Source of the DNA: Gemmatimonadetes bacterium 13_1_20CM_4_69_16 | GTDB lineage: Bacteria; Gemmatimonadota; Gemmatimonadetes; Gemmatimonadales; GWC2-71-9 | Direction of reading: 5' to 3' | Assembly (NCBI GenBank): GCA_001919865.1 | Contig: MNIR01000051.1 | Span: 91,920 to 155,919, forward strand | DNA length: 64,000 nucleotides | Shown here: piece after piece, positions 1-64,000 of the stretch | Position numbering within the stretch: position 1 is the stretch's first letter | Layout: every line of letters begins with the position of its first letter | Notes under the pieces: model-generated | What the model was told of the DNA's origin: nothing | Databases searched by the model: none | Seen by the model: the letters and a program-made list of their open reading frames with translations, nothing else | Translations under genes and position numbers: made by a program

Positions 1-290
1 AGTACTTCCGCCGCGTGCAGACCGCGAACCAACGCTTTCAAGAGAGCGGCGACCCGGGTTGGCTGACGGACCGGGGCGAGGTGTTCATCACGCTGGGCGA
101 ACCCGATGACGTGTTCGACTTCTCGAGCGACGTGTCCCGCAGCGGCGTGCGGGGCGTGCGCTGGACCTATTCGAGCTTGCGGCTCACGCTCTTCTTTCAG
201 GATCAGACCGGGTTCGGCCGCTTCCGCCTGACGCCGATGTCGCGCGCCGAATACCAGCGCGTCCTCGCGCGCGTCCGCCGCGGGCAGTGA
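1..290 (+). CDS. GWxTD domain-containing protein, C-terminal fragment (5' end outside window)
   Basis: The frame of ORF 15..290 stays open to the window edge. It contains the literal GWxTD signature 'GWLTDRGEVFITLGEPD'. Its stop overlaps the next gene's GTG (GTGA at 287-290). Confidence 0.7.
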   Translation, partial: YFRRVQTANQRFQESGDPGWLTDRGEVFITLGEPDDVFDFSSDVSRSGVRGVRWTYSSLRLTLFFQDQTGFGRFRLTPMSRAEYQRVLARVRRGQ

Positions 291-2518
291 AGCGCATCGC
301 GGCCCTCCTCGCCTTCGGGGCCGCGGCGCCGCTCGCCGTCGCAGCCCAGCACGACGATCACCAGACCGCGGCGCAGCGGGCCGAGTCGCTGCGACTCGCC
401 GGGCGTCCGTGGCACGCGGCCGAAACGCTGCTCGCCGCCGCGGCGCGCGAGTTGCACCTCGAGCCGGCCTTCGTGCTCGCGGGGGCCAAGGCCGAGCTGC
501 GCGCCCGCCGCTACGATCGGGCCCGGGGGCTGCTCGCCGGGCAGCCGTGGCTGGGCGAGTATGCCGATGGCGCGGGGCTCGCGGTGTTGGCGGAAGCCGA
601 AGCGCGGCTGGGGCGCGCCTCGGAAGCGGCGGGGCATTACGCCGCCGCGCGGGCGCATGCGCCGGGGGCGCGGGGGGCCCTGCTGGCGGTGCGTGCCGCG
701 CTCGCCTGGGAGGCGGGGGGAGAGAAGGACAGCGCGGCCGCGGCGTACGGAGCGGCGCGCACTGCCGGGCTCGCGGTCATCGACTCTTGGCTGCGGGTGC
801 GGCAGGCCCGCGTGACGCGCGACACCGCCGTCGCGTTCCGGTTGCTCGCGGACCTGCCACCCCCGGCCGCGCGCGAGGTGCCGGCCGCGCGCGCGCAGGC
901 CCTGCTCGTGGCGGGGGATAGCGCGGCGGCGCTCGAGGCGTTCGCGCAAGCCGGGCGGGCCCTGGAGGTGGCGCGCCTGGCTCTCGCGCGCGGCGATTCG
1001 GGCCGGGCGCGCGACGCGCTGTACGGTCTGATGGCGCGCGCGCCCGAGACCGATGACGCCGCGGCGGCCGTGGGGGTGGCGCTCGCGTCCCTGCCGCCGC
1101 GCACTCCCCCCGAGCGCGTGGCGCTCGCTCGCGCGATGAAGCCTCACGGCGCCGCGCCCGATGCCCGCATGGAAGTGGAGCGGGCGGTACGCCAGGGCGA
1201 TTCCAGCGCGGCCACGCTGGTGCTGCTCGGCGAGCTGCTCGCCGGGGCGGGGCGCTCGCGCGATGCCGAGCGGGCGTATCGGGCGGTGGCGAAGGACGCC
1301 GCGCTCGGCCCGTTGGCGATCTACCGCCGCGCGCGCATCCTCGTGCGGCTCGGCGATCCCGGCGCCCGCGAAGCCCTCTCCGGGTTTGCCCAGTCGTATC
1401 CCGCCGACACCGCGGCACCGACCGCGCTCTACGTCCTCGGCGACATGCTCGCCGACCGGGGCGACTGGGTGGGCGCCGCGCAGTGGTTCGCCGAGCTGGT
1501 CGCGCGCTACCCCGCCGATCTGCGAGCGTCACTGGCGCGCTTCCGGCTCGCGGCCCAGGCGACCCAAGAGGGACTGCTGGACAGCGCGGCGGCGCTGTAC
1601 CAGGCGGAGGTCGCCGCCGCGGCGCCGCAGCGTACGGCCGCGCGGTTCTGGCTCGGCAAGCTCGCCCTCTCGCGTGGCGACACCGCCGACGCGGAGGCGG
1701 CCTGGGTCGCGCTCGCCCACGAGGACTCGATCGGGTATTACGGCCTGCGCGCGCGTCGCGAAGTGGCATTGCCGCCGCTCCGGCTCGCCGCGCCTCCGCC
1801 GCCTCCACCGCCCCCGGCAGTCGCGGCGTGGCTCGGCCGGCTCGACACGCTGGAGCTCGCCGGCCTCGACAGCGCGGCGGAGACGGAGGTGCGCATGATG
1901 CTCGGTCGCTCGCCGCAGCAGGACGTCGACGCCTTGCTCGCCTGGAGCGAGGGGCTCGCCGTCCGCGGCTTCGGCCCCGCGGCGGTACGCCTCGGCTGGC
2001 AGGCGGCCCTCAAGGCGCCGGCCGATCCGCGGGTACTGCGCGCGATCTTCCCGTGGCCCAACCGGCAGGCCGTGGAAGCGGAGGCCGCCGAGTTCGGCGT
2101 CGACCCGCTGCTGTTCGTCGCCATCGTGCGTCAGGAAAGCGTGTTCGACGCCGAGGCCCTCTCCCCCGCCGGCGCGCGCGGGCTCGCGCAGCTCACCCCC
2201 GGGACGGCGGCCCTCACCGCGCGCGGGCTCGACGTCACCTTCTACCCTGACTGGATCACGGTGCCCGACTTGAACCTCCACCTCGGCGCGGCCCATCTGG
2301 ACGAGCTGCTGCGACGCTTCGGCGGCCGGGTCGATGCGGCCGTCGCGGCCTACAACGCCGGCGTCGCCCCCGTGAGGCGCTGGCTCGCCCGCGCGGGCAC
2401 CGCGGATCCCGACGAATTCGTCGAGCTCATCCCGTATCAGGAAACCCGCGGCTACGTGCGCGCCGTGCTGCGCAACCGGGAGGTGTACCGCGCCTTGTAT
2501 GCCGCGACAAGCAATTGA
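287..2518 (+). CDS. Soluble lytic murein transglycosylase (Slt-like): Ala/Leu-rich superhelical N-terminal region plus C-terminal SLT domain
   Basis: 743-aa ORF. N-terminal signal-like 'MKRIAALLAFGAAAPLAVAAQ'. C-terminal SLT catalytic motifs 'VAIVRQESVFDAEALSPAGARGLAQLTPGTA' and 'AAYNAG'. Confidence 0.85.
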   Translation: MKRIAALLAFGAAAPLAVAAQHDDHQTAAQRAESLRLAGRPWHAAETLLAAAARELHLEPAFVLAGAKAELRARRYDRARGLLAGQPWLGEYADGAGLAVLAEAEARLGRASEAAGHYAAARAHAPGARGALLAVRAALAWEAGGEKDSAAAAYGAARTAGLAVIDSWLRVRQARVTRDTAVAFRLLADLPPPAAREVPAARAQALLVAGDSAAALEAFAQAGRALEVARLALARGDSGRARDALYGLMARAPETDDAAAAVGVALASLPPRTPPERVALARAMKPHGAAPDARMEVERAVRQGDSSAATLVLLGELLAGAGRSRDAERAYRAVAKDAALGPLAIYRRARILVRLGDPGAREALSGFAQSYPADTAAPTALYVLGDMLADRGDWVGAAQWFAELVARYPADLRASLARFRLAAQATQEGLLDSAAALYQAEVAAAAPQRTAARFWLGKLALSRGDTADAEAAWVALAHEDSIGYYGLRARREVALPPLRLAAPPPPPPPPAVAAWLGRLDTLELAGLDSAAETEVRMMLGRSPQQDVDALLAWSEGLAVRGFGPAAVRLGWQAALKAPADPRVLRAIFPWPNRQAVEAEAAEFGVDPLLFVAIVRQESVFDAEALSPAGARGLAQLTPGTAALTARGLDVTFYPDWITVPDLNLHLGAAHLDELLRRFGGRVDAAVAAYNAGVAPVRRWLARAGTADPDEFVELIPYQETRGYVRAVLRNREVYRALYAATSN

Positions 2519-2674
2519 CCGACCGCTCGTTACGACGCCTGCCCGCGGCGACATCGCCGCGACACCGCGCTTTCTTGACAAGCTCCCCGGTGCGCACCAT
2601 CTCTATCGCGCGCTCGACACGGGGGTCGAGCGGGCGCCAACGCCCGATGTCGGACTCTGCAGGAGGCAGATCGA

Positions 2675-2875
2675 ATGGCCAAGGGAAAGGTGAAGTGGTT
2701 CAATGATGCCAAGGGCTACGGCTTCATTGAGCAGGATGGCGGCGAGGACGTGTTCGTGCATTTTTCGGCCATCCAGATGGACGGGTTCAAGACTCTCGCC
2801 GAAGGGCAGGCGGTGGAGTTCGAGGTGAAGACCGGGGACAAGGGGCTGCACGCCATGAACGTCGTTCGCGTGTAG
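2675..2875 (+). CDS. cspA: Cold-shock protein (CspA family)
   Basis: 66 aa, '[33 protein letters not shown]' carries the RNP1/RNP2 motifs. AGGAGG lies 8-9 nt upstream. A roughly 150-nt untranslated gap precedes it, as is typical of csp genes. Confidence 0.95.
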
Positions 2876-2897
2876 CGACCCCACGCCATTCGCGTCG

Positions 2898-2928
2898 CCC
2901 CGCCCGAGAACCACCGGGCGGGGTTTTT
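2898..2928 (+). terminator. Rho-independent terminator after cspA
   Basis: Perfect 9-bp GC stem CCCCGCCCG (2898-2906) / CGGGCGGGG (2915-2923), 8-nt loop, then TTTTT (2924-2928). Confidence 0.8.
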
Positions 2929-2942
2929 GTATGTTTTCGCCC

Positions 2943-5825
2943 ATGACGCAACCGCGACTGACCCTCTATCTCGTCGACGGCTACGCCCTGATCTATCGCG
3001 CCTTCTTCGCGATGATCGCGCGCCCCCTCACCACGCGGCGTGGCGAGAACACCTCCGCTGCGTGGGGCATCACCAACTTCCTGATCCGCCTGCTGCAAAC
3101 CCGTCGACCCGACTATCTCGCCTGGGTGCACGACGTGGGCGAGTCGTTCCGCCACCAGACCTACGAGGCCTACAAGGCGACGCGTGAAAAGCTCACGCAT
3201 GAGCTGCAGCAAGACTTCGACCGCTCCGTCGAGCGGATCGAGCAGATCCTCGAGGCGTTCCACGTGCCCGTAGTAGGGGTGGAAGGATACGAGGCGGACG
3301 ACGTCATCGGCACATTGGCCACGGCGGCCGCCGCCCGCGGGCTACAGGCCATCATCGTCTCCGGGGACAAGGATTTCTATCAGCTGATCGGACCCGGTAT
3401 CGCGCTCTTGAATCCCGGCCGCGGCGGACCGGCAGCGGTCGAAGAGCATTGGGTCGACGACACGAACGCGAGCGAGCGTCTGGGTGTGCCCCCCGAACGG
3501 GTGGTCGACTACCTCGCGCTCGTGGGCGACACCTCGGACAATATCCCGGGCGTGAAGGGGGTGGGCGAGAAGACCGCGCGCGAGCTGCTGCAAACCTTCG
3601 GAGATCTCGACACAATCCTCGCCAGTGCCGAGCAGATCCGGGGCAAGCGCGCGCGCGAGGCGATACAGCAGTACGCCGAACTCGCGCGCCTGTCGCGTGA
3701 CCTCGTGACGATCCGCCGCGACGTCCCCTTGCCGCTCGACCTCGATGCGCTGCGCGTCCGTCCGCCCGACACGGCGCGGCTCGCCGAGCTCTTCACGGAG
3801 CTCGAGTTTCGCTCCCTGATCCCCAAGCTGGATCAGCTCGCCGTCGCGCCATCGGAGAACTCCGCTCCCCCTCCCCCTCCCCCAGCCCAGCGGGCGCCGC
3901 TCGTCGCGGGGTCGACTCCCCTTTCCCCCCTGGCGGCTCCCTCGACGCCTCCGCCCGTTTCGGTCCCGTCGCCCGCGCTCGCCCGCCCGGCGGCAGAGCC
4001 GACGATCGTGGACGACCCCGCCGCTCTTGCCGTCATGGTCGCCGAATGCCGGCGTGCACCCCTGGTCGCGCTCGAGACCGAAACGTCGTCGCTCGATCCG
4101 ATGCGGGGGGAGCTGGTCGGGATGTCCCTCGCCGTCGCGCCCGGGCGATCGTGGTACCTGCCGTTCGCGCACGTGGCTCCTGACGGCGAGCTCGCCGGCG
4201 GGACGCCGCCGCGCAACCTCCCGGCGCTCGTGAGCGAGGCGCTCGCGCCGCTGCGCGAGTTGCTGGCTGACGCGCGCGTGCCCAAGGCCGGCCACAACAT
4301 CAAGCACGACTGGCTGGCACTGCGGCGCGCCGGCGTCGAGCTCGTGGGCGTCACCTACGATTCCATGCTCGCGAGCTTCGTGCTCGATCCCGGCCGCCGC
4401 TCGCATGCGATCGACGAGCTCGCACGAGAGCGCCTGTCTCTCGAGATGCGCACGTACGCGGACGTGGCGGGGCGGGGCAAGGCCGAGCGCGCGTTCGCTG
4501 CCGTGCCGCTGGTCGAGGCCGCGCGCTACTGCGGCGCCGACAGCGAGATGGTGCTGCGGCTGCGCGCCGCGTTCCAGTCCGAGCTCGAGGACCACCAGTT
4601 GCTCACCCTGCTCGAGACGATCGAGGTGCCGCTCATCGCCGCCCTCGTCGACATGGAGTGGCACGGGGTGCTCATCGATCTGGGGCGGCTGGGGGAGATC
4701 TCGCGCGAATTCGCGAAGGAGCTGGCCGAGCTCGAGCGGGGGATTTATCGCGCCGCCGGCACCGAGTTCAACGTCAACTCGACCCCACAGCTGCGCCACG
4801 TGCTGTTCGAAAAACACCAGCTGCCGGTCCTCAAGAAGACGAAGACCGGGGCGTCCACCGACTATGAGGTGCTGGAGCAGCTGGCCGCGATGGGACATGA
4901 GGTGCCGCGCCTGCTGATCGAGTACCGCGAGCTCTCCAAGCTCAAGTCGACGTACGTCGACGCCCTGCCGGGATTCATCGATCCCCGCACCGGCCGGATT
5001 CACACCAGCTACAACCAAACCGGCGCCGCCACGGGTCGGCTGTCCTCCTCGGACCCGAACCTCCAGAACATCCCTGTGCGGACCCCACGCGGGGAGGCGA
5101 TCCGTCGGGCGTTCGTGGCCGCACCGGGGTGGTTGCTCCTGACCGCCGACTACTCCCAGATCGAGCTTCGCCTGCTCGCACACCTGTCCGGCGATCCGGC
5201 GTTCGTGCGCGCCTTCGAGCAGGGGGGGGACATCCACCGTCAGACGGCGGCGATCATCTTCGGCGTCCCGCAGGAGCAGGTGACGCCCGACATGCGCGCC
5301 CGTGCCAAGACGATCAACTTCGCCACGATCTACGGCCAAGGCCCGTTCGCGCTCGCCCGCCAGCTCGGCATCACGCAGGAGCAGGCGAAGGACTTCATCA
5401 CCCAGTATTTCGATCGGTTCGCCGGTGTGCGGGCCTGGCTCGACCGCACCGTCGCCGAAGCGCGCGAACGGGGGTACGTGCAGACCTTGTTCGGGCGGCG
5501 CCGCTACATCCCGGAACTGAAGGACCGCAACTTCAACGTCCGCGCCTTCGGGGAGCGCACCGCCACCAACTCGCCGCTGCAGGGATCAGCCGCCGACCTG
5601 ATCAAGATCGCCATGGTCCGCATCGGCCAGGGCCTGCGGGAGCGCCGGCTCGCCACGCGCATGCTGCTGCAAGTGCATGACGAGCTTGTGTTTGAGGTCC
5701 CGGAAGGTGAGGAGGAGACCGCCACGGAGCTGGTAAAACGCCATATGGAGCAGGCCGCCCAGCTGCACGTGCCGCTCGTTGTAAGTATCGGTCTGGGAAG
5801 GAATTGGGTCGATGCCAAGAGCTAA
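2943..5825 (+). CDS. polA: DNA polymerase I (5'-3' exonuclease, 3'-5' exonuclease-like and polymerase domains)
   Basis: ORF 2931..5825. 'LYLVDGYALIYRAFFA' (5' nuclease), 'ETETSSLDP' (exonuclease domain), 'RRxAKxINFGxIYG'-like 'RARAKTINFATIYGQG', and 'QVHDELVFEV' (motif C). The ATG at 2931 directly abuts the csp terminator T-tract, so the ATG at 2943 (MTQPRL...) is preferred. The start is uncertain by 4 codons. Confidence 0.93.
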   Translation: MTQPRLTLYLVDGYALIYRAFFAMIARPLTTRRGENTSAAWGITNFLIRLLQTRRPDYLAWVHDVGESFRHQTYEAYKATREKLTHELQQDFDRSVERIEQILEAFHVPVVGVEGYEADDVIGTLATAAAARGLQAIIVSGDKDFYQLIGPGIALLNPGRGGPAAVEEHWVDDTNASERLGVPPERVVDYLALVGDTSDNIPGVKGVGEKTARELLQTFGDLDTILASAEQIRGKRAREAIQQYAELARLSRDLVTIRRDVPLPLDLDALRVRPPDTARLAELFTELEFRSLIPKLDQLAVAPSENSAPPPPPPAQRAPLVAGSTPLSPLAAPSTPPPVSVPSPALARPAAEPTIVDDPAALAVMVAECRRAPLVALETETSSLDPMRGELVGMSLAVAPGRSWYLPFAHVAPDGELAGGTPPRNLPALVSEALAPLRELLADARVPKAGHNIKHDWLALRRAGVELVGVTYDSMLASFVLDPGRRSHAIDELARERLSLEMRTYADVAGRGKAERAFAAVPLVEAARYCGADSEMVLRLRAAFQSELEDHQLLTLLETIEVPLIAALVDMEWHGVLIDLGRLGEISREFAKELAELERGIYRAAGTEFNVNSTPQLRHVLFEKHQLPVLKKTKTGASTDYEVLEQLAAMGHEVPRLLIEYRELSKLKSTYVDALPGFIDPRTGRIHTSYNQTGAATGRLSSSDPNLQNIPVRTPRGEAIRRAFVAAPGWLLLTADYSQIELRLLAHLSGDPAFVRAFEQGGDIHRQTAAIIFGVPQEQVTPDMRARAKTINFATIYGQGPFALARQLGITQEQAKDFITQYFDRFAGVRAWLDRTVAEARERGYVQTLFGRRRYIPELKDRNFNVRAFGERTATNSPLQGSAADLIKIAMVRIGQGLRERRLATRMLLQVHDELVFEVPEGEEETATELVKRHMEQAAQLHVPLVVSIGLGRNWVDAKS

Positions 5826-5929
5826 GCATGGCTCTTGCAGGAACGGCCCCTGGTGCCCAGTATAGGTGGCGTCGAGCCCGTCTGTGCGTTCTCGGACTCG
5901 GCGCCCTTTGGCGCCCGGAGGGTGGGCAG

Positions 5930-6310
5930 GTGACGTGTAGACGCGGCTTTACCCTGATTGAGCTGTTGATCGTGGTGGTGATCATCGGGATTCTCGCGGC
6001 TATCGCGATCCCGAAGTTCGCCAACACGAAGGAGAAGGCCTACATCGGCGCGATGAAATCCGATCTTCGGAACCTCGCGACGGCGGAGGAGGCCTTCTTC
6101 TACGACAGCGCGACCTATACGACCAGCCTCGGCGCCATGAACAACTTCAGCGCCTCTACGGGAGTCAGCCTCACGGTCAATGAGGCCACGCCGCAGGGTT
6201 GGTCGGCGACCGCGTCGAGCGCCAATACCCCCCACAAGTGCTACCTGTTTTCGGGCACCGCCACCCCGGTGGGGAGCGCCACGACCGAGGGCCGTATTTC
6301 CTGCTCGTAG
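5930..6310 (+). CDS. Type IV pilin (prepilin-type N-terminal cleavage/methylation domain)
   Basis: Within ORF 5804..6310. The GTG at 5930 gives the leader 'MTCRRG|FTLIELLIVVVIIGILAAIAIPKF', a class III signal peptide. GGAGG at 5917-5921 lies 8 nt upstream. The upstream part of the track ORF overlaps the polA 3' end. Confidence 0.85.
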   Translation: MTCRRGFTLIELLIVVVIIGILAAIAIPKFANTKEKAYIGAMKSDLRNLATAEEAFFYDSATYTTSLGAMNNFSASTGVSLTVNEATPQGWSATASSANTPHKCYLFSGTATPVGSATTEGRISCS

Positions 6311-6348
6311 AGCCGTCCGTTCGGGAATTCACACGCCGCCGCGAGGGG

Positions 6349-6597
6349 ATGTGCTTCGCCCTCGACGGCGGCGTGTGGCTTCACCGACACAGGGTCCGCG
6401 GCGAGCGGATGGTCCACCTCGTGAGCGCCGACAAGGATCGCCTCTTGGCGCTGGGGGGGGAGCTGGGGTTGCGACCGGAGTGGCTGCAGTACAAGCCCCT
6501 GAAAGATCCGAGAACCGGAATCAGGGTACCGGCCTGGCATTGGGACGTGTGGGGATCGCACCTACAGCGCTTGGACGACACGAGAAGCCGCGTTTAG
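6349..6597 (+). CDS. DUF4031-like small protein
   Basis: Internal ATG of ORF 6199..6597 (the upstream part overlaps the pilin gene). 'MVHLVSADKDRLLALGGELGLRPEWLQY...HWDVWG' resembles the DUF4031 pattern (HL.SD...eLh.fA..lGl...w.....HYDv). Assigned from memory of the family. Confidence 0.5.
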   Translation: MCFALDGGVWLHRHRVRGERMVHLVSADKDRLLALGGELGLRPEWLQYKPLKDPRTGIRVPAWHWDVWGSHLQRLDDTRSRV

Positions 6598-6616
6598 CGA
6601 TGGACTGTCCTCGAAC

Positions 6617-8890
6617 CTAGTCGCTGCTCCCTGTCTCCAGCCTGGGTGCCCTTACCCCTGGCCACCAGTTCCATCTCCCCGCGATGTGCATGATCGCCGG
6701 CACCAGCACCATGCGGATGAGCGTCGCGTCCAGCAACACCGCCGCCGCGAGACCGAAGCCGACGAGCTGCACCGCCAGCACCCGGGCGAACGCGAACGTG
6801 CCGAACACCAGGATCATGATGAGCGCGGCGCTCGTGATCGTCGAGGCGGTGGCGGAGAGCCCCTCCATCGTCGCGTAGTCGTTTCGGCCGGTCTTGTCGA
6901 ACACTTCCTTGACCCGCGTCAGCAGGAACACCTCGTAGTCCATCGACAGCCCGAACACGATCGCGAACACGAGCACCGGGACCACCACCCAGATCGCCTC
7001 GGTCGGCCCTTCCAGCCCGAACAGCCTCCCGCCGTAGCCGTGCTGGAACACTAGGACGGTGAGCCCGAACGACGCGCCCACCGAGAGGCAGTTCAAGAGC
7101 ACTGCCTTGAGTGGTACGAGGAGCGAGCGAAACGCGCCGAACAGCATGATCGCCGTGATGCCCAGCACCAGCCCGACCGTTTGGGGGAAGCGTCGCAGCA
7201 GTTCCTGCTGGGTATCGACGTTGGACGCGGCGAAGCCGCCGACGACGATCTCCGTGCCCGCGAGCCCGCGCACGCCGCGTGCTACTACGGCGCGCACGTG
7301 CCGCGCCACGTCCATCATCCCTGCCAGCGACACGGTATCTGCGGGGATCACGTCCAACAGGGTGATGCGCTGGTCGGCGCTCAGGTACGCGCCGAAGAAC
7401 TTGGGGTTCTTGGCGCGCACGGCCTCGGGGTCGGAGTAGTAGATCGCGAGCTGCAGCGTGGACATGCCCGGCCGGATGCTCGCCACGCCGCGCACCTCGC
7501 GCACCCGCGGGTCCTTCCGAAGCGAATCGGTGAGTGCCTTGAGGCCGGGGAGGCGGCGGGCGGCCAGCGCCGCCTCCCCTTCGGGCAGCTGCACCACGAC
7601 GCGGATCGGCTGGATGACGCCGCTCGCGCCCATGTCGCGCAGCGCCGCGAGCCCCTGCCCCGACTCCGATTGGGGCGGAAACCAGTTGGTGGCGGGGAGG
7701 CCCAGGCGGATCTGCGTGAGGGGGAAGCTGAGCAGCGCGATCGCGACGCCGCCGAACGCGACCGCCCGCCAGGGACGGTGCCCGAGCCAGCGCGCCCAAC
7801 GCTCCCAGCCGGTCGGCGCGTGGAACCGGGCGAGCGGGCGCGCGAGCCACTTGGGTCGGTCGATGTTCCGCCCCAGCACGGCGAGCAGCGCGGGAAGGAA
7901 CGTCGTCGCGAGCAGCACCGCCACGGCCACCACGAGCAGTCCGCCGACGCCGACGGAGCGGGTGTCCGACAACGGTGTCGTGACGAGCGCGGCGAAGCCC
8001 ACGACCACCGTGAGCCCGGATGTGATCACCGCCGAGCCGGCCGTTTCGATGGTGCGCACCGCCGCGTCCACCGGCGACAGCCCGCGATTCAGCTCCTCGC
8101 GGAAGCGCGTGACGATGAGCAACGAGTAATCGATCCCCACGCCGAGCCCCACCATGGTCGTGATGTTCAGCACGAACACGGACATCGGGAGGTAGCGCGC
8201 CGCGACGGTCACCAGGCCCAGCGCGATGGTGATTGCCAGCACGCCCACGATGACCGGCAGCATCGCCGCCACCAGCGCGCCGAATGCCACCACCAGCACG
8301 ACGAGCGTGGCCGGCACGGCCCGCTCCTCGCCGCGCTTCGTGTCCTCCGCGCTGACGGTCCGGACGTCGTGGTCGAGCGCCGGAAAGCCTGTCACCTTGA
8401 CATCGAAGCCGTCCGCCTGGGGCGCCCGCGCCAGGGCGTCGTGCACCGCCGCCCGCAGGTCGGGGACGACGCTCTTGCTGATGTCGCTCGTGAACTCCGG
8501 CGTGAGCGCCGCGATGAGGAACGTGGTGCGCCGGTCCTTACTGACGAAGCTCGACTCGCCGATCGCGCGGACCGCGATCACCTGGCTGACGTAGGGTCGC
8601 CGCTCCGCGGCCGCCTTCAGCGTGTCGAGCACCACGCCGAACCGCTGGTTCGTCCAGCGCACTGGACCGTGGACTACGATGGCGACGTAATCGGCGAAGG
8701 GACCGGGGAAGGCCTGCTTCAGCAGCTCGCTGGCGCGCGCGGCTTCGGTTGTCTCGCTGGCGCCGCCGCGCAACGCCAGGACGTCCTGGACGTCGATCGC
8801 GCGCGGCGCAAACAGCAGCGCGAGCACCGCCCACGCCGCGATCACCCAGCCGCGCCAGCGGATGAGCGGGGCCGCGGGTAACGCGATCAC
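6617..8890 (-). CDS. MMPL family (RND superfamily) membrane transporter
   Basis: 757 aa with two repeated 6-TM blocks. Typical MMPL motifs 'GVGIDYSLLIVTRFREEL' and 'GLSMDYEVFLLTRVKE'. Confidence 0.88.
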   Translation of the reverse strand: MIALPAAPLIRWRGWVIAAWAVLALLFAPRAIDVQDVLALRGGASETTEAARASELLKQAFPGPFADYVAIVVHGPVRWTNQRFGVVLDTLKAAAERRPYVSQVIAVRAIGESSFVSKDRRTTFLIAALTPEFTSDISKSVVPDLRAAVHDALARAPQADGFDVKVTGFPALDHDVRTVSAEDTKRGEERAVPATLVVLVVAFGALVAAMLPVIVGVLAITIALGLVTVAARYLPMSVFVLNITTMVGLGVGIDYSLLIVTRFREELNRGLSPVDAAVRTIETAGSAVITSGLTVVVGFAALVTTPLSDTRSVGVGGLLVVAVAVLLATTFLPALLAVLGRNIDRPKWLARPLARFHAPTGWERWARWLGHRPWRAVAFGGVAIALLSFPLTQIRLGLPATNWFPPQSESGQGLAALRDMGASGVIQPIRVVVQLPEGEAALAARRLPGLKALTDSLRKDPRVREVRGVASIRPGMSTLQLAIYYSDPEAVRAKNPKFFGAYLSADQRITLLDVIPADTVSLAGMMDVARHVRAVVARGVRGLAGTEIVVGGFAASNVDTQQELLRRFPQTVGLVLGITAIMLFGAFRSLLVPLKAVLLNCLSVGASFGLTVLVFQHGYGGRLFGLEGPTEAIWVVVPVLVFAIVFGLSMDYEVFLLTRVKEVFDKTGRNDYATMEGLSATASTITSAALIMILVFGTFAFARVLAVQLVGFGLAAAVLLDATLIRMVLVPAIMHIAGRWNWWPGVRAPRLETGSSD

Positions 8891-8960
8891 CTACTGTCCA
8901 GTCATAGGGGAGGCCCCAATCATAGAGGCGCCCGCGGGCCAAAGCTAGCGGCGCGCCACC

Positions 8961-9815
8961 GTGTTCCGACATATTGCGCGCATGATCGAGCGCCGCCTGT
9001 CCGTCCTGGTCGCCGGGCTCATCGTGTTCCTCGTGTTCGCGATGCTGTGGAACGGGTTCGTGCGACCGTCACACCGGTCGGCGCGCATCGAATCGGCCGC
9101 GCCTTCCTCCACCCTGGTGACGATCATCCCCGATAGCGCCACCGCGAGACGCGACACGACGGCGCGACAGGCCGGCCAGTCCCCGCCGCCCCCGACGGCT
9201 GCGCCGGCCCCGGCCGACCCCGGCACCAGCTACATGGTGCTGCTGGCTCGCTCCGAGACCCGCCGCCGCATCCGCGCCAGCGCAGGCTACACCTACCTGA
9301 ACGAGGTCGTCGCGGAGAGTGGCGATTCGATGCTGCACCGCTGGGATAACCGCATCTTCACGCCGGTGCGGGTGTTCCTCGGCCCCGGGACCGCCGCGAA
9401 CTTCCAGACGAGCTTCCTCGACGCCGTGCGCGAGGCGTTCGAGCGCTGGCAGCAGGCGGGCGTGCCGGTGCGGTTCAGGCTGGACGCCGACTCCGTGTCC
9501 GCCGAGGTGCATTTCGCTTGGAAGGTCCAGTTCGAGATGAAGCGCACCGGTCAGACGGACCTCACCTGGGACCAGGACGGCCACCTCGTGAACGGGGTGG
9601 TGACGCTCGCCACGTTCGATCCGGGCGGCCGACCCCTCGCGGCGGACGACGTCCGGGTCGTGGCGCTCCACGAAATCGGCCACCTGATCGGTCTCGATCA
9701 CTCGTCGGACTCGGCCGACGTCATGTTCGCGAATACCAAGGTCCGGGACCTCTCGCCGCGGGACATCGCTTCCGCGCTGCTGCTCTACCAGCTCTCGCCC
9801 GGCACTCTGCGCTAG
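8961..9815 (+). CDS. Matrixin-like (M10) zinc metalloprotease with N-terminal membrane anchor
   Basis: 'VVALHEIGHLIGLDHSSDSADVMF' is the HExxHxxGxxH motif plus Met-turn. N-terminal TM 'LSVLVAGLIVFLVFAMLW'. GTG start at 8961, alternative ATG at 8982. Confidence 0.8.
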   Translation: MFRHIARMIERRLSVLVAGLIVFLVFAMLWNGFVRPSHRSARIESAAPSSTLVTIIPDSATARRDTTARQAGQSPPPPTAAPAPADPGTSYMVLLARSETRRRIRASAGYTYLNEVVAESGDSMLHRWDNRIFTPVRVFLGPGTAANFQTSFLDAVREAFERWQQAGVPVRFRLDADSVSAEVHFAWKVQFEMKRTGQTDLTWDQDGHLVNGVVTLATFDPGGRPLAADDVRVVALHEIGHLIGLDHSSDSADVMFANTKVRDLSPRDIASALLLYQLSPGTLR

Positions 9816-9852
9816 CACGGCCCCGCGGTATATTCCGGTCGGAGGGCCGGCC

Positions 9853-10956
9853 ATGACTCACCGCAGCATCATCTCCTTCCTCACCCACGACACCCCCGAC
9901 GGCGGGGCCGCGAGCCTCGCCCAGACGCTGGACGCGCGGGCGCGCCCGGGCGAGCTGGTGGAACGGCTCGAGGGCGACGCCGTGCGCTGCTTCGCCTGCG
10001 GCCACCGCTGCCTCGTACGCCCAGGGCGGCGGGGGATCTGCAAGGTCCGTTTCAACCGCGATGGCACCCTGTATGTCCCTGCAGGCTACGTCGCGGCGCT
10101 GCAGTGCGACCCCACCGAGAAGAAGCCGTTCTTCCACGTGCTCCCGGGCTCGGACACGCTCACCTTCGGCATGCTGGGTTGCGACTTTCACTGTGGCTAC
10201 TGTCAGAACTGGCTGACGAGCCAGGCGCTGCGCGACGACGCTGCGGGCGTCATGCCGACCGAGGTGACCCCGGACGGCTTGGTGCGGCTCGCTCGCCGGC
10301 AGGGCGCGAGGTTGCTCGGGTCATCGTACAACGAGCCGCTGATCACGGCCGAATGGGCGGTGGACGTGTTCAAGGTCGCCAAAGCGCATGGGCTCAAGAC
10401 CGCGTTCATCTCCAACGGGAACGCGACGCCCGAGGTGCTCGACTACATCCGGCCGTGGACCGACTGCTACAAGATCGATTTCAAGGCGATGGACGATAAG
10501 CGCTACCGCGAACTCGGCGGGGTCTTGCAGCACGTCCTGGACGCGATCCGGATGGTGTACGAGCGTGGCCTCTGGCTCGAGCTCGTCACGCTGGTCGTGC
10601 CCGGGTTCAATGACGACGCGGCGCAGCTCACTCGCGCGGCCGAATACATCGCCTCGATCTCACCCGAGATCCCCTGGCACGTTACCGCGTTCCACAAGGA
10701 CTACAAGATGACCGACCCCGACGACACGCCGCCAGAGACGCTGTTCCGGGCGTGCGAGATCGGTGCGCGGGCGGGCCTTAAGTTCATCTATGCCGGGAAC
10801 CTTCCCGGCCGGGTCGGGAGGTGGGAGCACACCTACTGCCCGGACTGCGGCGACCTGCTCGTCGAGCGCTACGGCTACCTGATTAAGCAGCAGCGGGTGG
10901 GAGGGGACGGGCGGTGCCCGTCGTGCAGCCGGCGGATCCCGGGCGTGTGGTGCTAG
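9853..10956 (+). CDS. AmmeMemoRadiSam system radical SAM enzyme
   Basis: 367 aa. N-terminal and C-terminal Cys pairs ('CFACGHRC', 'CPDCG...CPSCS') and the radical SAM cluster 'GCDFHCGYCQNW' are characteristic of this family. Confidence 0.8.
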   Translation: MTHRSIISFLTHDTPDGGAASLAQTLDARARPGELVERLEGDAVRCFACGHRCLVRPGRRGICKVRFNRDGTLYVPAGYVAALQCDPTEKKPFFHVLPGSDTLTFGMLGCDFHCGYCQNWLTSQALRDDAAGVMPTEVTPDGLVRLARRQGARLLGSSYNEPLITAEWAVDVFKVAKAHGLKTAFISNGNATPEVLDYIRPWTDCYKIDFKAMDDKRYRELGGVLQHVLDAIRMVYERGLWLELVTLVVPGFNDDAAQLTRAAEYIASISPEIPWHVTAFHKDYKMTDPDDTPPETLFRACEIGARAGLKFIYAGNLPGRVGRWEHTYCPDCGDLLVERYGYLIKQQRVGGDGRCPSCSRRIPGVWC

Positions 10957-12128
10957 CGCTGGTCCTGGTCCTGCAGACGGGGTCGGCGGCGGCGCCGGGG
11001 CGCGGGCCCGGCGTCGGCCCGCCTGGGCGGGCGCCGTTCGACGCGGCGACATTCGATCCCTTGGTGCAGGATGGCATCCGTGCGGGCGCTTACCCGGGCG
11101 CTGCGCTGGTGGTCGGCCGCCACGACACGATCCGGTTCGCCCACGGCTACGGTCACCTGACCTGGTCCGTCTCGAGCCCCGCGGTGGACCCCGACAGCAC
11201 CCTGTACGACCTCGCCTCGCTCACGAAAGTGATCGCCACGACGCCGGCGCTCATGCTGCTGGTGGAGCGCGGCACCGTGAAGCTCGACGCGCCGGTCGCG
11301 ACCTACATCCCCGAGCTCGCCGGGACCGCTGCGGCGGGGGTCACCGTGGGCCAGCTACTGGCGCACACCTCCGGGCTGCGCGCCGACATCCCGGACCCCG
11401 AGCTCAAGGCACTCCCCGACAGCACAGCATTGATGCGCCGGGTCTTCTCGGAGGCGCCTCGAGTTCCGCCCGGCACGCGCGTCATCTACAGCGACCTGAA
11501 CGCGATCCTGCTGGGTGAGGTGGTGCGCCGCGCGGCGGGCGAGCCGCTCGACAGGTTCGTCGCGCGGGAGCTGTTCGCGCCGCTCGGTCTCGAGGAGACG
11601 TTGTTCCGGCCGCCCGCCCGGCTCAGGTCGCGGATCGCGCCGACGGGGGTGTGGCGCGGCCATGCGGTGGCGGGCGTGGTGAACGACGGCAGCGCCTTCA
11701 AACTGCGCGGTGTGTCAGGGAACGCCGGCCTGTTCGCGACCGCGGCCGACGTCGCGCGCTTCGCCCAGTTCATGCTGCGCGGCGGGACGCTTCCGGACGG
11801 ACGGCGCCTGCTGCGCGCGGAAACCGTGCGGCTCTTCACGAGCAAGGCGGCGGATTTCGGGCATAACACGGAGGCGCGCGCGCTCGGCTGGCAGGCGCTA
11901 CCCACCGGCGAATCCGTTTCGAGCGCCGGGACGCGGTTTGGGCCGAGGAGCTTCGGCCACACCGGCTGGACCGGGACGTCGCTCTGGATCGATCCGGATC
12001 GCGACCTCTTCGTCGTGCTGCTCACCAACCGCGCCTACGCACCGCGCGCGCGGCGCCCGTTCACGGTCCTGAAGGCGGTACGCGGCCGGGTCGCCGACGC
12101 CGCCGCGCAGGCGTCCGATGCGCACTGA
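10914..12128 (+). CDS. Serine hydrolase (beta-lactamase / PBP4-like family)
   Basis: 404 aa. SxxK motif 'LASLTKVIATTPALMLL' and 'GHTGWTGTSLWIDP' (KTG-like box). The track start overlaps the previous gene by 43 nt, so the true start may be slightly downstream. Confidence 0.8.
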   Translation: MPVVQPADPGRVVLALVLVLQTGSAAAPGRGPGVGPPGRAPFDAATFDPLVQDGIRAGAYPGAALVVGRHDTIRFAHGYGHLTWSVSSPAVDPDSTLYDLASLTKVIATTPALMLLVERGTVKLDAPVATYIPELAGTAAAGVTVGQLLAHTSGLRADIPDPELKALPDSTALMRRVFSEAPRVPPGTRVIYSDLNAILLGEVVRRAAGEPLDRFVARELFAPLGLEETLFRPPARLRSRIAPTGVWRGHAVAGVVNDGSAFKLRGVSGNAGLFATAADVARFAQFMLRGGTLPDGRRLLRAETVRLFTSKAADFGHNTEARALGWQALPTGESVSSAGTRFGPRSFGHTGWTGTSLWIDPDRDLFVVLLTNRAYAPRARRPFTVLKAVRGRVADAAAQASDAH

Positions 12129-12522
12129 GCGCCCCACGCTGATTTACGACGGCGAATGCGGCTTCTGCCGGAGCTCCGTCGATCTCGCCCTGAGCTGGGA
12201 TCGCGAACACCGGCTCGACACGGTTCCATTTCAAGACCAGGAACGGGTCGCGGCCTTCGGTATTCCGCTGCCCGCGCTCGCGGCGGCGATGCACCTGGTG
12301 CTCCCCGACGGGCGCGTGTTCGCAGGTGCGGATGCGGTGCCCGAGATCCTGCGCCTCCTGCCGGGGAAGCGCTGGCTGGCTCCGCTGTTCCGGCTGCCGG
12401 GTGTACTGCCCGTGGCTCGGCGGCTCTATGGCTGGATCGCGCGGCGACGGCGCTGCCTGGTGCGCGGCTACACGGTCGACTACGTTGCCACGAAGGGCAG
12501 GAGCGGTGGGCATGACGCGTGA
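12118..12522 (+). CDS. Thiol-disulfide oxidoreductase, DCC family (DUF393)
   Basis: 'LIYDGECGFCRSSVD' is the DxxCxxC signature. 134 aa. Confidence 0.8.
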   Translation: MRTERPTLIYDGECGFCRSSVDLALSWDREHRLDTVPFQDQERVAAFGIPLPALAAAMHLVLPDGRVFAGADAVPEILRLLPGKRWLAPLFRLPGVLPVARRLYGWIARRRRCLVRGYTVDYVATKGRSGGHDA

Positions 12523-12541
12523 TCCTGGGGAGGAGGCGCCC

Positions 12542-12853
12542 ATGACGGCGCCGGCGGCGCTGACCGCGGAGGTCGTTCGCAGGACCCTGCGGCACGTGAA
12601 GGACCCCGAGCTCGACATGAACATCGTCGACTTGGGCCTCGTGTACGACGTCGAGGTCGACGCCGGGGAAGTGCGCGTCCGCATGACGCTGACGTCGCCT
12701 GGCTGCCCCGCCGGCCCGATGATCACGAACGATGCCTACAAGGCGATCCGCGCGCTCGACGGCGTGAAGGACGTGGACATCGAGATCGTGTGGGAGCCCT
12801 ACTGGACGCCGGAGAAGATGGACCCCAAGGTGCGGGCCCTGATGGGGCTTTAG
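12542..12853 (+). CDS. Metal-sulfur cluster assembly factor (DUF59 / SufT-like)
   Basis: C-terminal part of ORF 12326..12853. 'VKDPELDMNIVDLGLVYDVEV...MTLTSPGCPAGPMI' is the classic DUF59 core. The ATG at 12542 is preceded by GGAGGAGG. Alternative ATG at 12512. Confidence 0.82.
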   Translation: MTAPAALTAEVVRRTLRHVKDPELDMNIVDLGLVYDVEVDAGEVRVRMTLTSPGCPAGPMITNDAYKAIRALDGVKDVDIEIVWEPYWTPEKMDPKVRALMGL

Positions 12854-13977
12854 GCGAGCGCCGCGAGCAGCGCGCTCCCGAGCACGTCGATCTGCCAGCG
12901 CCGGAGCTCCGCCACCCGGGTGAGCCCGGCGCGATCGTTTGGCACGGGAGTCGCCCGCGCCACCGCCTCGAGCGTGGACCGGCCGCACAACACCCCCGGA
13001 TCCAGGCCGAGCTCCGCCGCCACGCGGTTGCGCGCCGCCTTCAGCCGCTCGACGCGCGCGTCGAGCGCCGCATCCTTGGGCGGCCGAGTGCCGCGCTCCA
13101 CCTGCGGCAGTTCGGTCTCCGGAAGGGCGAGCGCCCGGCCCACGCCGCCCAGCAGGGCGGTCCCGTGCCTGCGCGCGAGCGTGGCTGGAAGTTGGGGAAT
13201 CTGCGCGAGGTCTGCAGGCGACCGCGGCAGCGCCTTCGCCACGGCGAGCAGCGCGTCGTTTCCGATGATGCGAAATGTGGCGGTATCCTGCTGAGCGGCG
13301 AGCGTCTCGCGCCACCGATACAGTTCACGCAGGGCCGCCAGCGCGCGCGGCGGCAGAGCTCGTGCCCCCTTCACCCGCAAGAACGCGTCGCCGCCGTCCG
13401 GCGTCCCCGTCCACCGCAGCGACTCGAGCCGGGCGAACTCTTCTTCTGCCCAGGGGAGGCGACCGAGCTGGGTCAGGCGCTCGCGCAGGGCGTCGCGCAG
13501 CACCGGGAGGTACTGCGTATCCGCCGCCGCGTACTCGAGCATCGCCGGCGGCAACGGCCGCCGCGACCAGTCCGCCTTCTGGTGCTCCTTGACGAGCTTC
13601 ACACCCAGGTACTTCTCGAGCAGCGCCGCGAGTCCGACCGCGGGCTCCCCCGCGAGCTGTGCGGCGACCCGCGTGTCGAAGATCCGCGCTCCCCGGAAGC
13701 CGTAGTCACGGTCGAGGATGCGGAGGTCGTAGTCGGCGTCGTGGAACACCTTCTCGACCGCGGCGTCCGCCAGCAGCGCCCCGACCGGCGACAGGTCCGC
13801 GATGGCGAGGGGGTCGACGACGGCGGTGCGCTCCCGCGTCGAGAGCTGCACGAGGAAGATGCGGTCCCGATAGCGGTGGAAGCTCGCCGCTTCGGTATCA
13901 GCCCCGACCAACGGCTCGCGGCGGAACGCCGCGACGATCTCGCCGAGCGCCTCGGGCGTCCGGATATAGCTATGCAC
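12850..13977 (-). CDS. rnd: Ribonuclease D (DEDDy 3'-5' exonuclease plus HRDC domain)
   Basis: 375 aa. 'VGADTEAAS', 'FHDADYDLRIL' and 'EYAAADTQYL' are the exo I-III motifs. HRDC-like C-terminus. Confidence 0.85.
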   Translation of the reverse strand: MHSYIRTPEALGEIVAAFRREPLVGADTEAASFHRYRDRIFLVQLSTRERTAVVDPLAIADLSPVGALLADAAVEKVFHDADYDLRILDRDYGFRGARIFDTRVAAQLAGEPAVGLAALLEKYLGVKLVKEHQKADWSRRPLPPAMLEYAAADTQYLPVLRDALRERLTQLGRLPWAEEEFARLESLRWTGTPDGGDAFLRVKGARALPPRALAALRELYRWRETLAAQQDTATFRIIGNDALLAVAKALPRSPADLAQIPQLPATLARRHGTALLGGVGRALALPETELPQVERGTRPPKDAALDARVERLKAARNRVAAELGLDPGVLCGRSTLEAVARATPVPNDRAGLTRVAELRRWQIDVLGSALLAALA

Positions 13978-13995
13978 GAGGGCGTCCGGTCCGGT

Positions 13996-14166
13996 TCACT
14001 CTTCCTTGCCCAGCTGCTCCAGACCGGCCGCGATCTCCTCGAGCGCCTTCGCGAGGGTCTTGTAGAACTCGGGATCCGGTGGTTCGGGAGCGCCACCCAG
14101 CGGATCGCCCGCGCACTTGCGGGCGGCGCGCGCCGCGTGGCGGATGTAGTCGGTGGCAACCCGCAT
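13996..14166 (-). CDS. Small hypothetical protein (56 aa), upstream of rnd
   Basis: Only the last 56 codons of the 752-aa antisense track ORF 13996..16254, from the ATG at 14166, lie outside the opposite-strand genes. The ORF ends 18 nt before the rnd start. No recognisable motif. Confidence 0.35.
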   Translation of the reverse strand: MRVATDYIRHAARAARKCAGDPLGGAPEPPDPEFYKTLAKALEEIAAGLEQLGKEE

Positions 14167-14187
14167 CGCGGCCCTCGGGCTTAGAGG

Positions 14188-15180
14188 TTGGCTGTGTCCG
14201 ATCCGGAGCGACTGACCCGAAAGATACGCGAGGCGCTCGCGCCCTGCAGTCTCGGGCGTTGGCCCACGCCGCTGGAACCGGCCCCCGCTTTCCTCGCGTC
14301 CCTCGGACTGGACGCGCTGTGGCTCAAGCGCGAAGACCGCTCCGCGCCGCGCTGCGGCGGCAACAAGGTGCGCGGGCTCGAGTTTCTCCTGGCAGATGCT
14401 CCGGCGGGGAGCGTGTTCGTGACGGTCGGAGGCACGGGCTCGACCCACTGTCTCGCGACCGCCGTGCACGCGGCGGCCCTCTCCTGCCGCGTCGCGCTCG
14501 CCCAATTCCCGCAACCCGAGACCGACGCGAGCCGCGCGGTGGCCGCGGCCTGCGACGCCCACGCCACGCTGGTGGTTCGCGCGCCGACGCGTGCCGCCCT
14601 GCCGCTCGCCCTCCTCGCCGCGTGGCACGGCGCGCGGCGGTTCGGGCCCCGACGCTGGATCCCGGGCGGCGGCGCGCACCCGCGGGCGGTGGTCGGACAT
14701 TTCCTCGCGGCGCTGGAGCTTGCGCAGCAACTCCCCGCACCGCCCGAGGCGATCGTCGCGCCGCTCGGCACCGGTGGCACCGTGGCCGGGTTGCTGCTGG
14801 GCGTCGCGCAGCTCGGCTGGCCGACCCGCGTCGTCGGGGTGCGGGTCGCCCCCGCCATCGTCGCCAACCGGTGGCGCACCCGGCGCCTGGCCCTTCGCAC
14901 GGCGCGCCTCCTCGCCAGCCGCGGAGTCCGCATTGCGGCTCTCACATCGCGCATGCTGTTCCAGCTCGTGGACGGGTTGGGTGGCAAGGGCTACGGCTAC
15001 CCGACGGCCGACGGCGAAGCGGCGCGCCGCCTGGCGGCCGAGCATGGCCTCACGCTCGATCCGACCTACGGCGCCAAGGCATTCGCCTTTCTCCTGCAAC
15101 GTGGAACGTGCAACGTGCGACGCGTCGTCTTCTGGCATACGTTTGGCGTCCCCTGTCCCACGCCGGAGCCTGAGCGGTGA
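14188..15180 (+). CDS. PLP-dependent enzyme, ACC deaminase / D-cysteine desulfhydrase family
   Basis: 330 aa. 'WPTPLEP...LWLKREDRSAPRCGGNKVRGLEFLLAD' carries the PLP-lysine in the GGNKxR motif. TTG start. Confidence 0.8.
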   Translation: MAVSDPERLTRKIREALAPCSLGRWPTPLEPAPAFLASLGLDALWLKREDRSAPRCGGNKVRGLEFLLADAPAGSVFVTVGGTGSTHCLATAVHAAALSCRVALAQFPQPETDASRAVAAACDAHATLVVRAPTRAALPLALLAAWHGARRFGPRRWIPGGGAHPRAVVGHFLAALELAQQLPAPPEAIVAPLGTGGTVAGLLLGVAQLGWPTRVVGVRVAPAIVANRWRTRRLALRTARLLASRGVRIAALTSRMLFQLVDGLGGKGYGYPTADGEAARRLAAEHGLTLDPTYGAKAFAFLLQRGTCNVRRVVFWHTFGVPCPTPEPER

Positions 15181-16382
15181 GCTCGTTCCCCCCGGTCGAG
15201 CTGACGGTCTATCCGGCCGAGTGCGACGCCTTCGGCCACTTGAACCAGGCGGCACTGTTGGCGCTGCTGGAGCGCGCCCGCTGGGACGCGCTCGCGCGCG
15301 GCCCAGGGATGGACCTGTTCGACCGCAACGGCGTCTGGCCCGCCGCCCGCAAGGCCGTGATCGAGTACAAGGCGGGCGTGTACCCGCGCGACGTGCTGCG
15401 GATCGAAATGACGGTGACGCATCGCGGGTCGACCAGTATGACGTTGCGACACGTCGTGCGCCGCGTCTCGGATGACATCGTCGTCGCGGAGGCGGAGATC
15501 GTCTTCGTCTGCATCGACCGGCTGGGCCGTCCGACACCCCTTCCGGAGGAGATCGCGCGCTTCCTCGGCCCGCGAACGTTGGGATCGCACCAGCCCGTGC
15601 GGGTGACGGTCGGCGAGGTCGACCTCGCCGTCGAGGTCCGGGGCGACGGCGTGCCGGTGCTGTTCGTCCACGGCTTCCCCTTCGACCGCACCATGTGGCG
15701 GCACCAGCTCGCCGCGTTGACGCGCTGGAAGCGGATCGTTCCCGACTTGCGCGGTGCGGGTGCCTCAACTCCCGCCGCCGCACAAGACGGCTACTCGATC
15801 GCCCGCTACGCCGACGACCTCGTGGCCATCCTGGATGCACTGGGCGTGCGGGAGGCCGTGGTGTGCGGATTGTCGCTGGGCGGGTACGTCGTGTTCGAGC
15901 TGGTGCGGCGCCACGCCGACCGCGTGAAGGCTGTGCTGCTGGTCGACACGAAGCCCGACGCCGATGCTCCCGACGCGAAGCGCGAGCGCGACAAGCTCGC
16001 CGCGCTGGTCGAGCGCGAAGGCCCGGACCCCCTGGTGAGTCGGCTGCTGCCGACGCTGCTGGGACAACACACCCAGCCGGAGGTCGCTGAGCAGGTTCGC
16101 GAGATGGCGCGCCGCTGGTCGGTGCCGGGGCTCGTGGGGGCGCTGCGGGCGTTACGCGATCGGCCCGATTCGACCGCCACCCTGCGCCAGATCCGCGTCC
16201 CGGCGCTCGTGCTCGTGGGCAGTGAGGACCAGATCGCGCCCCCTGCCGGCGCACAGGAGATGGCAGCGCGGATCCCCAACGCGCAATTCCAGGTAGTCCC
16301 GGCGGCGGGACACTTGGCGCCGCTCGAGCAGCCGCTCGTGACGACCCGACTGATCGCGGATTTCTTGTCCAGCCTGAAGTAG
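15177..16382 (+). CDS. Fusion protein: 4HBT/YbgC-type acyl-CoA thioesterase (N-terminal) plus alpha/beta-hydrolase (C-terminal)
   Basis: 401 aa. The N-terminal ~135 aa 'VYPAECDAFGHLNQAALLALLERARWD' is hotdog-thioesterase-like. The C-terminal region has 'VLFVHGFPFDRTMW', the nucleophile elbow 'GLSLGG' and 'AGHLAPLEQP'. GTGA overlap with the upstream gene. Confidence 0.8.
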   Translation: MSSFPPVELTVYPAECDAFGHLNQAALLALLERARWDALARGPGMDLFDRNGVWPAARKAVIEYKAGVYPRDVLRIEMTVTHRGSTSMTLRHVVRRVSDDIVVAEAEIVFVCIDRLGRPTPLPEEIARFLGPRTLGSHQPVRVTVGEVDLAVEVRGDGVPVLFVHGFPFDRTMWRHQLAALTRWKRIVPDLRGAGASTPAAAQDGYSIARYADDLVAILDALGVREAVVCGLSLGGYVVFELVRRHADRVKAVLLVDTKPDADAPDAKRERDKLAALVEREGPDPLVSRLLPTLLGQHTQPEVAEQVREMARRWSVPGLVGALRALRDRPDSTATLRQIRVPALVLVGSEDQIAPPAGAQEMAARIPNAQFQVVPAAGHLAPLEQPLVTTRLIADFLSSLK

Positions 16383-16396
16383 CCGGGGAAACGCGA

Positions 16397-16422
16397 GGGC
16401 CCCGAGCGTGCCCCCGGGGCCC
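16397..16422. terminator. GC hairpin between convergent genes (possible bidirectional terminator)
   Basis: GGGCCCCG (16397-16404) / CGGGGCCC (16415-16422) with a 10-nt loop, in the 48-nt gap between the fusion gene stop (16382) and the ferredoxin stop (16431). No U-tract. Confidence 0.4.
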
Positions 16423-16430
16423 TGCTCGCT

Positions 16431-16703
16431 TCAGCTGCCCTTACGCTGCGGCTTGCCGGGCGGGGCCGCGCTCTGGAATACGTCGCGGTTCTTCGCGATG
16501 TATGACTTCCATTGCGGCGGCGTATCCTCCTCGGGGAAGATCGCGGTGACCGGGCACTCTGGCTCGCACGCGCCGCAATCGATGCACTCGTCGGGGTGAA
16601 TGTATAGCTGATCCTCGCCCTCGTAGATGCAGTCGACCGGACAGACATCCACGCACGAGCGATCCTTCACGGTGATGCACGGCTCTGCGATAATGTACGG
16701 CAT
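16431..16703 (-). CDS. Ferredoxin (7Fe/8Fe FdxA-type)
   Basis: 90 aa. '[18 protein letters not shown]' and '[12 protein letters not shown]' are the two Cys cluster motifs. Confidence 0.92.
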
Positions 16704-16793
16704 CCAGGCTCCAGAGGTCTCGCATCACGGCACACGATCTACGGGACCGAAATGCAAACATAGAGGAGGACCCACCCCGGTCACAAGGACCCG

Positions 16794-17837
16794 TCAGCGA
16801 AGCATTGCGCCGGGCACCGAGATCCGGGTCATCAGCGACAGCACGGCAACCAGCCAGGTGTACTGCAGCAGCGACGCGGCATCGGGCTCTTCGGCCGCGT
16901 CTCCGAACCAGGCAGCCGCCGCGGCGGCCACGAGCAGCAGCAGGAGCAGCCCCTCGGCGGTGAGCCACCACGCCACCCCGATCACGCCGGTGGCGATCCA
17001 GCGTTGCGGGCGGGTCAGCGCTCGGAAGCCGCGCCCGCCGTCGAGCTGCCACACCGGTACCAGGTTGAAGAGGTTGATGAAGGCGCCCACGTGAGCGATC
17101 GCGCCCCAGATCCCGGCGTGTGTCGCGAAATACACCGCGTACGCGGCCGCTGCGGCGCCTGCGCCCCAGATCGGCCCCGCGAGCCCGACGCGCGCGTCCT
17201 CGCGGCGGTCAGTCGGGTACTGCTTGAGGCGAATGAAGGCCCCCACACCCGGGATGAACATCGGCGCGGTCGCCTTGATGCCGTAGCGCGTGAGCGCCTG
17301 CACGTGACCCATCTCGTGAATGTAGATGGACACGACGAACCCCACCGCGAACTTCCAGCCCCAGATCGTCCAGTACACGCCCATCGAGAGGAGCATCGAG
17401 AACAGCGTGCTCGCCTTGGTGAGCCCGAGCAGCAGCAACTTGGCCTTCGTGAGAACGAAGACGAGGGCGAACTTGAGCTTCGACAAGAGCACGCCGATCG
17501 CGCCGAGCCCCGCGGCCCCTTTGCCCCAGCGTGAGCCGGTCTTGGCCGGCGTCGGGTGGTTATCCAGCGCGCGGCTCAATGCGGCGACCCGGGCGGATAC
17601 GGTGCGGTGTTGGGTGGTGTCGGGCGGGAGGAGATCGAGCGCCTGGCGCCAAGCCCCGAGCTCGGCGCTCGAGTCCCCGGCTCGGGTCGCCCGGTCCGCT
17701 TCGGCCGCGAGGCGCTTCAGCTGTTCGGCGTGGACCAGGCGATGACACGAGGGACACGCGAGCAGCGCCGGAGCGACGTGGACGCCGCACTCGGGACAAC
17801 CGAGGGCAGCTTGCCCCGGGTCGGCAGTCTCGATCAT
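16794..17837 (-). CDS. Site-2 protease family (M50) membrane metalloprotease with N-terminal zinc ribbon
   Basis: 347 aa. 'CPECG...CPSCH' ribbon, 'IYIHEMGHVQAL' (HExxH inside a TM helix), and 'NLFNLVPVWQLDGG' (the second M50 motif). Confidence 0.8.
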   Translation of the reverse strand: MIETADPGQAALGCPECGVHVAPALLACPSCHRLVHAEQLKRLAAEADRATRAGDSSAELGAWRQALDLLPPDTTQHRTVSARVAALSRALDNHPTPAKTGSRWGKGAAGLGAIGVLLSKLKFALVFVLTKAKLLLLGLTKASTLFSMLLSMGVYWTIWGWKFAVGFVVSIYIHEMGHVQALTRYGIKATAPMFIPGVGAFIRLKQYPTDRREDARVGLAGPIWGAGAAAAAYAVYFATHAGIWGAIAHVGAFINLFNLVPVWQLDGGRGFRALTRPQRWIATGVIGVAWWLTAEGLLLLLLVAAAAAAWFGDAAEEPDAASLLQYTWLVAVLSLMTRISVPGAMLR

Positions 17838-17846
17838 CGCCCCGGC

Positions 17847-18623
17847 CTAGGCCGCCGCGCTCCGCGGGGCGCCGACTTGGTAGGGTCCGGTGACACGGAT
17901 CGCGACCCCCCGGTTCAGCTTCCAGGCCTCGTACAGCGCGAATCCCGCTATGAGCAGGTGCAAGGGGTTGCTAATGCCGATCATGATGGGTGCGGCGTAC
18001 GCCAGCGCGGCGAGCACCGCGAGACCCACCAGCAGGGCAAGCGTACCGGGGCGCTCGCGCCGCTGGCCGGCGGCCGCGTCGGGCGTCATCACCGCGCCTG
18101 GTGCGCTGGCCTGTTTAAGCGTCGTGTTCGCCGCGGCCTGCGCCGAGTCGCGATGAGCGAGAAGCTGTTGGCCCAGCTCGCGCGCGATCAGTGACGAGTC
18201 GGTCACGACCACGGCGGTGTAGGTGAGGAACATGGCCAGAGCCTGGTAGCGCCAGCCGCCGCGCCCGCTCGAGCCTTTGCGCACTGCGCCGCCGACCAGG
18301 AGCCCAACGACGACGGCCACGAGTCCAAACTCGTATCCGGTGACCGCGGCAATTCCGAAGTAGAGCCCGGCGCCGAATAGGGCCGCGCCCAAGCCCAGGC
18401 CGAGGGCATGCGCAAAGCGCCCGGCGGACGAGCCCTGGTTCCGCTCCACCACGAGCCGGCTGCGGCACCGCTGGCACGCCACATGGCCGTTGATCTCGTA
18501 GTAAGACGCTGTGATGGCCTGCTTGCAAACGCCGCAGCTCATCGCGGCGGCTGAACTCGTGCGCTCGGCGCGCTCGAACTGGAGATCGTCGCCGGTCGGG
18601 GTCCCGGCTTGCTGGTTGCTCAC
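17847..18623 (-). CDS. Hypothetical polytopic membrane protein with N-terminal zinc ribbon
   Basis: 258 aa. 'CGVCKQAITASYYEINGHVACQRC' followed by several Gly/Ala-rich TM segments. It ends 9 nt before the M50 gene start. Confidence 0.6.
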   Translation of the reverse strand: MSNQQAGTPTGDDLQFERAERTSSAAAMSCGVCKQAITASYYEINGHVACQRCRSRLVVERNQGSSAGRFAHALGLGLGAALFGAGLYFGIAAVTGYEFGLVAVVVGLLVGGAVRKGSSGRGGWRYQALAMFLTYTAVVVTDSSLIARELGQQLLAHRDSAQAAANTTLKQASAPGAVMTPDAAAGQRRERPGTLALLVGLAVLAALAYAAPIMIGISNPLHLLIAGFALYEAWKLNRGVAIRVTGPYQVGAPRSAAA

Positions 18624-18751
18624 TGGCTTGCTCCTTCCATGAGGAGTGCGTGGGCGCGCGCCAATCTTTTGCAGCCATCACAGGGGACGCAATTAGGAAC
18701 GTCACACCCCTCCGGCGACCGCTTGCGGCACCGAGACTTGGCGCCAGCTGA

Positions 18752-18767
18752 GATACCAGTCGGTATC
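18752..18767. promoter_or_regulatory. Candidate TetR operator palindrome
   Basis: GATACC-AGTC-GGTATC (6-4-6 perfect arms) in the divergent 206-nt intergenic region. GGTATC/CGTATC half-sites recur at about 18811-18818 (ATACGTAT) and 18833-18838. Confidence 0.35.
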
Positions 18768-18829
18768 CGAACTCCGTACTTTCAGCCCGCTTGTTGCCAA
18801 AGCGATGCTCATACGTATCTTAGATTCCT

Positions 18830-19243
18830 ATGGGTATCGTTCGGGCTAGGCGCAAAGCCGAGACCAGATCACTGCTGATCGAGGCTGGGGTGCGCGTGTT
18901 TGCCGAGCGCGGCATCGAGCTGGGCTCCCTCGACGAGGTTGCCCAGTCGGCGGGCTTCACCAAGGGCGCCATCTATCGTCAGTTCCCCTCGAAGAGCGCT
19001 TTCCTGCTCGCGCTGTTCGAGCAGTATGCTGCGGTCGCGAGGGCAGGCGCGGGGGCGCGGCAGGCCTCGTGGTTCATCCCCCTCACGCTGCAGTTCGCCG
19101 CGCATGCGATGCGGGATCCGCTGCTCCGGCGGCGGTTCGCGATCGTGCTGACCGAGGCCCCGCAGGGGGGCACCGCTGACGGGCAGCTGCTCAAGGCACT
19201 GGCACAGGTGCTGCCCGGCACTCAGACGACGGTGCCCTCGTGA
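18830..19243 (+). CDS. TetR/AcrR family transcriptional regulator
   Basis: 137 aa. HTH 'LDEVAQSAGFTKGAIYRQFPSKSAFLLALFE'. Confidence 0.88.
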   Translation: MGIVRARRKAETRSLLIEAGVRVFAERGIELGSLDEVAQSAGFTKGAIYRQFPSKSAFLLALFEQYAAVARAGAGARQASWFIPLTLQFAAHAMRDPLLRRRFAIVLTEAPQGGTADGQLLKALAQVLPGTQTTVPS

Positions 19244-19914
19244 CAGGGGCGCGGTCCCGTCTCGTCGATCTGAGCCACATCGTAGAGCACGGGATGGTCA
19301 CCTACCCGGGTCTCCCGGCTCCCGTGATCAGCGATTGGCTCTCGCGCGACGCGTCGCGCGCCCGCTACGCGCCGGGCACGACCTTCCAGATCGGGAAGAT
19401 CGAGTTGCTCGCGAATACGGGGACGTACATCGATGCTCCGTTCCACCGCTACGACGGCGGGAAGGACGTCGGGGACTATCCGCTCGAAGCTGTGGCCGAT
19501 CTGGAGGGAGTCGTCATCCGCGCGAGCGCGCGCGCCCAACGAGGGCTCGACGCCTCCCTGTTTCGCGGGGCTGACGTGCGGGGCAAGGCGGTGCTCGTAC
19601 ACACCGGGTGGGACGCCTACTGGCGGACCGAGCGGTACGGCGCGGGCCACCCGTTCCTCACCCGCGAGGCGGCCGAGCATCTGTTGGCGGCAGGCGCCGC
19701 GCTCGTGGGAATCGACTCCCTCAATATCGATGACGATGCGGACGGCGCTCGTCCCGCACACACCACTCTCCTGGGCGCCGGGGTTCCGATCGTCGAGCAC
19801 CTGTGCCACCTAGGGGCGCTGCCCGACACCGGCTTCCGGTTCTTCGCTGTGCCCGCGAGGGTGAAGGGGATGGGAAGCTTCCCGGTGCGCGCGTTTGCTC
19901 GGTTGACCGACTGA
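19240..19914 (+). CDS. Cyclase family protein (kynurenine formamidase-like)
   Basis: 224 aa. 'NTGTYIDAPFH' (HxGTHxDxPxH-like metal motif region), 'VLVHTGW' and 'VGIDSLNID'. ATGA overlap with the tetR-like gene. Confidence 0.7.
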   Translation: MTGARSRLVDLSHIVEHGMVTYPGLPAPVISDWLSRDASRARYAPGTTFQIGKIELLANTGTYIDAPFHRYDGGKDVGDYPLEAVADLEGVVIRASARAQRGLDASLFRGADVRGKAVLVHTGWDAYWRTERYGAGHPFLTREAAEHLLAAGAALVGIDSLNIDDDADGARPAHTTLLGAGVPIVEHLCHLGALPDTGFRFFAVPARVKGMGSFPVRAFARLTD

Positions 19915-19933
19915 ATCCTATCTTCGCATCGGC

Positions 19934-21457
19934 ATGGGACCCGTGCGCGAGCTTCTGCCGTTCCTTCTCGTCGTAGCCGGGCTGGCATTCGTTGGCCTGC
20001 CGCTGATCATGTGGCGGCTGTTGGGAGAAGATGCGACGCCGCGCTACGAGCCGTTCGACCCATCGCGTCACGCCGCTCCCCCGGAAGTTGGCGCCTTCAT
20101 CCGCGACAACGTGGCCGCGCTCGCTGCCGACGGCTTCACGCAGGCCGGGGACCTCGTGCGAGACCGCGGGGCCAACATCACGCGCGTCACGTTGCTCGAG
20201 CACCCGGAGGGTGAGACCGCGACCGTGGCCGTCGTCTACTCCGAGCGGGGCACCGCCGCACCGTTGGTCGAGTTCACCGTGGTGCTCACGGACGGGCGCG
20301 TGTTCGACGTCAATAACTCGGTCTCAGTCCCTGTGTTCGCGCCCCACCCAGGCCACGAAGTCAAACGTTTCCCCGAGGTGCGTGACCCGGTGCGGTTGCA
20401 TCGGCTGTTCCGCACGTTGTTGCGCCGTCGGTTCGGCTCGCCCGTTCTGGTTCGCCGAGACATCGCCCGGGATCCCGCCAGGTTCCTCGCCGGTATTTCG
20501 GACACCGAGTACCTGGCGCAAGTCGCCGCGGGATACTTCCGGTTCGACGAGCGCGCACGACGTTTCCGCCCGACGCTGAAGGGCGCGTACCTGATGACGT
20601 GGAAGATGCTCCCGCCATTCGCAACGCTGCGCAAACGTCGTTTGCGTCGGGAGGCGCGCGAACTGCTCCGAGAGATCGGGATGGAGGGAGTGGACCAGCG
20701 TCCCGTGGCCGCGGTGACGGCGGTGACCCCGGTGACGCCGCTAGAGGAGCTGCTGCCGGGTGTGATCGCGGCCCCGCGCGACACGCCACGGCGCTGGGCA
20801 GTGAGGATCGGTGGCTTCGCGCTGCTGCTCGCGATGACGGCGTCGGTCGTGTACCAGCGGGTGCAGGCGCGGCGCGCCGTGCGACTTCCGGGGTTGGTGG
20901 TGCCCGCGGACTTCCCCGGCGCGATCCGCGCGCTCGAGCAGGTCACGGCGCACGCCGCCACACCCCTCGTCGGGCGGGACAGCGTCGGCGCGGAGCGAGA
21001 GTCGGGCGCCTACGTCGTCACCGTTCAGTCCCGTTGGGCGAACCGATTCCTCCAGGCGGCCCACGAGAAGTTCGCCGCCCGGGGGTTTTTTCTCTCCCGC
21101 TTCGACCTCAACTTCCGGAATGACTCAAGTTCGGTGCGGCTTCTGCTGGCGCCGACCGCAGACCCCTACGACGTTCTGCTGCTGGTCGGTACGCGCGGCG
21201 AGTCCGACGGGCGCGGCACCGCGGATATCGCTGAGTGGCTACGGACGTTCGCCCGAGAGCGGCCGTTCGAGCTGCGCAACGTCGGCGCGGACTGGGTGCG
21301 CGGCGTGTTCGCGTCAGACGTGACGGACCCGGACGACGTGGTGCGACGCGTGGAGGCGTTCTGTCCCCGCATCGCCCGCGAGGATTTCCAGGGCAACGTG
21401 GCGGCGCTGGCGACCTGGGTACGCCGCTCACGGGCGTTCATCTGTCGCTGGCAGTAG
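19934..21457 (+). CDS. Hypothetical membrane-associated protein (507 aa)
   Basis: Long ORF with GC-rich third codon positions. One N-terminal and one central hydrophobic helix. No catalytic motif recognised. Confidence 0.6.
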   Translation: MGPVRELLPFLLVVAGLAFVGLPLIMWRLLGEDATPRYEPFDPSRHAAPPEVGAFIRDNVAALAADGFTQAGDLVRDRGANITRVTLLEHPEGETATVAVVYSERGTAAPLVEFTVVLTDGRVFDVNNSVSVPVFAPHPGHEVKRFPEVRDPVRLHRLFRTLLRRRFGSPVLVRRDIARDPARFLAGISDTEYLAQVAAGYFRFDERARRFRPTLKGAYLMTWKMLPPFATLRKRRLRREARELLREIGMEGVDQRPVAAVTAVTPVTPLEELLPGVIAAPRDTPRRWAVRIGGFALLLAMTASVVYQRVQARRAVRLPGLVVPADFPGAIRALEQVTAHAATPLVGRDSVGAERESGAYVVTVQSRWANRFLQAAHEKFAARGFFLSRFDLNFRNDSSSVRLLLAPTADPYDVLLLVGTRGESDGRGTADIAEWLRTFARERPFELRNVGADWVRGVFASDVTDPDDVVRRVEAFCPRIAREDFQGNVAALATWVRRSRAFICRWQ

Positions 21458-21529
21458 CGGTCGGTCGGGCGATCACGCGAGTGACAGCAACCATACAGTA
21501 TCCCGACAGTAGTCCGCCCCCGAGGCGGC

Positions 21530-23618
<2,089 letters not shown>

Positions 23619-23674
23619 GGGGCGCCAATTTGGGGGTTTGGCGCCGGGGTGCAACTCGGCGTAAGGTACCTGTC

Positions 23675-24283
23675 ATGTCCCTCGCCGGCGTCGTCCTCGC
23701 GGGCGGGCGTTCCGAGCGCATGGGTACCCCCAAGGCGCTGCTCGACTTCCGGGGCCGGCCCTTCATTATCCGTATCCTGGAGGTGCTAGAAGCGCTCGAA
23801 CTCAAGCCCCGCATCGTGGTGCTCGGCCCCGACGCCCCCCGGGTGCGGCCCGTACTCGCGCCTCACGAATGCATCATCGTCAAGAACCCGGAGGTCGAAG
23901 CCGGCCCGATCGGCTCGCTGCGCGCCGCCCTCGCGGCCCTAAAGCCGTTCCTGCCGGCGGGAGTCCTGGCTTGGCCGGTCGACCTGCCCCACGTGCGGCT
24001 GGCGACCGTGGAGCGCCTGGTTGAGGCGTACCGCCGCACCGGCGCGGCGGCTGTGGTGCCTGCCTTCGCCACGCGGCGTGGCCAACCCGTCATCTGGGAC
24101 CGCTCGCTGTTCGCCGAGCTCGAGGCTAGTGCCGCGGCGACGCGCCATGGTGCCCTCGCCGTACTGCACGCCGAACCGCGGCTGGTCACGGTCCCGGTGG
24201 ACGACGCCGCTGTGATCGACGATCTCAACACACCGGAGGATTTCGAAAGGCTGGTGCGGGAAGTGAACCGGGATATCTACTGA
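23675..24283 (+). CDS. MobA/MocA-like nucleotidyltransferase (molybdenum cofactor cytidylyl/guanylyl-transferase family)
   Basis: From the ATG at 23675. 'MSLAGVVLAGGRSERMGTPKALLDFRGRPF' is the signature LAGGxSxRMG..K motif. Confidence 0.8.
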   Translation: MSLAGVVLAGGRSERMGTPKALLDFRGRPFIIRILEVLEALELKPRIVVLGPDAPRVRPVLAPHECIIVKNPEVEAGPIGSLRAALAALKPFLPAGVLAWPVDLPHVRLATVERLVEAYRRTGAAAVVPAFATRRGQPVIWDRSLFAELEASAAATRHGALAVLHAEPRLVTVPVDDAAVIDDLNTPEDFERLVREVNRDIY

Positions 24284-24377
24284 AGGCGTTCACGGCCGTC
24301 GGCTATCAGCGATTTGACAGCTGAAAGCCGATAGCTGACAGCAGCTTACGAATTCACACCAATGTCGCTTTATTTAG

Positions 24378-24406
24378 TTGACAATCCCGAGTACGTCCCT
24401 TAGGAT
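24378..24406 (+). promoter_or_regulatory. Candidate sigma-70 promoter of the sufR-suf operon
   Basis: TTGACA (24378-24383), a 17-nt spacer, then TAGGAT (24401-24406), in a locally AT-richer stretch. The predicted start site is only about 5 nt before the sufR ATG at 24418, i.e. nearly leaderless. Confidence 0.4.
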
Positions 24407-24417
24407 TCGAGGGTCCC

Positions 24418-25079
24418 ATGGGAGCTATCCATCCGCAACTCGCGGCGCACAAAGGACTTCGCGCCGACATCCTACTGGAGTTGAAGCGCGCCCAGCCGCT
24501 TACGGCGAAGGACCTTGCCCACAAGCTGGGTGTTTCTCCCAATGGCATCCGCCATCATCTGAAGGAGCTCGAGGCCGAATCGCTGATCGCCTACGGTCGC
24601 GAGCAGCGCGGGCTGGGGGCGCCGACCTTCGCCTACCGCCTGAGCGCCGAGGGCGAGGCCCTGTTCCCCCGCGCTTACGAGGAAACCCTGACTCACGTGC
24701 TGGACCGCGTAGCCGAAAAGGGCGGTCGCCAGGCCGCGGTCGAGCTGCTCGAAGACCACTATCGCGAACTGACCCGCAAGCTCCAGCGCGAGCTCGAGGG
24801 CGCCACCGTGGCGGAGCGGGTGGATGTGGTCGCCCGCCTGATGAACCAGCAGGGCTACATGGCCGAGTGGCAGGAGACGGCCGGCATGTTCCGGCTCTCC
24901 GAGCACAACTGCGCGATCCGCGCCGTGGCGGAGCGCTTCCCCGAGGTGTGCGCAGCCGAACAGCGGTTTCTGCAAGACGTGCTCGGGACCGCCGTCGAGC
25001 GGCGCACCCATATCACGAGCGGTTGCAACGCCTGCGAGTACGCCGTCAGCGTCGGCGCAGAGCCGCGCCGGGAGTCCGC

Positions 25080-25083
<4 letters not shown>
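24418..25083 (+). CDS. sufR: SufR-like winged-helix transcriptional regulator with C-terminal Cys cluster
   Basis: 221 aa. HTH '[30 protein letters not shown]'. C-terminal cysteines '[17 protein letters not shown]...SGCNACEY'. ATGA overlap with sufB. Confidence 0.7.
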
Positions 25084-26512
<1,429 letters not shown>

Positions 26513-26516
<4 letters not shown>

Positions 26517-27274
26517 CGCTGCTACAGATCAAGAACCTCCGCGCCTCGGTCGAGGGTCGCGAGATCCTCCAAGGCGTGGATCTGACGGTGAACACCGGCG
26601 AGGTCCATGCCATCATGGGCCCGAACGGCTCGGGCAAGAGCACGCTCGCCCAGGTCCTGGCCGGGCATCCCGCGTACACCGTCACGGCGGGGTCGGCGCT
26701 GTACGAGGGGAAGGATCTCTTCGCCATGACCCCGGAGGAGCGCGCTCGCGAGGGGGTGTTCTTGGCGTTCCAATACCCGGTCGCGATCCGCGGCATCACC
26801 AACGCCTACTTTCTCCGCTCCGCGGTGAACGCCATCCGCAAGCACCGCGGCACGGAGGAGCTCGGGCCCGTCGAGTTCATGGACGCGCTCGAGGAGAAGC
26901 TCAAGGTGATCGGGTGGGACGACAGCTATCTGAGTCGGCCGGTGAACGAAGGGTTCTCGGGAGGCGAGAAGAAGCGCAACGAGATCCTCCAGCTGGCGGT
27001 GCTCGAGCCCAAGCTCGCGATCCTGGACGAGACGGATTCCGGTCTCGATATCGACGCGCTCAAGACCGTGGCCCGGACGGTCGAGAAGCTGCGCCGGCCC
27101 GACAACGCCACGGTAATGGTGACGCACTACTACCGAATCCTCACCCACATCCAGCCGGATTTCGTGCACGTGCTCGCGGCGGGCCGGATCGTGAAGTCGG
27201 GCGGCAAGGAGCTGGCGCAGGAGCTCGAAGAGAAGGGCTACGACTGGATTCGCGAACCGGCGGCAGTGGCATGA
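26513..27274 (+). CDS. sufC: Fe-S cluster assembly ATPase SufC
   Basis: GTG at 26513 (GTGA overlap with sufB). Walker A 'GPNGSGKST', signature '[13 protein letters not shown]', Walker B '[12 protein letters not shown]'. Confidence 0.95.
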
Positions 27275-28578
27275 CGGAGCAGTACGTCGCGGACTTCAAA
27301 GCGTTCGCGGGCAACGGCGCGGGCGGGGCACCGGCGTGGCTCAGGAAGATCCGCGAAGGCGCGATCGCGCGCTTCGCCGAGCTCGGCTTCCCGACCACGA
27401 AGCAGGAGGAGTGGCGCTTCACCAGCGTCGCCCCGATCAAGGAGACGCGCTTCGCGCTCGCCCATGCGGCCGGCGCACAGCCCCCGTCTGTCGCGGCGAT
27501 CGAGCCGTTGCTGGTGTGCCCCCCGGGGAGCCCGCGGATGGTCTTCGTCGACGGGCGGTACGCGCCCGAGCTGTCCTCGGTCGGCGGATTGCCGCGCGGT
27601 GTGCACGCGGGAAGCCTCGCGGTTGCCCTCACGTCCGGCAGGAACGGCGAGCTGGCACGCCAGCATCTCACTCGCCACGCGCGCTGGCACGAGAGCGCGT
27701 TCGCCGCGCTGAACACGGCGTTCCTCGCGGACGGAGCGTTTGTCCACGTTGCGGCGCACACCATCTTGGAGCAGCCGCTCGAGCTGCTCTTCGTCGCGAC
27801 CGGCGGTCGACAACCCACAGTGTCACACCCGCGTAGCCTCATCGTCGTCGAGCGGGACGCCCAGGCGGCGGTCGTCGAGGGCTACGCCGCGCTCACCGAT
27901 GACGTCTACTGGACCAACGGGGTCACGGAAGCGGTCGTGGGCGAGGGCGCCCGCGTCGAGTACTACCGCGTACAGCGGGAAGGTCGGCGCGCTTACCATG
28001 TCGCCACGACACAATCGCGACAGGAACGCGACAGCTTCTTCGGACTGCACGCCGTGACGCTAGGTGGGGCGCTGGCCCGGCACGACGTACTCACGGCGCT
28101 GGACGGCGCGGGCGCCGAACTCATTCTGAACGGCCTGTACGTACTGCGCGACAGCCAGCATGCCGATCACCACACGGTGATCGAGCACGCCCGGCCGCAC
28201 TGCGCCAGCCACGAGTTCTTCAACGGGGTGCTCGACCAGCGGGCGCATGGTGTGTTCAACGGCCGGATCATCGTGCGGCCGGGCGCGCAGCGCACCGACT
28301 CGAAGCAGACGAACAACAACCTGCTCCTATCGACCGACGCGAGGGCCGACAGCCAGCCCCAGCTCGAGATCTACGCCGACGACGTAAAGTGCACCCACGG
28401 CTCGACCGTCGGACCGATCGACCAGACGGCGCTGTACTACCTCCGCAGCCGCGGGCTCTCGCCCGAGATGGCGCAGAGCCTTCTGACGTACGGCTTCGCG
28501 GCCGAGATCCTCGGCCGTATGGGGCGGGCCGACGTGCGGGACCGCCTCGACCCCTTGGTGCGCGCCGCGCTCGCCTGA
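27271..28578 (+). CDS. sufD: Fe-S cluster assembly protein SufD
   Basis: ATG at 27271 (ATGA overlap with sufC). 'NNLLLSTDARADSQPQLEIYADDVKCTHGSTVG' is the conserved SufB/D C-terminal block. Confidence 0.9.
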   Translation: MTEQYVADFKAFAGNGAGGAPAWLRKIREGAIARFAELGFPTTKQEEWRFTSVAPIKETRFALAHAAGAQPPSVAAIEPLLVCPPGSPRMVFVDGRYAPELSSVGGLPRGVHAGSLAVALTSGRNGELARQHLTRHARWHESAFAALNTAFLADGAFVHVAAHTILEQPLELLFVATGGRQPTVSHPRSLIVVERDAQAAVVEGYAALTDDVYWTNGVTEAVVGEGARVEYYRVQREGRRAYHVATTQSRQERDSFFGLHAVTLGGALARHDVLTALDGAGAELILNGLYVLRDSQHADHHTVIEHARPHCASHEFFNGVLDQRAHGVFNGRIIVRPGAQRTDSKQTNNNLLLSTDARADSQPQLEIYADDVKCTHGSTVGPIDQTALYYLRSRGLSPEMAQSLLTYGFAAEILGRMGRADVRDRLDPLVRAALA

Positions 28579-29807
28579 TGCTCGAGGCCGCCCGTCTCCG
28601 CGCCGACTTTCCGCTCCTCCAGCGGCAGGAGAACGGCCGGCGCCTCGTGTACCTCGACAACGCGGCGACGACGCAGAAGCCCGAGGCGGTGCTCGCCGCC
28701 ATCGCCGACTACTACCGCACCACCAACGCCAACGTCCACCGCGGGGCGTACGGCCTCGCGATCCGCGCCACGGAAGCCTACGAGGCGGCTCGCGCGAAGC
28801 TCGCCGGGTTCGTCAACGCCTGGGCGCCGGAAGGCGTCGTGTTCACGCGTGGGACGACCGAGGCGATCAACCTGGTGGCGGGGTCGTACGGTCGGGCAAA
28901 CCTGCGCCGGGGCGACAGCGTCGTCGTGACCGCGATGGATCACCATTCGAACCTCGTGCCGTGGCAGATCCTCTGCCAGGAGAAGGGCGCGACGCTTCGG
29001 ATGGTAGAGATCACGGAGGACGGTCGCATCGACCTCTCCGACTTCGGAGCGGCACTCGAGCGACGGCCGAAGCTCGTCGCTTTCCCCTACGTGTCGAACG
29101 CGCTCGGCACGGTCAACCCGGTGGCGCAGCTCGTGAAGCTCGCCCATGCGGTCGAGGCGGTCGTCGTGGTGGACGGCGCGCAGTCCACGCCCCACCTGAA
29201 GGTCGACGTGCAGGCGCTCGACTGCGACTTCTACGCACTGTCGGGTCACAAGATGCTCGCGCCGATGGGCTCCGGGGCGCTCGTCGCGAAGCCGGAGCTG
29301 CTCGACGCGATGCCGCCCTATCACGGGGGCGGCGAGATGATCTCGCGCGTCTTCGACGATCACTCGACCTACAACAAGATTCCCCACAAGTTCGAAGCCG
29401 GGACGCCGAACGTGGAAGCGGCGGTCGGGCTCGCGGCGGCAATCGACTACTTGGAGACGATCGGTCTCGAGCGGATCGCCGCGCACGAGCAAGCGCTCGC
29501 CCAGGCGGCGATCGACCAACTGACGCAGATCGACGGCGTGACGGTGTACGGGCCGCGCGGTCACCGCGCCGGCGTCGTGTCATTCACGTACGGCGACATC
29601 CACCCGCACGACATCGCGACCATCCTCGACCAGGACGGCGTGTGCATTCGCGCCGGTCATCACTGCACGCAGCCGCTGATGCGTCGGCTCAACGTGCCCG
29701 CCACCGCGCGCGCATCGTTCTACCTCTACAACGACCTCGACGACGTCGCCGCGCTCGCCGGCTCGCTCGTCAAAGCCGGAGCCTTGTTTGGATACGTCCC
29801 TGCCTGA
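28578..29807 (+). CDS. sufS: Cysteine desulfurase SufS (class V aminotransferase, group II)
   Basis: ATG at 28578 overlaps the sufD stop. 'YLDNAATTQKP', 'HHSNLVPWQ', 'SGHKMLAPMGSG' (PLP-Lys), and 'RAGHHCTQPL' (catalytic Cys). Confidence 0.93.
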   Translation: MLEAARLRADFPLLQRQENGRRLVYLDNAATTQKPEAVLAAIADYYRTTNANVHRGAYGLAIRATEAYEAARAKLAGFVNAWAPEGVVFTRGTTEAINLVAGSYGRANLRRGDSVVVTAMDHHSNLVPWQILCQEKGATLRMVEITEDGRIDLSDFGAALERRPKLVAFPYVSNALGTVNPVAQLVKLAHAVEAVVVVDGAQSTPHLKVDVQALDCDFYALSGHKMLAPMGSGALVAKPELLDAMPPYHGGGEMISRVFDDHSTYNKIPHKFEAGTPNVEAAVGLAAAIDYLETIGLERIAAHEQALAQAAIDQLTQIDGVTVYGPRGHRAGVVSFTYGDIHPHDIATILDQDGVCIRAGHHCTQPLMRRLNVPATARASFYLYNDLDDVAALAGSLVKAGALFGYVPA

Positions 29808-30231
29808 ACCCCGGCTGAGCGCGCTCTACCAGGAGCTGATTCTCGATCACTACCGCCGCCCGCGTAACAAGGGGGCGCTCGAGGGCGCGACGCACTCGGT
29901 CTCACTGAACAATCCGCTGTGCGGCGACGAGATCGACCTGCAGCTGCGCGTGGACGGCGCCGTGATAAAAGACGTGCGCTTCGTCGGGCGGGGCTGCTCC
30001 ATCAGTCAGGCGTCAGCGTCGATGATGACGCAGCTCCTCAAGGATCGTCCGGTCCCGCAAGCGCTCGCCCTCGCCGAGCGGATGAGTGCGATGATGCAGG
30101 GGGACGAGGCGGCGGCGAAGGACAAGACGCTCGGGGACCTGCGGGCGCTCGCCGGCGTGTCCAAGTTCCCGGTGCGCATCAAGTGCGCGCTGCTCCCCTG
30201 GAACGCGCTGACCGATGCCGTGAAGACGTAA
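29788..30231 (+). CDS. sufU: SUF-system NifU-family scaffold SufU
   Basis: 147 aa. 'LYQELILDHYRRPRNKG' with the three ligand Cys in 'NPLCGDE', 'GRGCSISQASASMM' and 'IKCALLPW'. TTG start at 29788 overlaps sufS by 20 nt. Start uncertain. Confidence 0.88.
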   Translation: MDTSLPEPRLSALYQELILDHYRRPRNKGALEGATHSVSLNNPLCGDEIDLQLRVDGAVIKDVRFVGRGCSISQASASMMTQLLKDRPVPQALALAERMSAMMQGDEAAAKDKTLGDLRALAGVSKFPVRIKCALLPWNALTDAVKT

Positions 30232-30290
30232 ATAGCACTCCGGCGGTCCCCCCTTCCCTCCTCCTCCCACGCCGGCAGATTACTCGCAGC

Positions 30291-31253
30291 ATGACCGCGC
30301 CCATCCTCGTGCTCGACCGGGTCACCAAGCGCTTCGCCGGCCATACCGCGGTCGACGGCCTGTCACTCTCGGTCCGGGCCGGTGTGATCTTCGGCCTGCT
30401 TGGCCCCAACGGCGCCGGCAAGACCACCTCGATTCGCGTCATCATGGACATCTTCCAGCCGGATGAGGGCAGCGTCCAGCTGTTCGGGGAGCGGGCGGGG
30501 AGGGACCACTCGGCGCGCATCGGCTACCTGCCGGAGGAGCGCGGACTATACCCGCGGATGCGAGTGCTCGACGTCCTCGTGTTCCTCGCCGAGGTGAAGG
30601 GCGTCCCGCGCCGCGCCGCCCGCCTCAGAGCGCTCGAATGGCTCGACCGGCTCGGGCTGGGCGACTGGCGGCTGCGCCGCGTGAACGAGCTCTCGAAGGG
30701 GATGCAACAGAAGGTGCAGTTCATCTCCACGATGCTGCACGATCCCGATCTCGTGATTCTCGACGAGCCGTTTTCGGGGCTCGATCCGGTGAACGCACAG
30801 GTGATGAAGGATACGGTGCTGGAACTGCGCCGGCGCGGGAAGACGATCCTCTTCTCGACGCACATCATGGAGCAAGCCGAGAAGCTGTGCGACGAGCTCT
30901 GCATCATCGCCCGAGGGAAGAAGCTCGTGGACGGCGCCCTCAGCGACATCAAGCGGACACGTGGCGGACACCATCTCGTCATCGGGTTCGACGGCAGTGC
31001 CGGTGGTGCGCAGCAAGTCTTCGCAGACAAGGGGCTTGTGAAGCGGGTCGACGACTATGGGCAATACGCCGAGCTTGAGCTTGCGGCCGGGGCGGACGCC
31101 CAGCAGATCCTGCAGCGGCTCGTCGCCTCCGGCGCCCGGCTGTCGCGGTTCGAGCTGATGGAGCCCTCGCTCAACAAAATATTCATCGACCTGGTAGGGC
31201 CCGAGGCGGCTCGGGCGGAGGCGCGGCCCGAAGGGCAGGCTGTCCATGCGTAG
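30291..31253 (+). CDS. ABC transporter ATP-binding protein (ABC-2 / NatA-like)
   Basis: ATG at 30291 within track ORF 29919..31253. 'GLLGPNGAGKTT', 'LSKGMQQKVQF', 'LVILDEPFSGLD'. Confidence 0.9.
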   Translation: MTAPILVLDRVTKRFAGHTAVDGLSLSVRAGVIFGLLGPNGAGKTTSIRVIMDIFQPDEGSVQLFGERAGRDHSARIGYLPEERGLYPRMRVLDVLVFLAEVKGVPRRAARLRALEWLDRLGLGDWRLRRVNELSKGMQQKVQFISTMLHDPDLVILDEPFSGLDPVNAQVMKDTVLELRRRGKTILFSTHIMEQAEKLCDELCIIARGKKLVDGALSDIKRTRGGHHLVIGFDGSAGGAQQVFADKGLVKRVDDYGQYAELELAAGADAQQILQRLVASGARLSRFELMEPSLNKIFIDLVGPEAARAEARPEGQAVHA

Positions 31254-32511
31254 GGTGTGGGCGGTGGTGCGGCGGGAGTTCGTCGAACGGGTCCGCAAGA
31301 AGTCGTTCTGGGTGATGGCGCTGCTCGGCCCCTTGTTCTTCGCGGCCGTCTTCCTGATGCCGCTCCTCATGTCTCGTGGCGGCGGCGTCAAGCGCCTGGC
31401 GCTGGTTGACCGGACCACGACCACGCTCGGCGCCGTCGTCGCGGCGCGGCTCGACTCGACCCAGCGGTTTTTCGTCGTGCGCCGCCTGTCGGGCGGAGCG
31501 AGCGTGGAAGATTCGCTGGCGCGTGAAGTCGGGCTGAAGAGCATCGATGGGTTTCTCGTCCTGTCGGACTCGCTCACCCAGACGGGCGTCGCGCAATACC
31601 GGGCCTCCAACGTTTCGTCGCTCGATGATATCGGGCTGTTGCGGGAGACGCTGGGGCGGCTGGCGGAGCGCGCGCGTTTGGAGCGCGCCGGCGTCGATCC
31701 GACCATGGTGGCTCGGGCCCAGATCCGGGTGTCGCTCGACACCAAGAAGATCACCGGCGGACGCACGACCGAGGAGAGCGCTGGCCAGTCGTTCTCGCTC
31801 GCGTATTTCATGATGCTGATCCTCTACATCTCGCTGTTGCTGTACGGCGTGCAGGTCATGGGTTCGGTGATCGAAGAGAAGACGTCGCGCGTCATCGAGG
31901 TCCTCGTGAGCTCCCTCAAGCCGTTCCAGCTGCTGCTCGGCAAGCTGCTCGGCGTCGGCGCGGTCTCGCTGGTGCAGTTTGCGATTTGGGGCATGTCGGG
32001 CCGACTGCTGCTTGGCCAGCGGGCAGCGCTGGTGAGCCGAATGGGGGGTGTCGACCCGGAGGTCGGCCAGGTCTTCCAGGTTCCTCATGTGTCCGGCGCG
32101 ACGGCTCTCGTTTTCATAGCGTTCTTCCTGGGCGGCTTCTTCCTGTACTCCGCGATGTTCGCCGCCGTCGCCGCCACCTGCTCCACCGAGCAGGAGGCGC
32201 GCCAGAGCCAGGTGCCGGTCACGGTCCTGATCATGATCGCGTTCTTCGGCTCCTTCGCCACGCTCGCCAACCCGGAGTCGCGGCTCGCCGTCACGCTGTC
32301 GCTCGTCCCGTTCACCTCGCCGATCGCGACTCCGGCGCGGTGGGCGGCCGGCAATCTCTCGGCCCTGGACGTGATCGCGTCGCTCGCGTTGCTGCTGGCG
32401 GGGACCCTCGTGGTCACGTGGATTGCTGCGAGGATCTATCGCGTCGGAATCCTTATGACGGGGAAGCGGCCGAACGCCAGAGAGCTGTTGAGGTGGATCA
32501 GGACTGCCTAG
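31246..32511 (+). CDS. ABC-2 type transporter permease (NatB-like)
   Basis: 421 aa. N-terminal TM, a large extracytoplasmic loop, then a 5-6 TM bundle. Overlaps the ATPase gene by 8 nt. Confidence 0.8.
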   Translation: MRRVWAVVRREFVERVRKKSFWVMALLGPLFFAAVFLMPLLMSRGGGVKRLALVDRTTTTLGAVVAARLDSTQRFFVVRRLSGGASVEDSLAREVGLKSIDGFLVLSDSLTQTGVAQYRASNVSSLDDIGLLRETLGRLAERARLERAGVDPTMVARAQIRVSLDTKKITGGRTTEESAGQSFSLAYFMMLILYISLLLYGVQVMGSVIEEKTSRVIEVLVSSLKPFQLLLGKLLGVGAVSLVQFAIWGMSGRLLLGQRAALVSRMGGVDPEVGQVFQVPHVSGATALVFIAFFLGGFFLYSAMFAAVAATCSTEQEARQSQVPVTVLIMIAFFGSFATLANPESRLAVTLSLVPFTSPIATPARWAAGNLSALDVIASLALLLAGTLVVTWIAARIYRVGILMTGKRPNARELLRWIRTA

Positions 32512-32512
32512 G

Positions 32513-33048
32513 CAAGGCAAGAGCTAGACGCACAGACGCACTGCGGTAAGCAGAGACGGCGAGTAAGCGGGGTACGACCTGCGCCAGAATGATGCCGCAC
32601 GCTGTCCCTCAATTGGCCATCTTCGTAGCGTGCCAATCCACCACACCCTCAAGGCGTGGCAACACGCGCAGCGACTTGCCGTCGAATGCGCCAAAGCCGC
32701 CAACCGGTTCCCGGACTTCGAGCAGCAAGCGCTTGCGGACCAGCTGCGACGAGCCTGCTACAGCATCCCGCTGAACATCGCAGAAGGCACGACCCGGAAG
32801 GGGACTCGGGACTATCGCAAGTTCCTTGATACGGCGTGGGGCTCTCTTGCCGAGGTCCAGACAGCGCTCGCCATCGCGCGGGACGTAGGCTATCTCCAGC
32901 TCCCCGAATTTGCACGGCTGGAGGCGCTGGCAACGGAGACGAGCAAGACTTTGTTCGGGCTCCTTAGAAAGATCAGTCAGGCTTCCGATCGGCCCAAATC
33001 CCACTGACTGTTCGGTGCGGTGCGCCTGCGCGTCTAGCCTTTGCCTTG
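32513..33048 (+). repeat. Inverted-repeat cassette (about 40-nt arms) enclosing the four-helix-bundle gene. Same repeat family as 47879-47980.
   Basis: Core arms 32523-32553 and 33008-33038 are complementary at 23/31 positions, plus 4 G-U on the + strand. The outer extension 32513-32521 / 33040-33048 adds 8 Watson-Crick and 1 G-U pairs. The left core is 27/31 identical to 47882-47912. Confidence 0.7.
32630..33007 (+). CDS. Four-helix-bundle protein (23S rRNA intervening-sequence protein / Avd-like family)
   Basis: 125 aa, GTG start. 'LKAWQHAQRLAVECAKAANRFPDFEQQALADQLRRACYSIPLNIAEGTTRKGTRDYRKFLDTAWGSLAEVQTALAIARDVGYL' matches the family hallmark (...lr.qi.RaavSi.sNIAEG..r.s..df..fl.iA.GSl.El.t.l.la...). 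Confidence 0.88.
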   Translation: MPIHHTLKAWQHAQRLAVECAKAANRFPDFEQQALADQLRRACYSIPLNIAEGTTRKGTRDYRKFLDTAWGSLAEVQTALAIARDVGYLQLPEFARLEALATETSKTLFGLLRKISQASDRPKSH

Positions 33049-33070
33049 GGTGTTCACTAAGCTTTTTAGA

Positions 33071-34939
33071 ATGTCCTGTGACTACGATGTTCTGGTCGTT
33101 GGCGCCGGTCATGCCGGCACCGAGGCCGCTGTTATGTCCGCGCGCCTCGGCGCGCAGACTCTGCTCCTCACCTCCAACCTCGATACCATCGGCCAGATGA
33201 GCTGCAATCCCGCGATCGGGGGGATTGCGAAGGGTACCGTGGTCCGCGAGATCGACGCGCTGGGCGGCGTCATGGGCCGCGCCACCGACCGCGCGACGAT
33301 TCAGTTCCGCATGCTCAATCGGTCGAAGGGACCGGCGGTGTGGGCGCCGCGGGCGCAGTGCGATCGCACGCTGTACCGGCGGTCGGTGCGACAGTTGCTC
33401 GAGACGTTTCCGCGTCTCGAGCTCGCGCAAGGGATGGTGACGCGGCTGCGCATCGACGGTGCGCGTGCCAGCGGGATTGAGACGGCCGACGGGCGTGGCT
33501 TCACCGCGCGGGCGGTGATCCTCACGGCGGGTACGTTCTTGCGCGGCCGAATTCACCTCGGCATGGACACGCAGATCGCGGCGGGTCGGGCGGGCGATGC
33601 GCCCGCGGTCGATATAGCGCAACACATTGAGTCACTTGGACTTACAGTGTCGCGCTTCAAGACCGGCACGCCGCCCCGCGTGGACGGACGGACGGTCGAT
33701 TGGTCCCGGGTGGAGCGCCAGGACGGTGACGGGATCGGGTACCGTTTCTCGTTTTACGAGCGGGTCGAGCTGCCGCCTCAGCTACCGTGCTGGATCACGT
33801 GGGCCGGTGAAGCGGTGAAGGACATCATTAGCCGCCACCTCAAGGAGTCGGCGCTGTACGGCGGCGCGATCGCCTCGCGCGGTCCGCGCTACTGCCCGTC
33901 GGTCGAAGACAAGGTCGTCAAGTTCCCCGACGCGAAGCGGCATCAGGTCTTCCTCGAGCCGGAAGGGCTCGACACCCACGAGCTCTACGTCAACGGGCTG
34001 TCCACTTCCCTGCCCGTGGCCGTTCAACTCGAGTTTCTGCACGCGGTCCCTGGTCTCGAGCGGGCGAGGATGACGCGCCCGGGATACGCGATCGAGTACG
34101 ACTACTACCCGCCCACCCAGCTCACGCCGTGGCTGGAGACGAAGGCGATCGAGCATCTGTTTTTCGCAGGTCAGATCAACGGCACGACCGGGTACGAGGA
34201 GGCAGCAGGCCAGGGCGTCGTAGCGGGGATCAACGCGGTGCGTCGCCTGCGGGGCGAGGAGCCCGTGCTGTTCGGTCGAGACGAGGCGTACCTCGGCGTG
34301 CTGGTGGACGACCTGGTCACGCGCGGGGTGGATGAGCCCTACCGGCTGTTCACGTCACGATCGGAGTTCCGGCTGCTGCTGCGGCAGGACAATGCGCTGC
34401 GCCGCCTCCTCCCACTGGGGGAGCGGCTGGGCCTCCTGACGTCGGCGGAGCTGAGCGTTGCCGAGGGACGCTTGCAAGACGAGGAGCGGCTCCTCGCCAC
34501 GGCGCGGACCACGAGCATAACTCCCCGCCAAGCCGCGCCCGTGGTTGGGCCATCGGGGACTGAACTGGCGGAGCCCACGCGGGTGGCGAGCGTCGTGCGT
34601 CGACCGGGCGTGTCACTGCGGGGGCTGCTGGAGGCGGCGGGCGTGACAGTGACGTGTGACGACGGCATCTTGGCGAGCGCGGAGATCGAGCTCAAATACG
34701 ACGGTTATCTGGCGCGCGAGCGCCAGGCTGCCGGCCGGCTCGCTGAGCTCGCCTCGTTCGTGCTGCCGGTCGAGCTTCCCTATCTCGAGCTGCAAAGTCT
34801 AGCAACCGAGGCCAGGCAAAAGCTGGATCGGGTCCGTCCCACATCGCTCGCCCAGGCGGCGCGGATCCCGGGAGTCTCCCCCAGCGACCTGCACAACCTC
34901 GTGGTCGAGACAGCGCGGTGGCGCCGACGAGTAGCGTGA
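33071..34939 (+). CDS. mnmG: tRNA uridine-5-carboxymethylaminomethyl(34) synthesis enzyme MnmG (GidA)
   Basis: ATG at 33071 (MSCDYDVLVVGAGHAGTEAA). 'SCNPAIGGIAKG', 'GPRYCPSVEDK', 'FFAGQINGTTGYEEAA'. Confidence 0.95.
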   Translation: MSCDYDVLVVGAGHAGTEAAVMSARLGAQTLLLTSNLDTIGQMSCNPAIGGIAKGTVVREIDALGGVMGRATDRATIQFRMLNRSKGPAVWAPRAQCDRTLYRRSVRQLLETFPRLELAQGMVTRLRIDGARASGIETADGRGFTARAVILTAGTFLRGRIHLGMDTQIAAGRAGDAPAVDIAQHIESLGLTVSRFKTGTPPRVDGRTVDWSRVERQDGDGIGYRFSFYERVELPPQLPCWITWAGEAVKDIISRHLKESALYGGAIASRGPRYCPSVEDKVVKFPDAKRHQVFLEPEGLDTHELYVNGLSTSLPVAVQLEFLHAVPGLERARMTRPGYAIEYDYYPPTQLTPWLETKAIEHLFFAGQINGTTGYEEAAGQGVVAGINAVRRLRGEEPVLFGRDEAYLGVLVDDLVTRGVDEPYRLFTSRSEFRLLLRQDNALRRLLPLGERLGLLTSAELSVAEGRLQDEERLLATARTTSITPRQAAPVVGPSGTELAEPTRVASVVRRPGVSLRGLLEAAGVTVTCDDGILASAEIELKYDGYLARERQAAGRLAELASFVLPVELPYLELQSLATEARQKLDRVRPTSLAQAARIPGVSPSDLHNLVVETARWRRRVA

Positions 34940-34949
34940 GTCGGTAGTA

Positions 34950-34965
34950 TGTTTCACGTGAAACG
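34950..34965. promoter_or_regulatory. parS centromere-like site 1
   Basis: tGTTTCACGTGAAACg is a 14/16 match to the consensus TGTTTCACGTGAAACA, with a perfect 14-bp palindromic core. Confidence 0.9.
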
Positions 34966-34971
34966 TCGCCT

Positions 34972-34987
34972 AGTTTCACGTGAAACG
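34972..34987. promoter_or_regulatory. parS centromere-like site 2
   Basis: aGTTTCACGTGAAACg, a second identical 14-bp core 22 nt downstream of site 1 and about 90 nt upstream of parA. Confidence 0.9.
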
Positions 34988-35073
34988 GACTCTTTACCAC
35001 AGTTGTCCCGCGACGTATATTTCAGCCCTGATTGCCGCCCAACTATATAACTCATTGTGATATAAACAGTTAG

Positions 35074-35907
35074 ATGATGTCCCGTGTGATAGCTGTCGCC
35101 AACCAGAAGGGCGGTGTCGGGAAGACCACCACCGCCGTGAACCTCGCTGCGTCCCTCGCGACCGCCGAGCGCAAGACGCTGCTGGTGGACGCCGACCCCC
35201 AGGCGAACTCGACCAGCGGTGTCGGGATCGAGCGCGACCGCATCCGACACTCACTGTACGACGCGTTGCTCGACGGCCGGCCCCTCGCGGATACTCGCTT
35301 CGCCCACGTGCACTTCCCCTATCTCGACGTGGTACCGGCGACACAGGACTTGGTCGGCGCGGAGCTGGAGCTCGTCAACAAGCAAGCGCGCGAGACGATG
35401 ATGCGGCGCGCGCTGCGCGACATCCGTGATCAATACCAGTACGTCATCATCGACTGTCCTCCGTCGTTGGGCCTGCTCACCCTTAACATGCTCACGGCGT
35501 CGGACAGCGTGCTAATCCCGATTCAGTGCGAGTACTATGCGCTCGAAGGGCTCTCGCAACTGCTCAACACCGTCAAGCTGGTGCAACGGAACTTCAACGC
35601 CGCACTCGCGATCGACGGCGTGCTGTTGACCATGTTCGACGCGCGCTTGAATCTCTGCAAGCAGGTGGCCGAGGAGGCGAAGGAGTACTTCGGCTCGCAG
35701 ATGTTCGGCATCACCATTCCCCGGAACGTGCGGCTCGCAGAAGCCCCGAGCTTCGGTAAGCCGATTCTGTTATACGATGTCCAGTCGGTGGGTGCGAAGA
35801 GCTACTTGGCCGTGGCGCAGGAGCTGATCGGCCGTGTCGAGCGCGCCGTCGCGCCCGTCTCCCCTGCCCCGCCCACCGCTGAACCGCTGCCGGAGGTGCC
35901 CGCATGA
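35074..35907 (+). CDS. parA: Chromosome partitioning ATPase ParA (Soj)
   Basis: 'VIAVANQKGGVGKTTTAVNLAASLA' is the deviant Walker A. 277 aa. Confidence 0.95.
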   Translation: MMSRVIAVANQKGGVGKTTTAVNLAASLATAERKTLLVDADPQANSTSGVGIERDRIRHSLYDALLDGRPLADTRFAHVHFPYLDVVPATQDLVGAELELVNKQARETMMRRALRDIRDQYQYVIIDCPPSLGLLTLNMLTASDSVLIPIQCEYYALEGLSQLLNTVKLVQRNFNAALAIDGVLLTMFDARLNLCKQVAEEAKEYFGSQMFGITIPRNVRLAEAPSFGKPILLYDVQSVGAKSYLAVAQELIGRVERAVAPVSPAPPTAEPLPEVPA

Positions 35908-36794
35908 CGGAAACCATTGCCGGTCGCCGTCGTCTCGGTCGGGGGCTCGAGGCCCTGCTGGGACCGACTCGCGAGCAAGCCGAGCGCGAAGGGAGCTTGG
36001 TCGAGCTGGCGATCGCCGACATTCGCCCCAACCCCTACCAGCCGCGCCGGGACGTCGACCCGACGGCGCTGGACGAGCTCAAGGCCTCGATTCTGAAAGC
36101 GGGTCTGCTGCAGCCGGTGGTGGTGCGAGCGGCCCCAGGAAACGGCGGCTACGAACTGATCGCGGGCGAGCGGCGGCTGCGCGCCTGCCAGGCGCTCGGG
36201 TGGGAGCGGATCCCCGCGGTGAAGCGCGACGTGGACGACCGCACGGTGCTCACGCTCGCGCTGATCGAGAACCTGCAACGTGACGACCTCTCGCCCGTGG
36301 ACGAAGCACGCGGCTACGAGCGCCTGATCGCTGAGTTCAGTCTGACCCAGCAGGGCGTGGCGGACGCCGTGGGACGCGACCGCTCCACGGTCGCCAACGC
36401 CCTGCGCCTCCTCAAGCTCCCGGCCCTAGTGCTCGGGCTGCTCCACGAAGGACGGCTCTCGGTCGGGCACGCTCGCGCACTGCTCGCGCTGGACGACGCG
36501 CGCGCCGTGACGGCACTCGCGAAGGAGGCGGTCGATCTCGGGCTCTCGGTGCGCGACGTCGAGGATCGCGCCCGGGGGGGCCGGGCGCCGGTGCGCCGGC
36601 CTCGTCTCAAACAAGGGCTCGGCCAGGCGCCGGAGGTGCGTCGCATCGAGGATGCGTTGCGCCGCCGGCTGGGCACCGACGTGCGGGTGACGCTGCGCGC
36701 CAAAGGAAAGGGGCAGATTCATGTCAACTTCTATTCGAACGACGACCTGGCACGCTTGCTCGAGCTGATCCTTGGAGCGCCGTTCGACGGATGA
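35904..36794 (+). CDS. parB: Chromosome partitioning protein ParB (Spo0J)
   Basis: 'IRPNPYQPRRDVD', 'GYELIAGERRLRA' (ParB box II) and 'ENLQRDDLSPVDEA'. ATGA overlap with parA. Confidence 0.95.
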   Translation: MTETIAGRRRLGRGLEALLGPTREQAEREGSLVELAIADIRPNPYQPRRDVDPTALDELKASILKAGLLQPVVVRAAPGNGGYELIAGERRLRACQALGWERIPAVKRDVDDRTVLTLALIENLQRDDLSPVDEARGYERLIAEFSLTQQGVADAVGRDRSTVANALRLLKLPALVLGLLHEGRLSVGHARALLALDDARAVTALAKEAVDLGLSVRDVEDRARGGRAPVRRPRLKQGLGQAPEVRRIEDALRRRLGTDVRVTLRAKGKGQIHVNFYSNDDLARLLELILGAPFDG

Positions 36795-37579
36795 AGCAGA
36801 AAAGCGTCACCATCGTCGTCCATAAAGATCGGGAGCTCGAGTCCCATCAGTATCGCGTGCCGCTGTGGGCGTTCGAAATGGGGAAGTGGACGGCCGCTGC
36901 CATCGCGGTGCTGGTGGTGCTGTTCTTCTTGTTCGCCGGACCGATCACGCGGAATGCCGTACGAGCCCAGTTGCTCGACCGAGAAGTGGCGCGGTTGCAG
37001 CGGGAGAACAGCCGCGTGCAACAACTCGCCGCGGCCCTGAACCGGGCGGAGGCGAACTACCAGGAGCTGCGTCAGTTGCTCGGCGTGAAGGCCCCGCCGG
37101 AAAAAGTCGTCGTGACGGCTGACCTGATGCGCGCGCTGCCCGTCCTGGCACGGGCGCCCCGCGCGCCGACGCGGTTCGAGCCCGACTCCGCGACGCCGCT
37201 CCATTGGCCGTTAGATGTTGTCGGCTTCGTGACCCGCGGTCAGGTACGGCCGGGCGATCCCGCCGAGTCCCACCCCGGGATCGACATCGCGGTGCCGGCG
37301 GGGACGCCAGTACGCGCCGCCGGTGCCGGGCTCGTGGCCCAGGCGGCCACGGATCCCGCCTACGGGCTGTTCGTGCTCTTGCGGCACACCGGCGGATATG
37401 AGACGATGTATGGGCACGCCTCGCGCCTACTGGTGCGCGAAGGCGATTCGGTAGCGTCCGGACAAGTGGTGGCTCTCTCCGGCAGCTCCGGGCGGTCGAC
37501 GGCGCCACACCTCCATTTCGAGATCCGCCGCGAGGGCAAGTCGCTGGACCCCCTCACGGTCGTGAAACAGGAGAATTGA
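36791..37579 (+). CDS. M23 family metallopeptidase (LytM-type) with N-terminal TM and coiled coil
   Basis: 'HPGIDIAVPAGTPVRAAGAG' and 'GSSGRSTAPHLHFEI' are the HxxxD / HxH motifs. ATGA overlap with parB. Confidence 0.88.
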   Translation: MKQKSVTIVVHKDRELESHQYRVPLWAFEMGKWTAAAIAVLVVLFFLFAGPITRNAVRAQLLDREVARLQRENSRVQQLAAALNRAEANYQELRQLLGVKAPPEKVVVTADLMRALPVLARAPRAPTRFEPDSATPLHWPLDVVGFVTRGQVRPGDPAESHPGIDIAVPAGTPVRAAGAGLVAQAATDPAYGLFVLLRHTGGYETMYGHASRLLVREGDSVASGQVVALSGSSGRSTAPHLHFEIRREGKSLDPLTVVKQEN

Positions 37580-37580
37580 T

Positions 37581-37991
37581 ATGGCCATCTTCACCGAGAA
37601 GGGACAGGGTGCCCCCGAAGCCGAACCCGGCCTCTCGATCATCGGGACTGGAATGCGGGTCGTCGGCGACATCACCGCCGACGGCGTGGTGAAGATCGAG
37701 GGCACGGTCGTCGGTACGGTACGCGCCGGGCGCCAAGTCCTGGTCGGCAAGGGCGGGGAAGTGGAAGGCGACGTGATCTCCCGCGAAGCCATCATCGGCG
37801 GCGAGGTGCGGGGCAGTATCCGCGCGGAGGAGCGGGTAGAGATTCAGGCTTCGTGCGTCGTGCACGGGGACATCGCGGCGAAACGCATCCTCGTCCAAGA
37901 GGGCGGTGAGATCAACGGCGTCGTGCGGATGGGCGAGACGACACTCGAGCCCGAGAAGGTGGAGAAGGCCAGCTCGCAGCGATCCTTCTGA
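37581..37991 (+). CDS. Bactofilin (polymer-forming cytoskeletal protein)
   Basis: 136 aa. Repeated beta-helix pattern 'GDITADGVVKIEGTVVGTVRAGRQVLVGKGGEVEGDVISREAIIGGEVRGSI'. Starts 1 nt after the M23 stop. Confidence 0.88.
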   Translation: MAIFTEKGQGAPEAEPGLSIIGTGMRVVGDITADGVVKIEGTVVGTVRAGRQVLVGKGGEVEGDVISREAIIGGEVRGSIRAEERVEIQASCVVHGDIAAKRILVQEGGEINGVVRMGETTLEPEKVEKASSQRSF

Positions 37992-38003
37992 GTCGTGGCC
38001 CGA

Positions 38004-38012
38004 TTATCCACA
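38004..38012. promoter_or_regulatory. Perfect DnaA box (TTATCCACA) in an AT-rich intergenic island
   Basis: A 9/9 match to the consensus at 38004-38012. A 7/9 box lies in opposite orientation at 38030-38038 (TGTGGATTG) and a 6/9 box at 38078-38086. Confidence 0.5.
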
Positions 38013-38149
38013 CGCTCAGGTTTCCGGCATGTGGATTGTTTATCTCGTTGCTAAATAGCTCTTTATAAGATTCCCCATGTGGGAATCTCATGTCAGCGTC
38101 TCTAAGCTGGCTCGATAATGTCACTATACTGCCACCATCATTGCCCCTG

Positions 38150-38902
38150 ATGCGGCTCGTCGAGCTGGCCGGCTACCTCGATACATACCTCCGAGTTGCC
38201 GACGTACCGGACGCCCCGGCGGCGCTCAACGGACTCCAGCTGGCGAACGCGGGGGACGTCACACGCGTCGCGGCAGCGGTCGACCTGTGCGAAGCGACCG
38301 TGCGGATGGCGGCGGAGCAGGGGAGCGATCTGCTGCTCGTGCACCACGGCTTGTTTTGGGGCGGGCTCAAACCGCTCACCGGCCCCGCCTACCGCCGGGT
38401 GGCGGGACTCATGAAGCAAGACATCGCGCTCTACAGCGCGCACCTGCCGCTCGATCTGCATCCGGAGGTGGGCAACAACCCGCGCCTCGCCCAGCAGCTC
38501 GGCGTCGCCGTGCGCGGCGGATTCGGGGAGGAGTACGGGGTGCTGATCGGTGTGTGGGGGGAATGGGATGGCTCACGCGGCGCACTGCAGCAACAGCTCG
38601 CCGCCGTGCTGGGCACGCCGCCGCGAGTCATGCCGTTCGGGCCCGAGCAGGTGCGGCGGGTGGGCATCGTCACCGGGGGAGCGGGCTCGTTGATCGCCCA
38701 AGCTGAGGCGGCGGGACTCGACACCTACATCACCGGCGAAGGCGCGCACCACACCTTCTTCGACGCCGAGGAGCTGGGACTGAACGTGTTCTACGCCGGG
38801 CACTACGCGACTGAGACGCTCGGCGTCAAGGCGCTGGCGGAGCACCTGAGCGCGAAGTTCGGCCTGCCCTGGACGTTCCTCGACCATCCCACCGGCCTGT
38901 GA
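38150..38902 (+). CDS. Nif3-like dinuclear metal center protein (GTP cyclohydrolase I type 2 homolog)
   Basis: ATG at 38150 (MRLVELAGYLD...) inside track ORF 38090..38902. 'DLLLVHHGLFW', 'LYSAHLPLDLHPEVGNN', 'TGEGAHHTF'. The start at 38090 is not excluded. Confidence 0.85.
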   Translation: MRLVELAGYLDTYLRVADVPDAPAALNGLQLANAGDVTRVAAAVDLCEATVRMAAEQGSDLLLVHHGLFWGGLKPLTGPAYRRVAGLMKQDIALYSAHLPLDLHPEVGNNPRLAQQLGVAVRGGFGEEYGVLIGVWGEWDGSRGALQQQLAAVLGTPPRVMPFGPEQVRRVGIVTGGAGSLIAQAEAAGLDTYITGEGAHHTFFDAEELGLNVFYAGHYATETLGVKALAEHLSAKFGLPWTFLDHPTGL

Positions 38903-40104
38903 GCGCGCAGCGGGTGCTGGCGGTGCTCGCCCTCGCGGAGCTCCTGGCCATGGCGCCGTGGTTCAGCGCCTCCGCCGTAGCCCCGACGCTCTCCCGTCTG
39001 TGGCAGCTCGGGCCCGCTGGCGCGGCTTGGCTCACCATCTCGGTGCAGCTCGGCTTCGTCGTCGGTGCGCTCGTGTCGGCGATGCTCACGCTGAGCGACA
39101 TCTGGTCGGCGCGGCGGCTCGTCCAAGCGTCGGCGGTGGTCGCCGGGCTGGCCACGCTGGGCGTCGCGATCGCTCCGACACGCGTCGTCGGTATCGCACT
39201 CCGCCTGGTCACCGGTGCCGCCCTCGCGGGCGTGTATCCGCCAGGGATGAAGATCGTGGCAGGCTGGTTTCGCGAGGGCCGCGGCTGGGCGATCGGGATC
39301 ATGGTCGGCGCGCTAACGCTTGGCTCGGCGTTGCCTCATCTAGCGCGTTGGCTCGTGCCCGCGGCCCTGTGGCGCCCGGTGCTCGGTGCGGCGGGCCTCG
39401 CTGCGTTCGCGGGGAGTGCGTTGATGGCGGTGGTGCCGCACGACGGTCCCTTCGCGGCATTGGCGCCCAACTTCAGCTGGAACGCCGTACCGCGCATTCT
39501 CCGAGAGCGCGCCGTGACCTTGGCCAACCTCGGGTACTGCGGCCACATGTGGGAGCTGTACGCAATGTGGACGTGGATCGCGGTATTCGTCGCGGAGAGC
39601 GAGCGCGCTCGCACGCACACCGATCCCGCGGCCGGGCTGCCGGCGCTGGTGACCTTTGCAGTCGTGGGGAGTGGGGCGATCGGCTGCTGGCTCGGAGGGA
39701 AGTACGCCGATCGGTTGGGCCGCACGCTCGTCACGAGCGGCGCGATGGCGCTGTCGGGCATCTGTGCGCTCGTGGTCGGGATGCTGTTCGGGCGCCCGCT
39801 CGTCGTGCTGCTGCCGCTGCTGCTCGCGTGGGGTGTGACGGTGGTGGCCGACTCGGCTCAGTTCTCCGCCTCGGTGAGCGAGCTCGCGCCGCGGGAGCTC
39901 GTGGGCACGGCGCTCACGCTGCAGACCAGCCTGGGGTTCCTGCTCACCTGTCTGACGATCTATCTGTTGCCGTGGGTCGCGCAGCGCATCGGGTGGCGCT
40001 GGAGTATGAGCCTGCTCGCCTTGGGGCCGGCGGGCGGGGTGTGGGCAATGCTGGCGTTGCGGCGGCGCCCGGAGGCGACCGCGTTGGCGGGCGGGCGGCG
40101 CTAG
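38899..40104 (+). CDS. MFS transporter
   Basis: 401 aa, about 12 hydrophobic helices. GTGA overlap with the Nif3 gene. Confidence 0.75.
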   Translation: MSAQRVLAVLALAELLAMAPWFSASAVAPTLSRLWQLGPAGAAWLTISVQLGFVVGALVSAMLTLSDIWSARRLVQASAVVAGLATLGVAIAPTRVVGIALRLVTGAALAGVYPPGMKIVAGWFREGRGWAIGIMVGALTLGSALPHLARWLVPAALWRPVLGAAGLAAFAGSALMAVVPHDGPFAALAPNFSWNAVPRILRERAVTLANLGYCGHMWELYAMWTWIAVFVAESERARTHTDPAAGLPALVTFAVVGSGAIGCWLGGKYADRLGRTLVTSGAMALSGICALVVGMLFGRPLVVLLPLLLAWGVTVVADSAQFSASVSELAPRELVGTALTLQTSLGFLLTCLTIYLLPWVAQRIGWRWSMSLLALGPAGGVWAMLALRRRPEATALAGGRR

Positions 40105-41243
40105 GGGACTACGAAGATCCCGACGCCGCTGCCGTAGTCGTCCGGCGCCCGCGTCGTTCCGGCCGGCACAATCCACGCCGTGCCGTCGATCCGTACGTTG
40201 ATGCGGTGCACGCCGCTCACGATCGGTATGACGGCTTCCCACTCGCCGGGGCCCGTGCTGGTGAGCGCGAGTGGCTCCCAATCGGTGAAGTCGCCGGCGA
40301 GCTCGACCCGTGTGGCGTCGGCGACGTGCACCACGATGCGCACCGGCCCGCCGCGCACGGCCAGCACCTGGAGACGGGCCGCGGGCAGGGAGGTGCCGTC
40401 ATCGGCACTGGCGCCGCGAGGCGCAGCGCGGGGGGGGGGGAACGCGACGCGTCGAGGGGTTATCGCGCGAACGCGAACTGCGAGGGTGAGATAGCGACCG
40501 GCCACGCTGCCGCGGATCGGGTCGGTGGGGTAGCGACCGCCCCCGATCATGAGGGCCGTACGGGGGCCGAGGGAAATCGCAGCGCTTGCTTCGCCGTACG
40601 AGCCGCGACCGCCACCGCGGCTCCACAACCGCGCGCCCAAGGTGCCTTCGAGCACGACCGGCCCCGGCTCCGCGCGCGCCGAGGATTGGAGATCGGTGTA
40701 CGTCGTGTCGCCGATGTGAGAATGGTTGACGGATAGCTGCACGGTGAACTGGGCCAGTCGCAGCCACGCGCCGGCGCCGCCGGCTGCCACGGTTCGCGGG
40801 CCGGTCCCGTAGGACGTCGTCCCCGCGGTGCCGCTGATCCAGGCGCCGCGGCCCCCCTCCAGCAGGTGCAGCCGCGCCGCCGCGACGGCGTGCCAGAAGC
40901 TCGCGAAGTCGACGTAGCGGCTGGCGCCCACACCGGCGGCGAGCTCCCCGCGCCAGCGCGTCGCCGCACGGGGTGCGAAGAGCGAGCCCGTCACATCCCC
41001 TTGCAGGCTGCGATGGCCGCTCTCGAACCGAAGGTAGGTGCCGCGAGCGCTGATCCCGACGCCGGGGCGCTCCCATCGTAGGGCGGGCGTGGCCGTGACG
41101 GCCCCGGAGGGAAGAAAGCCGTCATAGCGTACGGTTGAAATGCCGACGTCGAGGGTGCCCGCCGTCTGAGCGGGGGCGCTCGCGACGAGGAGAGACCATC
41201 CCGCCGCGAGTGACGCGGCCCGAGCGTGCGTCCCGGCCGTCAC
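40101..41243 (-). CDS. Secreted protein: beta-strand-rich (outer-membrane-barrel-like) N-terminal region plus C-terminal CBM48 / AMPK-beta glycogen-binding-like domain
   Basis: 380 aa. Signal 'AAGWSLLVASAPAQT'. Alternating Gly/aromatic strands. C-terminal 'VELAGDFTDWEPLAL...GEWEAVIPIVSGVHRINVRIDGTAWIVPAG'. Confidence 0.65.
   Translation of the reverse strand: MTAGTHARAASLAAGWSLLVASAPAQTAGTLDVGISTVRYDGFLPSGAVTATPALRWERPGVGISARGTYLRFESGHRSLQGDVTGSLFAPRAATRWRGELAAGVGASRYVDFASFWHAVAAARLHLLEGGRGAWISGTAGTTSYGTGPRTVAAGGAGAWLRLAQFTVQLSVNHSHIGDTTYTDLQSSARAEPGPVVLEGTLGARLWSRGGGRGSYGEASAAISLGPRTALMIGGGRYPTDPIRGSVAGRYLTLAVRVRAITPRRVAFPPPRAAPRGASADDGTSLPAARLQVLAVRGGPVRIVVHVADATRVELAGDFTDWEPLALTSTGPGEWEAVIPIVSGVHRINVRIDGTAWIVPAGTTRAPDDYGSGVGIFVVP
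40430..40440 (-). repeat. Homopolymeric tract, G11 on + (C11 in the coding strand)
   Basis: 11 consecutive G at 40430-40440. In the minus-strand gene they read TTC CCC CCC CCC CGC (F-P-P-P-R), in the linker before the CBM48 domain. Confidence 0.9.
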
Positions 41244-41255
41244 CGCGGTGCGGTG

Positions 41256-41891
41256 TTAGGGCCGGCTGGGACGGGACTGACGGGCGCCGGCGTCGAGCTG
41301 CAGGCCCTGGGCGCCGTACGCGGCGGACGCGGCGGTCGACACGGCCATCCCGGGCGGCGCGCCGAGCGCGATGTCGCGCTCGACGGCGCGGCGGAACTCG
41401 ACCAAGTCCGCGTCCCGCGTCGTGCTCGCGAGGGCGAGGACGGCGGCGGCGGCGCTGTCCACCGGCACGCCGCTCGCTACAAGATCGGCGAGGACGGCGA
41501 GCGGAACGGTGATGGTCTGGGAACGAGCTCGGCGCAGTTTCGCCAGCACCGCGGGGCCGGCACCCGCCCGGAGGGCCGCGGCCCCAGCCGCGAGCTCGGG
41601 GGGCGTGGTGCCCGGTCCGAGGGCGCTGCGGGCCTCCCCCAGATCGGCCACGAGGCGCTGGACCGCGCCCACGATGACCTCGCCCGGCGCCCCTTTGGTT
41701 GCTCCCTCGAGCGCTCGCTGCACGAGCGGCTCCGTGGGCAGCCCGGCGGCGCGCGCCGAGTCGATGACACTCGCTACCAACGGACGGACACTTGGGTCGA
41801 GTCGGTCGAGCCGTTGGTCTTGTGCGGCGGCCGCCGTCGCGATGAGTGTCGCGCCGAGCAGGCTCGTGGACGTGGTGCGGAGCAGGTGCAT
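41256..41891 (-). CDS. Hypothetical secreted Ala-rich (helical) protein
   Basis: 211 aa. Signal 'LLGATLIATAAAAQDQ'. Sits between the two CBM48-domain genes on the same strand with 2-12 nt gaps. Confidence 0.55.
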   Translation of the reverse strand: MHLLRTTSTSLLGATLIATAAAAQDQRLDRLDPSVRPLVASVIDSARAAGLPTEPLVQRALEGATKGAPGEVIVGAVQRLVADLGEARSALGPGTTPPELAAGAAALRAGAGPAVLAKLRRARSQTITVPLAVLADLVASGVPVDSAAAAVLALASTTRDADLVEFRRAVERDIALGAPPGMAVSTAASAAYGAQGLQLDAGARQSRPSRP

Positions 41892-41893
41892 CG

Positions 41894-42328
41894 TTACGAA
41901 CCGCCCACTGTGACGACGGAGCTCGGCGTTCCGAACTCGTCATCGCGCGCGGCGGGTGCCGCGGGATCCGCCAGCCAACGGGAGCCGTCCACGAGGAAAG
42001 CGTAGCGATAGCGCCCCGGGGACAGTGGCACGACCGCGGTCCACACGGGGCCACCGCGTTGGGAAGGTCGCATCGGGGTGCGTGCGGCGTCCCAGTCGTT
42101 GAAGTCGCCGACCAGCGCCACCCGCGCGGCGCGTGGAGCGACGACGACGAACTGAAACGCGCGCGTCGCGGTCTCGGCGGGCGGCGCTTCGTGCGGCCCG
42201 CTCACACGTGGCGTCGGGCCGCCCGCGATCTCCTCCATCACGCGGCTGTCGACCGCCGGATCAATCTGCACCGGCCGGCGTAGGTGAGCGACGATGCGCT
42301 CGATCACGTTTTCGGAATGCTCAAACAC
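41894..42328 (-). CDS. CBM48 / glycogen-binding-like (E-set) domain protein, in the gene position usually held by an anti-sigma factor
   Basis: 144 aa. 'VALVGDFNDWDAARTPM...GPVWTAVVPLSPGRYRYAFLVDGSRWLADP'. Overlaps the sigma gene stop by 8 nt. No TM segment. Confidence 0.65.
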   Translation of the reverse strand: MFEHSENVIERIVAHLRRPVQIDPAVDSRVMEEIAGGPTPRVSGPHEAPPAETATRAFQFVVVAPRAARVALVGDFNDWDAARTPMRPSQRGGPVWTAVVPLSPGRYRYAFLVDGSRWLADPAAPAARDDEFGTPSSVVTVGGS

Positions 42329-42890
42329 GCTCCGCCTCCCGGAAAATGAGCTGCAGCTGCTCGCGGGCGCGCTTGACTCGCATCTTCAACGCCGAGATGC
42401 CCGCCCCCGTCAGCCGCGCCATTTCGTCGTACTCGAGGTCCTCGATGTGCTTGAGGAGGAACGCCTCGCGGTATTCCGGCGCGAGTCGGGCGAGCGCCCG
42501 GCGGACGGTGTCGTCCCACTCCGCGCGCTCGGCCGGGCTGGGGAGCGGAGCGCGGGTGAGGGCCGCGTCGTCCCGCACGAACAGCCGCCCGCGCCGCGCC
42601 GCACGCGCGCCGGCGGTCCGGCACCGGTTGACCAGGATACCGTACAGCCACGCGCCGAACCGCTCCGGATCGTCGCAGCGGGCGAGCGAGCGATACCCGC
42701 GAACGAAGGCGTCCTGCAATGCCTCCTCCGCGTCTTCGCGATCTCCGAGCATGTGCACGGCGTAGCGGCCCAGACGGTCGCGGTAGCGTGCGACGAGCGC
42801 AGTGTACGCACCGGTGTCGCCGGCGCGGACCCGGCGCACCAGCTCTCCGTCGCTCGCCCCCACGTGGTGTATACCCAGCGACTGAGCCAT
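42321..42890 (-). CDS. ECF-type RNA polymerase sigma-70 family factor
   Basis: Last 189 codons of track ORF 42321..44600, from the ATG at 42890. Region 2 'ALVARYRDRLGRYAVHMLGDREDAEEALQDAFVRGY', region 4 'EYREAFLLKHIEDLEYDEMARLTGAGISALKMRVKRAR'. Confidence 0.88.
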   Translation of the reverse strand: MAQSLGIHHVGASDGELVRRVRAGDTGAYTALVARYRDRLGRYAVHMLGDREDAEEALQDAFVRGYRSLARCDDPERFGAWLYGILVNRCRTAGARAARRGRLFVRDDAALTRAPLPSPAERAEWDDTVRRALARLAPEYREAFLLKHIEDLEYDEMARLTGAGISALKMRVKRAREQLQLIFREAERV

Positions 42891-42977
42891 GACGTCACAG
42901 TACCCCGATCCTGTGACGCCGGCCAGCGGAGCCGGGGTATTTGGGGCAGAGCCGCCCACGATCGCCCGAGGAGCCAG

Positions 42978-44393
42978 ATGTCGAAACGCCTGATCCCACC
43001 CGCCTTGGCGGCGGCCCTGCTGGCCGGCGGGGCCTGCTACCAGGACGATACAGTTCCATCTGCGCCGCAGAGCGTAAAGTCGCTCACCAGAGTGCTGCTT
43101 ACCGACGCGCCCTTCCCGTACGACTCGGTGGCGAGCGTGACCCTGCACGTGGTGCGGATCGAGGCGAACACGCTGGCCGACACGACTGGGAGCGGCGCTT
43201 GGGCCCTCATCGCCGAGCCGAGGAAGAGCTTCGATGTGCTGGCGCTGCAACAGGGCGCGACCGCGCTGGTGGGGCAGGGGGCGCTGTCGGCGGGCGCGTA
43301 CCACGCCATCCGGATGACGATCGACACGAGCCGGTCCTCGGTCGTCTGGAAGAACGGGAGCCAGGCTCGCGTGAACTGGCAGAACTGGTCGGGCTCGGAC
43401 GAGGAGCCCCTGTACGCCCTGGTCGAGTATCCGGTCAATGTTTCCACCCAGGGCGCGGAGATCATCATCGATTTCGACGTCGGTCGCAGTTTCCTGTACA
43501 ACTTTTACGGCGCCAAAGAGTTCATCCTGATGCCGCAGATCCGCGCGATCAACTCCGCGGCCACGGGGACGATCGCGGGCAGTGTGACGAGCGACTACAC
43601 GGGCGCGACGCGTCCCATCGCGAACGCCAACGTCACGCTGTGCGGCGGCGCTGCGTGCGAGCCACCGAACGCGTACATCGTGGCGACGAGCCGGAGTGAT
43701 TCGGCGGGGCGCTACGCGGTCGCGTTCGTGCGCGCCGGCTCCTACACCGTCCGGGTCGAGCAGCCCGACTATCCATTCCTCAATCCCGTGATCGTGGCCA
43801 ATGTGACCGTCAGCGCGGGCGACACGACGCGGCTCGCGGTGTCGCTCCCCAAAGCGGGATCGGGCGGCGGCGCGTACGTGCGTATCTCTGGACCTACGTC
43901 GGTCGGCGTCGGCGGCACGATCAGCCTCAAGGCTGCCGTGGGCGATGCGGGCGGCAACCCGGTCGTAAATCCCGCGGTGTCGTGGGCGAGCAGCAACAGC
44001 GCCATCGCGCAGGTGACGGGGGTGGGCGACACGGCGTCCGTGATAGGTCGCGCGGCCGGTTACGCCACGATCACCGCGGCGAGCGGCCAGCTGTCCGATA
44101 CACTCGGGGTCCAGGTATTGGGCTCGGCGGCGCCGGTGGCGTCCGTCACCGTCGTGCCCGCGAGCGCCAGCCTCGCGGTCGGGGACAGCGTCGGCTTCCG
44201 CGCGGAGCTTCGCGACGCGGCGGGCGCCTTGCTCACTGATCGCGCGGTGTCGTGGTTCTCCAGCGACAGCACAGTGATCAGCGTTTATCCCTACGGCCCG
44301 CAGGCGCTCGTGCGGCCGCGGGCCGCCGGAGGCGCCTTGCTGCGCGCCACGAGCGAGGGCAAGACGGGCCAGGCGACGATCACGGTGCACTGA
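42978..44393 (+). CDS. Lipoprotein with DUF4382-like, carboxypeptidase-regulatory-like and two Big_2 (bacterial Ig-like) domains
   Basis: ATG at 42978, with GAGGAG 5-10 nt upstream, inside track ORF 42294..44393. Lipobox 'LLAGGAC'. 'YHAIRMTID' (DUF4382-like), 'GSVTS...ANVTL' (CarboxypepD_reg-like), and twice 'V..SSNSAIAQV / SSDSTVISV' (Big_2). Confidence 0.7.
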   Translation: MSKRLIPPALAAALLAGGACYQDDTVPSAPQSVKSLTRVLLTDAPFPYDSVASVTLHVVRIEANTLADTTGSGAWALIAEPRKSFDVLALQQGATALVGQGALSAGAYHAIRMTIDTSRSSVVWKNGSQARVNWQNWSGSDEEPLYALVEYPVNVSTQGAEIIIDFDVGRSFLYNFYGAKEFILMPQIRAINSAATGTIAGSVTSDYTGATRPIANANVTLCGGAACEPPNAYIVATSRSDSAGRYAVAFVRAGSYTVRVEQPDYPFLNPVIVANVTVSAGDTTRLAVSLPKAGSGGGAYVRISGPTSVGVGGTISLKAAVGDAGGNPVVNPAVSWASSNSAIAQVTGVGDTASVIGRAAGYATITAASGQLSDTLGVQVLGSAAPVASVTVVPASASLAVGDSVGFRAELRDAAGALLTDRAVSWFSSDSTVISVYPYGPQALVRPRAAGGALLRATSEGKTGQATITVH

Positions 44394-44462
44394 CCCTCGG
44401 AACGGGCGAGCGGGGCGAGCGCGGTGGCATTGCCGCGCTCGCCACCTTAGCTTTCGCGGCCC

Positions 44463-45446
44463 GTGACAGCACCGCACCACCGCCCCGGCGGCGGATTTCG
44501 CAACCCGTGGGCCAACGCGGGCGCGCCGGCGTTCGGCAGCTTCCTCAAGTGGGTCCTGGTGCAGCGCGCGACGCAGCGGCGGCCGGCGGATCCCCCGCAT
44601 TCAACATTTCTCAGGCTCGACCCGAAGCTCGCGATGCCCCGCGCCCCGCGGGATGCGCTGCTCGTGACCTGGGTCGGACACTCGAGTTTCTTGATCCAGG
44701 TAGGCGGGCTCAACGTCCTCACCGATCCGATGTGGAGCAGCCGCGCGTCTCCCGTCCGGTTCGCGGGCCCGAGGCGCTGGGTCGAGCCCGGAATCGAGTT
44801 CGCTGCGCTGCCTCCGGTGGACCTCGTGCTGTTGTCGCACAACCACTACGACCACCTGGACGATCACACGGTGCGCCGGCTCGCCGCGCGGCACCCGCGC
44901 GCCACGTGGCTCGTGCCGCTCGGCTTGGCGCGCTTCGTCCGGGCGCGCGGCGCGCGGGACGTGCGGGAGCACGATTGGTGGCAGGAGACCACCGTCCAAT
45001 CGGCGCTCATCGGCTGCACGCCGGCGCAGCACTTCAGCTCGCGCGGCATCCGCGACCGTGGAGACACACTGTGGTGCGGCTGGTCGGTGCGGACCGATGT
45101 GCACCGCGTGTTCTTCGCAGGCGACAGCGGCTACCACCCCGAGTTCGGGCGCATCGCCGAGCGCTACGGGCCCTTCGACGTGGCGCTGCTGCCGATCGGC
45201 GGCTACGAGCCCCGCTGGTTCATGCAGCCGGTGCACATGAATCCCGAGGAAGCGGTGCGCGCGTTCCGCGACCTCGGGGGCGGAGCCCATGGGTCGGTGA
45301 TGATTCCCATGCACTGGGGAACGTTCAAGCTCACCGACGAAGCGATGGACGAGCCCCCGGTCCGGGCCCGCGCCGCCTGGGAAGCGGCGGGGCTCGAGCC
45401 CGAGCGGTTCTGGGTGTTGGCGCACGGGGAGACGCGCGCGCTGTGA
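44463..45446 (+). CDS. MBL-fold metallo-hydrolase (NAPE-PLD-like)
   Basis: 327 aa. 'VTWVGHSSFLIQ' and 'LLSHNHYDHLD' (HxHxDH motif). Confidence 0.82.
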   Translation: MTAPHHRPGGGFRNPWANAGAPAFGSFLKWVLVQRATQRRPADPPHSTFLRLDPKLAMPRAPRDALLVTWVGHSSFLIQVGGLNVLTDPMWSSRASPVRFAGPRRWVEPGIEFAALPPVDLVLLSHNHYDHLDDHTVRRLAARHPRATWLVPLGLARFVRARGARDVREHDWWQETTVQSALIGCTPAQHFSSRGIRDRGDTLWCGWSVRTDVHRVFFAGDSGYHPEFGRIAERYGPFDVALLPIGGYEPRWFMQPVHMNPEEAVRAFRDLGGGAHGSVMIPMHWGTFKLTDEAMDEPPVRARAAWEAAGLEPERFWVLAHGETRAL

Positions 45447-45521
45447 GGGCGTGGGGACTCGCTGCGCGCGCCGCCGGCCCGTAGTTTCCGCCGTCCTGAC
45501 GTCTCTTCTCCGGAGGCTTTC

Positions 45522-46994
45522 GTGCGTCGTCACACGGCGGTGGGTCTCTGCCTGCTGCTTTTCGCGGGCTGCGTGCGGCATCCCCCGCCTTCACTCATCG
45601 GTCCATCGTCCCAGCCTGTCTTTCTTCCCCCGCAGTTGTTCCGCGAGACCGTCCCCAAGGGCGACGCGGAGTGGCGGGCCGTGGGGCAGGAGGCGGCGAC
45701 GCTGCTGTCGCAGTACATCGCCATCAACACGACGAACCCCCCCGGAAACGAGATCAACGCGGCGCGCTGGCTCAAGACAGTGCTCGCGCGGGAAGGGATC
45801 GAGGCGCAGCTGTTCGAGCCCAGGCCCGGCAAGGCAAACCTGTACGCCCGGGTGAGAGGGGACGGGACCGCGCGGCCGCTGATCTTTCTCAACCACATGG
45901 ACGTGGTGCTCGCCAGTCCCGAGTACTGGAAGGTCGACCCGTTCGGCGGTGTGGTGAAAGACGGCTACGTCTGGGGGCGCGGCGCGCTCGACATGAAGGG
46001 TGAGGCGATCGCCCAGCTGATGACGCTGATCATCCTGAAGCGCGCCGCGGTGCCGCTCAAGCGCGACATCATCTTCCTCGCGACATCGGACGAGGAGATC
46101 GGCGCGGGCGTGGGGGCGGGGTGGTTTGTGGAGACGCACGCCGACCTGATCCGGGACGCCGAGTTCCTGATCACCGAAGGCGGCACGATCCGCGCCGACG
46201 CGCGCGGGCGGATCGAGTACTATGGAATCGGTACCACCGAGAAGTCACCGTTCTGGCTCGACGTGACGGCGAGGGGGACGTCGGGGCACGGCTCGCGTCC
46301 CACACCGGACAACCCGGTCCACCGGCTGACGCGCGCCCTGTACCGAATTGCCAACTGGCAGACGCCCCTCGCGGTGACGCCGACGGTGGAGCGCTACTTC
46401 CGTGACCTGTCGACGATCGAATCCGACGCCACCCGCCGGGCTTGGCTCGCGGATGTGCGCGCGGCACTGCGCGATTCGGGCGCGATCCGTGGGCTCACGG
46501 CGGACCTCACTTACAATGCGCTGCTGCGCAATACCATCTCGATCACGGGCCTGAAGGGGAGCGACAAGACGAATGTCATCCCTCCGGTCGCGTCGGCGGC
46601 GCTCGACGTTCGGCTCCTGCCAGGGCAGGAGCCGGCGGCGTTCCTCACCGAGCTGGTGCGGGTGGTGAACGACAGCGCCGTCACCATCACACCCCAAGGG
46701 CCGAGCTGGCCGGCGACCGAGAGCTCGACCGAGACGGAGCTGTTTCGGGCGATCGCGTCCGCGGCGCACGCGCGCGATCCCGGCGCGCTCGTCACGACGC
46801 CGCCGCTCACCGGTTTCACGGACAGCCACTATTTCCGTCGTCTCGGGATCGTGAGCTACGGCCTATCGCCGTTCCCTCTCAACCAGGCCGAGTCGCGTGG
46901 CGTGCACGGCAACGACGAGCGAGTGAGCCTCGACGACCTGACCTTCGGTGTCCATTTCATGTACGACGCCGTGTCACACGTCGTGGCGAGGTGA
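45522..46994 (+). CDS. M20 family metallopeptidase (ArgE/DapE/CPG2-like), secreted or lipoprotein
   Basis: 490 aa. 'LLLFAGC' lipobox-like, 'FLNHMDVV', 'GRGALDMKG', 'SDEEIG'. Confidence 0.82.
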   Translation: MRRHTAVGLCLLLFAGCVRHPPPSLIGPSSQPVFLPPQLFRETVPKGDAEWRAVGQEAATLLSQYIAINTTNPPGNEINAARWLKTVLAREGIEAQLFEPRPGKANLYARVRGDGTARPLIFLNHMDVVLASPEYWKVDPFGGVVKDGYVWGRGALDMKGEAIAQLMTLIILKRAAVPLKRDIIFLATSDEEIGAGVGAGWFVETHADLIRDAEFLITEGGTIRADARGRIEYYGIGTTEKSPFWLDVTARGTSGHGSRPTPDNPVHRLTRALYRIANWQTPLAVTPTVERYFRDLSTIESDATRRAWLADVRAALRDSGAIRGLTADLTYNALLRNTISITGLKGSDKTNVIPPVASAALDVRLLPGQEPAAFLTELVRVVNDSAVTITPQGPSWPATESSTETELFRAIASAAHARDPGALVTTPPLTGFTDSHYFRRLGIVSYGLSPFPLNQAESRGVHGNDERVSLDDLTFGVHFMYDAVSHVVAR

Positions 46995-47875
46995 TCGGGC
47001 CCCTCTTCCATCCCCGGCGTTACCCGCCCAGCCGCGACAGGCGCGCGCCTACCTTCGAGCGCGCGGTAAAAGTGCCGATCGGCTGGGTGGTGGAGCACCT
47101 GTGCGCGCCGCTGGCGCGTTGGAATGGGCGGTTGCTCCTGACGCCCGAGATCGGCGTCCCGATCGCCGGCCTGCTGCCGGAGCTGGACGGCTACCGCATC
47201 GCGCTCGCCACGGATCTCCACCGCGGCCCGGTGGTGCCGGCCTCCTGGCTGGCGCGTGTGGCGGACCGCATCAGCGAGCTCGTGCCTGACCTCGTCGCGC
47301 TCGGTGGGGATTTCGTGAGCCACGTGAAGCGTGACCTCGACGGACTCGAGTCCGTGCTGTCTCGGTTCCGCGCGCGCGACGGTGTGGTGGCTGTGCTCGG
47401 CAATCACGACCACTGGGTGGGGCCGGACGCGGTCAGTGCCGTGCTCGAGCGCGCCAGCGTTACGTTACTCACCAACCGCCACGTCCTCGTGCGGCGCGGC
47501 GCGGCTACCCTGGCCGTCGCCGGAGTGGATGACTTCACCCACGGCGCGATCCGTCCCGACGAGGCGCTCGCCGGTGTCGCGCCCGAGACCCCCCGCGTCC
47601 TGCTCTCTCATAATCCCGATCTCATCGAGTACCTCCCCGCCGGCCTGCGGGTGGACGTGATGCTGTCGGGGCACACGCACAACGGTCAGCTCCACCTGCC
47701 GTTGCTGGGCCCGCTCCTGGTGCCGTCGCAGTTCGGGGGGCGCTACATGCACGGCCTCAAGCGGGTCGGCGAGACGTGGCTGTACGTGTCGGCGGGGGTG
47801 GGGACCGCCGCCATCCCGATGAGATGGGGAAATCCACCCGAGTTACCAGTGATCAGGTTGGAGCGAACAGGATAA
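46991..47875 (+). CDS. Metallophosphoesterase
   Basis: GTG at 46991 (GTGA overlap) within track ORF 46442..47875. 'ATDLHRGP', 'LGGDFVSH', 'GNHDHW', 'SGHTHNGQ'. Confidence 0.85.
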   Translation: MIGPLFHPRRYPPSRDRRAPTFERAVKVPIGWVVEHLCAPLARWNGRLLLTPEIGVPIAGLLPELDGYRIALATDLHRGPVVPASWLARVADRISELVPDLVALGGDFVSHVKRDLDGLESVLSRFRARDGVVAVLGNHDHWVGPDAVSAVLERASVTLLTNRHVLVRRGAATLAVAGVDDFTHGAIRPDEALAGVAPETPRVLLSHNPDLIEYLPAGLRVDVMLSGHTHNGQLHLPLLGPLLVPSQFGGRYMHGLKRVGETWLYVSAGVGTAAIPMRWGNPPELPVIRLERTG

Positions 47876-47878
47876 GCC

Positions 47879-47980
47879 GCAGCTAGACGCGCAGACGCAC
47901 AGCGGTGAACAGTTCGAGTGAGCGGGCCCTTCCTGTTCACTACCACTGTTCACCGCTGTGCGTCTGTGCGTTTAGTCTGC
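47879..47980 (+). repeat. Long perfect hairpin: ORF-less member of the repeat family seen at 32513-33048
   Basis: Arms 47882-47912 and 47946-47976 pair at 31/31 positions on the + strand (28 Watson-Crick, 3 G-U). Three more bp follow after a 1-nt bulge. 33-nt loop. The hairpin starts 4 nt after the upstream stop codon. Confidence 0.85.
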
Positions 47981-48010
47981 CTGTCCTGAAACCGCATTCC
48001 TGCTCCCTAC

Positions 48011-48279
48011 CTACTTCAGGGACACCACGAACCTCACCGTCACGCACTCCGCCGTCTGCGGCGACACGCTACAGAACGAGTCGTGCGGCAACAGGCGCTT
48101 GACGCCCAGCACTTCCGCTTCGGCGATGCCGGGCACGTCGCGGTAGGTGATCTCGAGACTCGTGCCGTCGATGACCCGATAGTGCACCGGCCGGCCGATC
48201 AAGCGGTGGTGGGGATCGATCTTGGCGAGCCCGTCCGCCAGGCAACGCTGGATTTGGTCGATCTCCTGGGTCTCTCGAC

Positions 48280-48283
<4 letters not shown>
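48011..48283 (-). CDS. Hypothetical small protein (90 aa)
   Basis: Clean ORF whose ATG overlaps the queG stop (4-nt overlap). No recognisable motif. Confidence 0.5.
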
Positions 48284-49247
<964 letters not shown>

Positions 49248-49275
<28 letters not shown>

Positions 49276-49514
49276 CGAGCGAACCGCACGACGTCCTCGA
49301 CCGGCGGCACGGCGGCTTCATCGCCGTACGCGGTGAGCATGCGCCAGCGCAGGTAGTCGCGGGGTGGCAGCGGGAGGAACGGGGGGCGGCGGTACCAGTC
49401 ACGCGCCCGGAAGCTCCACGTGAGGCGCAGCAGGTCGAGCGCGAGGCGCGGGTGAGCGGCGGCTCGGAGCGCGAGGCGCACGAACAGCGTCGACCAGGTG
49501 GCGGGAGGCGACAT
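49248..49514 (-). CDS. Hypothetical small Arg/Trp-rich protein (88 aa)
   Basis: Last 88 codons of the antisense track ORF 49248..50912, from the ATG at 49514. It fills the otherwise empty 300-nt gap upstream of queG and overlaps the queG start by 28 nt. Confidence 0.35.
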
Positions 49515-49574
49515 GCGACTCAATCTACCCCGAGACGTGTCGACCGTGCTTTTCCTCCTGTATATTGACCGCCT

Positions 49575-50756
49575 ATGACGCTCGCAAGCGGCCTGAAGAC
49601 CGGCCACCAGACCGCGGCGCATCGGCTCGCCCGCTACCGCAGCGAGTTCCCGATCTTCCGGGACCAGATCTACCTCAATACTTGCTCGCTCGGCGCGCTG
49701 GGCGACCGCACGCGCAGGAAGGCCACGGAGTTTCTCGACCTGTGGCAGGCCCGGGGGGCAGCCGCGTGGTACGACGTCTGGTGGGCCGCGCTCTCGGAGC
49801 TGCGGGAGCGCTACGGCCGGGTGATCGGTGCGGGGCCACAGGAAATCGCGCTCGCGCCCAGCGTCTCGGTGGCCCTGTCGGTCGTCGCGGAGTCGCTCGA
49901 CTATGCGCGTCGGCCCAAGGTGGTGGTGACGTCGCTCGATTTCCCGACGATCGCCTACCAGTGGCTCGCCAAGCGGCCCCGCGGCATCGAGCTCGTGGTG
50001 GTCGAGAGCCCCGACCAGGTGTCCGTGCCGGTCGAGGCGCTCGCTCGCGCCGTGGACGCCCGGACCGCGCTGGTCGCGACCTCTCACGTGTATTTCACGA
50101 GTGGCGCGATCCAGGATATCCGCGCGGTGGCGGCCGCGGCCCATGCGCAGGGCGCCCTCTGCCTGATCGACGCCTACCAATCCGTGGGACAGGTACCGGT
50201 CGACGTACGGGCGACGGAGGTGGACTTCCTCACCGCCGGCGGGCTCAAGTGGCTGCTGGGCGGCCCCGGCATCGTGCTGCTGTACGCGCGGGCCGAGCTC
50301 GCCCGGTCCCTCACGCCGGCGATCGCCGGCTGGTTCGGCCACAAGCGGCAGTTCGCCTTCGAGCCGCGATCGCTCGAGTGGCACGACGACGCCCGGCGCT
50401 TCGAGCTCGGCACGCCGTCCCTCGCCGCGATCTACGCGCAGCTCGGCGGACTGGACTACATCGAGGAGATCGGCGTGCCCGCGATCCGCGAGGTGACGGC
50501 GGCGCTCACCGAGGACCTGATCGCGCGCGCCCGGGCGATGGGGTTGCGGCCCAAGGTGGCGGCCCGGGCGGAGGACCGCTCGGCGATCGTGATGCTCCCC
50601 GCCGACGATCCGGCGGATCGGGTGCGCCACCTCACAGCCGCGGCGATCATCGCGGACGCGCGGCCCGGCCACGTCCGCCTCTCCCCATTCTTCTACAACG
50701 TGCAGGACGACCATGTCGCAGCACTCGAGCGGCTCGCAGCGCCAAGCGGTCACTGA
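49575..50756 (+). CDS. Aminotransferase class V-fold PLP-dependent enzyme
   Basis: 393 aa. 'YLNTCSLGAL', 'SHVYFTSGAIQDI', 'IDAYQSVGQVPVDV', 'FLTAGGLKWLLGGPG' (PLP-Lys). Confidence 0.8.
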   Translation: MTLASGLKTGHQTAAHRLARYRSEFPIFRDQIYLNTCSLGALGDRTRRKATEFLDLWQARGAAAWYDVWWAALSELRERYGRVIGAGPQEIALAPSVSVALSVVAESLDYARRPKVVVTSLDFPTIAYQWLAKRPRGIELVVVESPDQVSVPVEALARAVDARTALVATSHVYFTSGAIQDIRAVAAAAHAQGALCLIDAYQSVGQVPVDVRATEVDFLTAGGLKWLLGGPGIVLLYARAELARSLTPAIAGWFGHKRQFAFEPRSLEWHDDARRFELGTPSLAAIYAQLGGLDYIEEIGVPAIREVTAALTEDLIARARAMGLRPKVAARAEDRSAIVMLPADDPADRVRHLTAAAIIADARPGHVRLSPFFYNVQDDHVAALERLAAPSGH

Positions 50757-51459
50757 GGACGAGCGGCTCCTCACGCAGCTCCCGCGCGAGCGCCGCGCGT
50801 TCACGAAGACCGACTCCTGGCGCGTGCTCCGCATCATGGGAGAGTTCGTCGAGGGGTTCGACACGCTGTCCGACGTGTACAATGCCGTGACGATCTTTGG
50901 CTCGGCACGCACGCCGCCGGACGATCCCTACTATGAGAAAGCCGTCGAAACGGGCCGCCTGCTGGCCGAGGACGGGTTCCCCATCATCACGGGGGGCGGC
51001 CCCGGCATCATGGAGGCGGCCAACCGGGGCTGCCAGGAGGGGAACGGCCTGTCGATCGGATGCAACATCGAGCTGCCGTTCGAGCAGGGCCTCAACCCCT
51101 ACGTCGAGCGCGCGATCAATTTCCGGTATTTCTTCGTACGCAAGACGATGTTCGTGAAGTACTCGACGGCGTTCGTGGTTTTCCCCGGCGGCTTCGGCAC
51201 GATGGACGAGCTGTTCGAGGCGCTGACCCTGATCCAGACCGGCAAGGTCCGTCATTTTCCTGTGATCCTGTTCGGCGCGGCGTACTGGAAGGGGATGACG
51301 GACTGGCTGCGTGAGCGCGTCGTAGGCGAAGGGAAGATCGCCAGCACGGACCTCGCCCTGCTTCACACGACCGACACCGCGCACGAGGCGGTCTCCGTCA
51401 TCCGGCAGGCGCGGGAGCGCCGTACCCGGGAGCTGCCGGCGCTCGACCGCGACGGGTGA
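50713..51459 (+). CDS. LOG family (TIGR00730) Rossmann-fold nucleotide-binding protein
   Basis: '[16 protein letters not shown]', '[15 protein letters not shown]', '[21 protein letters not shown]'. The track start overlaps the upstream gene by 44 nt. Confidence 0.88.
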
Positions 51460-51463
51460 CGCC

Positions 51464-52603
51464 ATGACCACACGCAAAGACTTCTTGCGCGGCCCGCGCA
51501 TCGATCCGAAGCCGCTCACCGGCCGGGAGACGATCCCCGAGCTGGTGGACAACGCCTTTCTGGCCTACAACGCTGGCCGGCTCGCCGAGGGTTGTCGGCT
51601 GTTCACCGAGCGGATGCTCGAGGATGACGTGACCGTGGGGATGAGCCTCACCGGCGCGATGACGCCGGCCGGCCTCGGCATGTCCACGATCATCCCCCTG
51701 ATCGAAGCGGGGTTCATCGACTGGATCGTCTCGACCGGTGCGAATCTCTATCACGACGCGCACTTCGGCCTCGGGCTCTCGATGCACCGCGGCACGCCGT
51801 TCGCCGACGACGTGGAGCTGCGCGAGGAAGGCGTCGTTCGGATCTACGACATCTTCTTCGACTACGAAGTGCTGCTCTCCACCGACGCGTACATCCGGGA
51901 GGTATCGGCGGGCCCCGAGTTCCAGCGGTCGATGAGCACCGCCGAGTACCATTACCTGCTGGGCGGGTACGTCCTGCAGCGCGAGCAGGCACTCGGGATC
52001 TCACGGAAATCGGTGCTGGGCGTGGCGCATCAGTGCGCCGTCCCGATCTACACCTCCTCGCCCGGCGATTCCTCGATTGGCATGAACGTGGCGGAGCAGG
52101 CCCTGACGGGTTCGCAGCTGCGGCTCGACTCGAGCGCCGACGTCAACGAGACGTCCGCGGTCGTGTTTCACGCCAAGACGCACGGCGGCAAGAGCGGCGT
52201 CCTGATCATCGGTGGCGGCAGTCCCAAGAACTTCGTGCTCCAGACCGAGCCGCAGATCCAGGAGGTGCTCGGCATCAGCGAGAAGGGGCACGACTACTAC
52301 CTCCAGATGACGGACGCCCGCCCCGACACGGGTGGCCTCTCCGGGGCCACGCCCGCAGAGGCGGTGAGCTGGGGCAAGGTGGACCCCGACAAGCTGCCGG
52401 ACACGGTGGTCTGCTACCTCGACAACACGGTCGCTTTCCCGATCCTCGCCGCGTACGCGCTCGCCCGGCGAAAGCCACGACGCCTGAAGCGGCTGTATGA
52501 CCAGCGGCCCGACATGATGCGGGCGTTGACCCAAGCGTACCAGGAGGCGAAGGCGGACCGCGACGCGCGCGCGGAGGCGGCCACTGCCGGGCGCCGGCGC
52601 TAG
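51464..52603 (+). CDS. Deoxyhypusine synthase family protein (DHS-like / homospermidine-synthase-like)
   Basis: 379 aa. '[14 protein letters not shown]', '[12 protein letters not shown]', 'GGGSPKNF', 'EAVSWGK' (the conserved Lys region). Confidence 0.8.
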
Positions 52604-54104
52604 CGGGGCGGCAGCGGCGGCGCGGCGCGCGCCCGACGGCGCCGGGGCGTACGCGGCCTACGCCCTCGGACTGCTCACGCTCATCAATCTCCTCAACTAC
52701 ACCGACCGCAACGTCATCTTCGCGCTGTTCGAGCACATCAAACGCGAGCTCACGCTCTCCGACCAGCAGCTCGGCTGGCTTGGCTCGGCCTACGTCATCG
52801 TGCTGTCGCTCGCCGCCCTGCCGCTCGGCGTCATCGGCGATCTGCGCTCGCGCCGCGCGGTGATCGCGTTCGGGGTGGGTCTGTGGAGCGCCTTCACCGC
52901 CTTGGGGGCCACGGTCACCCGATTTTGGCAGCTGCTCGTCTGCCGCTCCCTCGTGGGTGTGGGTGAAGCCGGCTACGGGCCGGCGGCGCAAGCGCTGATC
53001 GCCGAGGTCTACCAGGGGCGGCGGCGCGCGTTCGCGATCGGGATCTACTCGGTGGGGATGGCGTTTGGTGGTGTGCTGGGCATCTGGCTGGGCGGAGTGC
53101 TCGCCGAGCGCTACGGCTGGCGGGTGGCGTTCGTGGTGATGGGTGTGCCCGGTTTCTTTCTCGCGATCCTTGCCTCGCGGCTGCGCGAGCCTCGGCAGCG
53201 GCCGCCGGCGCCGATCGCCACGACCGTGCGGCGGTGGCTGGAGCGGGGGTGGCGACAGGCGATGCAGTACGGCAAACCGCTGATCGGGCTCGCGCTCGTC
53301 GGGGCGGTGCTGAGCGGCCTACTGGACCTCTTCGCGGGCCTGCCGCCCGGGATCGAAACCGCGGTGTTCGCGGCGTGTGTGAGCGCCGGGATCGTCTGGA
53401 CGGTCGTGCGCCTCGTGCCCGCCGCCGTGCGGCGTACCACCGAGGCGACGGAGGTGGCGGCGACCGCGTTCGGTGAGTTTCTCCAGGCCGCCGCGACCGT
53501 GCTCCGCACCCCGACGCTGATCTGGATGTTCCTGGGCGGCGCGCTCGTGACGTTCGCCGTGAATGGCCTCATCGCCTGGGCGCCCAGTTTCATGCAACGG
53601 GCACACGGTCTGTCGGTCGCGGTCGTGGGCCGGCAGTTCGGCATATGGGGGCTGGCGGGCGGTGCGCTCGGGGGGCTGTTCGGGGGCCGGGTCGGGGACG
53701 CGCTGCTCGCGCGCTGGAGTGGGGGACGCGTGGTCGTGTCCGGGGCGGGGTTCGTGCTCGGCGGCCCGGTCTGCGCCGCGCTGCTGCTGGTCGACGAGCT
53801 ACAGCTGTTCGTGCCGCTGCTGTTCGCGACGTTCTTCCTCTATACGTGGTACAACGGACCCCTGTCCGCGGTGATCCTGGACGTGGTGCCGCCGGCCGTG
53901 CGGGCGTCGGTCATCGGCGCTTACGTGCTGTTCTCGCACCTCGCGGGCGACGCCATCGCGCCGCCGCTCATCGGCTACCTGTCCGACCGGTTCGGCCTGC
54001 GGCCGGCCATGTTGCTGCTGCCGACGGCGGGGGCGGTGGGGGGGCTGGTCATCTTGATCGCACTGACGACGGTGGGGCGGGACATGGCGAGGGTAAAGAC
54101 ATGA
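52584..54104 (+). CDS. MFS transporter (Spinster-like). N-terminal helix lacks a canonical start codon.
   Basis: The track ORF starts at GTG 52800. However, the same frame is open from 52530 and encodes a typical MFS TM1 / motif A region ('[43 protein letters not shown]'). The only start-like codon is CTG 52584, with GGAGG 6 nt upstream. Confidence 0.7.
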
Positions 54105-54133
54105 ATGCGGAATGCGGAGTGCGGAATGCGGAG
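54103..54133 (+). repeat. Heptanucleotide tandem repeat (GARTGCG x 4.4)
   Basis: GAATGCG GAATGCG GAGTGCG GAATGCG GAG. It begins inside the MFS stop codon and ends 5 nt before the ATP-grasp ATG. Confidence 0.9.
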
Positions 54134-54138
54134 TTGAA

Positions 54139-55137
54139 ATGGGAGGTCGACCCGCGCCGCGCCCTGACTGGGAGGACGCCGACTACAAGCAGGCGGTCGA
54201 GGCCAAAGTCGAAGAGGCGGAGTACGACGTGGCTCGCGCCTTGATGGCGAAGGGGCACGACGTCCTGATGGTCGGGGTCGCCGAGACGCTCGAGCCGGTG
54301 CTCGAGCGGCTCGCGAAGTTCCAGCCGAAGGTCGTCTTCAACGGCTGCGAGGCATTCCGAGGGCACGCGCGGCACGAGTACGGCCTCGCCGCGGTGCTCG
54401 AGATGCATGGGTACCGCTACACCGGCTCCTCGCCCACCGCCCTGCTGGTCGCCCGGAACAAGTCGCTCACCAAGAAGATCCTCGCGTACCACGGGATCCG
54501 GGTCCCGACGTTCGCCGAGTGCCATCAGGGGGAGAAGCCCATACGCCCCTCGGAGCTCCGGTTCCCGCTGATCGTGAAGCCACTGCTCGAGGATGCGTCG
54601 GTGGGGATCGCCCAGGCGTCCGTCGTGGAGAATGACGAGGACCTGGCCGAGCGCGTGAAGTTCGTCCACGAGAAATTCCGCCAGGCGGCGATCGTCGAGG
54701 AGCTGATCGAGGGCCGAGAGCTGTACGTGGGCTTAGTCGGGAACGAGAAGGTCCAGCTGCTGCCGATCATCGAAATGACGTTCGGCGAAGCGGAAGATGG
54801 GGAGCACCGCATCGCCACCTACAAGGCGAAGTGGGACGAGGAGTACCGCAAGCGCAAGAAGATCAAGAACGTGTTCGCCAAAGGTCTGTCCGACGAGTTG
54901 ACGGCGAAGATCGGGGACATCTGCACCAGCGCGTTTCACGCGCTGTGGCTGCAAGACTACGGGCGTGTCGACCTGCGTTTGACCCATGACGACGAGGTCT
55001 ACGTGCTCGAGGTGAATCCCAATCCGTTCGTCGCGTTCGAGCACGAGATGGCCAACGCGGCTGAGAAGGCCGGGATGGGCTACGACGACTTTATCCAGCG
55101 GATCGTGGTCGAGGCGCTGGAGCGCGATCATGGCTAA
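54139..55137 (+). CDS. ATP-grasp domain protein (D-alanine--D-alanine ligase-like family)
   Basis: ATG at 54139 (the alternative at 54112 lies inside the heptamer repeat). 'ARNKSLTKKILAYHGIRVPTF', 'FPLIVKPLLEDASVGI', 'IVEELIEGRELYVGLVGN', 'GRVDLRLTHDDEVYVLEVNPNP'. Confidence 0.82.
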   Translation: MGGRPAPRPDWEDADYKQAVEAKVEEAEYDVARALMAKGHDVLMVGVAETLEPVLERLAKFQPKVVFNGCEAFRGHARHEYGLAAVLEMHGYRYTGSSPTALLVARNKSLTKKILAYHGIRVPTFAECHQGEKPIRPSELRFPLIVKPLLEDASVGIAQASVVENDEDLAERVKFVHEKFRQAAIVEELIEGRELYVGLVGNEKVQLLPIIEMTFGEAEDGEHRIATYKAKWDEEYRKRKKIKNVFAKGLSDELTAKIGDICTSAFHALWLQDYGRVDLRLTHDDEVYVLEVNPNPFVAFEHEMANAAEKAGMGYDDFIQRIVVEALERDHG

Positions 55138-56140
55138 GCCGGCGGCGCGGCGGCGCCGGGAGGTGCCGACACCGGAGCTGCGCTGCCCGACCTGCGCCGC
55201 CGAGCTGGAGCGCTTCTGGGCATACTGCTCGAACTGCGGCCGCCGGCTGGAGTGGCGGGACACCACGAAGCAGACGGGGGCCGAGTGCTACTACTGCGGC
55301 TGGGTGGTCTCGGGCCGCTTCTCGTTCTGTCCCTGGTGCGGGCGCGACATCGCGGACCGGGAGTCGAGCCCCGAGCCGCTCAAGGCGCCGAAGGGGTTCA
55401 GCTATCATCGGCGCTGTCGCTGGGGCTGCGGCGGCGGCGTGATGTATCCCATGCGATTCTGCCCCTGGTGCGGCCGTCCCCAGAAGTGGCGCTACTGGGA
55501 ATTCCAGAACGTCTGTCCGCACTGCAGCAAAGGTGTCAACGATTGGATGGAGGTCTGTCCGTGGTGCGGGGAGGACGCCACCGGGCGCGACCTGATCCGA
55601 CAAGCGCTGCGCCGAGTACGCCAGCTCTTGGTGGTGGGGCGCCTCAAGGACTGGAACTACCGCGTGCTGCTGCGGCCCGGCGTGTCCGGTGTGACCCATC
55701 GCACGCCCAAGATCATCGAGATCGAGCGGCGCTACGTCACGGGCAAACGGCGGCGCGACGAGATCTCGTGGAACATGCTGACCGGGCTGATCCTGCACGA
55801 GCTGGGCCACTCGTTTCTCTATCACAACTGGTCGGTCACGCGCACGGGACGCTTCCGTCGCGCCTTCGGCGAGGTGCGCAAGGCGTACCGCGTGGCGGAC
55901 TCGAAGTGGGTCGACTTCGAGCGCCGCGGCGTGACCACCACGCTGCCGGATTTCGTGACCGCCTACGCGGCCACGCACCCACAGGAGGACTTCGCGGAAA
56001 CGTTCCGGTTCTACGTCGCCCGGCGTGGCCGGTTGCGGGAGTTGTTCGCCGAGTTCGGGCGCAAGCGCAAGGGCGTGCCGGTGTTCGAGAAATTTCTGGT
56101 GATACACGATTACATCAGGAGCCTGAGGGGGTGGCGCTGA
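55130..56140 (+). CDS. Protein with four tandem zinc ribbons plus a C-terminal HExxH putative zinc metallopeptidase domain
   Basis: 336 aa. Four CxxC-N12-15-CxxCG units ('CPTC..CSNCG', 'CYYCG..CPWCG', 'CRWGC..CPWCG', 'CPHC..CPWCG'), then 'LILHELGHSFLYH' and 'EDFAETFRFY'. Overlaps the ATP-grasp gene by 8 nt. Confidence 0.7.
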   Translation: MAKPAARRRREVPTPELRCPTCAAELERFWAYCSNCGRRLEWRDTTKQTGAECYYCGWVVSGRFSFCPWCGRDIADRESSPEPLKAPKGFSYHRRCRWGCGGGVMYPMRFCPWCGRPQKWRYWEFQNVCPHCSKGVNDWMEVCPWCGEDATGRDLIRQALRRVRQLLVVGRLKDWNYRVLLRPGVSGVTHRTPKIIEIERRYVTGKRRRDEISWNMLTGLILHELGHSFLYHNWSVTRTGRFRRAFGEVRKAYRVADSKWVDFERRGVTTTLPDFVTAYAATHPQEDFAETFRFYVARRGRLRELFAEFGRKRKGVPVFEKFLVIHDYIRSLRGWR

Positions 56141-56240
56141 CCAGGCCCGCTGCGCCACTGCAACCTTTCGGCCCGCCCATACATCCCACTCCGTAGCGCC
56201 CGGTTCTCATCCCTCACTGTTTCCGTCTCCCGAGGTCCCT

Positions 56241-57641
56241 ATGTCCCGCTGGCTGGCCGTCTTCCTTCTCATGGCGACAGGGCTCGCCGCGCAACAGCCG
56301 CCGAGCGCCCCGATGGACTCAGGCGCGGTCGCACGCGTTCTCGCCCTCCTCAAGACTTCCGACTCCACTGTCTGCGAGCTTGCGGGACAGGCCATCAGCA
56401 ACTCGTGGGGCTTCCCCTGGGAGCCGAGACTGTTGCCGACGCCCATGCCGATGCCCATGCCCACACCCATGCCGATGCCGATGGCGAGGCGCATGGGGAT
56501 CAGGGTGCCTCACATTCATGTACACGTGCACCACCCAGGGGACTGGCGTCGCGAGGACGCGACTATGTTGGGCGCGTTCCGCGCAGTGCTGCGCGACGAC
56601 AGCAGGTGCGTGCGGCACATCGCCGCGCGGGTGCTCGGCCGGGCGCGCTCGCCGGGGAGCTACGACGCGTTCCTCGCGCTATTGCGCGAGGCGAGCCCGG
56701 GCCTGCGAGAGACCGGAGCGCTCGGCCTCAGCGAGCTCGAGGACCGGCGCGCGCTGAGACCGCTCCAGGAGGCGCTGCGCGACCGGGATCCCGGCGTCCG
56801 CGCGATGGCGGCGCGCGGTGTGGGGGAAATCGCGGACTCGAGCTCGATTGCTGCGCTCGGCAAGCTGCTGGCGGACGACGCGATCCCGGTGCGGGAGGCC
56901 GCCGCGTGGGCGCTGGGCGAGATCGCAGGCACGCAGGCGATCGCGCCCCTGAGCCAGGCGCTGCGCGACCGCTCGCCGGAGGTGCGAGCGATGGCGGCCT
57001 GGGCGCTGGGCCAGATCGAGAGCCCGCGCTCCGTATCCGCGCTGGGCGACGCGCTGCGTGATCCCTCCCCCCGGGTGCGGCGCGCGACCGTCTGGGCGCT
57101 GGGACAAATCGCGGACGGGGACGCGGTCGACTTGTTGTTACCGCTGCTGCGTGACTCCGATTCAGACGTCAGAATGGCCGCCACGCACGCCCTGGGAGAA
57201 ATCGGGAGCCAGCGGGCGGTGCGCGGCCTCGGCACCCTGGTGCACGACGCGTCGCCTGAAGTCAGGCGCGCCGCGATCTGGGCGCTCGGCGACATTGGGG
57301 ACGGCAGCGCGCTCGAGGCATTGCAGGCCGCCCTCAAGGACGTCGACTCCGAGACCCGACAACTCGCTGCGTGGGCGCTGGGTGAGATCGGCAACGCCGA
57401 CGCGGTGGATCCCCTGGCGGCAGCCCTCAAGGACCGCGACGCAGAGGTGCGAGTGGCTGCGGCGTGGGGCCTGGGGCAGATCGAGAGCACCCGCGCGCGG
57501 GAGCCGCTCCGAGCGGCCCTCAACGACGAGGCCGGTGATGTGCAGGACGCCGCTCGCTGGGCGCTCGACCAGATGGGTGACGATGACGAGCGGCCGCTCG
57601 TGAAGACGCGGCCGCGCGTGCGGCTGAAGAGGCGGATCTGA
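56241..57641 (+). CDS. HEAT-repeat (PBS-lyase HEAT-like) protein with signal peptide and a Met/Pro/His-rich segment
   Basis: 466 aa. At least 9 repeats of the 31-aa unit 'D..VR..AAWALGEIG...A...L...L.D'. N-terminal 'LAVFLLMATGLAAQQ'. 'PTPMPMPMPTPMPMPM...HIHVHVHH'. Confidence 0.82.
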   Translation: MSRWLAVFLLMATGLAAQQPPSAPMDSGAVARVLALLKTSDSTVCELAGQAISNSWGFPWEPRLLPTPMPMPMPTPMPMPMARRMGIRVPHIHVHVHHPGDWRREDATMLGAFRAVLRDDSRCVRHIAARVLGRARSPGSYDAFLALLREASPGLRETGALGLSELEDRRALRPLQEALRDRDPGVRAMAARGVGEIADSSSIAALGKLLADDAIPVREAAAWALGEIAGTQAIAPLSQALRDRSPEVRAMAAWALGQIESPRSVSALGDALRDPSPRVRRATVWALGQIADGDAVDLLLPLLRDSDSDVRMAATHALGEIGSQRAVRGLGTLVHDASPEVRRAAIWALGDIGDGSALEALQAALKDVDSETRQLAAWALGEIGNADAVDPLAAALKDRDAEVRVAAAWGLGQIESTRAREPLRAALNDEAGDVQDAARWALDQMGDDDERPLVKTRPRVRLKRRI

Positions 57642-57655
57642 GAGCGCCTCCGCCG

Positions 57656-58351
57656 TCAGCCGGCGAAGCAGTAGGCGCAACCCTTCTCCTGGGCGCGGTT
57701 CACCGCAATTACGCCCGAGGGCACGACCACGACACCGGGGAGCAGGTTCGCTACCCATTCCTTCTTGATGGCATCGGCCTGCATTCCCATGTCCTTCGCC
57801 AACCGCATGCTGTTGAAGGTGAGGGCGATGTTGCACACCCCGATGAGCACGCCCTTGGCGAGCAGCTCGTCGGCGCCGATGCCGGGGATCGGCACCTCGC
57901 CTGGCTTGAGATGGAGCAGGGGATGGCGCACGGCAGGCCCTTTCGTGGCCCCGTCCGTGATCTTGAACGCCTCCCCGAACCGGTACTTCGACCACATGGT
58001 GTTCTCCATCGCGAACGGAATCCCCGAGTGTCGCAGCACGATCACGACGGTGTTGTCTGCATCCGTGGTGCCGTAGGTCTCGTTCGTGGTGTTGAGGAAC
58101 ACGCGCGCCCACCAGAACGCGAAGCCGTCGTTCGGCTCGGGGACGTCGTAGATCATCTTGTGCTTCCCGGTGATCTTGTTTAGCCACGCTTCGAACTCGG
58201 GGTTTCCGGCCGCGCCGGAAGTCGCGGACCGCGGCGTTGCCACAGCGGCGGATGGGGCTGCGAGGCCGCCCAGACCGAAGGCGGCGGCCCCGGCGGCGAG
58301 GCGTCCCAGGAATCCGCGGCGATGCGTCGTGTCGTTGGTCAGGTCTAACAT
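57656..58351 (-). CDS. Tat-signal DsrE/DsrF-like family protein
   Basis: 231 aa. Twin-arginine 'HRRGFLGRLAAGAAAF'. DsrE-like blocks 'KMIYDV', 'VVIVLRHSGIPFA', 'GVLIGVCNIALTFN', 'PGVVVVPSGVIAVNRAQEKGCAYC'. Assigned by pattern memory only. Confidence 0.5.
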   Translation of the reverse strand: MLDLTNDTTHRRGFLGRLAAGAAAFGLGGLAAPSAAVATPRSATSGAAGNPEFEAWLNKITGKHKMIYDVPEPNDGFAFWWARVFLNTTNETYGTTDADNTVVIVLRHSGIPFAMENTMWSKYRFGEAFKITDGATKGPAVRHPLLHLKPGEVPIPGIGADELLAKGVLIGVCNIALTFNSMRLAKDMGMQADAIKKEWVANLLPGVVVVPSGVIAVNRAQEKGCAYCFAG

Positions 58352-58387
58352 GATCTGCCTCCTGTCGATGAGGTTAGCCGTAACGGC

Positions 58388-59317
58388 CTACGGCGATGTC
58401 TTGCGCCGGGCCGCTTGTGTCGGGTACGCCACGTCCGGCGGCGCGTCGCCGTTCGGCCAGTCGTGGATCTTGTCGGGGAAATCGGGCCGGGGGTGCCCGT
58501 TGACGTAAGCAGCCACGTCGAACGCCTGCTGGTCCGTGAGCGTGCCGGGCTGGTCGAAGGGCATGTTCTCTCGGATGAACGCCGCGGCCGTGCGGACGCG
58601 CGTCATACCCGCACCCACGTTGTACGATTGACGTCCCCACAACGGCGGCCCGACCGCCGTCCCCTGACCGTCCGGGCCATGGCACTTCGCGCAGGTGGCG
58701 GTATACACCGCAGTGCCCGCCGCGGTGTCGGCCCTGAACGCCGCCCACTTCTGGAGGCGATTCCCCCCTTGCGGGGGCGCGATCGGCACGTCGCGCGACA
58801 AGAACCAGAGGTACGCCACCATGTCCCGCATCTCGACTCCATCGACCGCGAGCGGCTTCCCGTTCATGCTGCGCCGGAAGCAATCGTTGATACGGTATTC
58901 GATGGTCTCGACCGTCGCGCTGCGTGGGCGGTACTGCGGGTAGCGCGCGTATACGCCTACCCACGAGCCGGTCGCCTGACGGCGCCCCTCCTCGAGATGG
59001 CAGCTCACGCAGCGCAGGCCGTTGCCTACGTGGCCCGGCAGGCTGTCGCGCGTCGCGACGAGCAGGGCGCGGCCGCGGCGGATCGCAGCGCCGAGCGGGC
59101 CGGCTGGGATGAGGGAGTCAGTGGGGCCCGGCCGGGTGACGGAGGGCGCACCCGGCGGGTCGCGCGGCGGGGAGGCCGCGCGTTCGCGCGCGCAACCTCC
59201 CAGCAGCCAGAGGCCGACGCTCACAATCCGCACGACCGGGGAGCCGCGACGCCGCACCACGTGCCCGAAACCCATCTCTGGGCGGGAGATAGTACCGGAG
59301 GTAGCGGGGGTTGGCAA
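58388..59317 (-). CDS. Diheme c-type cytochrome (TsdA / SoxA-like)
   Basis: Two CxxCH motifs ('CVSCHLEEG', 'CAKCHGPDG'). A likely lipoprotein start at ATG 59275 gives 'VGLWLLGGCA'. The track start is 59317. Confidence 0.75.
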   Translation of the reverse strand: MPTPATSGTISRPEMGFGHVVRRRGSPVVRIVSVGLWLLGGCARERAASPPRDPPGAPSVTRPGPTDSLIPAGPLGAAIRRGRALLVATRDSLPGHVGNGLRCVSCHLEEGRRQATGSWVGVYARYPQYRPRSATVETIEYRINDCFRRSMNGKPLAVDGVEMRDMVAYLWFLSRDVPIAPPQGGNRLQKWAAFRADTAAGTAVYTATCAKCHGPDGQGTAVGPPLWGRQSYNVGAGMTRVRTAAAFIRENMPFDQPGTLTDQQAFDVAAYVNGHPRPDFPDKIHDWPNGDAPPDVAYPTQAARRKTSP

Positions 59318-59320
59318 GCA

Positions 59321-61003
59321 TCACCCGATCTGTGTGTTCGGCCGCAGGGGTTCGGCGAGGAACGCCCGCGAGCGCTCAGCCAGCGTCTGGTAGTCCGTGA
59401 GCTCATGGGCGAGGCGCGCCGCGTCCCATCCGAGCAGCCCTGCCATCTTCTCGGCGACGGGCCGCGCCGCGCCGGTGGCGTGAGCGTTCGCCTCGTAGAA
59501 CAGGTGCAACCTTCGCACGAGCAGATCGGTGAGCCGCAGCGCCATCTCACGCTCGACGGCGTGCACCACTTCGGCCCAGATCTCGGGGCGCCCGCCAATT
59601 ATGGGTCCGCCCAGGGCGTGGTCGCGGTCCACCAGATTCATGACGGCCGCCCACTCGCTTCCATAGCTCCTGACGAGGTGCCGAGCCGTCGACTCGAGCG
59701 CCCCGCGCGCTTTCCCAGCCTCGACCAACACTTCCAGGTCGGCGGTCTCGCCACCGGGGAGTGGCAGGCGATCGGTCGGGGGTGCCCCAGCCCGGGGCCG
59801 GCCGTCGAGCTGGCTTAGCCGGGCGGCAACCCGGTTCGCCACGTCCCGACCCATCACCCGGTACGTGGTAAGCTTGCCGCCCGCGATCGTGATCAGACCG
59901 CTCGGGCTCTCGATCACGCGGTGCTCGCGTGAGGCATCGGACGCCGAGACGTTGCGCGCCGGAGCGAGCAGCGGCCGGAGTCCGGCCCAGGTGGCGACGA
60001 CGTCCTGGGGCGCGAGGCGGGCCTGGGGAAACAGCGCGTTCGCCGAGCGCAGCAGATAGGTCACGTCGGCGGCGGTGGCGTACACGTCGTCGGGCGAGAC
60101 GTCCTCGTCGGTGTCGGTGGTTCCGATGTAGCTCAGGTCCTCCCACGGCAGGACGAACATCACGCGCCCGTCCACCGCTGAGGTGAGCGTCACGGCGTGC
60201 GCGTGGCCGAGACGCTGGCGGGGCACCACCACGTGCGCACCTTTGGTGAGGCGCAGCAGCGGCTCGGCGCGGGGGTCGTCGAGCTGCCGCACGCGGTCGA
60301 CCCACGGTCCTGTGGCGTTCACGACAACGAGCGCGCGTACGGTGTACGTCACCCCGGTCAGCATGTCCCGCAGCGTCGCCCCGCGCACCAGGCCGTCCGG
60401 CTTGAGGAGACTCGACACCTCGGCGTAGCTCGCGACCCGTGCCCCCGCCAGCGCGGCGCTCCGCATGGTGGCGAGGACCAACCGCGCGTCGTCGGTCTGG
60501 GCGTCGTAATACAACCCCGCGCCCCGTAGGTCTCGCTCGCGCAAGCCAGGCTCGATCCGCAGCACGGCCTTCCGCCCGAGCCAGCGGTGCCCCTGGGCGT
60601 TTTGGAAGGCAGCGAGCAGGTCGTACAGCCACAGGCCTGCCCGGAGCTGCCACGCCGGAACGCGGGCACCGCGATACGCGGGGAAGAGAAACGGCAGCGG
60701 GCGGACGAGGTGCGGGGCGATCGTGAGCAGCACGCGCCGCTCGCGGCTCGCTTCGCGCACCAGTCGGAAGGCGCCTTGCTCGAGATACCGCAATCCCCCG
60801 TGCACCAAGCGCGAGGAGTGGGAGGACGTCCCACTGCCGAAGTCGCCTTTGTCCACCAGGGCCGTGCGGATGCCACGTAGGGCCGCATCGCGCGCGATGC
60901 CGGCGCCCGTGATGCCGCCGCCGATGACGAGCAGATCCACCGGCTCCGCGGCCATCGACTGGAGCGCCGCCGCCCGAGCGCGGTGCGAGAATTCGGTTTC
61001 CAT
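59321..61003 (-). CDS. glpD: FAD-dependent glycerol-3-phosphate dehydrogenase
   Basis: From the ATG at 61003 (METEFSH...) in track ORF 59321..61237. 'DLLVIGGGITGAGIARDAALRG' and 'GTSSHSSRLVHGGLRYLE'. Confidence 0.88.
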   Translation of the reverse strand: METEFSHRARAAALQSMAAEPVDLLVIGGGITGAGIARDAALRGIRTALVDKGDFGSGTSSHSSRLVHGGLRYLEQGAFRLVREASRERRVLLTIAPHLVRPLPFLFPAYRGARVPAWQLRAGLWLYDLLAAFQNAQGHRWLGRKAVLRIEPGLRERDLRGAGLYYDAQTDDARLVLATMRSAALAGARVASYAEVSSLLKPDGLVRGATLRDMLTGVTYTVRALVVVNATGPWVDRVRQLDDPRAEPLLRLTKGAHVVVPRQRLGHAHAVTLTSAVDGRVMFVLPWEDLSYIGTTDTDEDVSPDDVYATAADVTYLLRSANALFPQARLAPQDVVATWAGLRPLLAPARNVSASDASREHRVIESPSGLITIAGGKLTTYRVMGRDVANRVAARLSQLDGRPRAGAPPTDRLPLPGGETADLEVLVEAGKARGALESTARHLVRSYGSEWAAVMNLVDRDHALGGPIIGGRPEIWAEVVHAVEREMALRLTDLLVRRLHLFYEANAHATGAARPVAEKMAGLLGWDAARLAHELTDYQTLAERSRAFLAEPLRPNTQIG

Positions 61004-61097
61004 TGACACGCAGTGTCTTGGCCGGCCGGCGGAGCCTGTGGTAGGTTTCGTCCGTATTGTCCCAGCTTCAGCGTGTGGATCTCGGGAGGAAAATGTA

Positions 61098-62357
61098 ATG
61101 CCTGGTGGAAACGGACGGCGGGTCGCGATCGTCGCCGGATGTCGCACGCCGTTCTGCAAGTCAGGGACTGCGCTGAAGGACATACGCGCCGTCGATCTCG
61201 CCCGCCATGTCGCCCGCGAGCTGCTCGAGCGTACCAACCTGGACGGTGCGGAGGTGAACGAGGTGGTCTTCGGGCAGGTAGTCCCGTCGGCGCTGGTGCC
61301 GAACGTCGCTCGCGAAGTGAGCCTCCTCCCTCAGTTTCCGAAAGAGATCCCCGCCTACTCCCTCAATCGCGCCTGCGCCTCCAGCGGTCAGGCGGTCTCG
61401 AACGCGAGCGATCAAATCACGCTTGGCAACGCGAACGTCGTGATGGCCGGCGGGGTGGAGTCGCTCTCCGACATCCCGATCCTCGCGTCCCGCCGCCTCG
61501 CCGACATCCTGGTCGAGGCCAGCCGGGCGCGCACGCTCCCCGCGAGGCTCAGAACCTTCACCCGCATCCGCCCGCGCGACCTCGTTCCGGTCTCCCCGGC
61601 GATCGCCGAGCCCTCGACCGGGGAGAGCATGGGCCAGTCGGCCGAGAAGATGGCGAAGGAAAACCACATCACGCGCGCGGCGCAGGACGCCTGGGCGCTG
61701 CGGAGCCACCAGCGTGCCGCCGCGGGCACCGACGATGGCCGGGTCACCGCCGAAATCGTGCCGTGGTTCCCGGCTCGGTCGCAGGAGCCCGTCATCACTC
61801 AGGACAACGGCATCCGGCGCGACACGTCGCTCGAGCAGATGGCGAAGCTCAAGCCCGTGTTCGACCGTCGCTACGGCACGGTGACGGCCGCGAATTCCTC
61901 GCCGCTCACCGATGGTGCCTCGGCGGTCCTGCTCATGAGCGACGCCGCGGCGCGGGCGCTCGGGTACACGCCGCTGGCGTACATCCGGGCGTACGCGGTC
62001 GCGGCGGTCGATCCCGGCTGGCAACTGCTGCAAGCCCCGATCTTCGCGGTGCCGAAGGCGCTCGAGCGCGCCGGGATCGAGTGGCGGGATCTCGGTCTCG
62101 TGGAGGTGCACGAAGCGTTCGCGGCCCAGGTGCTCTCGAACTTCCAGGGTTGGGCCGCCAAGGGCTGGGAGGTCAACGAGGAAGTCATCAACGTGATGGG
62201 CGGCTCGATAGCGATCGGGCATCCGTTCGGCGCAACCGGCGGCCGCGTCGTCACCACGCTCGCCAACGAGATGGCCCGCCGCGATGTGCAGTTCGGGTTG
62301 CTGTCGATCTGCGCGCAGGGCGGCATGGGCTTCGCGATGGTGCTGGAGCGCCGCTGA
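61098..62357 (+). CDS. Acetyl-CoA C-acyltransferase (3-ketoacyl-CoA thiolase, FadI/FadA-like)
   Basis: ATG at 61098, with GGGAGGA upstream, in track ORF 60723..62357. 'VAIVAGCRTPF', 'LNRACASSGQAV' (active-site Cys), 'NVMGGSIAIGHPFGATG', 'ICAQGGMG'. Confidence 0.9.
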   Translation: MPGGNGRRVAIVAGCRTPFCKSGTALKDIRAVDLARHVARELLERTNLDGAEVNEVVFGQVVPSALVPNVAREVSLLPQFPKEIPAYSLNRACASSGQAVSNASDQITLGNANVVMAGGVESLSDIPILASRRLADILVEASRARTLPARLRTFTRIRPRDLVPVSPAIAEPSTGESMGQSAEKMAKENHITRAAQDAWALRSHQRAAAGTDDGRVTAEIVPWFPARSQEPVITQDNGIRRDTSLEQMAKLKPVFDRRYGTVTAANSSPLTDGASAVLLMSDAAARALGYTPLAYIRAYAVAAVDPGWQLLQAPIFAVPKALERAGIEWRDLGLVEVHEAFAAQVLSNFQGWAAKGWEVNEEVINVMGGSIAIGHPFGATGGRVVTTLANEMARRDVQFGLLSICAQGGMGFAMVLERR

Positions 62358-64000
62358 TGCCGGGGTCCGCCCTCACCTGGGAGCTGGTCGACGGGATCGC
62401 GGTCGTCGCGCTCGACTTGAAAGGCGAGCCGGTCAACAAGATCTCGCGTGCGGTGAAGAACGACTTTCTTGGCACGTTCGAGTCGCTCGAGCGGGAGCGC
62501 GCGGTGCAGGCCGTCGCGTTCTTTTCCGGGAAACCCGACAACTTCATTGCGGGCGCGGATATCGAGGAATTCGTCGCGCTCACGACCGCCGCCGAGGCGG
62601 AGCGCCTGGTGGCAGACGGTCAGGAGCTGCTCGAGCGCGTGGCGCGCTTCCCCAAGCCCGTCGCCGTCGGGATCCACGGCGCCTGCCTGGGTGGCGGCCT
62701 CGAGTTCGCGCTGGCGTGCCACTATCGCGTCGCCTCCGACCACCCCAAGACCCAGCTGGGTCTGCCCGAAGTGCAACTCGGCATCTTGCCGGCCGCGGGC
62801 GGGTGCCAGCGGCTGCCACGGTTGATCGGCGCCCGGGCGGCGCTCGACATCATCCTCGCAGGCAAGGTGGAGCGGGCGCAAAAGGCCTTCCGGCTGGGGA
62901 TCGTGGACGAACTGGTGCACCCCGCCATCCTTCGAGACATCACCCTCGCCGCCGCCACTCGGATGGCCGGTGGGTGGCGCCCCAAGCACCGCCGGCCGGG
63001 CGGCTTCGTGACGTTCCTGCTGGACGGGAATCCACTGGGGCGGCGGCTCGTCTTCCGTACGGCGCGGAAACAGGTACTCAAGCAGACGAAGGGCAACTAT
63101 CCGGCGCCCCTGGCCGCGCTCGAGGCGGTCGAGTACGGCTTTCGGCGCGGCCTCACGGCAGGACTGAAGCGCGAGGCCCAGCTGTTCGGCCAGCTGGCCG
63201 TCACCGACGTCTCCCGCAAGCTCGTCCAGATCTTCTTCGCCACGACCCAGCTCAAGAAGGACTTCGGCGTCCCGAATGCTCCGCCTCCCGCCGACGTACG
63301 GCGGCTCGGCATCGTGGGCTCCGGGTTCATGGGATCGGGCATCGCGGGTACGGCGGTCGTGCAGGCCGGCGTGGATGTGCGGATGAAGGACGCCGACCTG
63401 CCGCGCGTGGCGAAGGGGCTCGCGGCCGCCCGGGAGATCCTGGACGACCGGCTGAAGCGCCGCCGGATCACCAAGTACGAGCACGCCCGGCTCGTCGCGT
63501 TGCTCTCCGGCGGCGACACCTACGCGGGGTTCGGCCGTGCCGACTTGGTCATCGAAGCGGTGTTCGAGGACCTGGCCGTCAAGCAGCAGGTGCTGCGCGA
63601 GGTGGAGTCGGCCACGCCCGATCGGACCGTGTTCGCATCCAACACGTCCACTATCCCCATTGGGAGCATCACCGAAGCGTCCCGACGGCCCGAGCAGGTG
63701 ATCGGGATGCATTTCTTCTCGCCCGTCGCACGCATGCCCCTGCTCGAGGTGATCCCGTCCCGGCGGACCGCGCCGGGCGTCGTCAGCACGGCGGTGGCGT
63801 TCGGACGCCGTATGGGGAAGACCGCCGTCGTGGTGAAAGACAGCCCCGGGTTCTGGGTCAACCGGATCCTCACGCCGTACATGAACGAAGCGGGCCACCT
63901 GCTGGCGGAAGGGATGGCGATCGAGGAGCTGGACGACCTGATGGTGCAGTTCGGCTTTCCGGTGGGGCCGATCACGCTGTTGGACGAGGTCGGCATGGAC
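62357..64000 (+). CDS. Multifunctional fatty-acid oxidation enzyme (enoyl-CoA hydratase / 3-hydroxyacyl-CoA dehydrogenase, FadJ/FadB-like), 3' end outside window
   Basis: This ORF is absent from the track because it has no stop in the window. The ATG at 62357 overlaps the thiolase stop (TGATG). My translation gives MPGSALTWELVDGIAVVALD..., a crotonase fold 'GACLGGGLEFALAC', then 'LGIVGSGFMGSGIAG' (NAD-binding GxGxxG) at about 63305. Confidence 0.85.
   Translation, partial: MPGSALTWELVDGIAVVALDLKGEPVNKISRAVKNDFLGTFESLERERAVQAVAFFSGKPDNFIAGADIEEFVALTTAAEAERLVADGQELLERVARFPKPVAVGIHGACLGGGLEFALACHYRVASDHPKTQLGLPEVQLGILPAAGGCQRLPRLIGARAALDIILAGKVERAQKAFRLGIVDELVHPAILRDITLAAATRMAGGWRPKHRRPGGFVTFLLDGNPLGRRLVFRTARKQVLKQTKGNYPAPLAALEAVEYGFRRGLTAGLKREAQLFGQLAVTDVSRKLVQIFFATTQLKKDFGVPNAPPPADVRRLGIVGSGFMGSGIAGTAVVQAGVDVRMKDADLPRVAKGLAAAREILDDRLKRRRITKYEHARLVALLSGGDTYAGFGRADLVIEAVFEDLAVKQQVLREVESATPDRTVFASNTSTIPIGSITEASRRPEQVIGMHFFSPVARMPLLEVIPSRRTAPGVVSTAVAFGRRMGKTAVVVKDSPGFWVNRILTPYMNEAGHLLAEGMAIEELDDLMVQFGFPVGPITLLDEVGMD

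Follow-up and report, generated by a model that had tools for sequence, protein, structure and literature searches.

We know of no function or origin established since the early 1990s for the ORFs in 23S rRNA intervening sequences (IVSs). A gene of the same family, closed in by inverted repeats as in an IVS, lies between two protein-coding genes in the 64-kb stretch of DNA analysed here (the window), and the question is what such a cassette does where it interrupts no rRNA. Our preferred reading, to which we give a probability of about 0.55, is that the locus holds a vertically inherited cassette built like an rRNA insertion, in an operon-like gap between a permease gene and mnmG, and that its stem would form in the operon transcript and be cut by RNase III. 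The features concerned are as follows.

31246-32511, + strand: ABC-2 family permease gene, upstream (PF12698, E 8.7e-44)
32513-32553, + strand: left arm of the long-range stem, made up of an outer extension (32513-32521) and a core (32523-32553)
32554-32629, + strand: leader of 76 nt, from the left arm to the start codon
32630-33007, + strand: four-helix-bundle gene, 125 aa, GTG start (23S-IVS protein / S23p / Avd superfamily)
33008-33048, + strand: right arm of the stem
33071-34939, + strand: mnmG (gidA), downstream (PF01134, E 1.9e-155)
47870-47986, no strand assigned: ORF-less family member, a hairpin of ~100 nt with core arms 47883-47926 and 47932-47975

A small gene between long arms

A gap of 1 nt separates the permease TAG stop from the stem, and 22 nt lie between the end of the stem and the mnmG ATG, whose position aligns among orthologues. 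The left-arm core consists of CTAG and then two 8-nt units (ACGCACAG twice); the right arm starts directly behind the TGA stop of the small gene and includes CTGTTC..GCGTCTAG, a stretch conserved in the family, and behind it CCTTTGCC. An inverted-repeat search returned arms of 32 nt (32513-32544 and 33017-33048) that are 84% complementary and 472 nt apart. The core arms (32523-32553 and 33008-33038) form 23 Watson-Crick and 4 G-U pairs with 4 mismatches over 31 positions, and the outer 9 positions (32513-32521 with 33040-33048) all pair as well, 8 of them Watson-Crick and 1 G-U. These coordinates and counts (23 + 4 of 31 core pairs, 9 outer pairs) had been given in a preliminary description of the locus and were exact on re-reading. 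The arms are able to pair over ~40-45 bp, their duplex having an energy of -67 kcal/mol (RNAduplex), and when the whole 552-nt element is folded the long-range stem closes (z = -2.7 against shuffles), as the IVS-like stem-plus-ORF architecture first proposed would have it.

Two leader motifs, GGGTAC (32570-32575) and AGAATGAT (32586-32593), are conserved in an alignment of 13 orthologues. RNAalifold predicted no consensus structure in the 76-nt leader of 13 orthologues, the conservation being one of sequence motifs only. Consensus scans of 32300-33300 called neither a sigma-70 promoter nor a terminator, and the T tract behind the stem is short (3-4 T).

Membership of the ORF in the four-helix-bundle family, claimed from its translation, is borne out by profile searches with PF05635 (23S_rRNA_IVP; E 2.7e-30, 105.2 bits, cut-off 33.8) and TIGR02436 (E 1.9e-28, 98.8 bits, cut-off 24). 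PF05635 is the sole Pfam match of this arm-flanked gene, which is not a Y1 (IS200/IS605-type) transposase. AF2, run on the monomer, predicted four helices with a pLDDT of 88.5. The best Foldseek matches of the model were 2GSC (Xcc0516; TM 0.81-0.91), 2RLD (BT_0352; TM 0.77-0.90) and Avd within the DGR (diversity-generating retroelement) ribonucleoprotein 8UB7 (TM 0.73-0.85), and a phmmer comparison of the protein with 2GSC gave E 2.9e-17. The predicted fold is a four-helix bundle like that of Xcc0516 and BT_0352.

The similarity to Avd allows the small gene to be read as the Avd accessory protein of a DGR remnant, the more so as PF05635 is the commonest family adjoining DGR reverse transcriptases (PMC10053308). 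Sequence identity to Avd is ~10%, however, and tblastn with two reverse-transcriptase queries (E <= 1; a search of limited sensitivity) found no reverse-transcriptase-like ORF in the 64 kb. A direct-repeat search found no template/variable repeat pair near the small gene, and orthologous loci hold only permease, cassette and mnmG. A DGR remnant is scarcely credible, in agreement with the preliminary description, which had already set a DGR aside. Also as stated there, no rRNA lies nearby: at Rfam gathering thresholds a TPP riboswitch was the sole match in the 64-kb window, which contains no second PF05635 gene.

An inherited locus and a dispersed hairpin family

In the window, as in 16/16 close relatives recovered (loci L006, L017, L034, L110 and L116-L127), the cassette is found between permease and mnmG at a single syntenic locus. 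The permease is the upstream neighbour in 15/16 and mnmG the downstream neighbour in 15/16; the contigs of L034 and L126, respectively, end short of that gene. With dN/dS values of ~0.02-0.15 and saturated dS, the small gene is by this measure under strong purifying selection. No arm was found on viral contigs, and no copy of this cassette in a plasmid collection. The single syntenic locus, the low dN/dS and the absence from these collections together indicate that the ORF-bearing cassette is inherited vertically and does not roam, contrary to an earlier suggestion that it is mobile.

Paralogous cassettes have their own arm types, and one pair of loci, L108 and L017, comes from the same assembly. 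The paralogue arm types have no further copies in 882 kb of Gemmatimonadales loci, with the exception of one ORF-less hairpin of the L129 type, which lies near the L129 paralogue. A paralogous cassette and several hairpins are present at some orthologous sites and absent from others; the permease-mnmG cassette is constant in 16/16. Cassettes and hairpins turn over on evolutionary time, and the assembly of L003 exemplifies genomes that have lost the gene.

The right arm starts exactly at the stop codon of the small gene in all orthologues, and arm duplexes in 13 of them range from -61 to -95 kcal/mol. Across 11 orthologues 85.1% of the cells of the arm alignment are paired, against 78.3% in shuffles (0/500 as high), and 21 pairs are altered on both sides, against 11.7 +/- 2.0 (0/500); slid controls of the alignment gave 30-45% paired. 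The aligned sequences show that the arms co-vary across orthologues. This could reflect genome-wide homogenisation of the repeat family and not selection on pairing.

Arms of this kind belong to a Gemmatimonadales palindrome family with at least 115 loci in 48 assemblies, a dispersal that the preliminary description had predicted from its idea of a cassette or terminator module. Within the 64-kb window the 19-nt arm core occurs four times (<=3 mismatches), against 0.02 expected. The recurrence without an ORF noticed ~15 kb away is the hairpin at 47870-47986. Its core (47883-47975) is a near-perfect hairpin (-88.5 kcal/mol, z = -14.8). The element lies between convergent genes, 7 nt past a stop codon, and L018 and L083 keep the hairpin at the corresponding position, with flanks that are 85% and 74% identical.

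Short hairpins have a median full stem-loop length of 108 nt. With neighbouring genes called by a codon-usage model, 0/72 lie inside genes; 22 are in convergent, 46 in tandem and 4 in divergent contexts. They typically begin 12-17 nt past a stop codon or themselves supply the stop codon, and their orientation shows no bias with gene direction (19 same, 27 opposite). The flanks are A-rich on the 5' side and T-rich on the 3' side (3.0 A and 3.0 T per 8 nt, against 1.3 expected), in short tracts. Short hairpins look like bidirectional terminators in placement and flanks, and the ORF-less elements are most likely terminators, or else 3'-end stabilising or processing sites. The terminator module of the preliminary description fits the short form to this extent, and finds no counterpart at the cassette in the consensus scan of 32300-33300. 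Both strands of 79 short hairpins fold alike (-80.4 and -80.6 kcal/mol) with near-equal numbers of G-U pairs (318 and 322), so the G-U pairs of the stem do not single out the + strand, and we rejected G-U asymmetry as evidence for an RNA on that strand. Given this strand symmetry, a palindrome acting at the DNA level fits the hairpins as well as one acting in RNA.

Half elements are frequent among arm-bearing loci, and most unpaired arms either are such half elements or have a partner that has diverged. Family arms also bracket two ordinary genes: L093 has them around PBP_like_2, L080/L001 around a CBS gene. We considered the arms as a general bracket of gene cassettes and rejected this, since the CBS gene, which has orthologues in L108 and L039, is a resident gene of the ordinary kind. 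Because it is resident elsewhere, two half elements after successive stop codons explain the CBS case, and they probably explain the PBP case too. Bracketing can therefore arise from half elements after successive stops. Applied to the cassette, this would make the small gene an ordinary resident, each arm an independent half-decayed terminator behind a stop (that of the permease and that of the small gene), and the stem functionless. The family elements, which follow almost every kind of stop codon, and the two resident genes with the same arms are as such an explanation expects. It does not account for a right arm that starts right at the stop codon in every orthologue, for complementarity kept through two-sided changes in 11 of them, for the private arm type of a paralogue in the same assembly, or for an enclosure by inverted arrays that is the rule in the gene family (59/76 against a permutation null; see below). 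We already disfavoured coincidental bracketing and hold it to be very unlikely.

REPIN-RAYT systems, which Nunvar 2010 and Bertels & Rainey 2011 reportedly described, consist of a dispersed palindromic doublet and a gene flanked by inverted repeat copies. On this model the hairpins would be non-autonomous palindromes, and the single-copy arm-flanked gene would encode a trans-acting factor that binds, maintains or spreads them on DNA, with the four-helix-bundle protein in place of the REP tyrosine transposase. The combination of a dispersed palindromic doublet with one vertically inherited, selected gene between inverted arm copies agrees with this, as do the strand-symmetric hairpins, the common half elements, the own arm types of paralogues with an ORF-less L129-type hairpin near the L129 paralogue, and arms near-invariant against saturated synonymous sites. 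Hairpin gain and loss agrees as well: at one intergenic site L039 and L128 have no hairpin, L108 has one of the main family and L129 has one of another family. The gene, however, lacks the fold of a nuclease or a recombinase and is structurally closest to Avd/S23p bundles. Some hairpins are old and have persisted at their sites, the viral and plasmid collections hold no copies, and no other recurrent gene, such as a transposase, was seen beside unpaired arms in 8-kb pieces. Direct repeats flank the hairpins no more often than in a shifted control (n = 73), and the target-site duplications that had been thought worth looking for did not appear above that level. We regard a REPIN-RAYT-like DNA repeat system as a serious but unlikely alternative.

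The cassette in its gene family and in its presumed transcript

Generality was assessed with 76 PF05635 loci from metagenomes, in which the score of the enclosing inverted repeat was compared with a permutation null. It exceeded the 95th percentile of the null in 59/76 and the 99th in 42/76. The arm units are tandem 7-mers in 30/37 and 8-mers in 7/37, the array behind the ORF being the reverse complement of the one ahead of it, and enclosure recurs across unrelated lineages with unrelated arm sequences. Gemmatirosa kalamazoonensis (plasmid 1) and Anabaena sp. 90 (pANA02), both of them cultured, have the array-ORF-array layout too, and Nostocales relatives of the gene are flanked by heptamer arrays, e.g. 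(GGTGACA)n. We found no published description of the layout outside rRNA or of the general pattern; our coverage of subscription journals was limited, so this is not proof.

By Rfam the site is 23S rRNA for 2/40 loci and lies elsewhere for 38/40; a motif scan put 78/80 elsewhere. Since non-rRNA sites are the rule among relatives, the direction of inference should be reversed, leading from a general cassette to the rRNA IVS, and on these counts the 23S rRNA IVS is a special, minority case of that general cassette. The same counts bear on the earlier suggestion that the cassette is the relic of a 23S rRNA IVS transposed from rDNA into the intergenic region. Its gene family and stem-plus-ORF layout are those of classical IVSs, and the relatives include two true 23S IVSs (L151 and L153), which share the array-ORF-array layout. 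Against such an origin, non-rRNA sites dominate, the arms are those of a local hairpin family outside rRNA (0/115 loci in rRNA operons), and the locus is old and syntenic. This descent is highly improbable.

For the IVS-type cassette that we prefer, the spacing at the locus is informative. The gaps from the permease stop to the stem and from the stem to the mnmG start are too short for a terminator or a promoter, which makes co-transcription of the cassette with its permease and mnmG neighbours probable. The arms would close a long double-stranded stem in that RNA, and RNase III would cut it, by analogy with the 23S IVSs of the same gene family. In Coxiella, an IVS with an S23p ORF, heptamers in its repeats and a stem of 28 bp is cleaved by RNase III in vitro (PMC4990558). 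Cutting would free the small-gene mRNA and leave the flanking transcripts with stem-derived ends, and excision of this kind would let the cassette sit harmlessly in any transcribed place, rRNA included. The strand symmetry of the hairpins, the possible homogenisation of the arms, the bracketing of two ordinary genes and the short T tract that the terminator scan did not call all count against this explanation, and so does a feature of the leader. CATCTT, a -10-like hexamer, lies at 32618-32623, 6 nt ahead of the GTG, and a (T/C)AnnnT hexamer stands 5-8 nt ahead of the start codon in 14/14 orthologues, a conservation that suggests an internal promoter and a leaderless mRNA. Were the mRNA made in this way, the left arm need not share an RNA with the ORF.

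The protein is homologous to the Avd/S23p rings, which are pentameric and bind RNA, and speculatively it may recognise the repeat units of the arms; its supposed targets would be its own transcript and the dispersed hairpins. A wider proposal, which we put forward tentatively as a possibility short of an expectation, is that PF05635 genes with inverted tandem arrays of 7-8-nt units form one widespread, so far unrecognised class of module. In such a module the units would serve the pentameric protein as recognition sites on RNA or DNA, and the stem would make residence in any transcript possible, the classical 23S rRNA IVS being no more than the most conspicuous place of insertion. ORF-less satellite hairpins would be shed and reused by genomes as terminators or processing sites. 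Lineage repeat families, among them the Gemmatimonadales hairpin and perhaps the STRR heptamers of cyanobacteria, would arise from these genes or depend on them as clients.

The stem-plus-ORF layout goes with the gene family and not with rRNA. A gene of this kind can have resided for long, and under strong selection, in an ordinary operon, and its arms can have the sequence of a genome-wide hairpin family. There is a possible connection between four-helix-bundle genes and unexplained tandem-heptamer repeats in several phyla. The question of the IVS ORFs, whose gene family also supplies the Avd of DGRs, becomes testable. Should the speculative steps fail, a new Gemmatimonadales repeat family and a correction of the rRNA-only view of these genes would still stand.

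Comparison with known systems

Several known repeats resemble the ORF-less hairpins. The Correia/nemis elements of Neisseria are hairpin-forming miniature repeats processed by RNase III. Like these and like bidirectional terminators, the hairpins are ~100-nt palindromes at gene ends that would give long hairpins in mRNA, and they share the A-rich/T-rich flanks of the stem and an orientation independent of gene direction. They differ in the lack of a target-site duplication, in the short T tract and in having one member with a conserved gene in its loop. Of the properties of MITEs, the hairpins show insertion polymorphism at orthologous sites and do not show target-site duplication.

Cyanobacterial STRR heptamers (short tandemly repeated repetitive sequences, reportedly described by Mazel 1990) are the same kind of sequence as the heptamer arrays that flank Nostocales relatives, which makes a link between the two a candidate one; the Gemmatimonadales arms, unlike such arrays, have only 2-4 units.

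The Avd protein of DGRs is a pentameric, RNA-contacting four-helix bundle in the same fold superfamily as the protein described here, whereas the DGRs' reverse transcriptase and template/variable repeats were not found at this locus.

REP/REPIN elements with RAYT genes are similar on two counts. Their repeats, like the hairpins, are intergenic palindromic doublets at gene 3' ends, rare in divergent promoter regions, and the RAYT gene, like the cassette gene, is one vertically inherited gene between inverted repeat copies. RAYT, however, is a Y1 (IS200/IS605-like) transposase, in contrast to the helical-bundle protein here, and the arms here are built of 8-nt tandem units.

The 23S IVSs with an S23p/PF05635 ORF (Coxiella, Leptospira, Xanthomonas, Brucella) have the same gene family and the same inverted repeats closing a stem around the ORF. 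Unlike them, the present cassette lies between two protein-coding genes, with permease and mnmG at the orthologous loci, and its arms are common to >100 dispersed ORF-less hairpins. RNase III cleavage is experimental for the Coxiella IVS and presumed here. The arms of that IVS are GACAGAT heptamers (PMC4990558), those of the cassette ACGCACAG octamers, and the Coxiella ORF is decaying (PMC4990558), whereas the ORF here is under strong purifying selection.

Anatomy of the cassette

The cassette lies between an ABC-2 permease gene, which ends at 32511, and mnmG, which starts at 33071. Its stem begins 1 nt past the permease stop, and 22 nt separate its end from the mnmG start codon.

Arm-bearing features of the window
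32513-32553: left arm of the cassette
32630-33007, + strand: four-helix-bundle ORF, GTG start, 125 aa; PF05635 (E 2.7e-30), TIGR02436 (E 1.9e-28)
33008-33048: right arm of the cassette
47883-47975: hairpin of the same arm family, without an ORF

A repeat search found 84% complementarity across the 32 nt of 32513-32544 and 33017-33048. Read off the sequence, the 31-nt core arms form 23 Watson-Crick and 4 G-U pairs with 4 mismatches, and the outer 9 nt pair at 9/9 positions; this recount agrees with the pairing claimed in the preliminary description. The arm core occurs four times in the 64-kb window, against 0.02 expected. The second site, claimed to lie 15 kb away and to lack an ORF, is confirmed as a strong hairpin of ~100 nt (-88.5 kcal/mol, z -14.8).

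The gene had been assigned to the family encoded in 23S rRNA intervening sequences (IVSs) and including Avd, the accessory protein of diversity-generating retroelements (DGRs). The two profile matches and the structural matches bear this out: the nearest solved structure by sequence is 2GSC (Xcc0516, E 2.9e-17), and a single-sequence AlphaFold2 model (four helices, pLDDT 88.5, pTM 0.83) matched best 2GSC and 2RLD ('S23 ribosomal protein family'), followed by Avd in the DGR ribonucleoprotein. An Rfam search found no rRNA anywhere in the 64-kb window, and neither an ORF resembling a reverse transcriptase nor another PF05635 gene is present in it. The claims that no rRNA lies nearby and that this is not a DGR therefore stand, and a DGR remnant, to which the Avd match might point, is not supported. 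GC3 of the gene is 0.74, versus 0.82-0.89 for its neighbours.

Other features were seen in the window. Its sole Rfam match is a TPP riboswitch (RF00059, 22842-22942, - strand, 68.9 bits, E 1.9e-11). Tandem 93-nt (31-codon) repeats at 56781-57509 (at least five copies, 61-76% identity, from the repeat table alone) suggest a repeat-protein gene, and the ...AAWALGEIG... motif in its translation points to the HEAT/PBS-lyase type. Within 33071-36794, a ParA-like ORF (35074-35907, KGGVGKTT Walker motif in translation) lies downstream of mnmG, and its end is overlapped by a further ORF; mnmG followed by a ParA-like ORF is an order typical of origin-proximal regions.

Inheritance, selection and arm covariation

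A degenerate arm pattern was scanned over one genome per species. It matched at least 115 stretches in at least 48 assemblies, so the arm sequence does recur in other genomes, as the idea of a cassette or terminator module predicted. Among the matches listed, the gene is present only in L006, L017, L034 and L110 (L-handles denote related loci from other assemblies, metagenomes and cultured organisms), all orthologous to the window locus with flanks 73-77% identical in nucleotide sequence. A metagenome scan with protein alignment recovered 578 relatives; all 12 at 65-93% identity (L116-L127) have the same permease and mnmG neighbours wherever the contig reaches. In orthologous loci, identity is mostly 50-60% for the permease, 77-92% for MnmG and 65-94% for the four-helix-bundle protein; dN/dS of the gene is 0.02-0.15, with synonymous sites saturated. 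No arm or cassette copies were found in viral or plasmid collections. Because the locus is single and conserved, dN/dS is low and viral and plasmid copies are lacking, we conclude that the permease-mnmG cassette is a long-standing, selected resident that is not roaming; the mobile ORF-bearing cassette first proposed is not supported. The orthologous locus L003 (2176-2275) has no ORF, and the right arm alone is left, directly past the permease stop.

Cassette arm duplexes in 13 orthologues are predicted at -61 to -95 kcal/mol. Covariation was tested on 11 orthologues in an ungapped alignment anchored on the CTAG ends, counting 44 pairs. Paired cells amounted to 85.1%, a level reached by 0/500 shuffles (78.3%); slid controls gave 30-45%. 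There were 21 pairs changed on both sides, versus 11.7 +/- 2.0 in shuffles (again 0/500 as high). Whole arm units switch on both arms together, as from ACGCACAG to ACGGATAG in the orthologue L123. The stem is thus maintained across orthologues. The hairpin family, if homogenised genome-wide, would also change both arms jointly, without selection on pairing.

Generality of the layout and the dispersed hairpins

Enclosure was scored as the best ungapped inverted repeat between 300 nt upstream and 200 nt downstream of the ORF, in the 76 metagenome loci whose flanks were long enough; flanks paired across different loci served as the null (mean 8.1, 95th percentile 11, 99th percentile 17). Scores reached at least 12 in 59/76 loci and at least 17 in 42/76; for distant relatives (33-49% identity, n=64) the counts were 48 and 34. 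Enclosure of this kind is a general feature of the gene family. Arms of family members are short tandem-repeat arrays, with a period of 7 in 30 and of 8 in 7 of the 37 clear cases, and the upstream array returns downstream as its reverse complement. The window arm is likewise built of tandem units, with two ACGCACAG.

Array units of PF05635 loci
L162: (AGATGTC)n
L170: (GCGAGTG)n
L138: (GACGGAAG)4
Gemmatirosa kalamazoonensis plasmid 1 (cultured): gene between (GGGCAGGA)n and (TCCTGCCC)n
Anabaena sp. 90 pANA02 (L197, 38056-38888; cultured): (GGTGACA)n arrays on both sides of a gene that sits in a type I-D operon between cas6 and cas4

Both cultured organisms listed share the layout. Plasmid pANA02 bears a further array between cas1d and cas4 (37396-37416), as well as a distinct DGR whose avd gene is annotated. 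In L152 (995-1128) the right arm of a PF05635 cassette stops ~6 nt before a tmRNA gene (RF00023, 64.6 bits).

Escape of the cassette from rDNA, proposed earlier as a relic of IVS transposition, is not supported: of the loci searched (40 with Rfam, all 80 by motif scan), only L151 and L153 lie within 23S rRNA genes, and these share the array layout found elsewhere in the family. Paralogues in L108 (58% identical, in the assembly of L017) and L074 (33%) have private enclosing repeats; L128 and L129 have the former in place, and the orthologous site lacks it in L019, L039, L080 and L001. In 5/34 distant loci the local arm also recurs without an ORF close to the cassette. One of these copies is a hairpin in L151 (1431-1522), with CTAGAGA-type heptamers as in the 23S IVS, between the two spacer tRNA genes of the rRNA operon that carries this IVS. 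An ORF-less hairpin with L129-type arms lies ~500 nt away from the L129 paralogue.

The gene might also be bracketed coincidentally by two half elements (single arms without a partner). This does account for L080 3989-4485 (orthologue L001), where left and right half elements bracket a resident CBS-domain gene, 68-70% identical to orthologues in L108 and L039; at this same intergenic site L019 has nothing, L039 a short hairpin, and L108, L128 and L129 a paralogous four-helix-bundle cassette. In L093 (5166-6033) the bracketing by family arms is exact: the left arm overlaps the GTG start of a 268-aa PBP_like_2 lipoprotein gene and the right arm runs from its stop, probably as two half elements past two converging stop codons. 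For the four-helix-bundle gene, coincidence is contradicted by family-wide enclosure and arm covariation.

Figures for the dispersed family refer to the matches listed, from 47 Gemmatimonadota assemblies and one labelled Candidatus Angelobacter. Arms pair into 79 short hairpins, most 93-103 nt between outer arm ends (median full stem-loop 108 nt). Another ~30 arms lack a partner, as half elements, or have one that has diverged. Genes near 72 of the hairpins were called by codon usage, with long ORFs from the same loci as the training set: none of the 72 lies within a gene, and 22 are in convergent, 46 in tandem and 4 in divergent context. A hairpin usually starts 12-17 nt past a stop codon, or its own terminal CTAG provides the TAG stop. 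The 8-nt flanks of the core stem average 3.0 T after and 3.0 A before, versus 1.3 expected; folding is equally strong on either strand and hairpin orientation bears no relation to gene direction. This profile is that of a putative bidirectional element for transcription termination or 3'-end shaping. Some copies are old: L018 (flanks 85% identical) and L083 (74%) have kept the hairpin of 47883-47975 in the orthologous position. Polymorphism is seen in other copies: at one intergenic site L039 and L128 have no hairpin, L108 has one of the arm family and L129 one of a different hairpin family. A DNA-level system like REPIN-RAYT would accommodate the layout, the strand symmetry and this gain and loss, but no recombinase and no target-site duplication at the hairpins was found.

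Copies differ in how many 8-nt units an arm contains, the count ranging from 2 to at least 4 (L051 197-329, L073 1168-1266, L121, L125), which suggests slippage inside arms. The Candidatus Angelobacter match (L087) could be binning contamination or a genuine occurrence beyond the phylum.

Putative processing and comparison with known systems

With gaps of only 1 and 22 nt, the permease, four-helix-bundle gene and mnmG are probably co-transcribed, and in the shared transcript the arms would close a double-stranded RNA stem of ~40-45 bp. RNase III cuts stems of this kind in 23S IVSs carrying the PF05635 family; the Coxiella stem measures 28 bp and has heptamer repeats where cleavage occurs (PMC4990558). 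By analogy with such IVSs, RNase III may cut the cassette stem. A cassette that draws its flanks close together and is cut from host RNA would be harmless in rRNA, operons and 3' ends, which would explain the range of sites.

Upstream of the start codon, a (T/C)AnnnT hexamer lies at 5-8 nt in 14/14 orthologues (32618-32623 in the window), no Shine-Dalgarno sequence is visible for the window gene or its orthologues, and the leader motifs GGGTAC and AAATGAT are conserved with no consensus structure. The conserved hexamer and leader motifs make an internal promoter with a leaderless mRNA possible, complicating the co-transcription view. More speculatively, the protein could bind the arm repeat units, since it is homologous to the RNA-contacting Avd pentamer, all arms are built of tandem units, and the arm sequence is near-invariant where synonymous sites are saturated.

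In the full-text literature, of which coverage was incomplete, we found no description of the enclosed architecture as the family's normal state outside rRNA, of tandem 7-8-mer arms as a family trait, of a conserved, selected copy inside a housekeeping operon, or of arms common to a cassette and a genome-wide hairpin family. Already known are the gene family itself, the IVS architecture and the processing of IVSs by RNase III.

Follow-up and report, generated by a model that had tools for sequence, protein, structure and literature searches.

In cell-surface signalling of the FecA/FecR/FecI type, and in the Bacteroides systems of ECF sigma factor, anti-sigma factor and SusC-like protein, an ECF sigma factor is co-encoded with an anti-sigma factor of the inner membrane and with an outer-membrane barrel that bears an additional domain in the periplasm. 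In the CnrH/CnrY pair of Cupriavidus metallidurans, one helix of CnrY lies on sigma region 4 and the other on region 2, and class I anti-sigma domains average 101 aa (PMC7406223). SigI/RsgI of Clostridium thermocellum is polysaccharide-sensing and autoregulated, with intramembrane cleavage of RseP type (PMC10328401, PMC12203970, PMC6582324). In the literature searched, no description was found of an anti-sigma factor with CBM48, AMPK1_CBM or a 'glycogen-binding domain', nor of a CBM48 version of SigI/RsgI; an earlier note on the present DNA, made from the letters alone, had likewise not recognised the module as one of a characterised kind.

The locus analysed here is likely to be an autoregulated ECF sigma/membrane anti-sigma signalling cassette conserved across Gemmatimonadota, and its anti-sigma slot is best read as filled by the CBM48 protein itself, a single-pass protein with a minimal N-terminal domain. 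The following features were assigned in the window (the whole stretch of 64,000 nt analysed); the evidence is given in brackets.

40101-41243, minus strand: outer-membrane protein, 380 aa (AF2, Foldseek)
41256-41891, minus strand: secreted all-helical repeat protein, 211 aa (AF2, locus conservation)
41894-42328, minus strand: putative anti-sigma factor of 144 aa, encoded by a deletion allele (Pfam, homologue alignment, DNA comparison)
41906-42163, minus strand: CBM48/AMPK-beta-type beta-sandwich, aa 56-141 of the 144-aa protein (Pfam, PDB profile matches)
42197-42200, minus strand: junction of a 120-nt in-frame deletion (DNA alignment with L001, blastn break at 42198, sequence)
42221-42328, minus strand: N-terminal cytoplasmic motif, aa 1-36, the presumed sigma-binding segment (conservation)
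42321-42890, minus strand: ECF (group 4) sigma factor gene (ORF, Pfam, TIGR02937)
42871-42898, minus strand: putative autoregulatory ECF promoter, GTGAC (-35)-N17-GGGTAT (-10) (motif conservation; PWM 28.2 bits)
42913-42940, plus strand: second copy of the motif, facing the DUF4382 lipoprotein gene (PWM 22.1 bits)
42978-44393, plus strand: lipoprotein gene, DUF4382 + CarboxypepD_reg + Big_2, putative regulon output (Pfam)

Gene layout and sigma factor: Open reading frames of all four minus-strand genes were present where the earlier note had placed them, and their coordinates bear out the tight packing it described (8-nt overlap, then gaps of 2 nt and 12 nt). The HMM search it had proposed was run with Pfam, and ECF sigma regions were obtained in the sigma factor and CBM_48/AMPK1_CBM in the 144-aa protein. 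The former gave Sigma70_r2 (54 bits) and Sigma70_r4_2 (49.8 bits), region 3 being absent, and TIGR02937 (75.2 bits, cut-off 42.9); with regions 2 and 4 alone, a length within the ~170-200 aa expected of the group and the superfamily model matched, it belongs to the ECF (group 4) sigma factors; no NCBIfam equivalog matched it at cut-off. The annotated ATG (42890) falls inside the conserved promoter, after its -35 and before its -10 element, and a GTG 7 nt past the -10 element is conserved across loci; the true start is probably this GTG (42863; 180-aa product), from which the sigma transcript is probably leaderless or nearly so.

Conservation of the cassette: The sigma gene adjoined the CBM48 gene in 49 of 49 loci, with an 8-nt RTGnnTGA overlap of sigma stop and CBM48 start in 33 of them; loss of this adjacency in related genomes, which the earlier note had named among the results that would speak against its proposal, was not seen. 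Its suggestion that the cognate regulator of sigma occupies this slot is likely to be right. A helical-protein gene followed the CBM48 gene in all 47 loci of 47, and the barrel gene came after them in 38 loci of 43 and, in two more (L038, L041), ahead of sigma. These gene orders point to a four-gene cassette conserved across Gemmatimonadota.

CBM48 protein (144 aa): CBM_48 (PF02922; 49.5 bits, cut-off 22.4) and AMPK1_CBM (PF16561; 39 bits, cut-off 26.8) were both above the gathering score, and a PDB profile search with the domain brought up the CBM48 of GlgB and the CBM of AMPK beta; the protein was correctly described before as essentially one CBM48/AMPK-beta-type domain. Glycan is bound in AMPK beta1 by W100, K126, W133, L146 and N150. 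In our own alignment to AMPK beta1, the platform tryptophans W79 and W118 are invariant, Lys126 is replaced by an invariant Ala and Asn150 by Ser.

No TM-like window was found in the 144-aa protein as encoded, so that its earlier description as TM-less holds for the frame in the window; the lack is peculiar to this assembly; a TM-like window was present in 116 of the 120 best homologues (absent from the window protein, P0002 and two fragments). The family form (~184 aa) consists of the N-terminal motif, a variable linker (~5 to 70 aa, the motif staying constant), a conserved juxtamembrane and TM segment and the CBM48 beta-sandwich. A profile of the N-terminus with the TM retrieved 326 clusters at 50% identity; the clusters checked contained CBM48 or were truncated copies of the same layout, the profile matches extended through the TM positions, and members read in sequence retained the TM. 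The positive-inside rule is ambiguous for this helix because Arg residues stand on both its flanks; helix-breaking SPLGG residues lie within it. By sequence, the family is one of single-pass membrane proteins with the ordinary anti-sigma topology (short cytoplasmic N-terminus, TM, extracytoplasmic sensor domain), and therefore the CBM48 domain would normally be periplasmic, not cytoplasmic.

Deletion allele: Against the full-length 184-aa allele L001, the window gene showed ~99.5% DNA identity outside a clean 120-nt gap; the window anti-sigma gene has lost exactly the juxtamembrane and TM segment by in-frame deletion. The 40 aa removed are GASAAWHWLTRPRHIALSPLGGLAIAAGLGALVLILPGRR, and the sequence across the junction is GTGAGCGGGCCGCACG. 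A full-length protein identical to the window protein outside the deletion (P0361) was found on 85 contigs and a near-identical full-length one (P0363) on 48; the protein of 144 aa occurs once. In a second near-identical MAG, a different in-frame deletion (66 nt) was found in the same segment, and the resulting 162-aa form likewise occurs once. Indels among the near-identical sequences measured 120, 66 and 60 nt, all multiples of three, with microhomology of at most ~3 nt at the breakpoints.

The product of the deletion allele would stay in the cytoplasm with no access to the periplasm. The allele would be a local misassembly or else a rare variant among strains, in which the state of the regulon is locked. 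We put at somewhat below an even chance the reading that the deletion is an assembly artefact and that the organism encodes the 184-aa membrane protein: the two shortened alleles, seen once each, come from MAG assemblies sharing a sample-name scheme (13_1_20CM..., 13_2_20CM...), and the short breakpoint microhomology points the same way, but all three indels are in frame, which random misassembly gives about 1 time in 27. This reading concerns the window allele alone and is compatible with a membrane anti-sigma factor. By analogy with mucA alleles, the recurrent in-frame deletions (in the TM segment, of 120 nt and of 66 nt; in helix 1, of 8 aa) could conceivably be natural regulatory mutants in near-identical soil strains. 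It is very improbable that the protein is native and functional at 144 aa with no TM, working in the cytoplasm as a soluble anti-sigma factor whose CBM48 senses an intracellular glucan, e.g. glycogen. The intact in-frame 144-aa ORF, the different deletion of the same segment in the second MAG and the indel lengths, as expected of real alleles under selection, agree with such a form; against it stand the single occurrence of both shortened proteins compared with the 85 and 48 contigs of the full-length ones, the TM kept in nearly all homologues and run through by the profile matches, and the secreted partner proteins, which place sensing in the periplasm. A soluble carbohydrate-binding fold in the role of anti-sigma factor, the central puzzle of the earlier note, is not supported, the family being single-pass and the window copy a deletion allele on one contig.

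N-terminal motif: The motif (~35 aa; consensus M-x-E..ERhh..LRRPV..DP.LD.RVM..I) was conserved in 46 loci and in the 326 clusters. It gave no match in Pfam at E ≤ 10 and only chance matches, with no anti-sigma chain, in the PDB profile search; neither search linked it by sequence or profile to an anti-sigma domain already described. Class I (ASDI/ZAS) domains are cytoplasmic, have four helices over about 80-100 aa, often with HxxxCxxC, and match models of zf-HC2 or RskA type. The motif differs from them in having ~35 conserved residues and no HxxxCxxC, and class I models gave no Pfam match (E ≤ 10) with the N-terminus plus TM or with full-length P0003 and P0037. The architecture is that of class II, CnrY-like proteins, namely a cytoplasmic segment of <50 aa with two helices (read from the sequence pattern), one TM and a gene beside that of an ECF sigma factor; the likeness to CnrY is one of architecture. 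CnrY, whose periplasmic part is tiny, works together with CnrX; the cassette protein has a CBM48 fold as its ectodomain, and its partners belong to the outer membrane and the periplasm. With SigI/RsgI the cassette would share a single-pass anti-sigma factor, an extracytoplasmic carbohydrate-binding module, autoregulation and probably release by intramembrane cleavage; SigI-type sigmas, however, are not ECF, their hosts are monoderm and there is no outer-membrane partner. Neither an RsgI N-terminal domain nor a SigI-type sigma was found in the cassette by Pfam, the sigma factor matching ECF models.

The ZAS anti-sigma factors RsrA, ChrR and RslA have the same gene position and topology, and the Gemmatimonadota proteins depart from them in the short, cysteine-motif-free cytoplasmic segment described above. 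A relative of ZAS type was found outside Gemmatimonadota: in L052 the sigma gene is followed by that of a zf-HC2-TM-CBM48 protein (zf-HC2 25.2 bits, cut-off 22.2), and a secreted protein with a GLPxxxL..EG..K motif is also encoded. In L059 (Balneolales) sigma is followed by a protein whose TM and CBM48 come after an N-terminus of YLDGEL type; next in order are a beta-rich protein with CBM48 at its end, a helical protein (hhalign E 8.8e-5) and a lipoprotein with DUF4382. The family N-terminus aligned by hhalign with the N-termini of L052 and L059 at E 0.074 and 0.001, respectively, these matches spanning the last helix or the juxtamembrane segment alone.

The absence of detectable similarity to any anti-sigma domain, and a length far below the class I average (PMC7406223), would also fit a CBM48 membrane protein that is no anti-sigma factor, sigma being under transcriptional control alone or under an unlinked regulator, and the CBM48, helical and barrel proteins being regulon products that are simply transcribed together and serve the envelope or the handling of glycans. 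We consider this unlikely: no cassette protein but the CBM48 protein has a cytoplasmic segment, conservation there equals that of the folded domain while the linker next to it is free to vary, its gene stands beside sigma in 49 of 49 loci, with the start-stop overlap in 33, and in L052 the slot holds the same TM-CBM48 body with a bona fide anti-sigma domain, zf-HC2, on it.

Partner proteins: The 211-aa protein had no Pfam family match; its AF2 model (pLDDT 84) showed 9-10 helices, residues 1-23 being of low confidence, and matched only designed helical repeats in the PDB. Its N-terminus, a hydrophobic stretch ending in AAAAQ, was read by eye as a signal peptide. The AF2 model of the 380-aa protein (pLDDT 78) comprised a helix (5-20), read as a signal peptide, a 14-strand beta-barrel (aa 26-261), a disordered linker and a beta-sandwich (290-380); the top Foldseek matches of the barrel were OmpG (E 7.5e-8, TM 0.60 on target), and model and matches together assign it to the OmpG-like 14-strand outer-membrane barrels. 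Residues 301-374 gave sub-threshold CBM48-type Pfam matches (E 5e-4 and 1.5e-3), a precomputed Pfam call of this type exists for many homologues, and the C-terminal domain showed 33% identity (E 1e-10) to that of the 144-aa protein, in agreement with the second CBM48-like domain noticed earlier; it is presumably periplasmic.

The envelope relay logic of the cassette could be that of the FecA/FecR/FecI and SusC-like systems, with a 14-strand OmpG-like barrel where those have a 22-strand TonB-dependent transducer and with an extra domain that, unlike theirs, is C-terminal and CBM48-like; no FecR, Plug or TonB_dep_Rec was found in the cassette proteins by Pfam, and they were not assigned to FecR/TonB signalling. 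A further reading, in which the barrel signals to the anti-sigma factor through the paralogous periplasmic CBM48-type domains (in contact directly, or bridged by glycan or by the helical-repeat protein) as a trans-envelope device, the ~35-aa sigma-holding domain being previously unclassified, is put forward as a doubtful though conceivable one.

Promoters and output: Two copies of the motif stand back-to-back, one toward the sigma operon and one toward the DUF4382 lipoprotein gene. TGTGAC-N17-GGGTAT occurred twice in the 64-kb window (0.01 expected), and a PWM scan of the window gave these two divergent sites as its only matches. The motif upstream of sigma was conserved in many related loci, and the paired divergent copy in 13 species-level loci (L003, L004, L006-L009, L012, L013, L016, L017, L021, L039, L053). 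In 14 loci the lipoprotein gene pointed away from sigma, and in 4 it lay downstream of sigma on its strand; in L037 and L024-L026 the motif also stood ahead of a second gene for a helical protein, which in L024-L026 is followed by a DUF4382 gene. As the earlier note had it, the lipoprotein gene diverges from the same 87-nt intergenic region (start at 42978, 87 nt from the annotated sigma ATG); its co-regulation with the sigma operon is suggested by the same promoter motif at both genes.

In the favoured autoregulated sigma/anti-sigma cassette, the N-terminal motif would keep sigma in the cytoplasm, serving as a minimal anti-sigma domain of two helices and of class-II-like (CnrY-like) type, and the periplasmic CBM48 domain would be the sensor, binding an envelope or periplasmic glycan or docking on the CBM48-like domain of the barrel and/or on the helical protein. 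A signal would remove the anti-sigma factor, by pure inference probably via regulated intramembrane proteolysis, and the freed sigma would transcribe its own operon and the lipoprotein gene.

Where one metagenome-assembled genome alone shows an odd architecture, comparison with near-identical alleles should come before any biological reading of it. Hundreds of proteins that go by the name "isoamylase early set", or by that of "glycogen-binding domain-containing protein", would become probable ECF anti-sigma factors, and a candidate minimal anti-sigma domain would join the short list of known classes. For a phylum with few cultured members, a testable unit is obtained: sigma, anti-sigma, two partners, a promoter motif and one output gene.

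The four tightly packed minus-strand genes claimed in the earlier note were borne out by the ORF listing and translation; the lipoprotein gene is divergent from the sigma gene:

42321-42890, minus strand: ECF sigma gene (ORF listing, translation)
41894-42328, minus strand: gene of the 144-aa CBM48 protein, 8-nt overlap with the sigma gene
41256-41891, minus strand: gene of the 211-aa helical protein, 2-nt gap after the 144-aa gene
40101-41243, minus strand: gene of the 380-aa barrel protein, 12-nt gap after the 211-aa gene
start 42978, plus strand: DUF4382/Big_2 lipoprotein gene

Domain assignments (Pfam unless stated otherwise): sigma protein – Sigma70_r2 and Sigma70_r4_2, ECF superfamily (NCBIfam TIGR02937, 75.2 bits; cut-off 42.9), none of the NCBIfam equivalogs at or above cut-off; 144-aa protein – CBM_48 (49.5 bits) and AMPK1_CBM (39 bits); 380-aa protein – sub-threshold CBM48-type matches at residues 301-374; 211-aa protein – no Pfam family match; lipoprotein – DUF4382, CarboxypepD_reg and Big_2. 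The barrel gene and a convergent MFS transporter ORF (38899-40104, plus strand) overlap by 4 nt at their 3' ends (40101-40104), and thus there is no terminator space between them. According to the gene calls of L002, the locus of the sister MAG 13_2_20CM_69_8, genes for ParA, ParB, bactofilin and a NIF3-family protein lie beside the cassette (window ca. 35800-38900); given these neighbours, the locus may be near the chromosome partition/origin region. The GC content is 0.766 in window positions 1-2000 and 0.65-0.74 in the remainder.

Conservation of the cassette: a species-level scan (one genome per species) gave 80 loci, and the five window proteins were compared with the six-frame ORFs of these loci by phmmer. 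The adjacency of sigma and CBM48 genes, set as a test beforehand, held throughout: in 49/49 loci an ECF sigma gene immediately precedes the CBM48 gene, and 33 of these loci have the 8-nt RTGnnTGA overlap. The helical protein was found 3' of the CBM48 gene in 47/47 loci having enough sequence and the barrel protein downstream in 38/43; in two further loci (L038 and L041) the barrel gene is upstream of sigma. The DUF4382 lipoprotein gene points away from sigma in 14 loci; in 4 it lies downstream, in the same orientation. Gemmatimonadales, Gemmatimonadaceae, Longimicrobiaceae and one Candidatus Eisenbacteria MAG are covered; the CBM48 proteins are labelled "isoamylase early set" or "glycogen-binding domain-containing" in the source databases. 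The one contig from an isolate among those retrieved, of Roseisolibacter sp. H3M3-2 (L035), starts within the CBM48 gene, so that a sigma gene would lie beyond the contig end.

Membrane anchor: the oddity seen earlier, a TM-less protein in the anti-sigma slot, dissolved on comparison with 1472 homologues of the 144-aa protein, nearly all of 179-189 aa; a transmembrane (TM) anchor is the family norm and was lost in the window copy. The alignment placed the ca. 40 extra residues after the first 44 aa and ahead of the CBM48 domain, as a conserved juxtamembrane and TM stretch (AAWRWLTRPRxxxLSPLGGLAIAAGLxALxL), and a TM-like hydrophobic window was present in 116 of the 120 best homologues; the other four were the window protein, one protein of the sister MAG and two fragments. 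In DNA, the window gene is ca. 99.5% identical to a 184-aa allele carried by the JGI contig L001, the sole notable difference being a clean 120-nt in-frame gap (junction at window ca. 42199|42198, microhomology ≤ ca. 3 nt; sequence across the junction, window ca. 42190-42210: GTGAGCGGGCCGCACG); L002 has a different in-frame gap, of 66 nt, in the same segment. By exact look-up, the full-length protein P0361, identical to the window protein outside the deletion, was found on 85 contigs, the near-identical full-length protein P0363 on 48, and the 144-aa and 162-aa forms once each. The TM-less state is real in the window sequence yet is not the design of the family, since homologues keep the TM helix, full-length alleles are abundant and the 144-aa form is a singleton. 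The deletion may be a rare strain allele, with which the in-frame lengths of the indels agree (over 11.7 kb window and L002 are 99.6-99.9% identical with two indels in all, both in frame); it may also be a local misassembly, since the shortened forms are singletons and both come from MAGs with the same naming scheme. A reading of the CBM48 protein as a cytoplasmic glycogen sensor was rejected, because 116/120 homologues keep the TM helix, the short forms are singletons and the partners are secreted.

The sole indel against L002 in the 11.7 kb besides that in the anti-sigma gene is 60 nt long, in frame, at window 37304-37363, inside the ORF 36791-37579 (plus strand), the L002 counterpart of which is called as a shorter gene without a recorded Pfam family. 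P0366, from a near-identical strain (JGI contig), shows a further in-frame deletion of the putative anti-sigma gene, the third, by which 8 aa (ERIVAHLR) are lost from helix 1 of the N-terminal motif.

Putative anti-sigma domain: the CBM48 protein is the sole cassette member having a cytoplasmic part, a motif of ca. 35 residues (M-x-E..ER-h-h..LRRPV..DP.LD.RVM..I) that is kept across 46 loci and 326 clusters (50% identity) and is joined to the TM helix by a linker of ca. 5 to ca. 70 aa. The motif had no match in Pfam or NCBIfam; the N-terminal alignment, run as a profile against the PDB, hit no anti-sigma chain and yielded chance matches only; hhalign of the profile of N-terminus and TM helix with the canonical N-termini of the related loci L052 and L059 was not significant in the cytoplasmic part. 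Among ten profile hits inspected, CBM48 was present in 7, the other 3 had the same layout in truncated form, and none carried the motif on another ectodomain; P0372, a strong profile hit, was discarded as a spurious tandem-repeat translation. Domains of <50 aa count in the literature as potential members of the class II (CnrY-like) group of anti-sigma domains, where one helix binds region 4 and the other region 2 of sigma (PMC7406223). As the short motif fits this description, we infer a minimal class-II-like anti-sigma domain with putative sigma binding.

In L052 sigma is followed by a zf-HC2 (25.2 bits vs 22.2)-TM-CBM48 protein and a secreted protein sharing the GLPxxxL..EG..K motif with the 211-aa protein. 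In L059 (Balneolales; MAG SKXL01000074, 2899-9185) sigma is followed, in this order, by a protein that combines a YLDGEL-type N-terminus, a TM helix and CBM48, by a beta-rich protein with CBM48 at its C-terminal end, by a helical protein (hhalign, E 8.8e-5), by a DUF4382 lipoprotein and, beyond it, by a second helical protein. The N-terminus in the anti-sigma slot of L059 is longer and without a Pfam anti-sigma match; by eye only, this TM-CBM48 protein is read as the anti-sigma. Relatives beyond the phylum seem to bear a canonical-type anti-sigma domain on the same TM-CBM48 body.

Partner proteins: the AlphaFold2 model of the 380-aa protein (pLDDT 78) has an N-terminal helix (residues 5-20) that we take for a signal peptide; 14 beta strands follow (residues 26-261), then a disordered linker and a C-terminal beta-sandwich. 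The top Foldseek match is OmpG (E 7.5e-8, TM-score 0.60 on target). With an even number of barrel strands, the CBM48-like domain at the C-terminus is expected in the periplasm, the compartment that also holds the CBM48 domain of the putative anti-sigma, with 33% identity between the two domains (E 1e-10). In our own alignment with AMPK-beta, both domains keep the two residues that we take to be the platform Trp of AMPK-beta, and what are presumably its Lys126 and Asn150 are not conserved. The model of the 211-aa protein (pLDDT 84) is a 9-10-helix repeat with a low-confidence N-terminus, which reads as a signal peptide; Foldseek against the PDB matched designed helical repeats only, no natural structural relative, and so gave no functional lead. 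PDB sequence searches with both proteins returned nothing useful.

Promoter: TGTGAC-N17-GGGTAT(A) is common to the regions upstream of sigma genes across loci and ends ca. 7 nt 5' of a conserved GTG. The 64-kb window has exactly 2 matches (0.01 expected), and a PWM derived from the remaining loci, window excluded, found those two sites only:

42898-42871, minus strand: promoter motif facing sigma (28.2 bits)
42913-42940, plus strand: promoter motif facing the lipoprotein gene (22.1 bits)

Divergent motif pairs recur in 13 species-level loci. Since the motif faces both genes, sigma very probably drives its own transcription and has the lipoprotein as an output. The annotated sigma ATG (42890) falls between -35 and -10 of the conserved promoter; together with the conserved GTG 7 nt past -10, this suggests a start at GTG 42863, a protein of 180 aa and a leaderless or near-leaderless mRNA. 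The intergenic inverted repeat GTCACAG-N11-CTGTGAC (42894-42917) is accounted for by the back-to-back -35 elements; a regulator that binds as a dimer might use it too.

The motif is also found 5' of a second helical-protein gene in four loci (L024 8118-9861, L037 4173-4956, also L025 and L026), where it reads GTGAC-N17-GGGTCT. In L024-L026 this second gene is followed by a DUF4382 gene, which suggests a differently wired regulon in Gemmatimonadaceae.

Proposed mechanism: at rest the N-terminal motif would hold sigma at the membrane; the CBM48 ectodomain would sense a periplasmic event, probably with the CBM48-like domain of the barrel and the helical protein; the anti-sigma would be lost as a consequence, plausibly through intramembrane cleavage of the kind found in RsgI and RseA-type systems (PMC12203970), and the freed sigma would transcribe both the operon it belongs to and the lipoprotein gene. 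CBM-bearing RsgI anti-sigmas and the FecA/FecR-type and Bacteroides SusC-linked trans-envelope signalling follow a similar logic, but their defining domains are missing from the cassette. An anti-sigma with a CBM48, AMPK1_CBM or glycogen-binding domain was not described in the papers searched, and the main text of the ECF reclassification paper mentions neither Gemmatimonadetes nor CBM48. What remains is a coherent, unannotated cassette of sigma and putative anti-sigma that spans the phylum and has a defined promoter; as L059 holds a full set of analogous genes, the module may be older than the separation of Gemmatimonadota from Bacteroidota-related lineages.

Follow-up and report, generated by a model that had tools for sequence, protein, structure and literature searches.

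The locus and its features

The window, that is, the whole 64-kb stretch of DNA that was analysed, contains a metallophosphoesterase gene and a small ORF; the two converge, as a sequence-only reading of this DNA had noted of the genes around its hairpin. At their junction lies a palindromic element of ~122 nt that carries no ORF. Its extent (47868-47989) was set by the nhmmer envelope of the family profile described below and by a conserved outer arm of 15 nt. A relative that does carry an ORF, hereafter the cassette, lies in the same window. The features are as follows.

32509..33052, + strand: ORF-bearing relative (the cassette); left arm ~32509-32553, right arm ~33008-33052, with the outer arm, CTAG, octamers and CAG.GG..A.CAG on both sides
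32630..33007, + strand: PF05635 "23S rRNA intervening-sequence protein" / four-helix-bundle gene, 125 aa (Pfam E = 2.7e-30)
46991..47875, + strand: metallophosphoesterase gene (Pfam PF00149, gene call, orthologs); its last codons and stop lie in the left outer arm
47868..47989, no strand assigned: whole ORF-less palindromic element (nhmmer envelope, 15-nt outer arm, MFE fold)
47868..47882, + strand: left outer arm CAGGATAAGCCGCAG, containing the metallophosphoesterase stop TAA (47873-47875); family consensus (C)AGGAc.gGCAAc.. just 5' of CTAG
47883..47913, + strand: left core arm, with CTAG, two GACGCRCA octamers and CAGCGGTGAACAG
47917..47941, + strand: inner 10-bp stem with a 5-nt loop (GAGTGAGCGG / CCTGTTCACT); its 5' half is like the cassette leader motif
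47945..47975, + strand: right core arm, with terminal TTAG versus CTAG in the family consensus
47976..47989, + strand: right outer arm TCTGCCTGTCCTGA (sequence, fold, family alignment, nhmmer envelope)
48011..48283, - strand: small conserved convergent ORF (gene call; conserved synteny)
48280..49275, - strand: queG, after the small ORF (conserved synteny)

Direct reading of positions 47500-48400 reproduced the pairing noticed earlier. Each of the 31 positions in the arm 47882-47912 has a partner in the arm 47946-47976; 28 of these pairs are Watson-Crick and three are G:T (G47882:T47976, G47886:T47972 and G47891:T47967), the left arm always holding the G. The left arm reads GCTAGACGCGCAGACGCACAGCGGTGAACAG. 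One of the G:U pairs originated from a C>T change at 47972 in the right core arm. In the RNAfold model the main stem comprises 35 bp (47879-47913 with 47945-47979), an inner stem of 10 bp (47917-47926 with 47932-47941) adds two further G:U pairs, again with the G on the left, and an outer stem reaches out to ~47870 and 47986. The fold of the whole element has a total stem of ~50 bp. Both strands were folded, as had been proposed: the + strand RNA reached a minimum free energy (MFE) of -88.5 kcal/mol (z = -14.8) and the - strand RNA -71.1 kcal/mol (z = -8.5), and neither value was matched by any of 200 shuffles (0/200 for each strand).

Since the envelope starts at 47868, the stop codon TAA (47873-47875) lies inside the element. 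The element had been thought to start 2-4 nt past a stop codon, which does not hold for its longer extent. No T-run follows the stem in this copy, the downstream sequence being UUUAGUCUGCCUG, and a terminator scan returned a single weak internal match within the hairpin (47912-47927); direct reading and scan thus agree with the earlier view that this is not a canonical terminator, lacking a U-tract. The arm motif occurred four times in the window, versus 0.14 matches expected. Two of these form the hairpin and two flank the ORF at 32523-33038.

A scan of the window against Rfam at gathering thresholds gave no match to the element, and an E-value scan gave only plant miRNA-precursor noise (32.5 bits versus a threshold of 96). 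With nothing relevant in either scan, a known RNA family was rejected. The sole Rfam family in the window is a TPP riboswitch (RF00059) at 22842-22942 on the - strand, with 68.9 bits versus a gathering threshold of 54.3.

A palindromic repeat family of Gemmatimonadales

The hairpin at 47868-47989 is one copy of a palindromic repeat family specific to Gemmatimonadales. Species-representative genomes were scanned with CTARACGCRCAGRCGCAC, which yielded at least 119 loci. Among the 119 matches listed, ~106 belonged to Gemmatimonadales/Gemmatimonadota; the ~13 from other phyla were isolated chance 18-mers without a hairpin. Arm pairing identified at least 67 complete short hairpins, with a spacing of 74-130 nt, and a few pairs at ~490-500 nt. 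Family members are palindromic and ~95-170 nt long, and the MFE of every copy fell between -55 and -115 kcal/mol. Two family loci were found in the 64-kb window with the nhmmer profile, and the density is about one copy per 30-60 kb (extra copies in the fetched loci, ~1 per 60 kb). Densities in the loci and in the window suggest several dozen copies per genome. The census of the motif that had been called for therefore returned a large family, at 100 loci or more, rather than a two-copy oddity.

From the outside inward, a member has the outer arm AGGAC.GGCAA.. followed by CTAG, then GACGCACA octamers whose number differs from copy to copy (two to five), CAGCGGTGAACAG, and a variable inner stem-loop. 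Between the octamers and the inner stem-loop, CAG[C/G]GG[T/A]GAACAG pairs with CTGTTC[A/T]CC[G/C]CTG. When 67 short copies were anchored on CTAG, conservation covered 15 nt on either side, including (C)AGGAc.gGCAAc.. and CTAG, and the sequence further out was random.

Several arrangements depart from the simple hairpin. In five species (L007, L012, L029, L030 and L056) an orthologous locus has a solo arm, with CTAG and three to five GACGCRCA octamers and no partner arm, between a stop codon and the start of the next gene. Tandem extra copies of the 3' arm, with a period of 22-24 nt (GTGCGTCTGTGCGTCTAG plus TCTTTT), were seen in L081 (6115-6274), L033 (6856-6996) and L067 (4019-4137) and give each 5' arm several alternative partners. 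Locus L082 (311-2499) contains four family members in 2.5 kb, one of them directly after a second sigma-70-type gene. In L004 (~230-390) and L035 (~510-620) the copies adjoin what appears, judged by reading, to be the end of a tRNA gene (GCTCTACCAATTGAGCTACGGACC...).

No family copies were found in viral contigs. Four 18-mer matches in low-GC phages were at chance level and all lacked a hairpin, and a phage origin was rejected on these grounds.

A relative that carries a PF05635 gene

The arms of the cassette pair across ~490 nt and enclose a gene for a protein of 125 aa, whose closest solved relative is PDB 2GSC (E = 2.9e-17). Hairpin and cassette have in common the outer arm, CTAG, the GACGCACA octamers and the CAGCGGTGAACAG / CTGTTCACCGCTG block. 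As stated in the sequence-only reading, 27 of 31 positions are identical between the left arm of the hairpin and that of the cassette (32523-32553). The likeness of the start of the loop to the interior of the cassette was also borne out: the inner 5' stem of the hairpin (CGAGTGAGCGGG) matches the conserved cassette leader GCGAGTAAAC.GGGG. Across diverse cassettes the leader, GCGAGTAAAC.GGGGTAC, is conserved along with the arms, and the inner stem of short copies resembles both the leader and the leader hairpin. With termini, octamers, block and leader shared, the hairpin is an ORF-less relative of the four-helix-bundle cassette, as had been proposed, and by its sequence the short form seems to consist of the arms and the leader hairpin, with the ORF missing.

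Over the time scale sampled, the gene-bearing form is immobile. Its PF05635 gene lies between an ABC-2 permease and mnmG in 80 of 80 metagenome loci (83-100% identity) and in four genomes, and no transposase was found in this form, PF05635 being its only gene and the ABC-2 permease/mnmG locus its fixed site. Among the metagenome relatives the PF05635 protein is 84-95% identical, the permease ~50-60% and MnmG ~80%, and the gene has a dN/dS of ~0.04 at a pS of 0.73. In the relatives examined the gene is always flanked by arms, and in the most distant cassettes both sides carry a matching arm variant. In a search for distant PF05635 homologs, the best 120 relatives listed were all at least 78% identical.

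In four distant cassettes (L185, L191, L196 and L203), TATCCTCCT stands directly before the PF05635 start (locus position 2001), in the ~15 nt upstream. It resembles the anti-Shine-Dalgarno sequence and not a ribosome-binding site, and is absent from the cassette of the window.

Insertion at gene ends

Loci found through homologs of the metallophosphoesterase have the syntenic order M20 peptidase, metallophosphoesterase, small ORF (-), queG (-). The site is filled in the window and in L054 and L216 (~92% protein identity), and L121 (73% protein identity) has a decayed copy with the left arm partly deleted. The hairpin is absent from L122 and L123, where the convergent stops are separated by 2 nt or have a 4-nt overlap. 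Orthologous sites are filled or empty between species at ~70% protein identity. Because relatives without the element have abutting or overlapping convergent stops, the element is an insertion, and it was inserted exactly at the junction of two convergent genes.

The element carries stop codons of its own, namely T|AGGA at its outer end, TAG within CTAG and TGA within GGTGAACAG, so gene ends tolerate its insertion. In the closest relatives (L216 1501-2418, which is P0001; P0002; and L054) the metallophosphoesterase ORF reads into the element without meeting a stop. P0001 and P0002 end in a tail encoded by the hairpin, ...AGRADAQR, which runs to the TGA of GGTGAACAG. Gene callers extend ORFs into the arms and create tails of the type ...RADAQR, a point for annotation.

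The census also covered position relative to stop codons, as had been suggested. The stop of the upstream gene is found between -4 and +17 nt from CTAG in most copies, and often it is the TAG of CTAG itself. Background 3' spacers average 40-50 nt, so that any insertion between genes must touch stop codons. Thirty copies had a tandem gene context, five a convergent and three a divergent one; the deficit of divergent contexts (3/38 copies versus 35% of intergenic DNA) was significant by length (p = 1e-4) and not by count. The biggest orthologous sets follow rpsA (S1), groEL, a sigma-70 gene (rpoD) and dnaN, and further sets are located behind upp, map and a CBS-domain gene. With no more than a few percent of genes carrying it, the element is not the general signal for 3' ends in these genomes.

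Target-site duplications of 3 nt or longer were not detected across the boundaries of the copies. The longest direct k-mer shared across boundaries averaged 4.0, versus 3.84 ± 0.13 in shuffled pairings, with which a 2-nt duplication is still compatible. We also considered whether the outer palindrome is a separate element hit by a CTAG-targeting insertion, and rejected this, the bare palindrome occurring twice in 915 kb. In L120 (~2875-2900), an ortholog with another downstream gene (S9 peptidase), GGAACGGCACTAGTTGCCGGTC stands at the stop codon. It resembles two outer arms joined at a single CTAG and may be an excision footprint or a chance match.

Age, constraint and compensatory change

By flank similarity, 66 copies collapsed to 34 orthologous loci, so that the bulk of the matches represent orthologs from separate species. 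The majority of copies are old and have been passed on vertically. Across the nine species of the sigma-gene set, four-fold sites were 58% identical, which is near saturation, and the 20-nt arms were 85-100% identical. Seven population variants of the species of the window differed by 10-16 SNPs per 3.9 kb, with no SNP or indel in 47868-47989.

Three orthologous sets were aligned without structural information and used for pairing tests. The fraction of paired cells was compared with that after sliding the partner, and the number of pairs changed on both sides with that in 500 shuffles.

A2, rpsA set: paired cells 92.9% versus 39-56% slid; double-changed pairs 6 versus 4.0 ± 1.3 in shuffles, reached by 68/500
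A3, groEL set: paired cells 94.6% versus 35-54% slid; double-changed pairs 8 versus 3.2 ± 1.2 in shuffles, reached by 0/500
A4, sigma-70 set: paired cells 89.6% versus 29-53% slid; double-changed pairs 7 versus 3.4 ± 1.2 in shuffles, reached by 2/500

Pairing together with double changes within ortholog sets shows that the pairing of the inner stem is maintained by compensatory change. Covariation, for which an analysis had been recommended, exceeded the shuffles in the groEL and sigma-70 sets and less clearly in the rpsA set, and in a single MAFFT alignment of 45 copies, in which the arms are invariant and the variable helices misaligned, it was not above shuffles. The element has been retained over the long term with frozen arms and compensatory change in its inner stem. 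The compensatory changes are strand-symmetric, and a hairpin or cruciform at the DNA level fits them equally.

On the 3' side of the inner stem in the A4 alignment, the flank CTTTGCTGTTC is invariant in seven species and its 5' counterpart varies. Within GG[T]GAACAG / CTGTTC[T]CC, copies in tandem contexts had U.U on the sense strand 10 times versus A.A three times. The U.U excess and the invariant 3' flank hint at an intrinsic polarity, among copies that are not independent.

Strand asymmetry of G:U pairs

The G:U asymmetry of the hairpin had been taken as a sign of selection on an RNA transcribed from the + strand. We measured it by aligning the left half of each copy to the reverse complement of its right half, a strand-neutral procedure. 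In the copy of the window, transition mismatches were split six (G:U on the + strand) to one (G:U on the - strand), with a two-sided binomial p of ~0.12, and its ortholog in a sister species (L054) was split 5:4. The local + strand has a slight excess of G and T, so mutation bias pushes in the same direction as the G:U excess. When copies in tandem contexts were pooled, 115 sense and 72 antisense cases were counted (p = 0.002); at the level of loci the split was 6:3 with two ties. The outcome also depended on the strand from which the structure was derived. In the three ortholog sets, sense-strand G:U versus A.C stood at 24:6, 16:5 and 22:11 with sense-derived structures and at 12:4, 12:10 and 12:20 with antisense-derived ones. 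Since the bias was significant only when non-independent copies were pooled, we rejected it as proof of selection at the RNA level. The G:U asymmetry is suggestive at best and cannot carry that conclusion.

Comparison with known elements

One close parallel is the intervening sequence (IVS) of 23S rRNA. Such IVSs and the S23p / PF05635 ORFs have been known for ~30 years (PMC4990558). The Coxiella 23S IVS has a terminal stem of 28 bp, a variable number of tandem heptamers and a PF05635-family ORF, and is excised by RNase III (PMC4990558). The Gemmatimonadales element resembles the IVSs of Coxiella burnetii (helix 45) and Leptospira in its long terminal inverted repeats, with stems of ~28 bp or more, in the existence of both ORF-bearing (PF05635 / S23p) and ORF-less forms, in the variable tandem repeats of the stem (GACAGAT heptamers in Coxiella versus GACGCACA octamers here) and in its vertical maintenance. 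The long complementary termini of an IVS are present as the 35-bp main stem with the inner and outer stems, and the PF05635 ORF is carried by the cassette (32630-33007) and not by the hairpin. However, the element is found between protein-coding genes, scattered over dozens of mRNA 3' ends, and its PF05635 gene is under strong purifying selection, while the Coxiella ORF is decaying. No rRNA was detected in the window with Rfam gathering thresholds or in the 119 loci with rRNA probes. A location in rRNA (helix 9, 25 or 45) was accordingly rejected, the neighbours being the metallophosphoesterase and the small ORF/queG. Cleavage of the stem by RNase III, as in the rRNA IVSs (PMC4990558), is predicted for the Gemmatimonadales element.

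Neisseria CREE and enterobacterial ERIC/RU elements are likewise intergenic, ~100-150 nt long and bounded by inverted ends, and they are co-transcribed with their neighbours. Once folded, RNA of Correia/ERIC-type elements can be a target for binding or cleavage by RNase III and can change mRNA levels (PMC2649163). The Gemmatimonadales element differs in having no sequence similarity to them, in that neither a duplication of TA or another target nor an IS partner was found for it, in its mostly orthologous copies across species, which are not strain-variable, and in a gene-bearing relative that encodes PF05635. REP/REPIN-RAYT systems, with a single-copy, vertically inherited gene and long-term persistence in lineages (PMC3116915; bioRxiv 10.1101/2021.07.10.451892), are similar in combining dozens of hairpin-forming repeats at gene ends with one single-copy gene flanked by the same repeats. 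REP units are imperfect palindromes of 20-40 nt with a GTAG or CGTC tag (PMC3733652), whereas the arms here are ~45 nt, contain direct octamers, are not self-complementary and do not themselves form short GTAG- or CGTC-tagged palindromes; moreover, the flanked gene encodes a four-helix bundle (PF05635) and not a HUH/Y1 tyrosine transposase. Rho-independent terminators and 3' stabiliser hairpins share a stable GC-rich hairpin that directly follows a stop codon, but the stem of ~50 bp, the internal branch and the lack of a U-tract in this copy set the element apart from terminators.

Two further classes were considered and rejected. The arms do not fit the core motifs of integron attC sites on reading of the sequence, and no integrase gene is among the neighbours identified in the window. 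A diversity-generating retroelement or retron was rejected for want of a reverse transcriptase among these neighbours (ABC-2 permease, mnmG, M20 peptidase, metallophosphoesterase and queG).

Proposed role and alternative explanations

Long, near-perfect double-stranded RNA helices are a standard substrate of RNase III, and RNase III excises rRNA IVSs. The architecture of the element looks like that of an IVS placed in mRNA 3' regions rather than in rRNA. We tentatively favour, at somewhat short of an even chance, the reading that it is an IVS-like RNA hairpin of 3' ends, whose long double-stranded RNA is cut by RNase III or blocks exonucleases and insulates. The element would be co-transcribed with the upstream gene or, between convergent genes, from both sides, and the transcript would fold into ~50 bp of near-perfect double-stranded RNA. 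This helix would be a substrate of RNase III, and cleavage, or the stable stem by itself, would define and protect the 3' end of the upstream mRNA. The hairpin may also insulate that mRNA from downstream or antisense transcription. Transcription, processing by RNase III and an effect on mRNA are put forward by analogy with the rRNA IVSs (PMC4990558) and with the Correia elements (PMC2649163). RNase III has little sequence specificity, and pairing as such needs no fixed arm sequence, so the model leaves the frozen arms unexplained. Their conservation points to a partner that recognises sequence, the obvious candidate being the PF05635 protein.

The arms could accordingly be recognition sites in the first place, of a sequence-specific factor that would most plausibly be the PF05635 protein binding the CTAG-(GACGCACA)n duplex in RNA or DNA. 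It would protect, process or propagate the duplex, and the single vertically inherited gene together with its dozens of hairpins would be a partnership with a population structure like that of RAYT and REPINs. What recommends this account is that the sequence of the arms, beyond their pairing, is frozen among species whose synonymous sites are saturated, that the direct octamer repeats look like a binding array, that the always arm-flanked gene evolves at a dN/dS of ~0.04 and is conserved at 84-95% identity versus ~55% for the permease and ~80% for MnmG, and that the arm variants of distant cassettes change together on both sides. The Avd proteins of diversity-generating retroelements, which are homologous to PF05635, bind nucleic acid and reverse transcriptase, and published papers reportedly link PF05635 with these retroelements. 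A four-helix bundle is not, however, expected to hold a catalytic motif, and as a full explanation we regard recognition by such a factor as distinctly unlikely. We are a little less sceptical, though still doubtful, about the proposal, drawn from the sequences, that PF05635 protein and hairpins make up one system, in which the product would recognise the CTAG-(GACGCACA)n duplex in a RAYT/REPIN-like partnership without a transposase. A bidirectional, factor-independent terminator that stops RNA polymerase arriving from either convergent gene appears highly unlikely. The element does sit at gene 3' ends, convergent pairs included, and its palindromic form would let it work on either strand; CTTTTGC or TCTTTGC directly follows the CTAG-closed stem in many copies, and 20 kb of the window gave no convincing canonical terminators at gene ends. 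Against these points, the copy at 47868-47989 has no U-tract (UUUAGUCUGCCUG), GCAAAAG pairs with the T-rich outer arm, a stem of 50 bp with an inner branch is far beyond known terminator geometry, and the element marks the ends of only a few percent of genes.

An unlikely alternative, to which we nevertheless give more weight than to the others, is a purely selfish, non-autonomous mobile DNA of the MITE or REPIN kind, transposed by an enzyme whose gene lies elsewhere, with the hairpin as its terminal inverted repeats and no function for the host. The earlier description of the element as MITE-like is right in part. It is small and non-coding, with terminal inverted repeats and many dispersed copies, and species differ in whether an orthologous site is filled or empty. 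Decayed (L121), half and solo-arm copies (L007/L012/L029/L030/L056), tandem extra arms, a variable number of octamers and local clusters, such as the four copies within 2.5 kb in L082, would all be expected of such an element, and its own stop codons would make insertions at gene ends tolerable. But neither a transposase parent with the same ends nor any other relative with a transposase was found, the gene-bearing form being a four-helix bundle at one locus (80/80), and there was no target-site duplication of 3 nt or more and no copy in viral contigs. Within the species, the seven population variants have no SNP or indel in the element, and inheritance is mostly vertical (66 copies at 34 orthologous loci). 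Arms that outlast saturated four-fold sites and inner stems that compensate argue against neutral junk, which should decay.

Significance

The literature searched yielded no report of PF05635 cassettes that lie outside rRNA and have ORF-less derivatives, nor of any REP- or MITE-type repeat family in Gemmatimonadota. Within that literature, the ~120-base palindromic gene-end family of soil Gemmatimonadales is previously undescribed. It presents the IVS architecture outside rRNA, with the ORF-bearing form as a fixed, constrained gene and the ORF-less form multiplied at dozens of gene ends. Two questions, the role of the PF05635 protein and the origin of IVSs, thus become testable in one system. 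If the PF05635 protein does recognise the arms, this would give the large and functionally blank family of "23S rRNA IVS proteins" its first concrete ligand, and the known IVSs would be a special case, resident in rRNA, within a broader class of hairpin elements associated with proteins.

Follow-up and report, generated by a model that had tools for sequence, protein, structure and literature searches.

A conserved pair of overlapping genes encoding a Ddl-like ATP-grasp ligase and a four-zinc-ribbon HExxH protein in Gemmatimonadota

Gene pair and upstream hairpin element

The window analyzed here is a 64,000-nucleotide stretch of contig MNIR01000051.1 from Gemmatimonadetes bacterium 13_1_20CM_4_69_16, and all features described below lie on its + strand. 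At its center of interest are two overlapping genes. The first (54139..55137) encodes an ATP-grasp carboxylate-amine ligase that resembles Ddl without being one; its reading frame is open from 54112, and the start ATG at 54139 has a GGAG 5 nt upstream. The second (55130..56140), recognized from its ORF and profile matches, encodes a protein of 336 aa that combines zinc ribbons with an HExxH-containing Peptidase_Mx domain. Start and stop of the two genes overlap by 8 nt (ATGGCTAA, 55130..55137), as originally predicted. The directly upstream neighbor is an MFS transporter gene (52800..54104), which forms an operon with the pair only in the clade of the window. An Rfam search of positions 49000-58000 found no riboswitch or other RNA. 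A scan for promoters and terminators was uninformative in this DNA of 70% GC.

Between the MFS and ligase genes, TRF located an array of 4.3 copies of the heptamer GAATGCG (54103..54132), the left and only remaining arm of an intercistronic hairpin element beginning at the MFS stop codon. Relatives keep both arms of this element; the hairpin of locus L099 folds at -72 kcal/mol (z = -7), and compensatory changes are found in 7 of 25 hairpin pairs. The ATG at 54139 falls within sequence derived from the half-deleted element. As a result, the window ligase starts MGGRPAPRPDWED, its family homology beginning only at the P encoded at nt 54163, while all homologues start (M/V)(K/R)(I/V)AV(L/V)FD. 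The conserved first 11 residues (V/M-K-I-A-V-L-F-D-T-L-H, strand beta1), which are present in every other ligase homologue and in E. coli DdlB, are not encoded in the window as assembled, because half of the upstream heptamer-repeat hairpin is deleted. The N-terminal alpha/beta domain that marks the Ddl-like branch of ATP-grasp enzymes is thus incomplete in the window ligase.

Features of the two proteins

The ligase matches the Pfam family Dala_Dala_lig_C (PF07478; 8.3e-28), which agrees with its initial description as a Ddl-like ATP-grasp protein, and its closest named and solved relatives are Ddl and VanA. Residues that bind ATP and Mg (K97, K144, E180, K215, R255, D257, E270, and N272 in DdlB numbering) are invariant in the ligase alignment (A4). 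The D-Ala-site residues of DdlB (E15, H63, S150, Y216, and S281/L282) are not conserved in the family, with S150 replaced by A, Y216 by W, and H63 by E, and the same alignment lacks the GGxSxE loop. Assignment to true Ddl or Van enzymes was rejected, since the best NCBIfam score (NF002378, 132 bits) lies far below its cut-off of 243 and other Ddl/Van models lie further below theirs. The RimK family was rejected as well (TIGR00768, 36.3 vs 143.4 bits; PF08443, 20.7 vs 21), and no RimK chain occurs among the PDB matches of the ligase at E <= 1e-3. By these profile and alignment criteria, we assign the protein to the Ddl/L-amino-acid-ligase branch of ATP-grasp enzymes and not to the D-Ala-D-Ala ligases. 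Its closest relatives outside Gemmatimonadota sit in small-molecule or poly-amino-acid clusters: those at 33% identity are found with a DABA transaminase, SbnA, an ornithine cyclodeaminase gene, and KamA, one adjoins CapA, and one lies near an MFS gene.

The N-terminal part of the second protein (residues 19-146) contains eight Cys pairs, starting at residues 19, 33, 53, 67, 96 (CxxxC), 111, 129, and 143, which make up the four CxxC...CxxC zinc ribbons that had been proposed for it. In the alignment, these are ribbon 1 (C19, C22 ... C33, C36; 55184..55237), ribbon 2 (C53, C56 ... C67, C70; 55286..55339), ribbon 3 (C96, C100 ... C111, C114; 55415..55471), and ribbon 4 (C129, C132 ... C143, C146; 55514..55567). 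Across 28 homologues, every one of the 16 Cys except C19 is invariant, C19 itself being conserved in at least 90%, and the Pfam families DZR, DZR_2, and DUF7575 match the region above their cut-offs.

The ribbons are followed by a catalytic zincin-like domain (residues 151-336; 55580..56137), delineated by its PF15887 match, AF2 model, Foldseek matches, and charge. PF15887 (Peptidase_Mx, clan Peptidase_MA), a family whose own annotation is only that of a "putative" peptidase, matches residues 214-297 with 46.1 bits against a cut-off of 27 (E = 5.3e-12). The motifs HELGH (residues 223-227; 55796..55810) and EDFAETF (residues 286-292; 55985..56005) lie within this match. Throughout alignments A1, A2, and A3, the HELGH residues H223, E224, and H227 and the E290 of EDFAETF do not vary, and this holds for a set of 79 sequences that includes canonical Peptidase_Mx proteins. 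H223 and H227 are predicted to be zinc ligands, with E224 as the putative catalytic base, and the third, gluzincin-type ligand is likely the invariant E290. An AF2 model of the whole protein, based on 28 close homologues, was unusable (pLDDT 45) and was replaced by a model of the C-domain built from the 79-sequence alignment (pLDDT 84.6, pTM 0.85). This model contains both the active-site helix and the Glu helix, with EDFAETF located in helix 134-147 of the model. Its top Foldseek matches are all metalloproteases or zincins, the best being the M34 gluzincins anthrax lethal factor and PPEP-1 and the minigluzincins, which have the HExxH + Glu zinc site in common with it; the resemblance is one of fold (TM about 0.4, E about 0.1, 15-19% identity), not of sequence family. 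Together, these results support the zinc-metallopeptidase fold that the original prediction had suggested from the two motifs.

The protein is probably cytoplasmic, with a pI of 10 and no predicted signal peptide or TM segment. Its N-terminus is basic and lacks the hydrophobic segment of a lipoprotein signal; the substrate import-associated lipoprotein family was rejected on its scores (TIGR04549/Peptidase_Mx1, 26.7 vs 75 bits; PF15890, 19.6 vs 25.6). The profile match to 9urd_A reached only E = 0.0012, and no match to the SprT or WLM families was found. Neither protein of the pair matches any PADLOC anti-phage family, and PHROGs gave only ribbon-level matches.

Canonical Peptidase_Mx proteins, which consist of PF15887 and an N-terminal PF10005 ribbon and occur mainly in Proteobacteria, have a homologous catalytic domain that is likewise preceded by a ribbon region. 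The common signature is H-E-x-G-H ... F-G ... Y-A ... (E/D)(D/N)(F/W)-A-E-(T/V)-F, at an identity of only about 25-30%. Instead of the single PF10005 module, to which no match was found, the window protein has four DZR/DUF7575-type ribbons. The charge of the catalytic domain is also reversed: it is strongly basic in the window (pI 11.3, net charge +21) and throughout the four-ribbon subfamily (pI 9.3-11.3, net +9 to +21), whereas canonical domains are acidic (pI about 5, net -10 to -21). From this difference we infer a polyanionic target. No specific literature on Peptidase_Mx, PF15887, TIGR04549, or amidoligase-peptidase systems turned up in our searches, and none of what was found concerned the function of the canonical family.

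Conservation and genomic contexts of the pair

In the co-occurrence check that had been proposed for the two genes, the ligase gene lies directly upstream of the hydrolase gene in 71 of 80 Gemmatimonadales species genomes, and the pair is also adjacent and overlapping in four unrelated neighborhoods (L081, L082, L095-97 from Ca. Palauibacterales, and L098). These contexts thus span five neighborhoods and two orders, and all other neighboring genes differ between them; across the five, no third conserved gene or small precursor ORF was found beside the pair. The overlap measures 4, 8, 11, or 14 nt in most loci with a placeable start, and gene calls in the other contexts overlap by 1-20 nt. In two frameshifted metagenomic gene calls (P0144 and P0145), the ATP-grasp C-terminus is fused to the zinc-ribbon protein. 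The hydrolase is the better conserved partner, with 63-64% identity compared with 52-55% for the ligase (L081, L082).

In the remaining nine of the 80 genomes, the ligase is missing at the locus and the hydrolase gene overlaps the MFS gene. In an NJ tree they form a group, into which one locus with the ligase (L039) also falls; this is consistent with a clean loss of the ligase in one Gemmatimonadales clade. The hydrolase of this clade keeps all motifs; only P20T, R38K, and R161T differ, and no region is lost. Four-ribbon homologues from outside the phylum (P0175 and P0179, 31-32% identity) also lack an ATP-grasp neighbor. Because one clade lost the ligase with its hydrolase unchanged, and because these outside homologues have none, the link is clearly not obligatory and the hydrolase can exist without the ligase. 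The pairing described in the original prediction is borne out as a recurrent adjacency and overlap, but not as a strict dependence. Nor does the pairing extend to the wider family: no consistent ligase neighbor of canonical Peptidase_Mx genes was seen, and a general link of these genes to ATP-grasp or transglutaminase genes was rejected, with a single transglutaminase neighbor, in Eleftheria.

In about 60 of the fetched species genomes, the genes run collinearly as LOG-DHS-MFS-ligase-hydrolase. The MFS-ligase and ligase-hydrolase junctions are tight. The two most upstream genes are LOG and a deoxyhypusine-synthase-like gene (DHS). MFS, LOG, and DHS are all absent beside the pair in L081, L082, L095-97, and L098, and MFS is absent in L030 and L031. 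In L098, the pair lies between Fpg and a gene with a UvrC_M domain, a DNA-repair context that was seen only once.

Possible functions of the pair

We tentatively propose that the pair may be a Gemmatimonadota-specific, co-translated two-gene module, in which a ligase and a hydrolase act on a shared amide-linked product. The ligase would activate a carboxylate by forming the acyl-phosphate and then couple it to an amine. The hydrolase would be a five-zinc protein, with four structural ribbons and one catalytic site, whose HExxH...E gluzincin domain would cleave amide bonds and thereby trim or remove what the ligase has built. Because the hydrolase domain is exceptionally basic, the product or its carrier is taken to be polyanionic, candidates being a tail or polymer of acidic amino acids and a nucleic-acid-bound protein; the hydrolase would be anchored to this macromolecule through its four ribbons. 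As read from the sequences, such an amide ligase/hydrolase module would be a variant of known logic.

The family assignments, the intact ATP/Mg and zinc-site residues, the adjacency that recurs in otherwise different neighborhoods, the fused gene calls, and the charge reversal favor this reading. Precedents for a co-transcribed ligase and hydrolase are VanA/VanX, CphA/CphB, glutathionylspermidine synthetase/amidase, and RimK with the RimB protease. Several observations count against a shared product: the outside relatives of the ligase belong to small-molecule or polymer clusters and not to protein-modification clusters, the hydrolase is kept in the ligase-less clade and in ligase-free four-ribbon homologues outside the phylum, canonical Peptidase_Mx genes have no consistent ligase context, and the window ligase lacks its conserved N-terminal strand. 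Each of the closest known systems also differs from the pair. The van operon, in which a Ddl-type ligase is accompanied by a zinc hydrolase for the related dipeptide, resembles it through the kinship of the ligases, but the D-Ala site is not conserved here, VanX is an M15/LAS-fold enzyme without HExxH, and the locus has no cell-wall context. In the LysX/LysW system, an ATP-grasp ligase acts on a small zinc-ribbon protein with an acidic C-terminal tail, and a metallohydrolase later releases the product; here, the hydrolase is the ribbon protein itself, whose C-terminus reads ...RSLRGWR, and the ligase does not belong to the LysX/RimK family. In RimK/RimB (RimABK), the polyglutamylation system of ribosomal protein S6, the genes for an ATP-grasp ligase and a protease are transcribed together, and the protease trims the additions that the ligase makes to the acidic tail of S6 (PMC7343187, PMC11957791). 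The pair would share this co-transcription of ligase and protease, but RimB is a retropepsin-like aspartic protease and not an HExxH enzyme, RimABK has no zinc ribbons, and the locus has no RimA equivalent. With the failed RimK models and the small-molecule or poly-amino-acid setting of the ligase relatives, the RimK-type analogy of the original prediction does not hold at the family level. We consider it quite improbable that the pair is a Gemmatimonadota-specific, reversible modification system for a protein tail or acidic polymer on a nucleic-acid-bound or ribosomal target, in which a non-Ddl ATP-grasp enzyme would add acidic residues and a ribbon-anchored basic HExxH enzyme would remove them, making it a functional analogue of RimK/RimB from entirely different families.

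Experimental genetics is very scarce for Gemmatimonadota, which are abundant in soil, and a module of two genes retained in two or more orders offers a concrete handle on their physiology. It would also give a first functional context to the large, uncharacterized Peptidase_Mx family, whose catalytic domain has here been re-charged from acidic to strongly basic and fitted with four ribbons, presumably to handle substrates of a new class. Should the two enzymes indeed act on one substrate, the pair would be a separately evolved case of the RimK/RimB logic in which an amide tag is written and erased.

Other explanations place the two proteins in separate or different roles. The HExxH protein may be a stand-alone protease or regulator associated with nucleic acid or the ribosome, in the manner of SprT/Spartan, where zinc ribbons likewise accompany a basic HExxH domain, with the ATP-grasp enzyme merely an operon-mate. 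Its higher conservation, its unchanged sequence after the clean ligase loss, the distant four-ribbon homologues without a ligase, its strongly basic character (pI 10-11), and the Fpg and UvrC_M-domain neighbors in L098 all fit this reading, which we nevertheless regard as somewhat doubtful. An adjacency and overlap that outlast complete turnover of the other neighbors in five contexts and two orders would be unusual for unrelated genes. The missing SprT or WLM match and the single occurrence of the DNA-repair context also speak against it.

A small-molecule pathway, in which the ATP-grasp enzyme makes a dipeptide-like or amino-acid/polyamine conjugate for export by the MFS transporter, is unlikely. 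The upstream LOG and deoxyhypusine-synthase-like genes would then supply or use the amine, and the HExxH protein would serve as the corresponding amidase, either for recycling or for self-protection. The Ddl/LAL affiliation of the ligase, the biosynthetic and MFS neighbors of its outside relatives, and the collinear, tightly joined genes argue for such a pathway, but the pair persists in the contexts that lack MFS, LOG, and DHS, or MFS alone, no riboswitch was found, and four invariant ribbons with a +21 catalytic domain would be unexpected in a small-molecule amidase. Far less probable still is a RiPP or graspetide system, in which the ATP-grasp enzyme would macrocyclize a ribosomal peptide and the HExxH protease would remove its leader. 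Only the general pairing of ATP-grasp enzyme and protease points in this direction (graspetide systems are reviewed in PMC8939145); none of the five contexts has a conserved small ORF or third gene beside the pair, and the best matches of the ligase are Ddl-type enzymes.

Families of the hydrolase and the ligase

The window encodes two overlapping plus-strand genes, as had been predicted: an ATP-grasp ORF (the ligase), open from 54112 with a TAA at 55135–55137, and the 336-aa ORF of a four-zinc-ribbon HExxH protein (the hydrolase; 55130..56140), which have 8 nt in common (ATGGCTAA). The ATG at 54139, previously taken as the ligase start, is preceded 5 nt upstream by GGAG and yields a 332-aa protein; most homologues are 330–338 aa long. 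A secreted-looking protein with many HEAT/PBS-lyase repeats and a low-complexity stretch (PMPMPMPTPMPMP) is encoded downstream of the pair (56241–57641); it lies outside the module, since its position varies among related genomes.

The hydrolase carries eight Cys pairs, starting at residues 19, 33, 53, 67, 96, 111, 129, and 143, which form the four anticipated CxxC...C(P)xC(G) ribbons, all in the first 150 residues, and has HELGH at 223–227 and EDFAETF at 286–292. It contains no hydrophobic segment and is thus cytoplasmic. The protein matches Pfam Peptidase_Mx (PF15887; 46 bits, cut-off 27) as well as several zinc-ribbon families, and a profile built from 28 homologues gives a weak hit to the solved Mx1-type lipoprotein 9urd_A (E = 0.0012). 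A first AlphaFold model of the full-length protein was poor (pLDDT 45); a model of residues 151–336, built from a 79-sequence alignment including canonical Peptidase_Mx proteins, reaches high confidence (pLDDT 84.6, pTM 0.85). Only zinc metalloproteases appear among its best PDB matches (anthrax lethal factor, PPEP-1, minigluzincins, and BlaR1), with likeness at the fold level only (TM about 0.4), and none of H223, E224, H227, and E290 varies anywhere in the superfamily sample aligned. Profiles and model are both consistent with the putative zinc-metallopeptidase fold suggested originally. Canonical Peptidase_Mx proteins form a large, mostly proteobacterial family with one PF10005 ribbon, in contrast to the four ribbons seen here. 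When 1.84 billion cluster representatives were searched exhaustively with HMMER, only 505 hydrolase relatives reached E ≤ 1e-3 and 34 reached E ≤ 1e-30, and many of these were fragments, so the four-ribbon architecture defines a narrow family. The low-GC proteins P0175 and P0179 match the whole architecture with 31–32% identity, and a few stand-alone HExxH domains were also found. Upstream of the P0179 gene (L084:1-4810, GCA_004196315.1) are three genes for dynamin-like GTPases and small unannotated ORFs.

The ligase matches Dala_Dala_lig_C (8.3e-28) and many solved Ddl/Van structures (E down to 2.6e-20), which bears out its description as Ddl-like ATP-grasp. Alignment with E. coli DdlB, whose numbering is used here, revealed that the ATP/Mg residues K97, K144, E180, K215, R255, D257, E270, and N272 are invariant; D-Ala-site residues are changed (S150→A, Y216→W, H63→E), and the GGxSxE loop is absent. 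A true Ddl identity was rejected on these replacements and on a top NCBIfam Ddl score of 132 bits, below the cut-off of 243. The protein also fails RimK models, so that neither a RimK identity nor the RimK-type comparison drawn earlier holds. With its ATP/Mg residues kept, its D-Ala site replaced, and RimK models failed, the ligase is, judged by sequence, a catalytically plausible carboxylate–amine ligase. Its closest relatives outside Gemmatimonadota are plasmid genes (~33% identity, E about 1e-40). Those on pNGR234a and pTHIMO01 (loci L088 and L089) are annotated as “ATP-grasp domain-containing proteins”; one adjoins a CapA/PGA_cap gene, and the other is found inside a cluster with DABA transaminase, SbnA, an ornithine cyclodeaminase gene, and KamA. 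One plasmid-borne relative is located near an MFS gene. These neighbours belong to amino-acid or poly-amino-acid chemistry, with no evident protein tagging, and the data suggest that the pNGR234a and pTHIMO01 relatives form an amino-acid or poly-amino-acid ligase clade.

Conservation and limits of the gene pair

For both proteins, the close homologues are encoded in metagenome-assembled genomes of Gemmatimonadales. An ATP-grasp gene lies directly upstream of the hydrolase in 71 of 80 species-representative genomes that carry the hydrolase, and where the start could be placed, the overlap is usually 4, 8, 11, or 14 nt. In the window's clade, the genes belong to a collinear block (LOG – deoxyhypusine-synthase-like – MFS – ligase – hydrolase), and this collinearity alone could reflect shared ancestry. 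At loci L081, L082, and L098, and at L095–L097, where the protein is annotated as Candidatus Palauibacterales (a different order), all other neighbours differ, yet the pair is kept with overlapping genes; no third gene is common to these distant contexts. Frameshifted metagenomic gene calls that join the ligase C-terminus to the hydrolase represent the same adjacency. Taken together, these observations are good evidence that the two genes form one functional unit.

Some flanking genes deserve mention. In the complete 3.86-Mb genome of L098 (4141-8173), the pair is flanked by an Fpg (formamidopyrimidine DNA glycosylase) gene, overlapping the start of the ligase gene, and by a gene for a UvrC_M-domain protein; this DNA-repair context is a single instance. 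The window's LOG-family (SLOG/“lysine decarboxylase-like”; 50713–51459) and deoxyhypusine-synthase-like (51464–52603) genes, 4 nt apart, are a possible polyamine-related pair. They are collinear upstream of MFS–ligase–hydrolase in about 70 Gemmatimonadales species and unlinked to the pair in more distant genomes.

The expected co-occurrence stands as adjacency, including in distant contexts, but it is not obligatory. In nine of the 80 genomes, the ligase is absent from the locus (L032, L033, L034, L051, L057, L062, L070, L073, and L078). These loci group together on the hydrolase NJ tree, with the ligase-containing L039 nested among them, and this Gemmatimonadales clade has cleanly lost the ligase gene, leaving the hydrolase gene directly next to the MFS stop or overlapping it (by 4 nt in the five loci where the start could be placed). 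Their hydrolases keep HELGH, EDFAE, and all eight Cys pairs, and differ from ligase-linked ones at only three conservative positions. Reciprocally, L030 and L031 lack the MFS gene and retain the ligase. No ATP-grasp neighbour was found beside distant four-ribbon homologues outside the phylum (including P0179), nor at canonical Peptidase_Mx genes in Sphingomonas, Tistrella, and Luteolibacter; the canonical gene in Eleftheria follows a transglutaminase gene. Given ligase loss with the hydrolase kept and these ligase-free homologues, the hydrolase is a functional unit in its own right, with the ligase as a phylum-specific partner.

Charge reversal and possible functions

In the window, the hydrolase catalytic domain is strongly basic (pI 11.3, net +21). 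All four-ribbon relatives examined likewise have a basic domain, whereas each canonical Peptidase_Mx examined has an acidic one (pI about 5, net −10 to −21). This is no GC-content effect, since the ligase of the same genome has a pI of 5.4. The contrast suggests a polyanionic ligand, which could be nucleic acid or else an acidic peptide or polymer. This unusual four-ribbon, charge-reversed Peptidase_Mx protein is the core of a conserved, lineage-specific module in which known superfamilies are newly combined. Searches for riboswitches, defence systems, and phage signatures gave no match.

We tentatively rank first a putative ligase/hydrolase couple that would target a polyanionic amide-linked product, a reading that accommodates the retained pair and the basic domain and is strained by the nine ligase-less genomes. 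Its nearest mechanistic precedent is RimK, which with the co-transcribed RimB protease acts on ribosomal protein S6 (PMC7343187, PMC11957791), although ligase and hydrolase both belong to different families. The original prediction is upheld for families, fold, and adjacency and only partly as an interpretation: the pairing is not obligatory, and RimK kinship is not supported. Ligase loss would fit better with a putative functionally independent, nucleic-acid-associated hydrolase that merely shares the operon; this second-ranked reading, rather doubtful overall, sits less easily with the overlapping pair in distant contexts. A putative small-molecule pathway of synthesis, export, and amidase, ranked third, would draw on the MFS gene and the amino-acid chemistry around ligase relatives, but the MFS-less loci fit it poorly and we consider it unlikely; a RiPP system comes last and is highly improbable.

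Intercistronic hairpin and the truncated ligase copy

In the window, the stretch from the MFS stop to the ligase start holds an array of 4.3 copies of the heptamer GAATGCG (54103–54132). At the same position, about 13 of 64 related loci carry a long near-perfect hairpin (L099:2950-3050, L002:4868-4975, L014:4865-4970, L004:4580-4690, and others), which begins exactly at the MFS stop codon; after it come a G-rich stretch and the ligase GTG/ATG start. Its arms consist of tandem heptamers (GAATGCG, GATTGCG, or GAACGCG), each with a complementary arm. The L099 hairpin folds with −72 kcal/mol (z = −7). In the consensus, double compensatory changes occur at 7 of 25 pairs, a pattern that could stem partly from concerted evolution of the palindrome arms. 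Processing, attenuation, or translation control are possible roles for this site.

Of this hairpin, the left arm alone remains in the window; loop and right arm are missing, together with the first 11 ligase codons (54139–54165 compared with L099:3060-3100). These encode strand beta1 (VKIAVLFDTLH), an N-terminus conserved even in DdlB. The apparent start codon falls in hairpin-derived sequence, and the remainder of the protein is essentially 100% identical to its homologue P0270 over 98% of the length. The gap reflects either a recent hairpin-mediated deletion in the strain or assembly collapse at the palindrome; a real deletion would probably cripple the ligase N-domain. The family-level conclusions are independent of this ligase copy.
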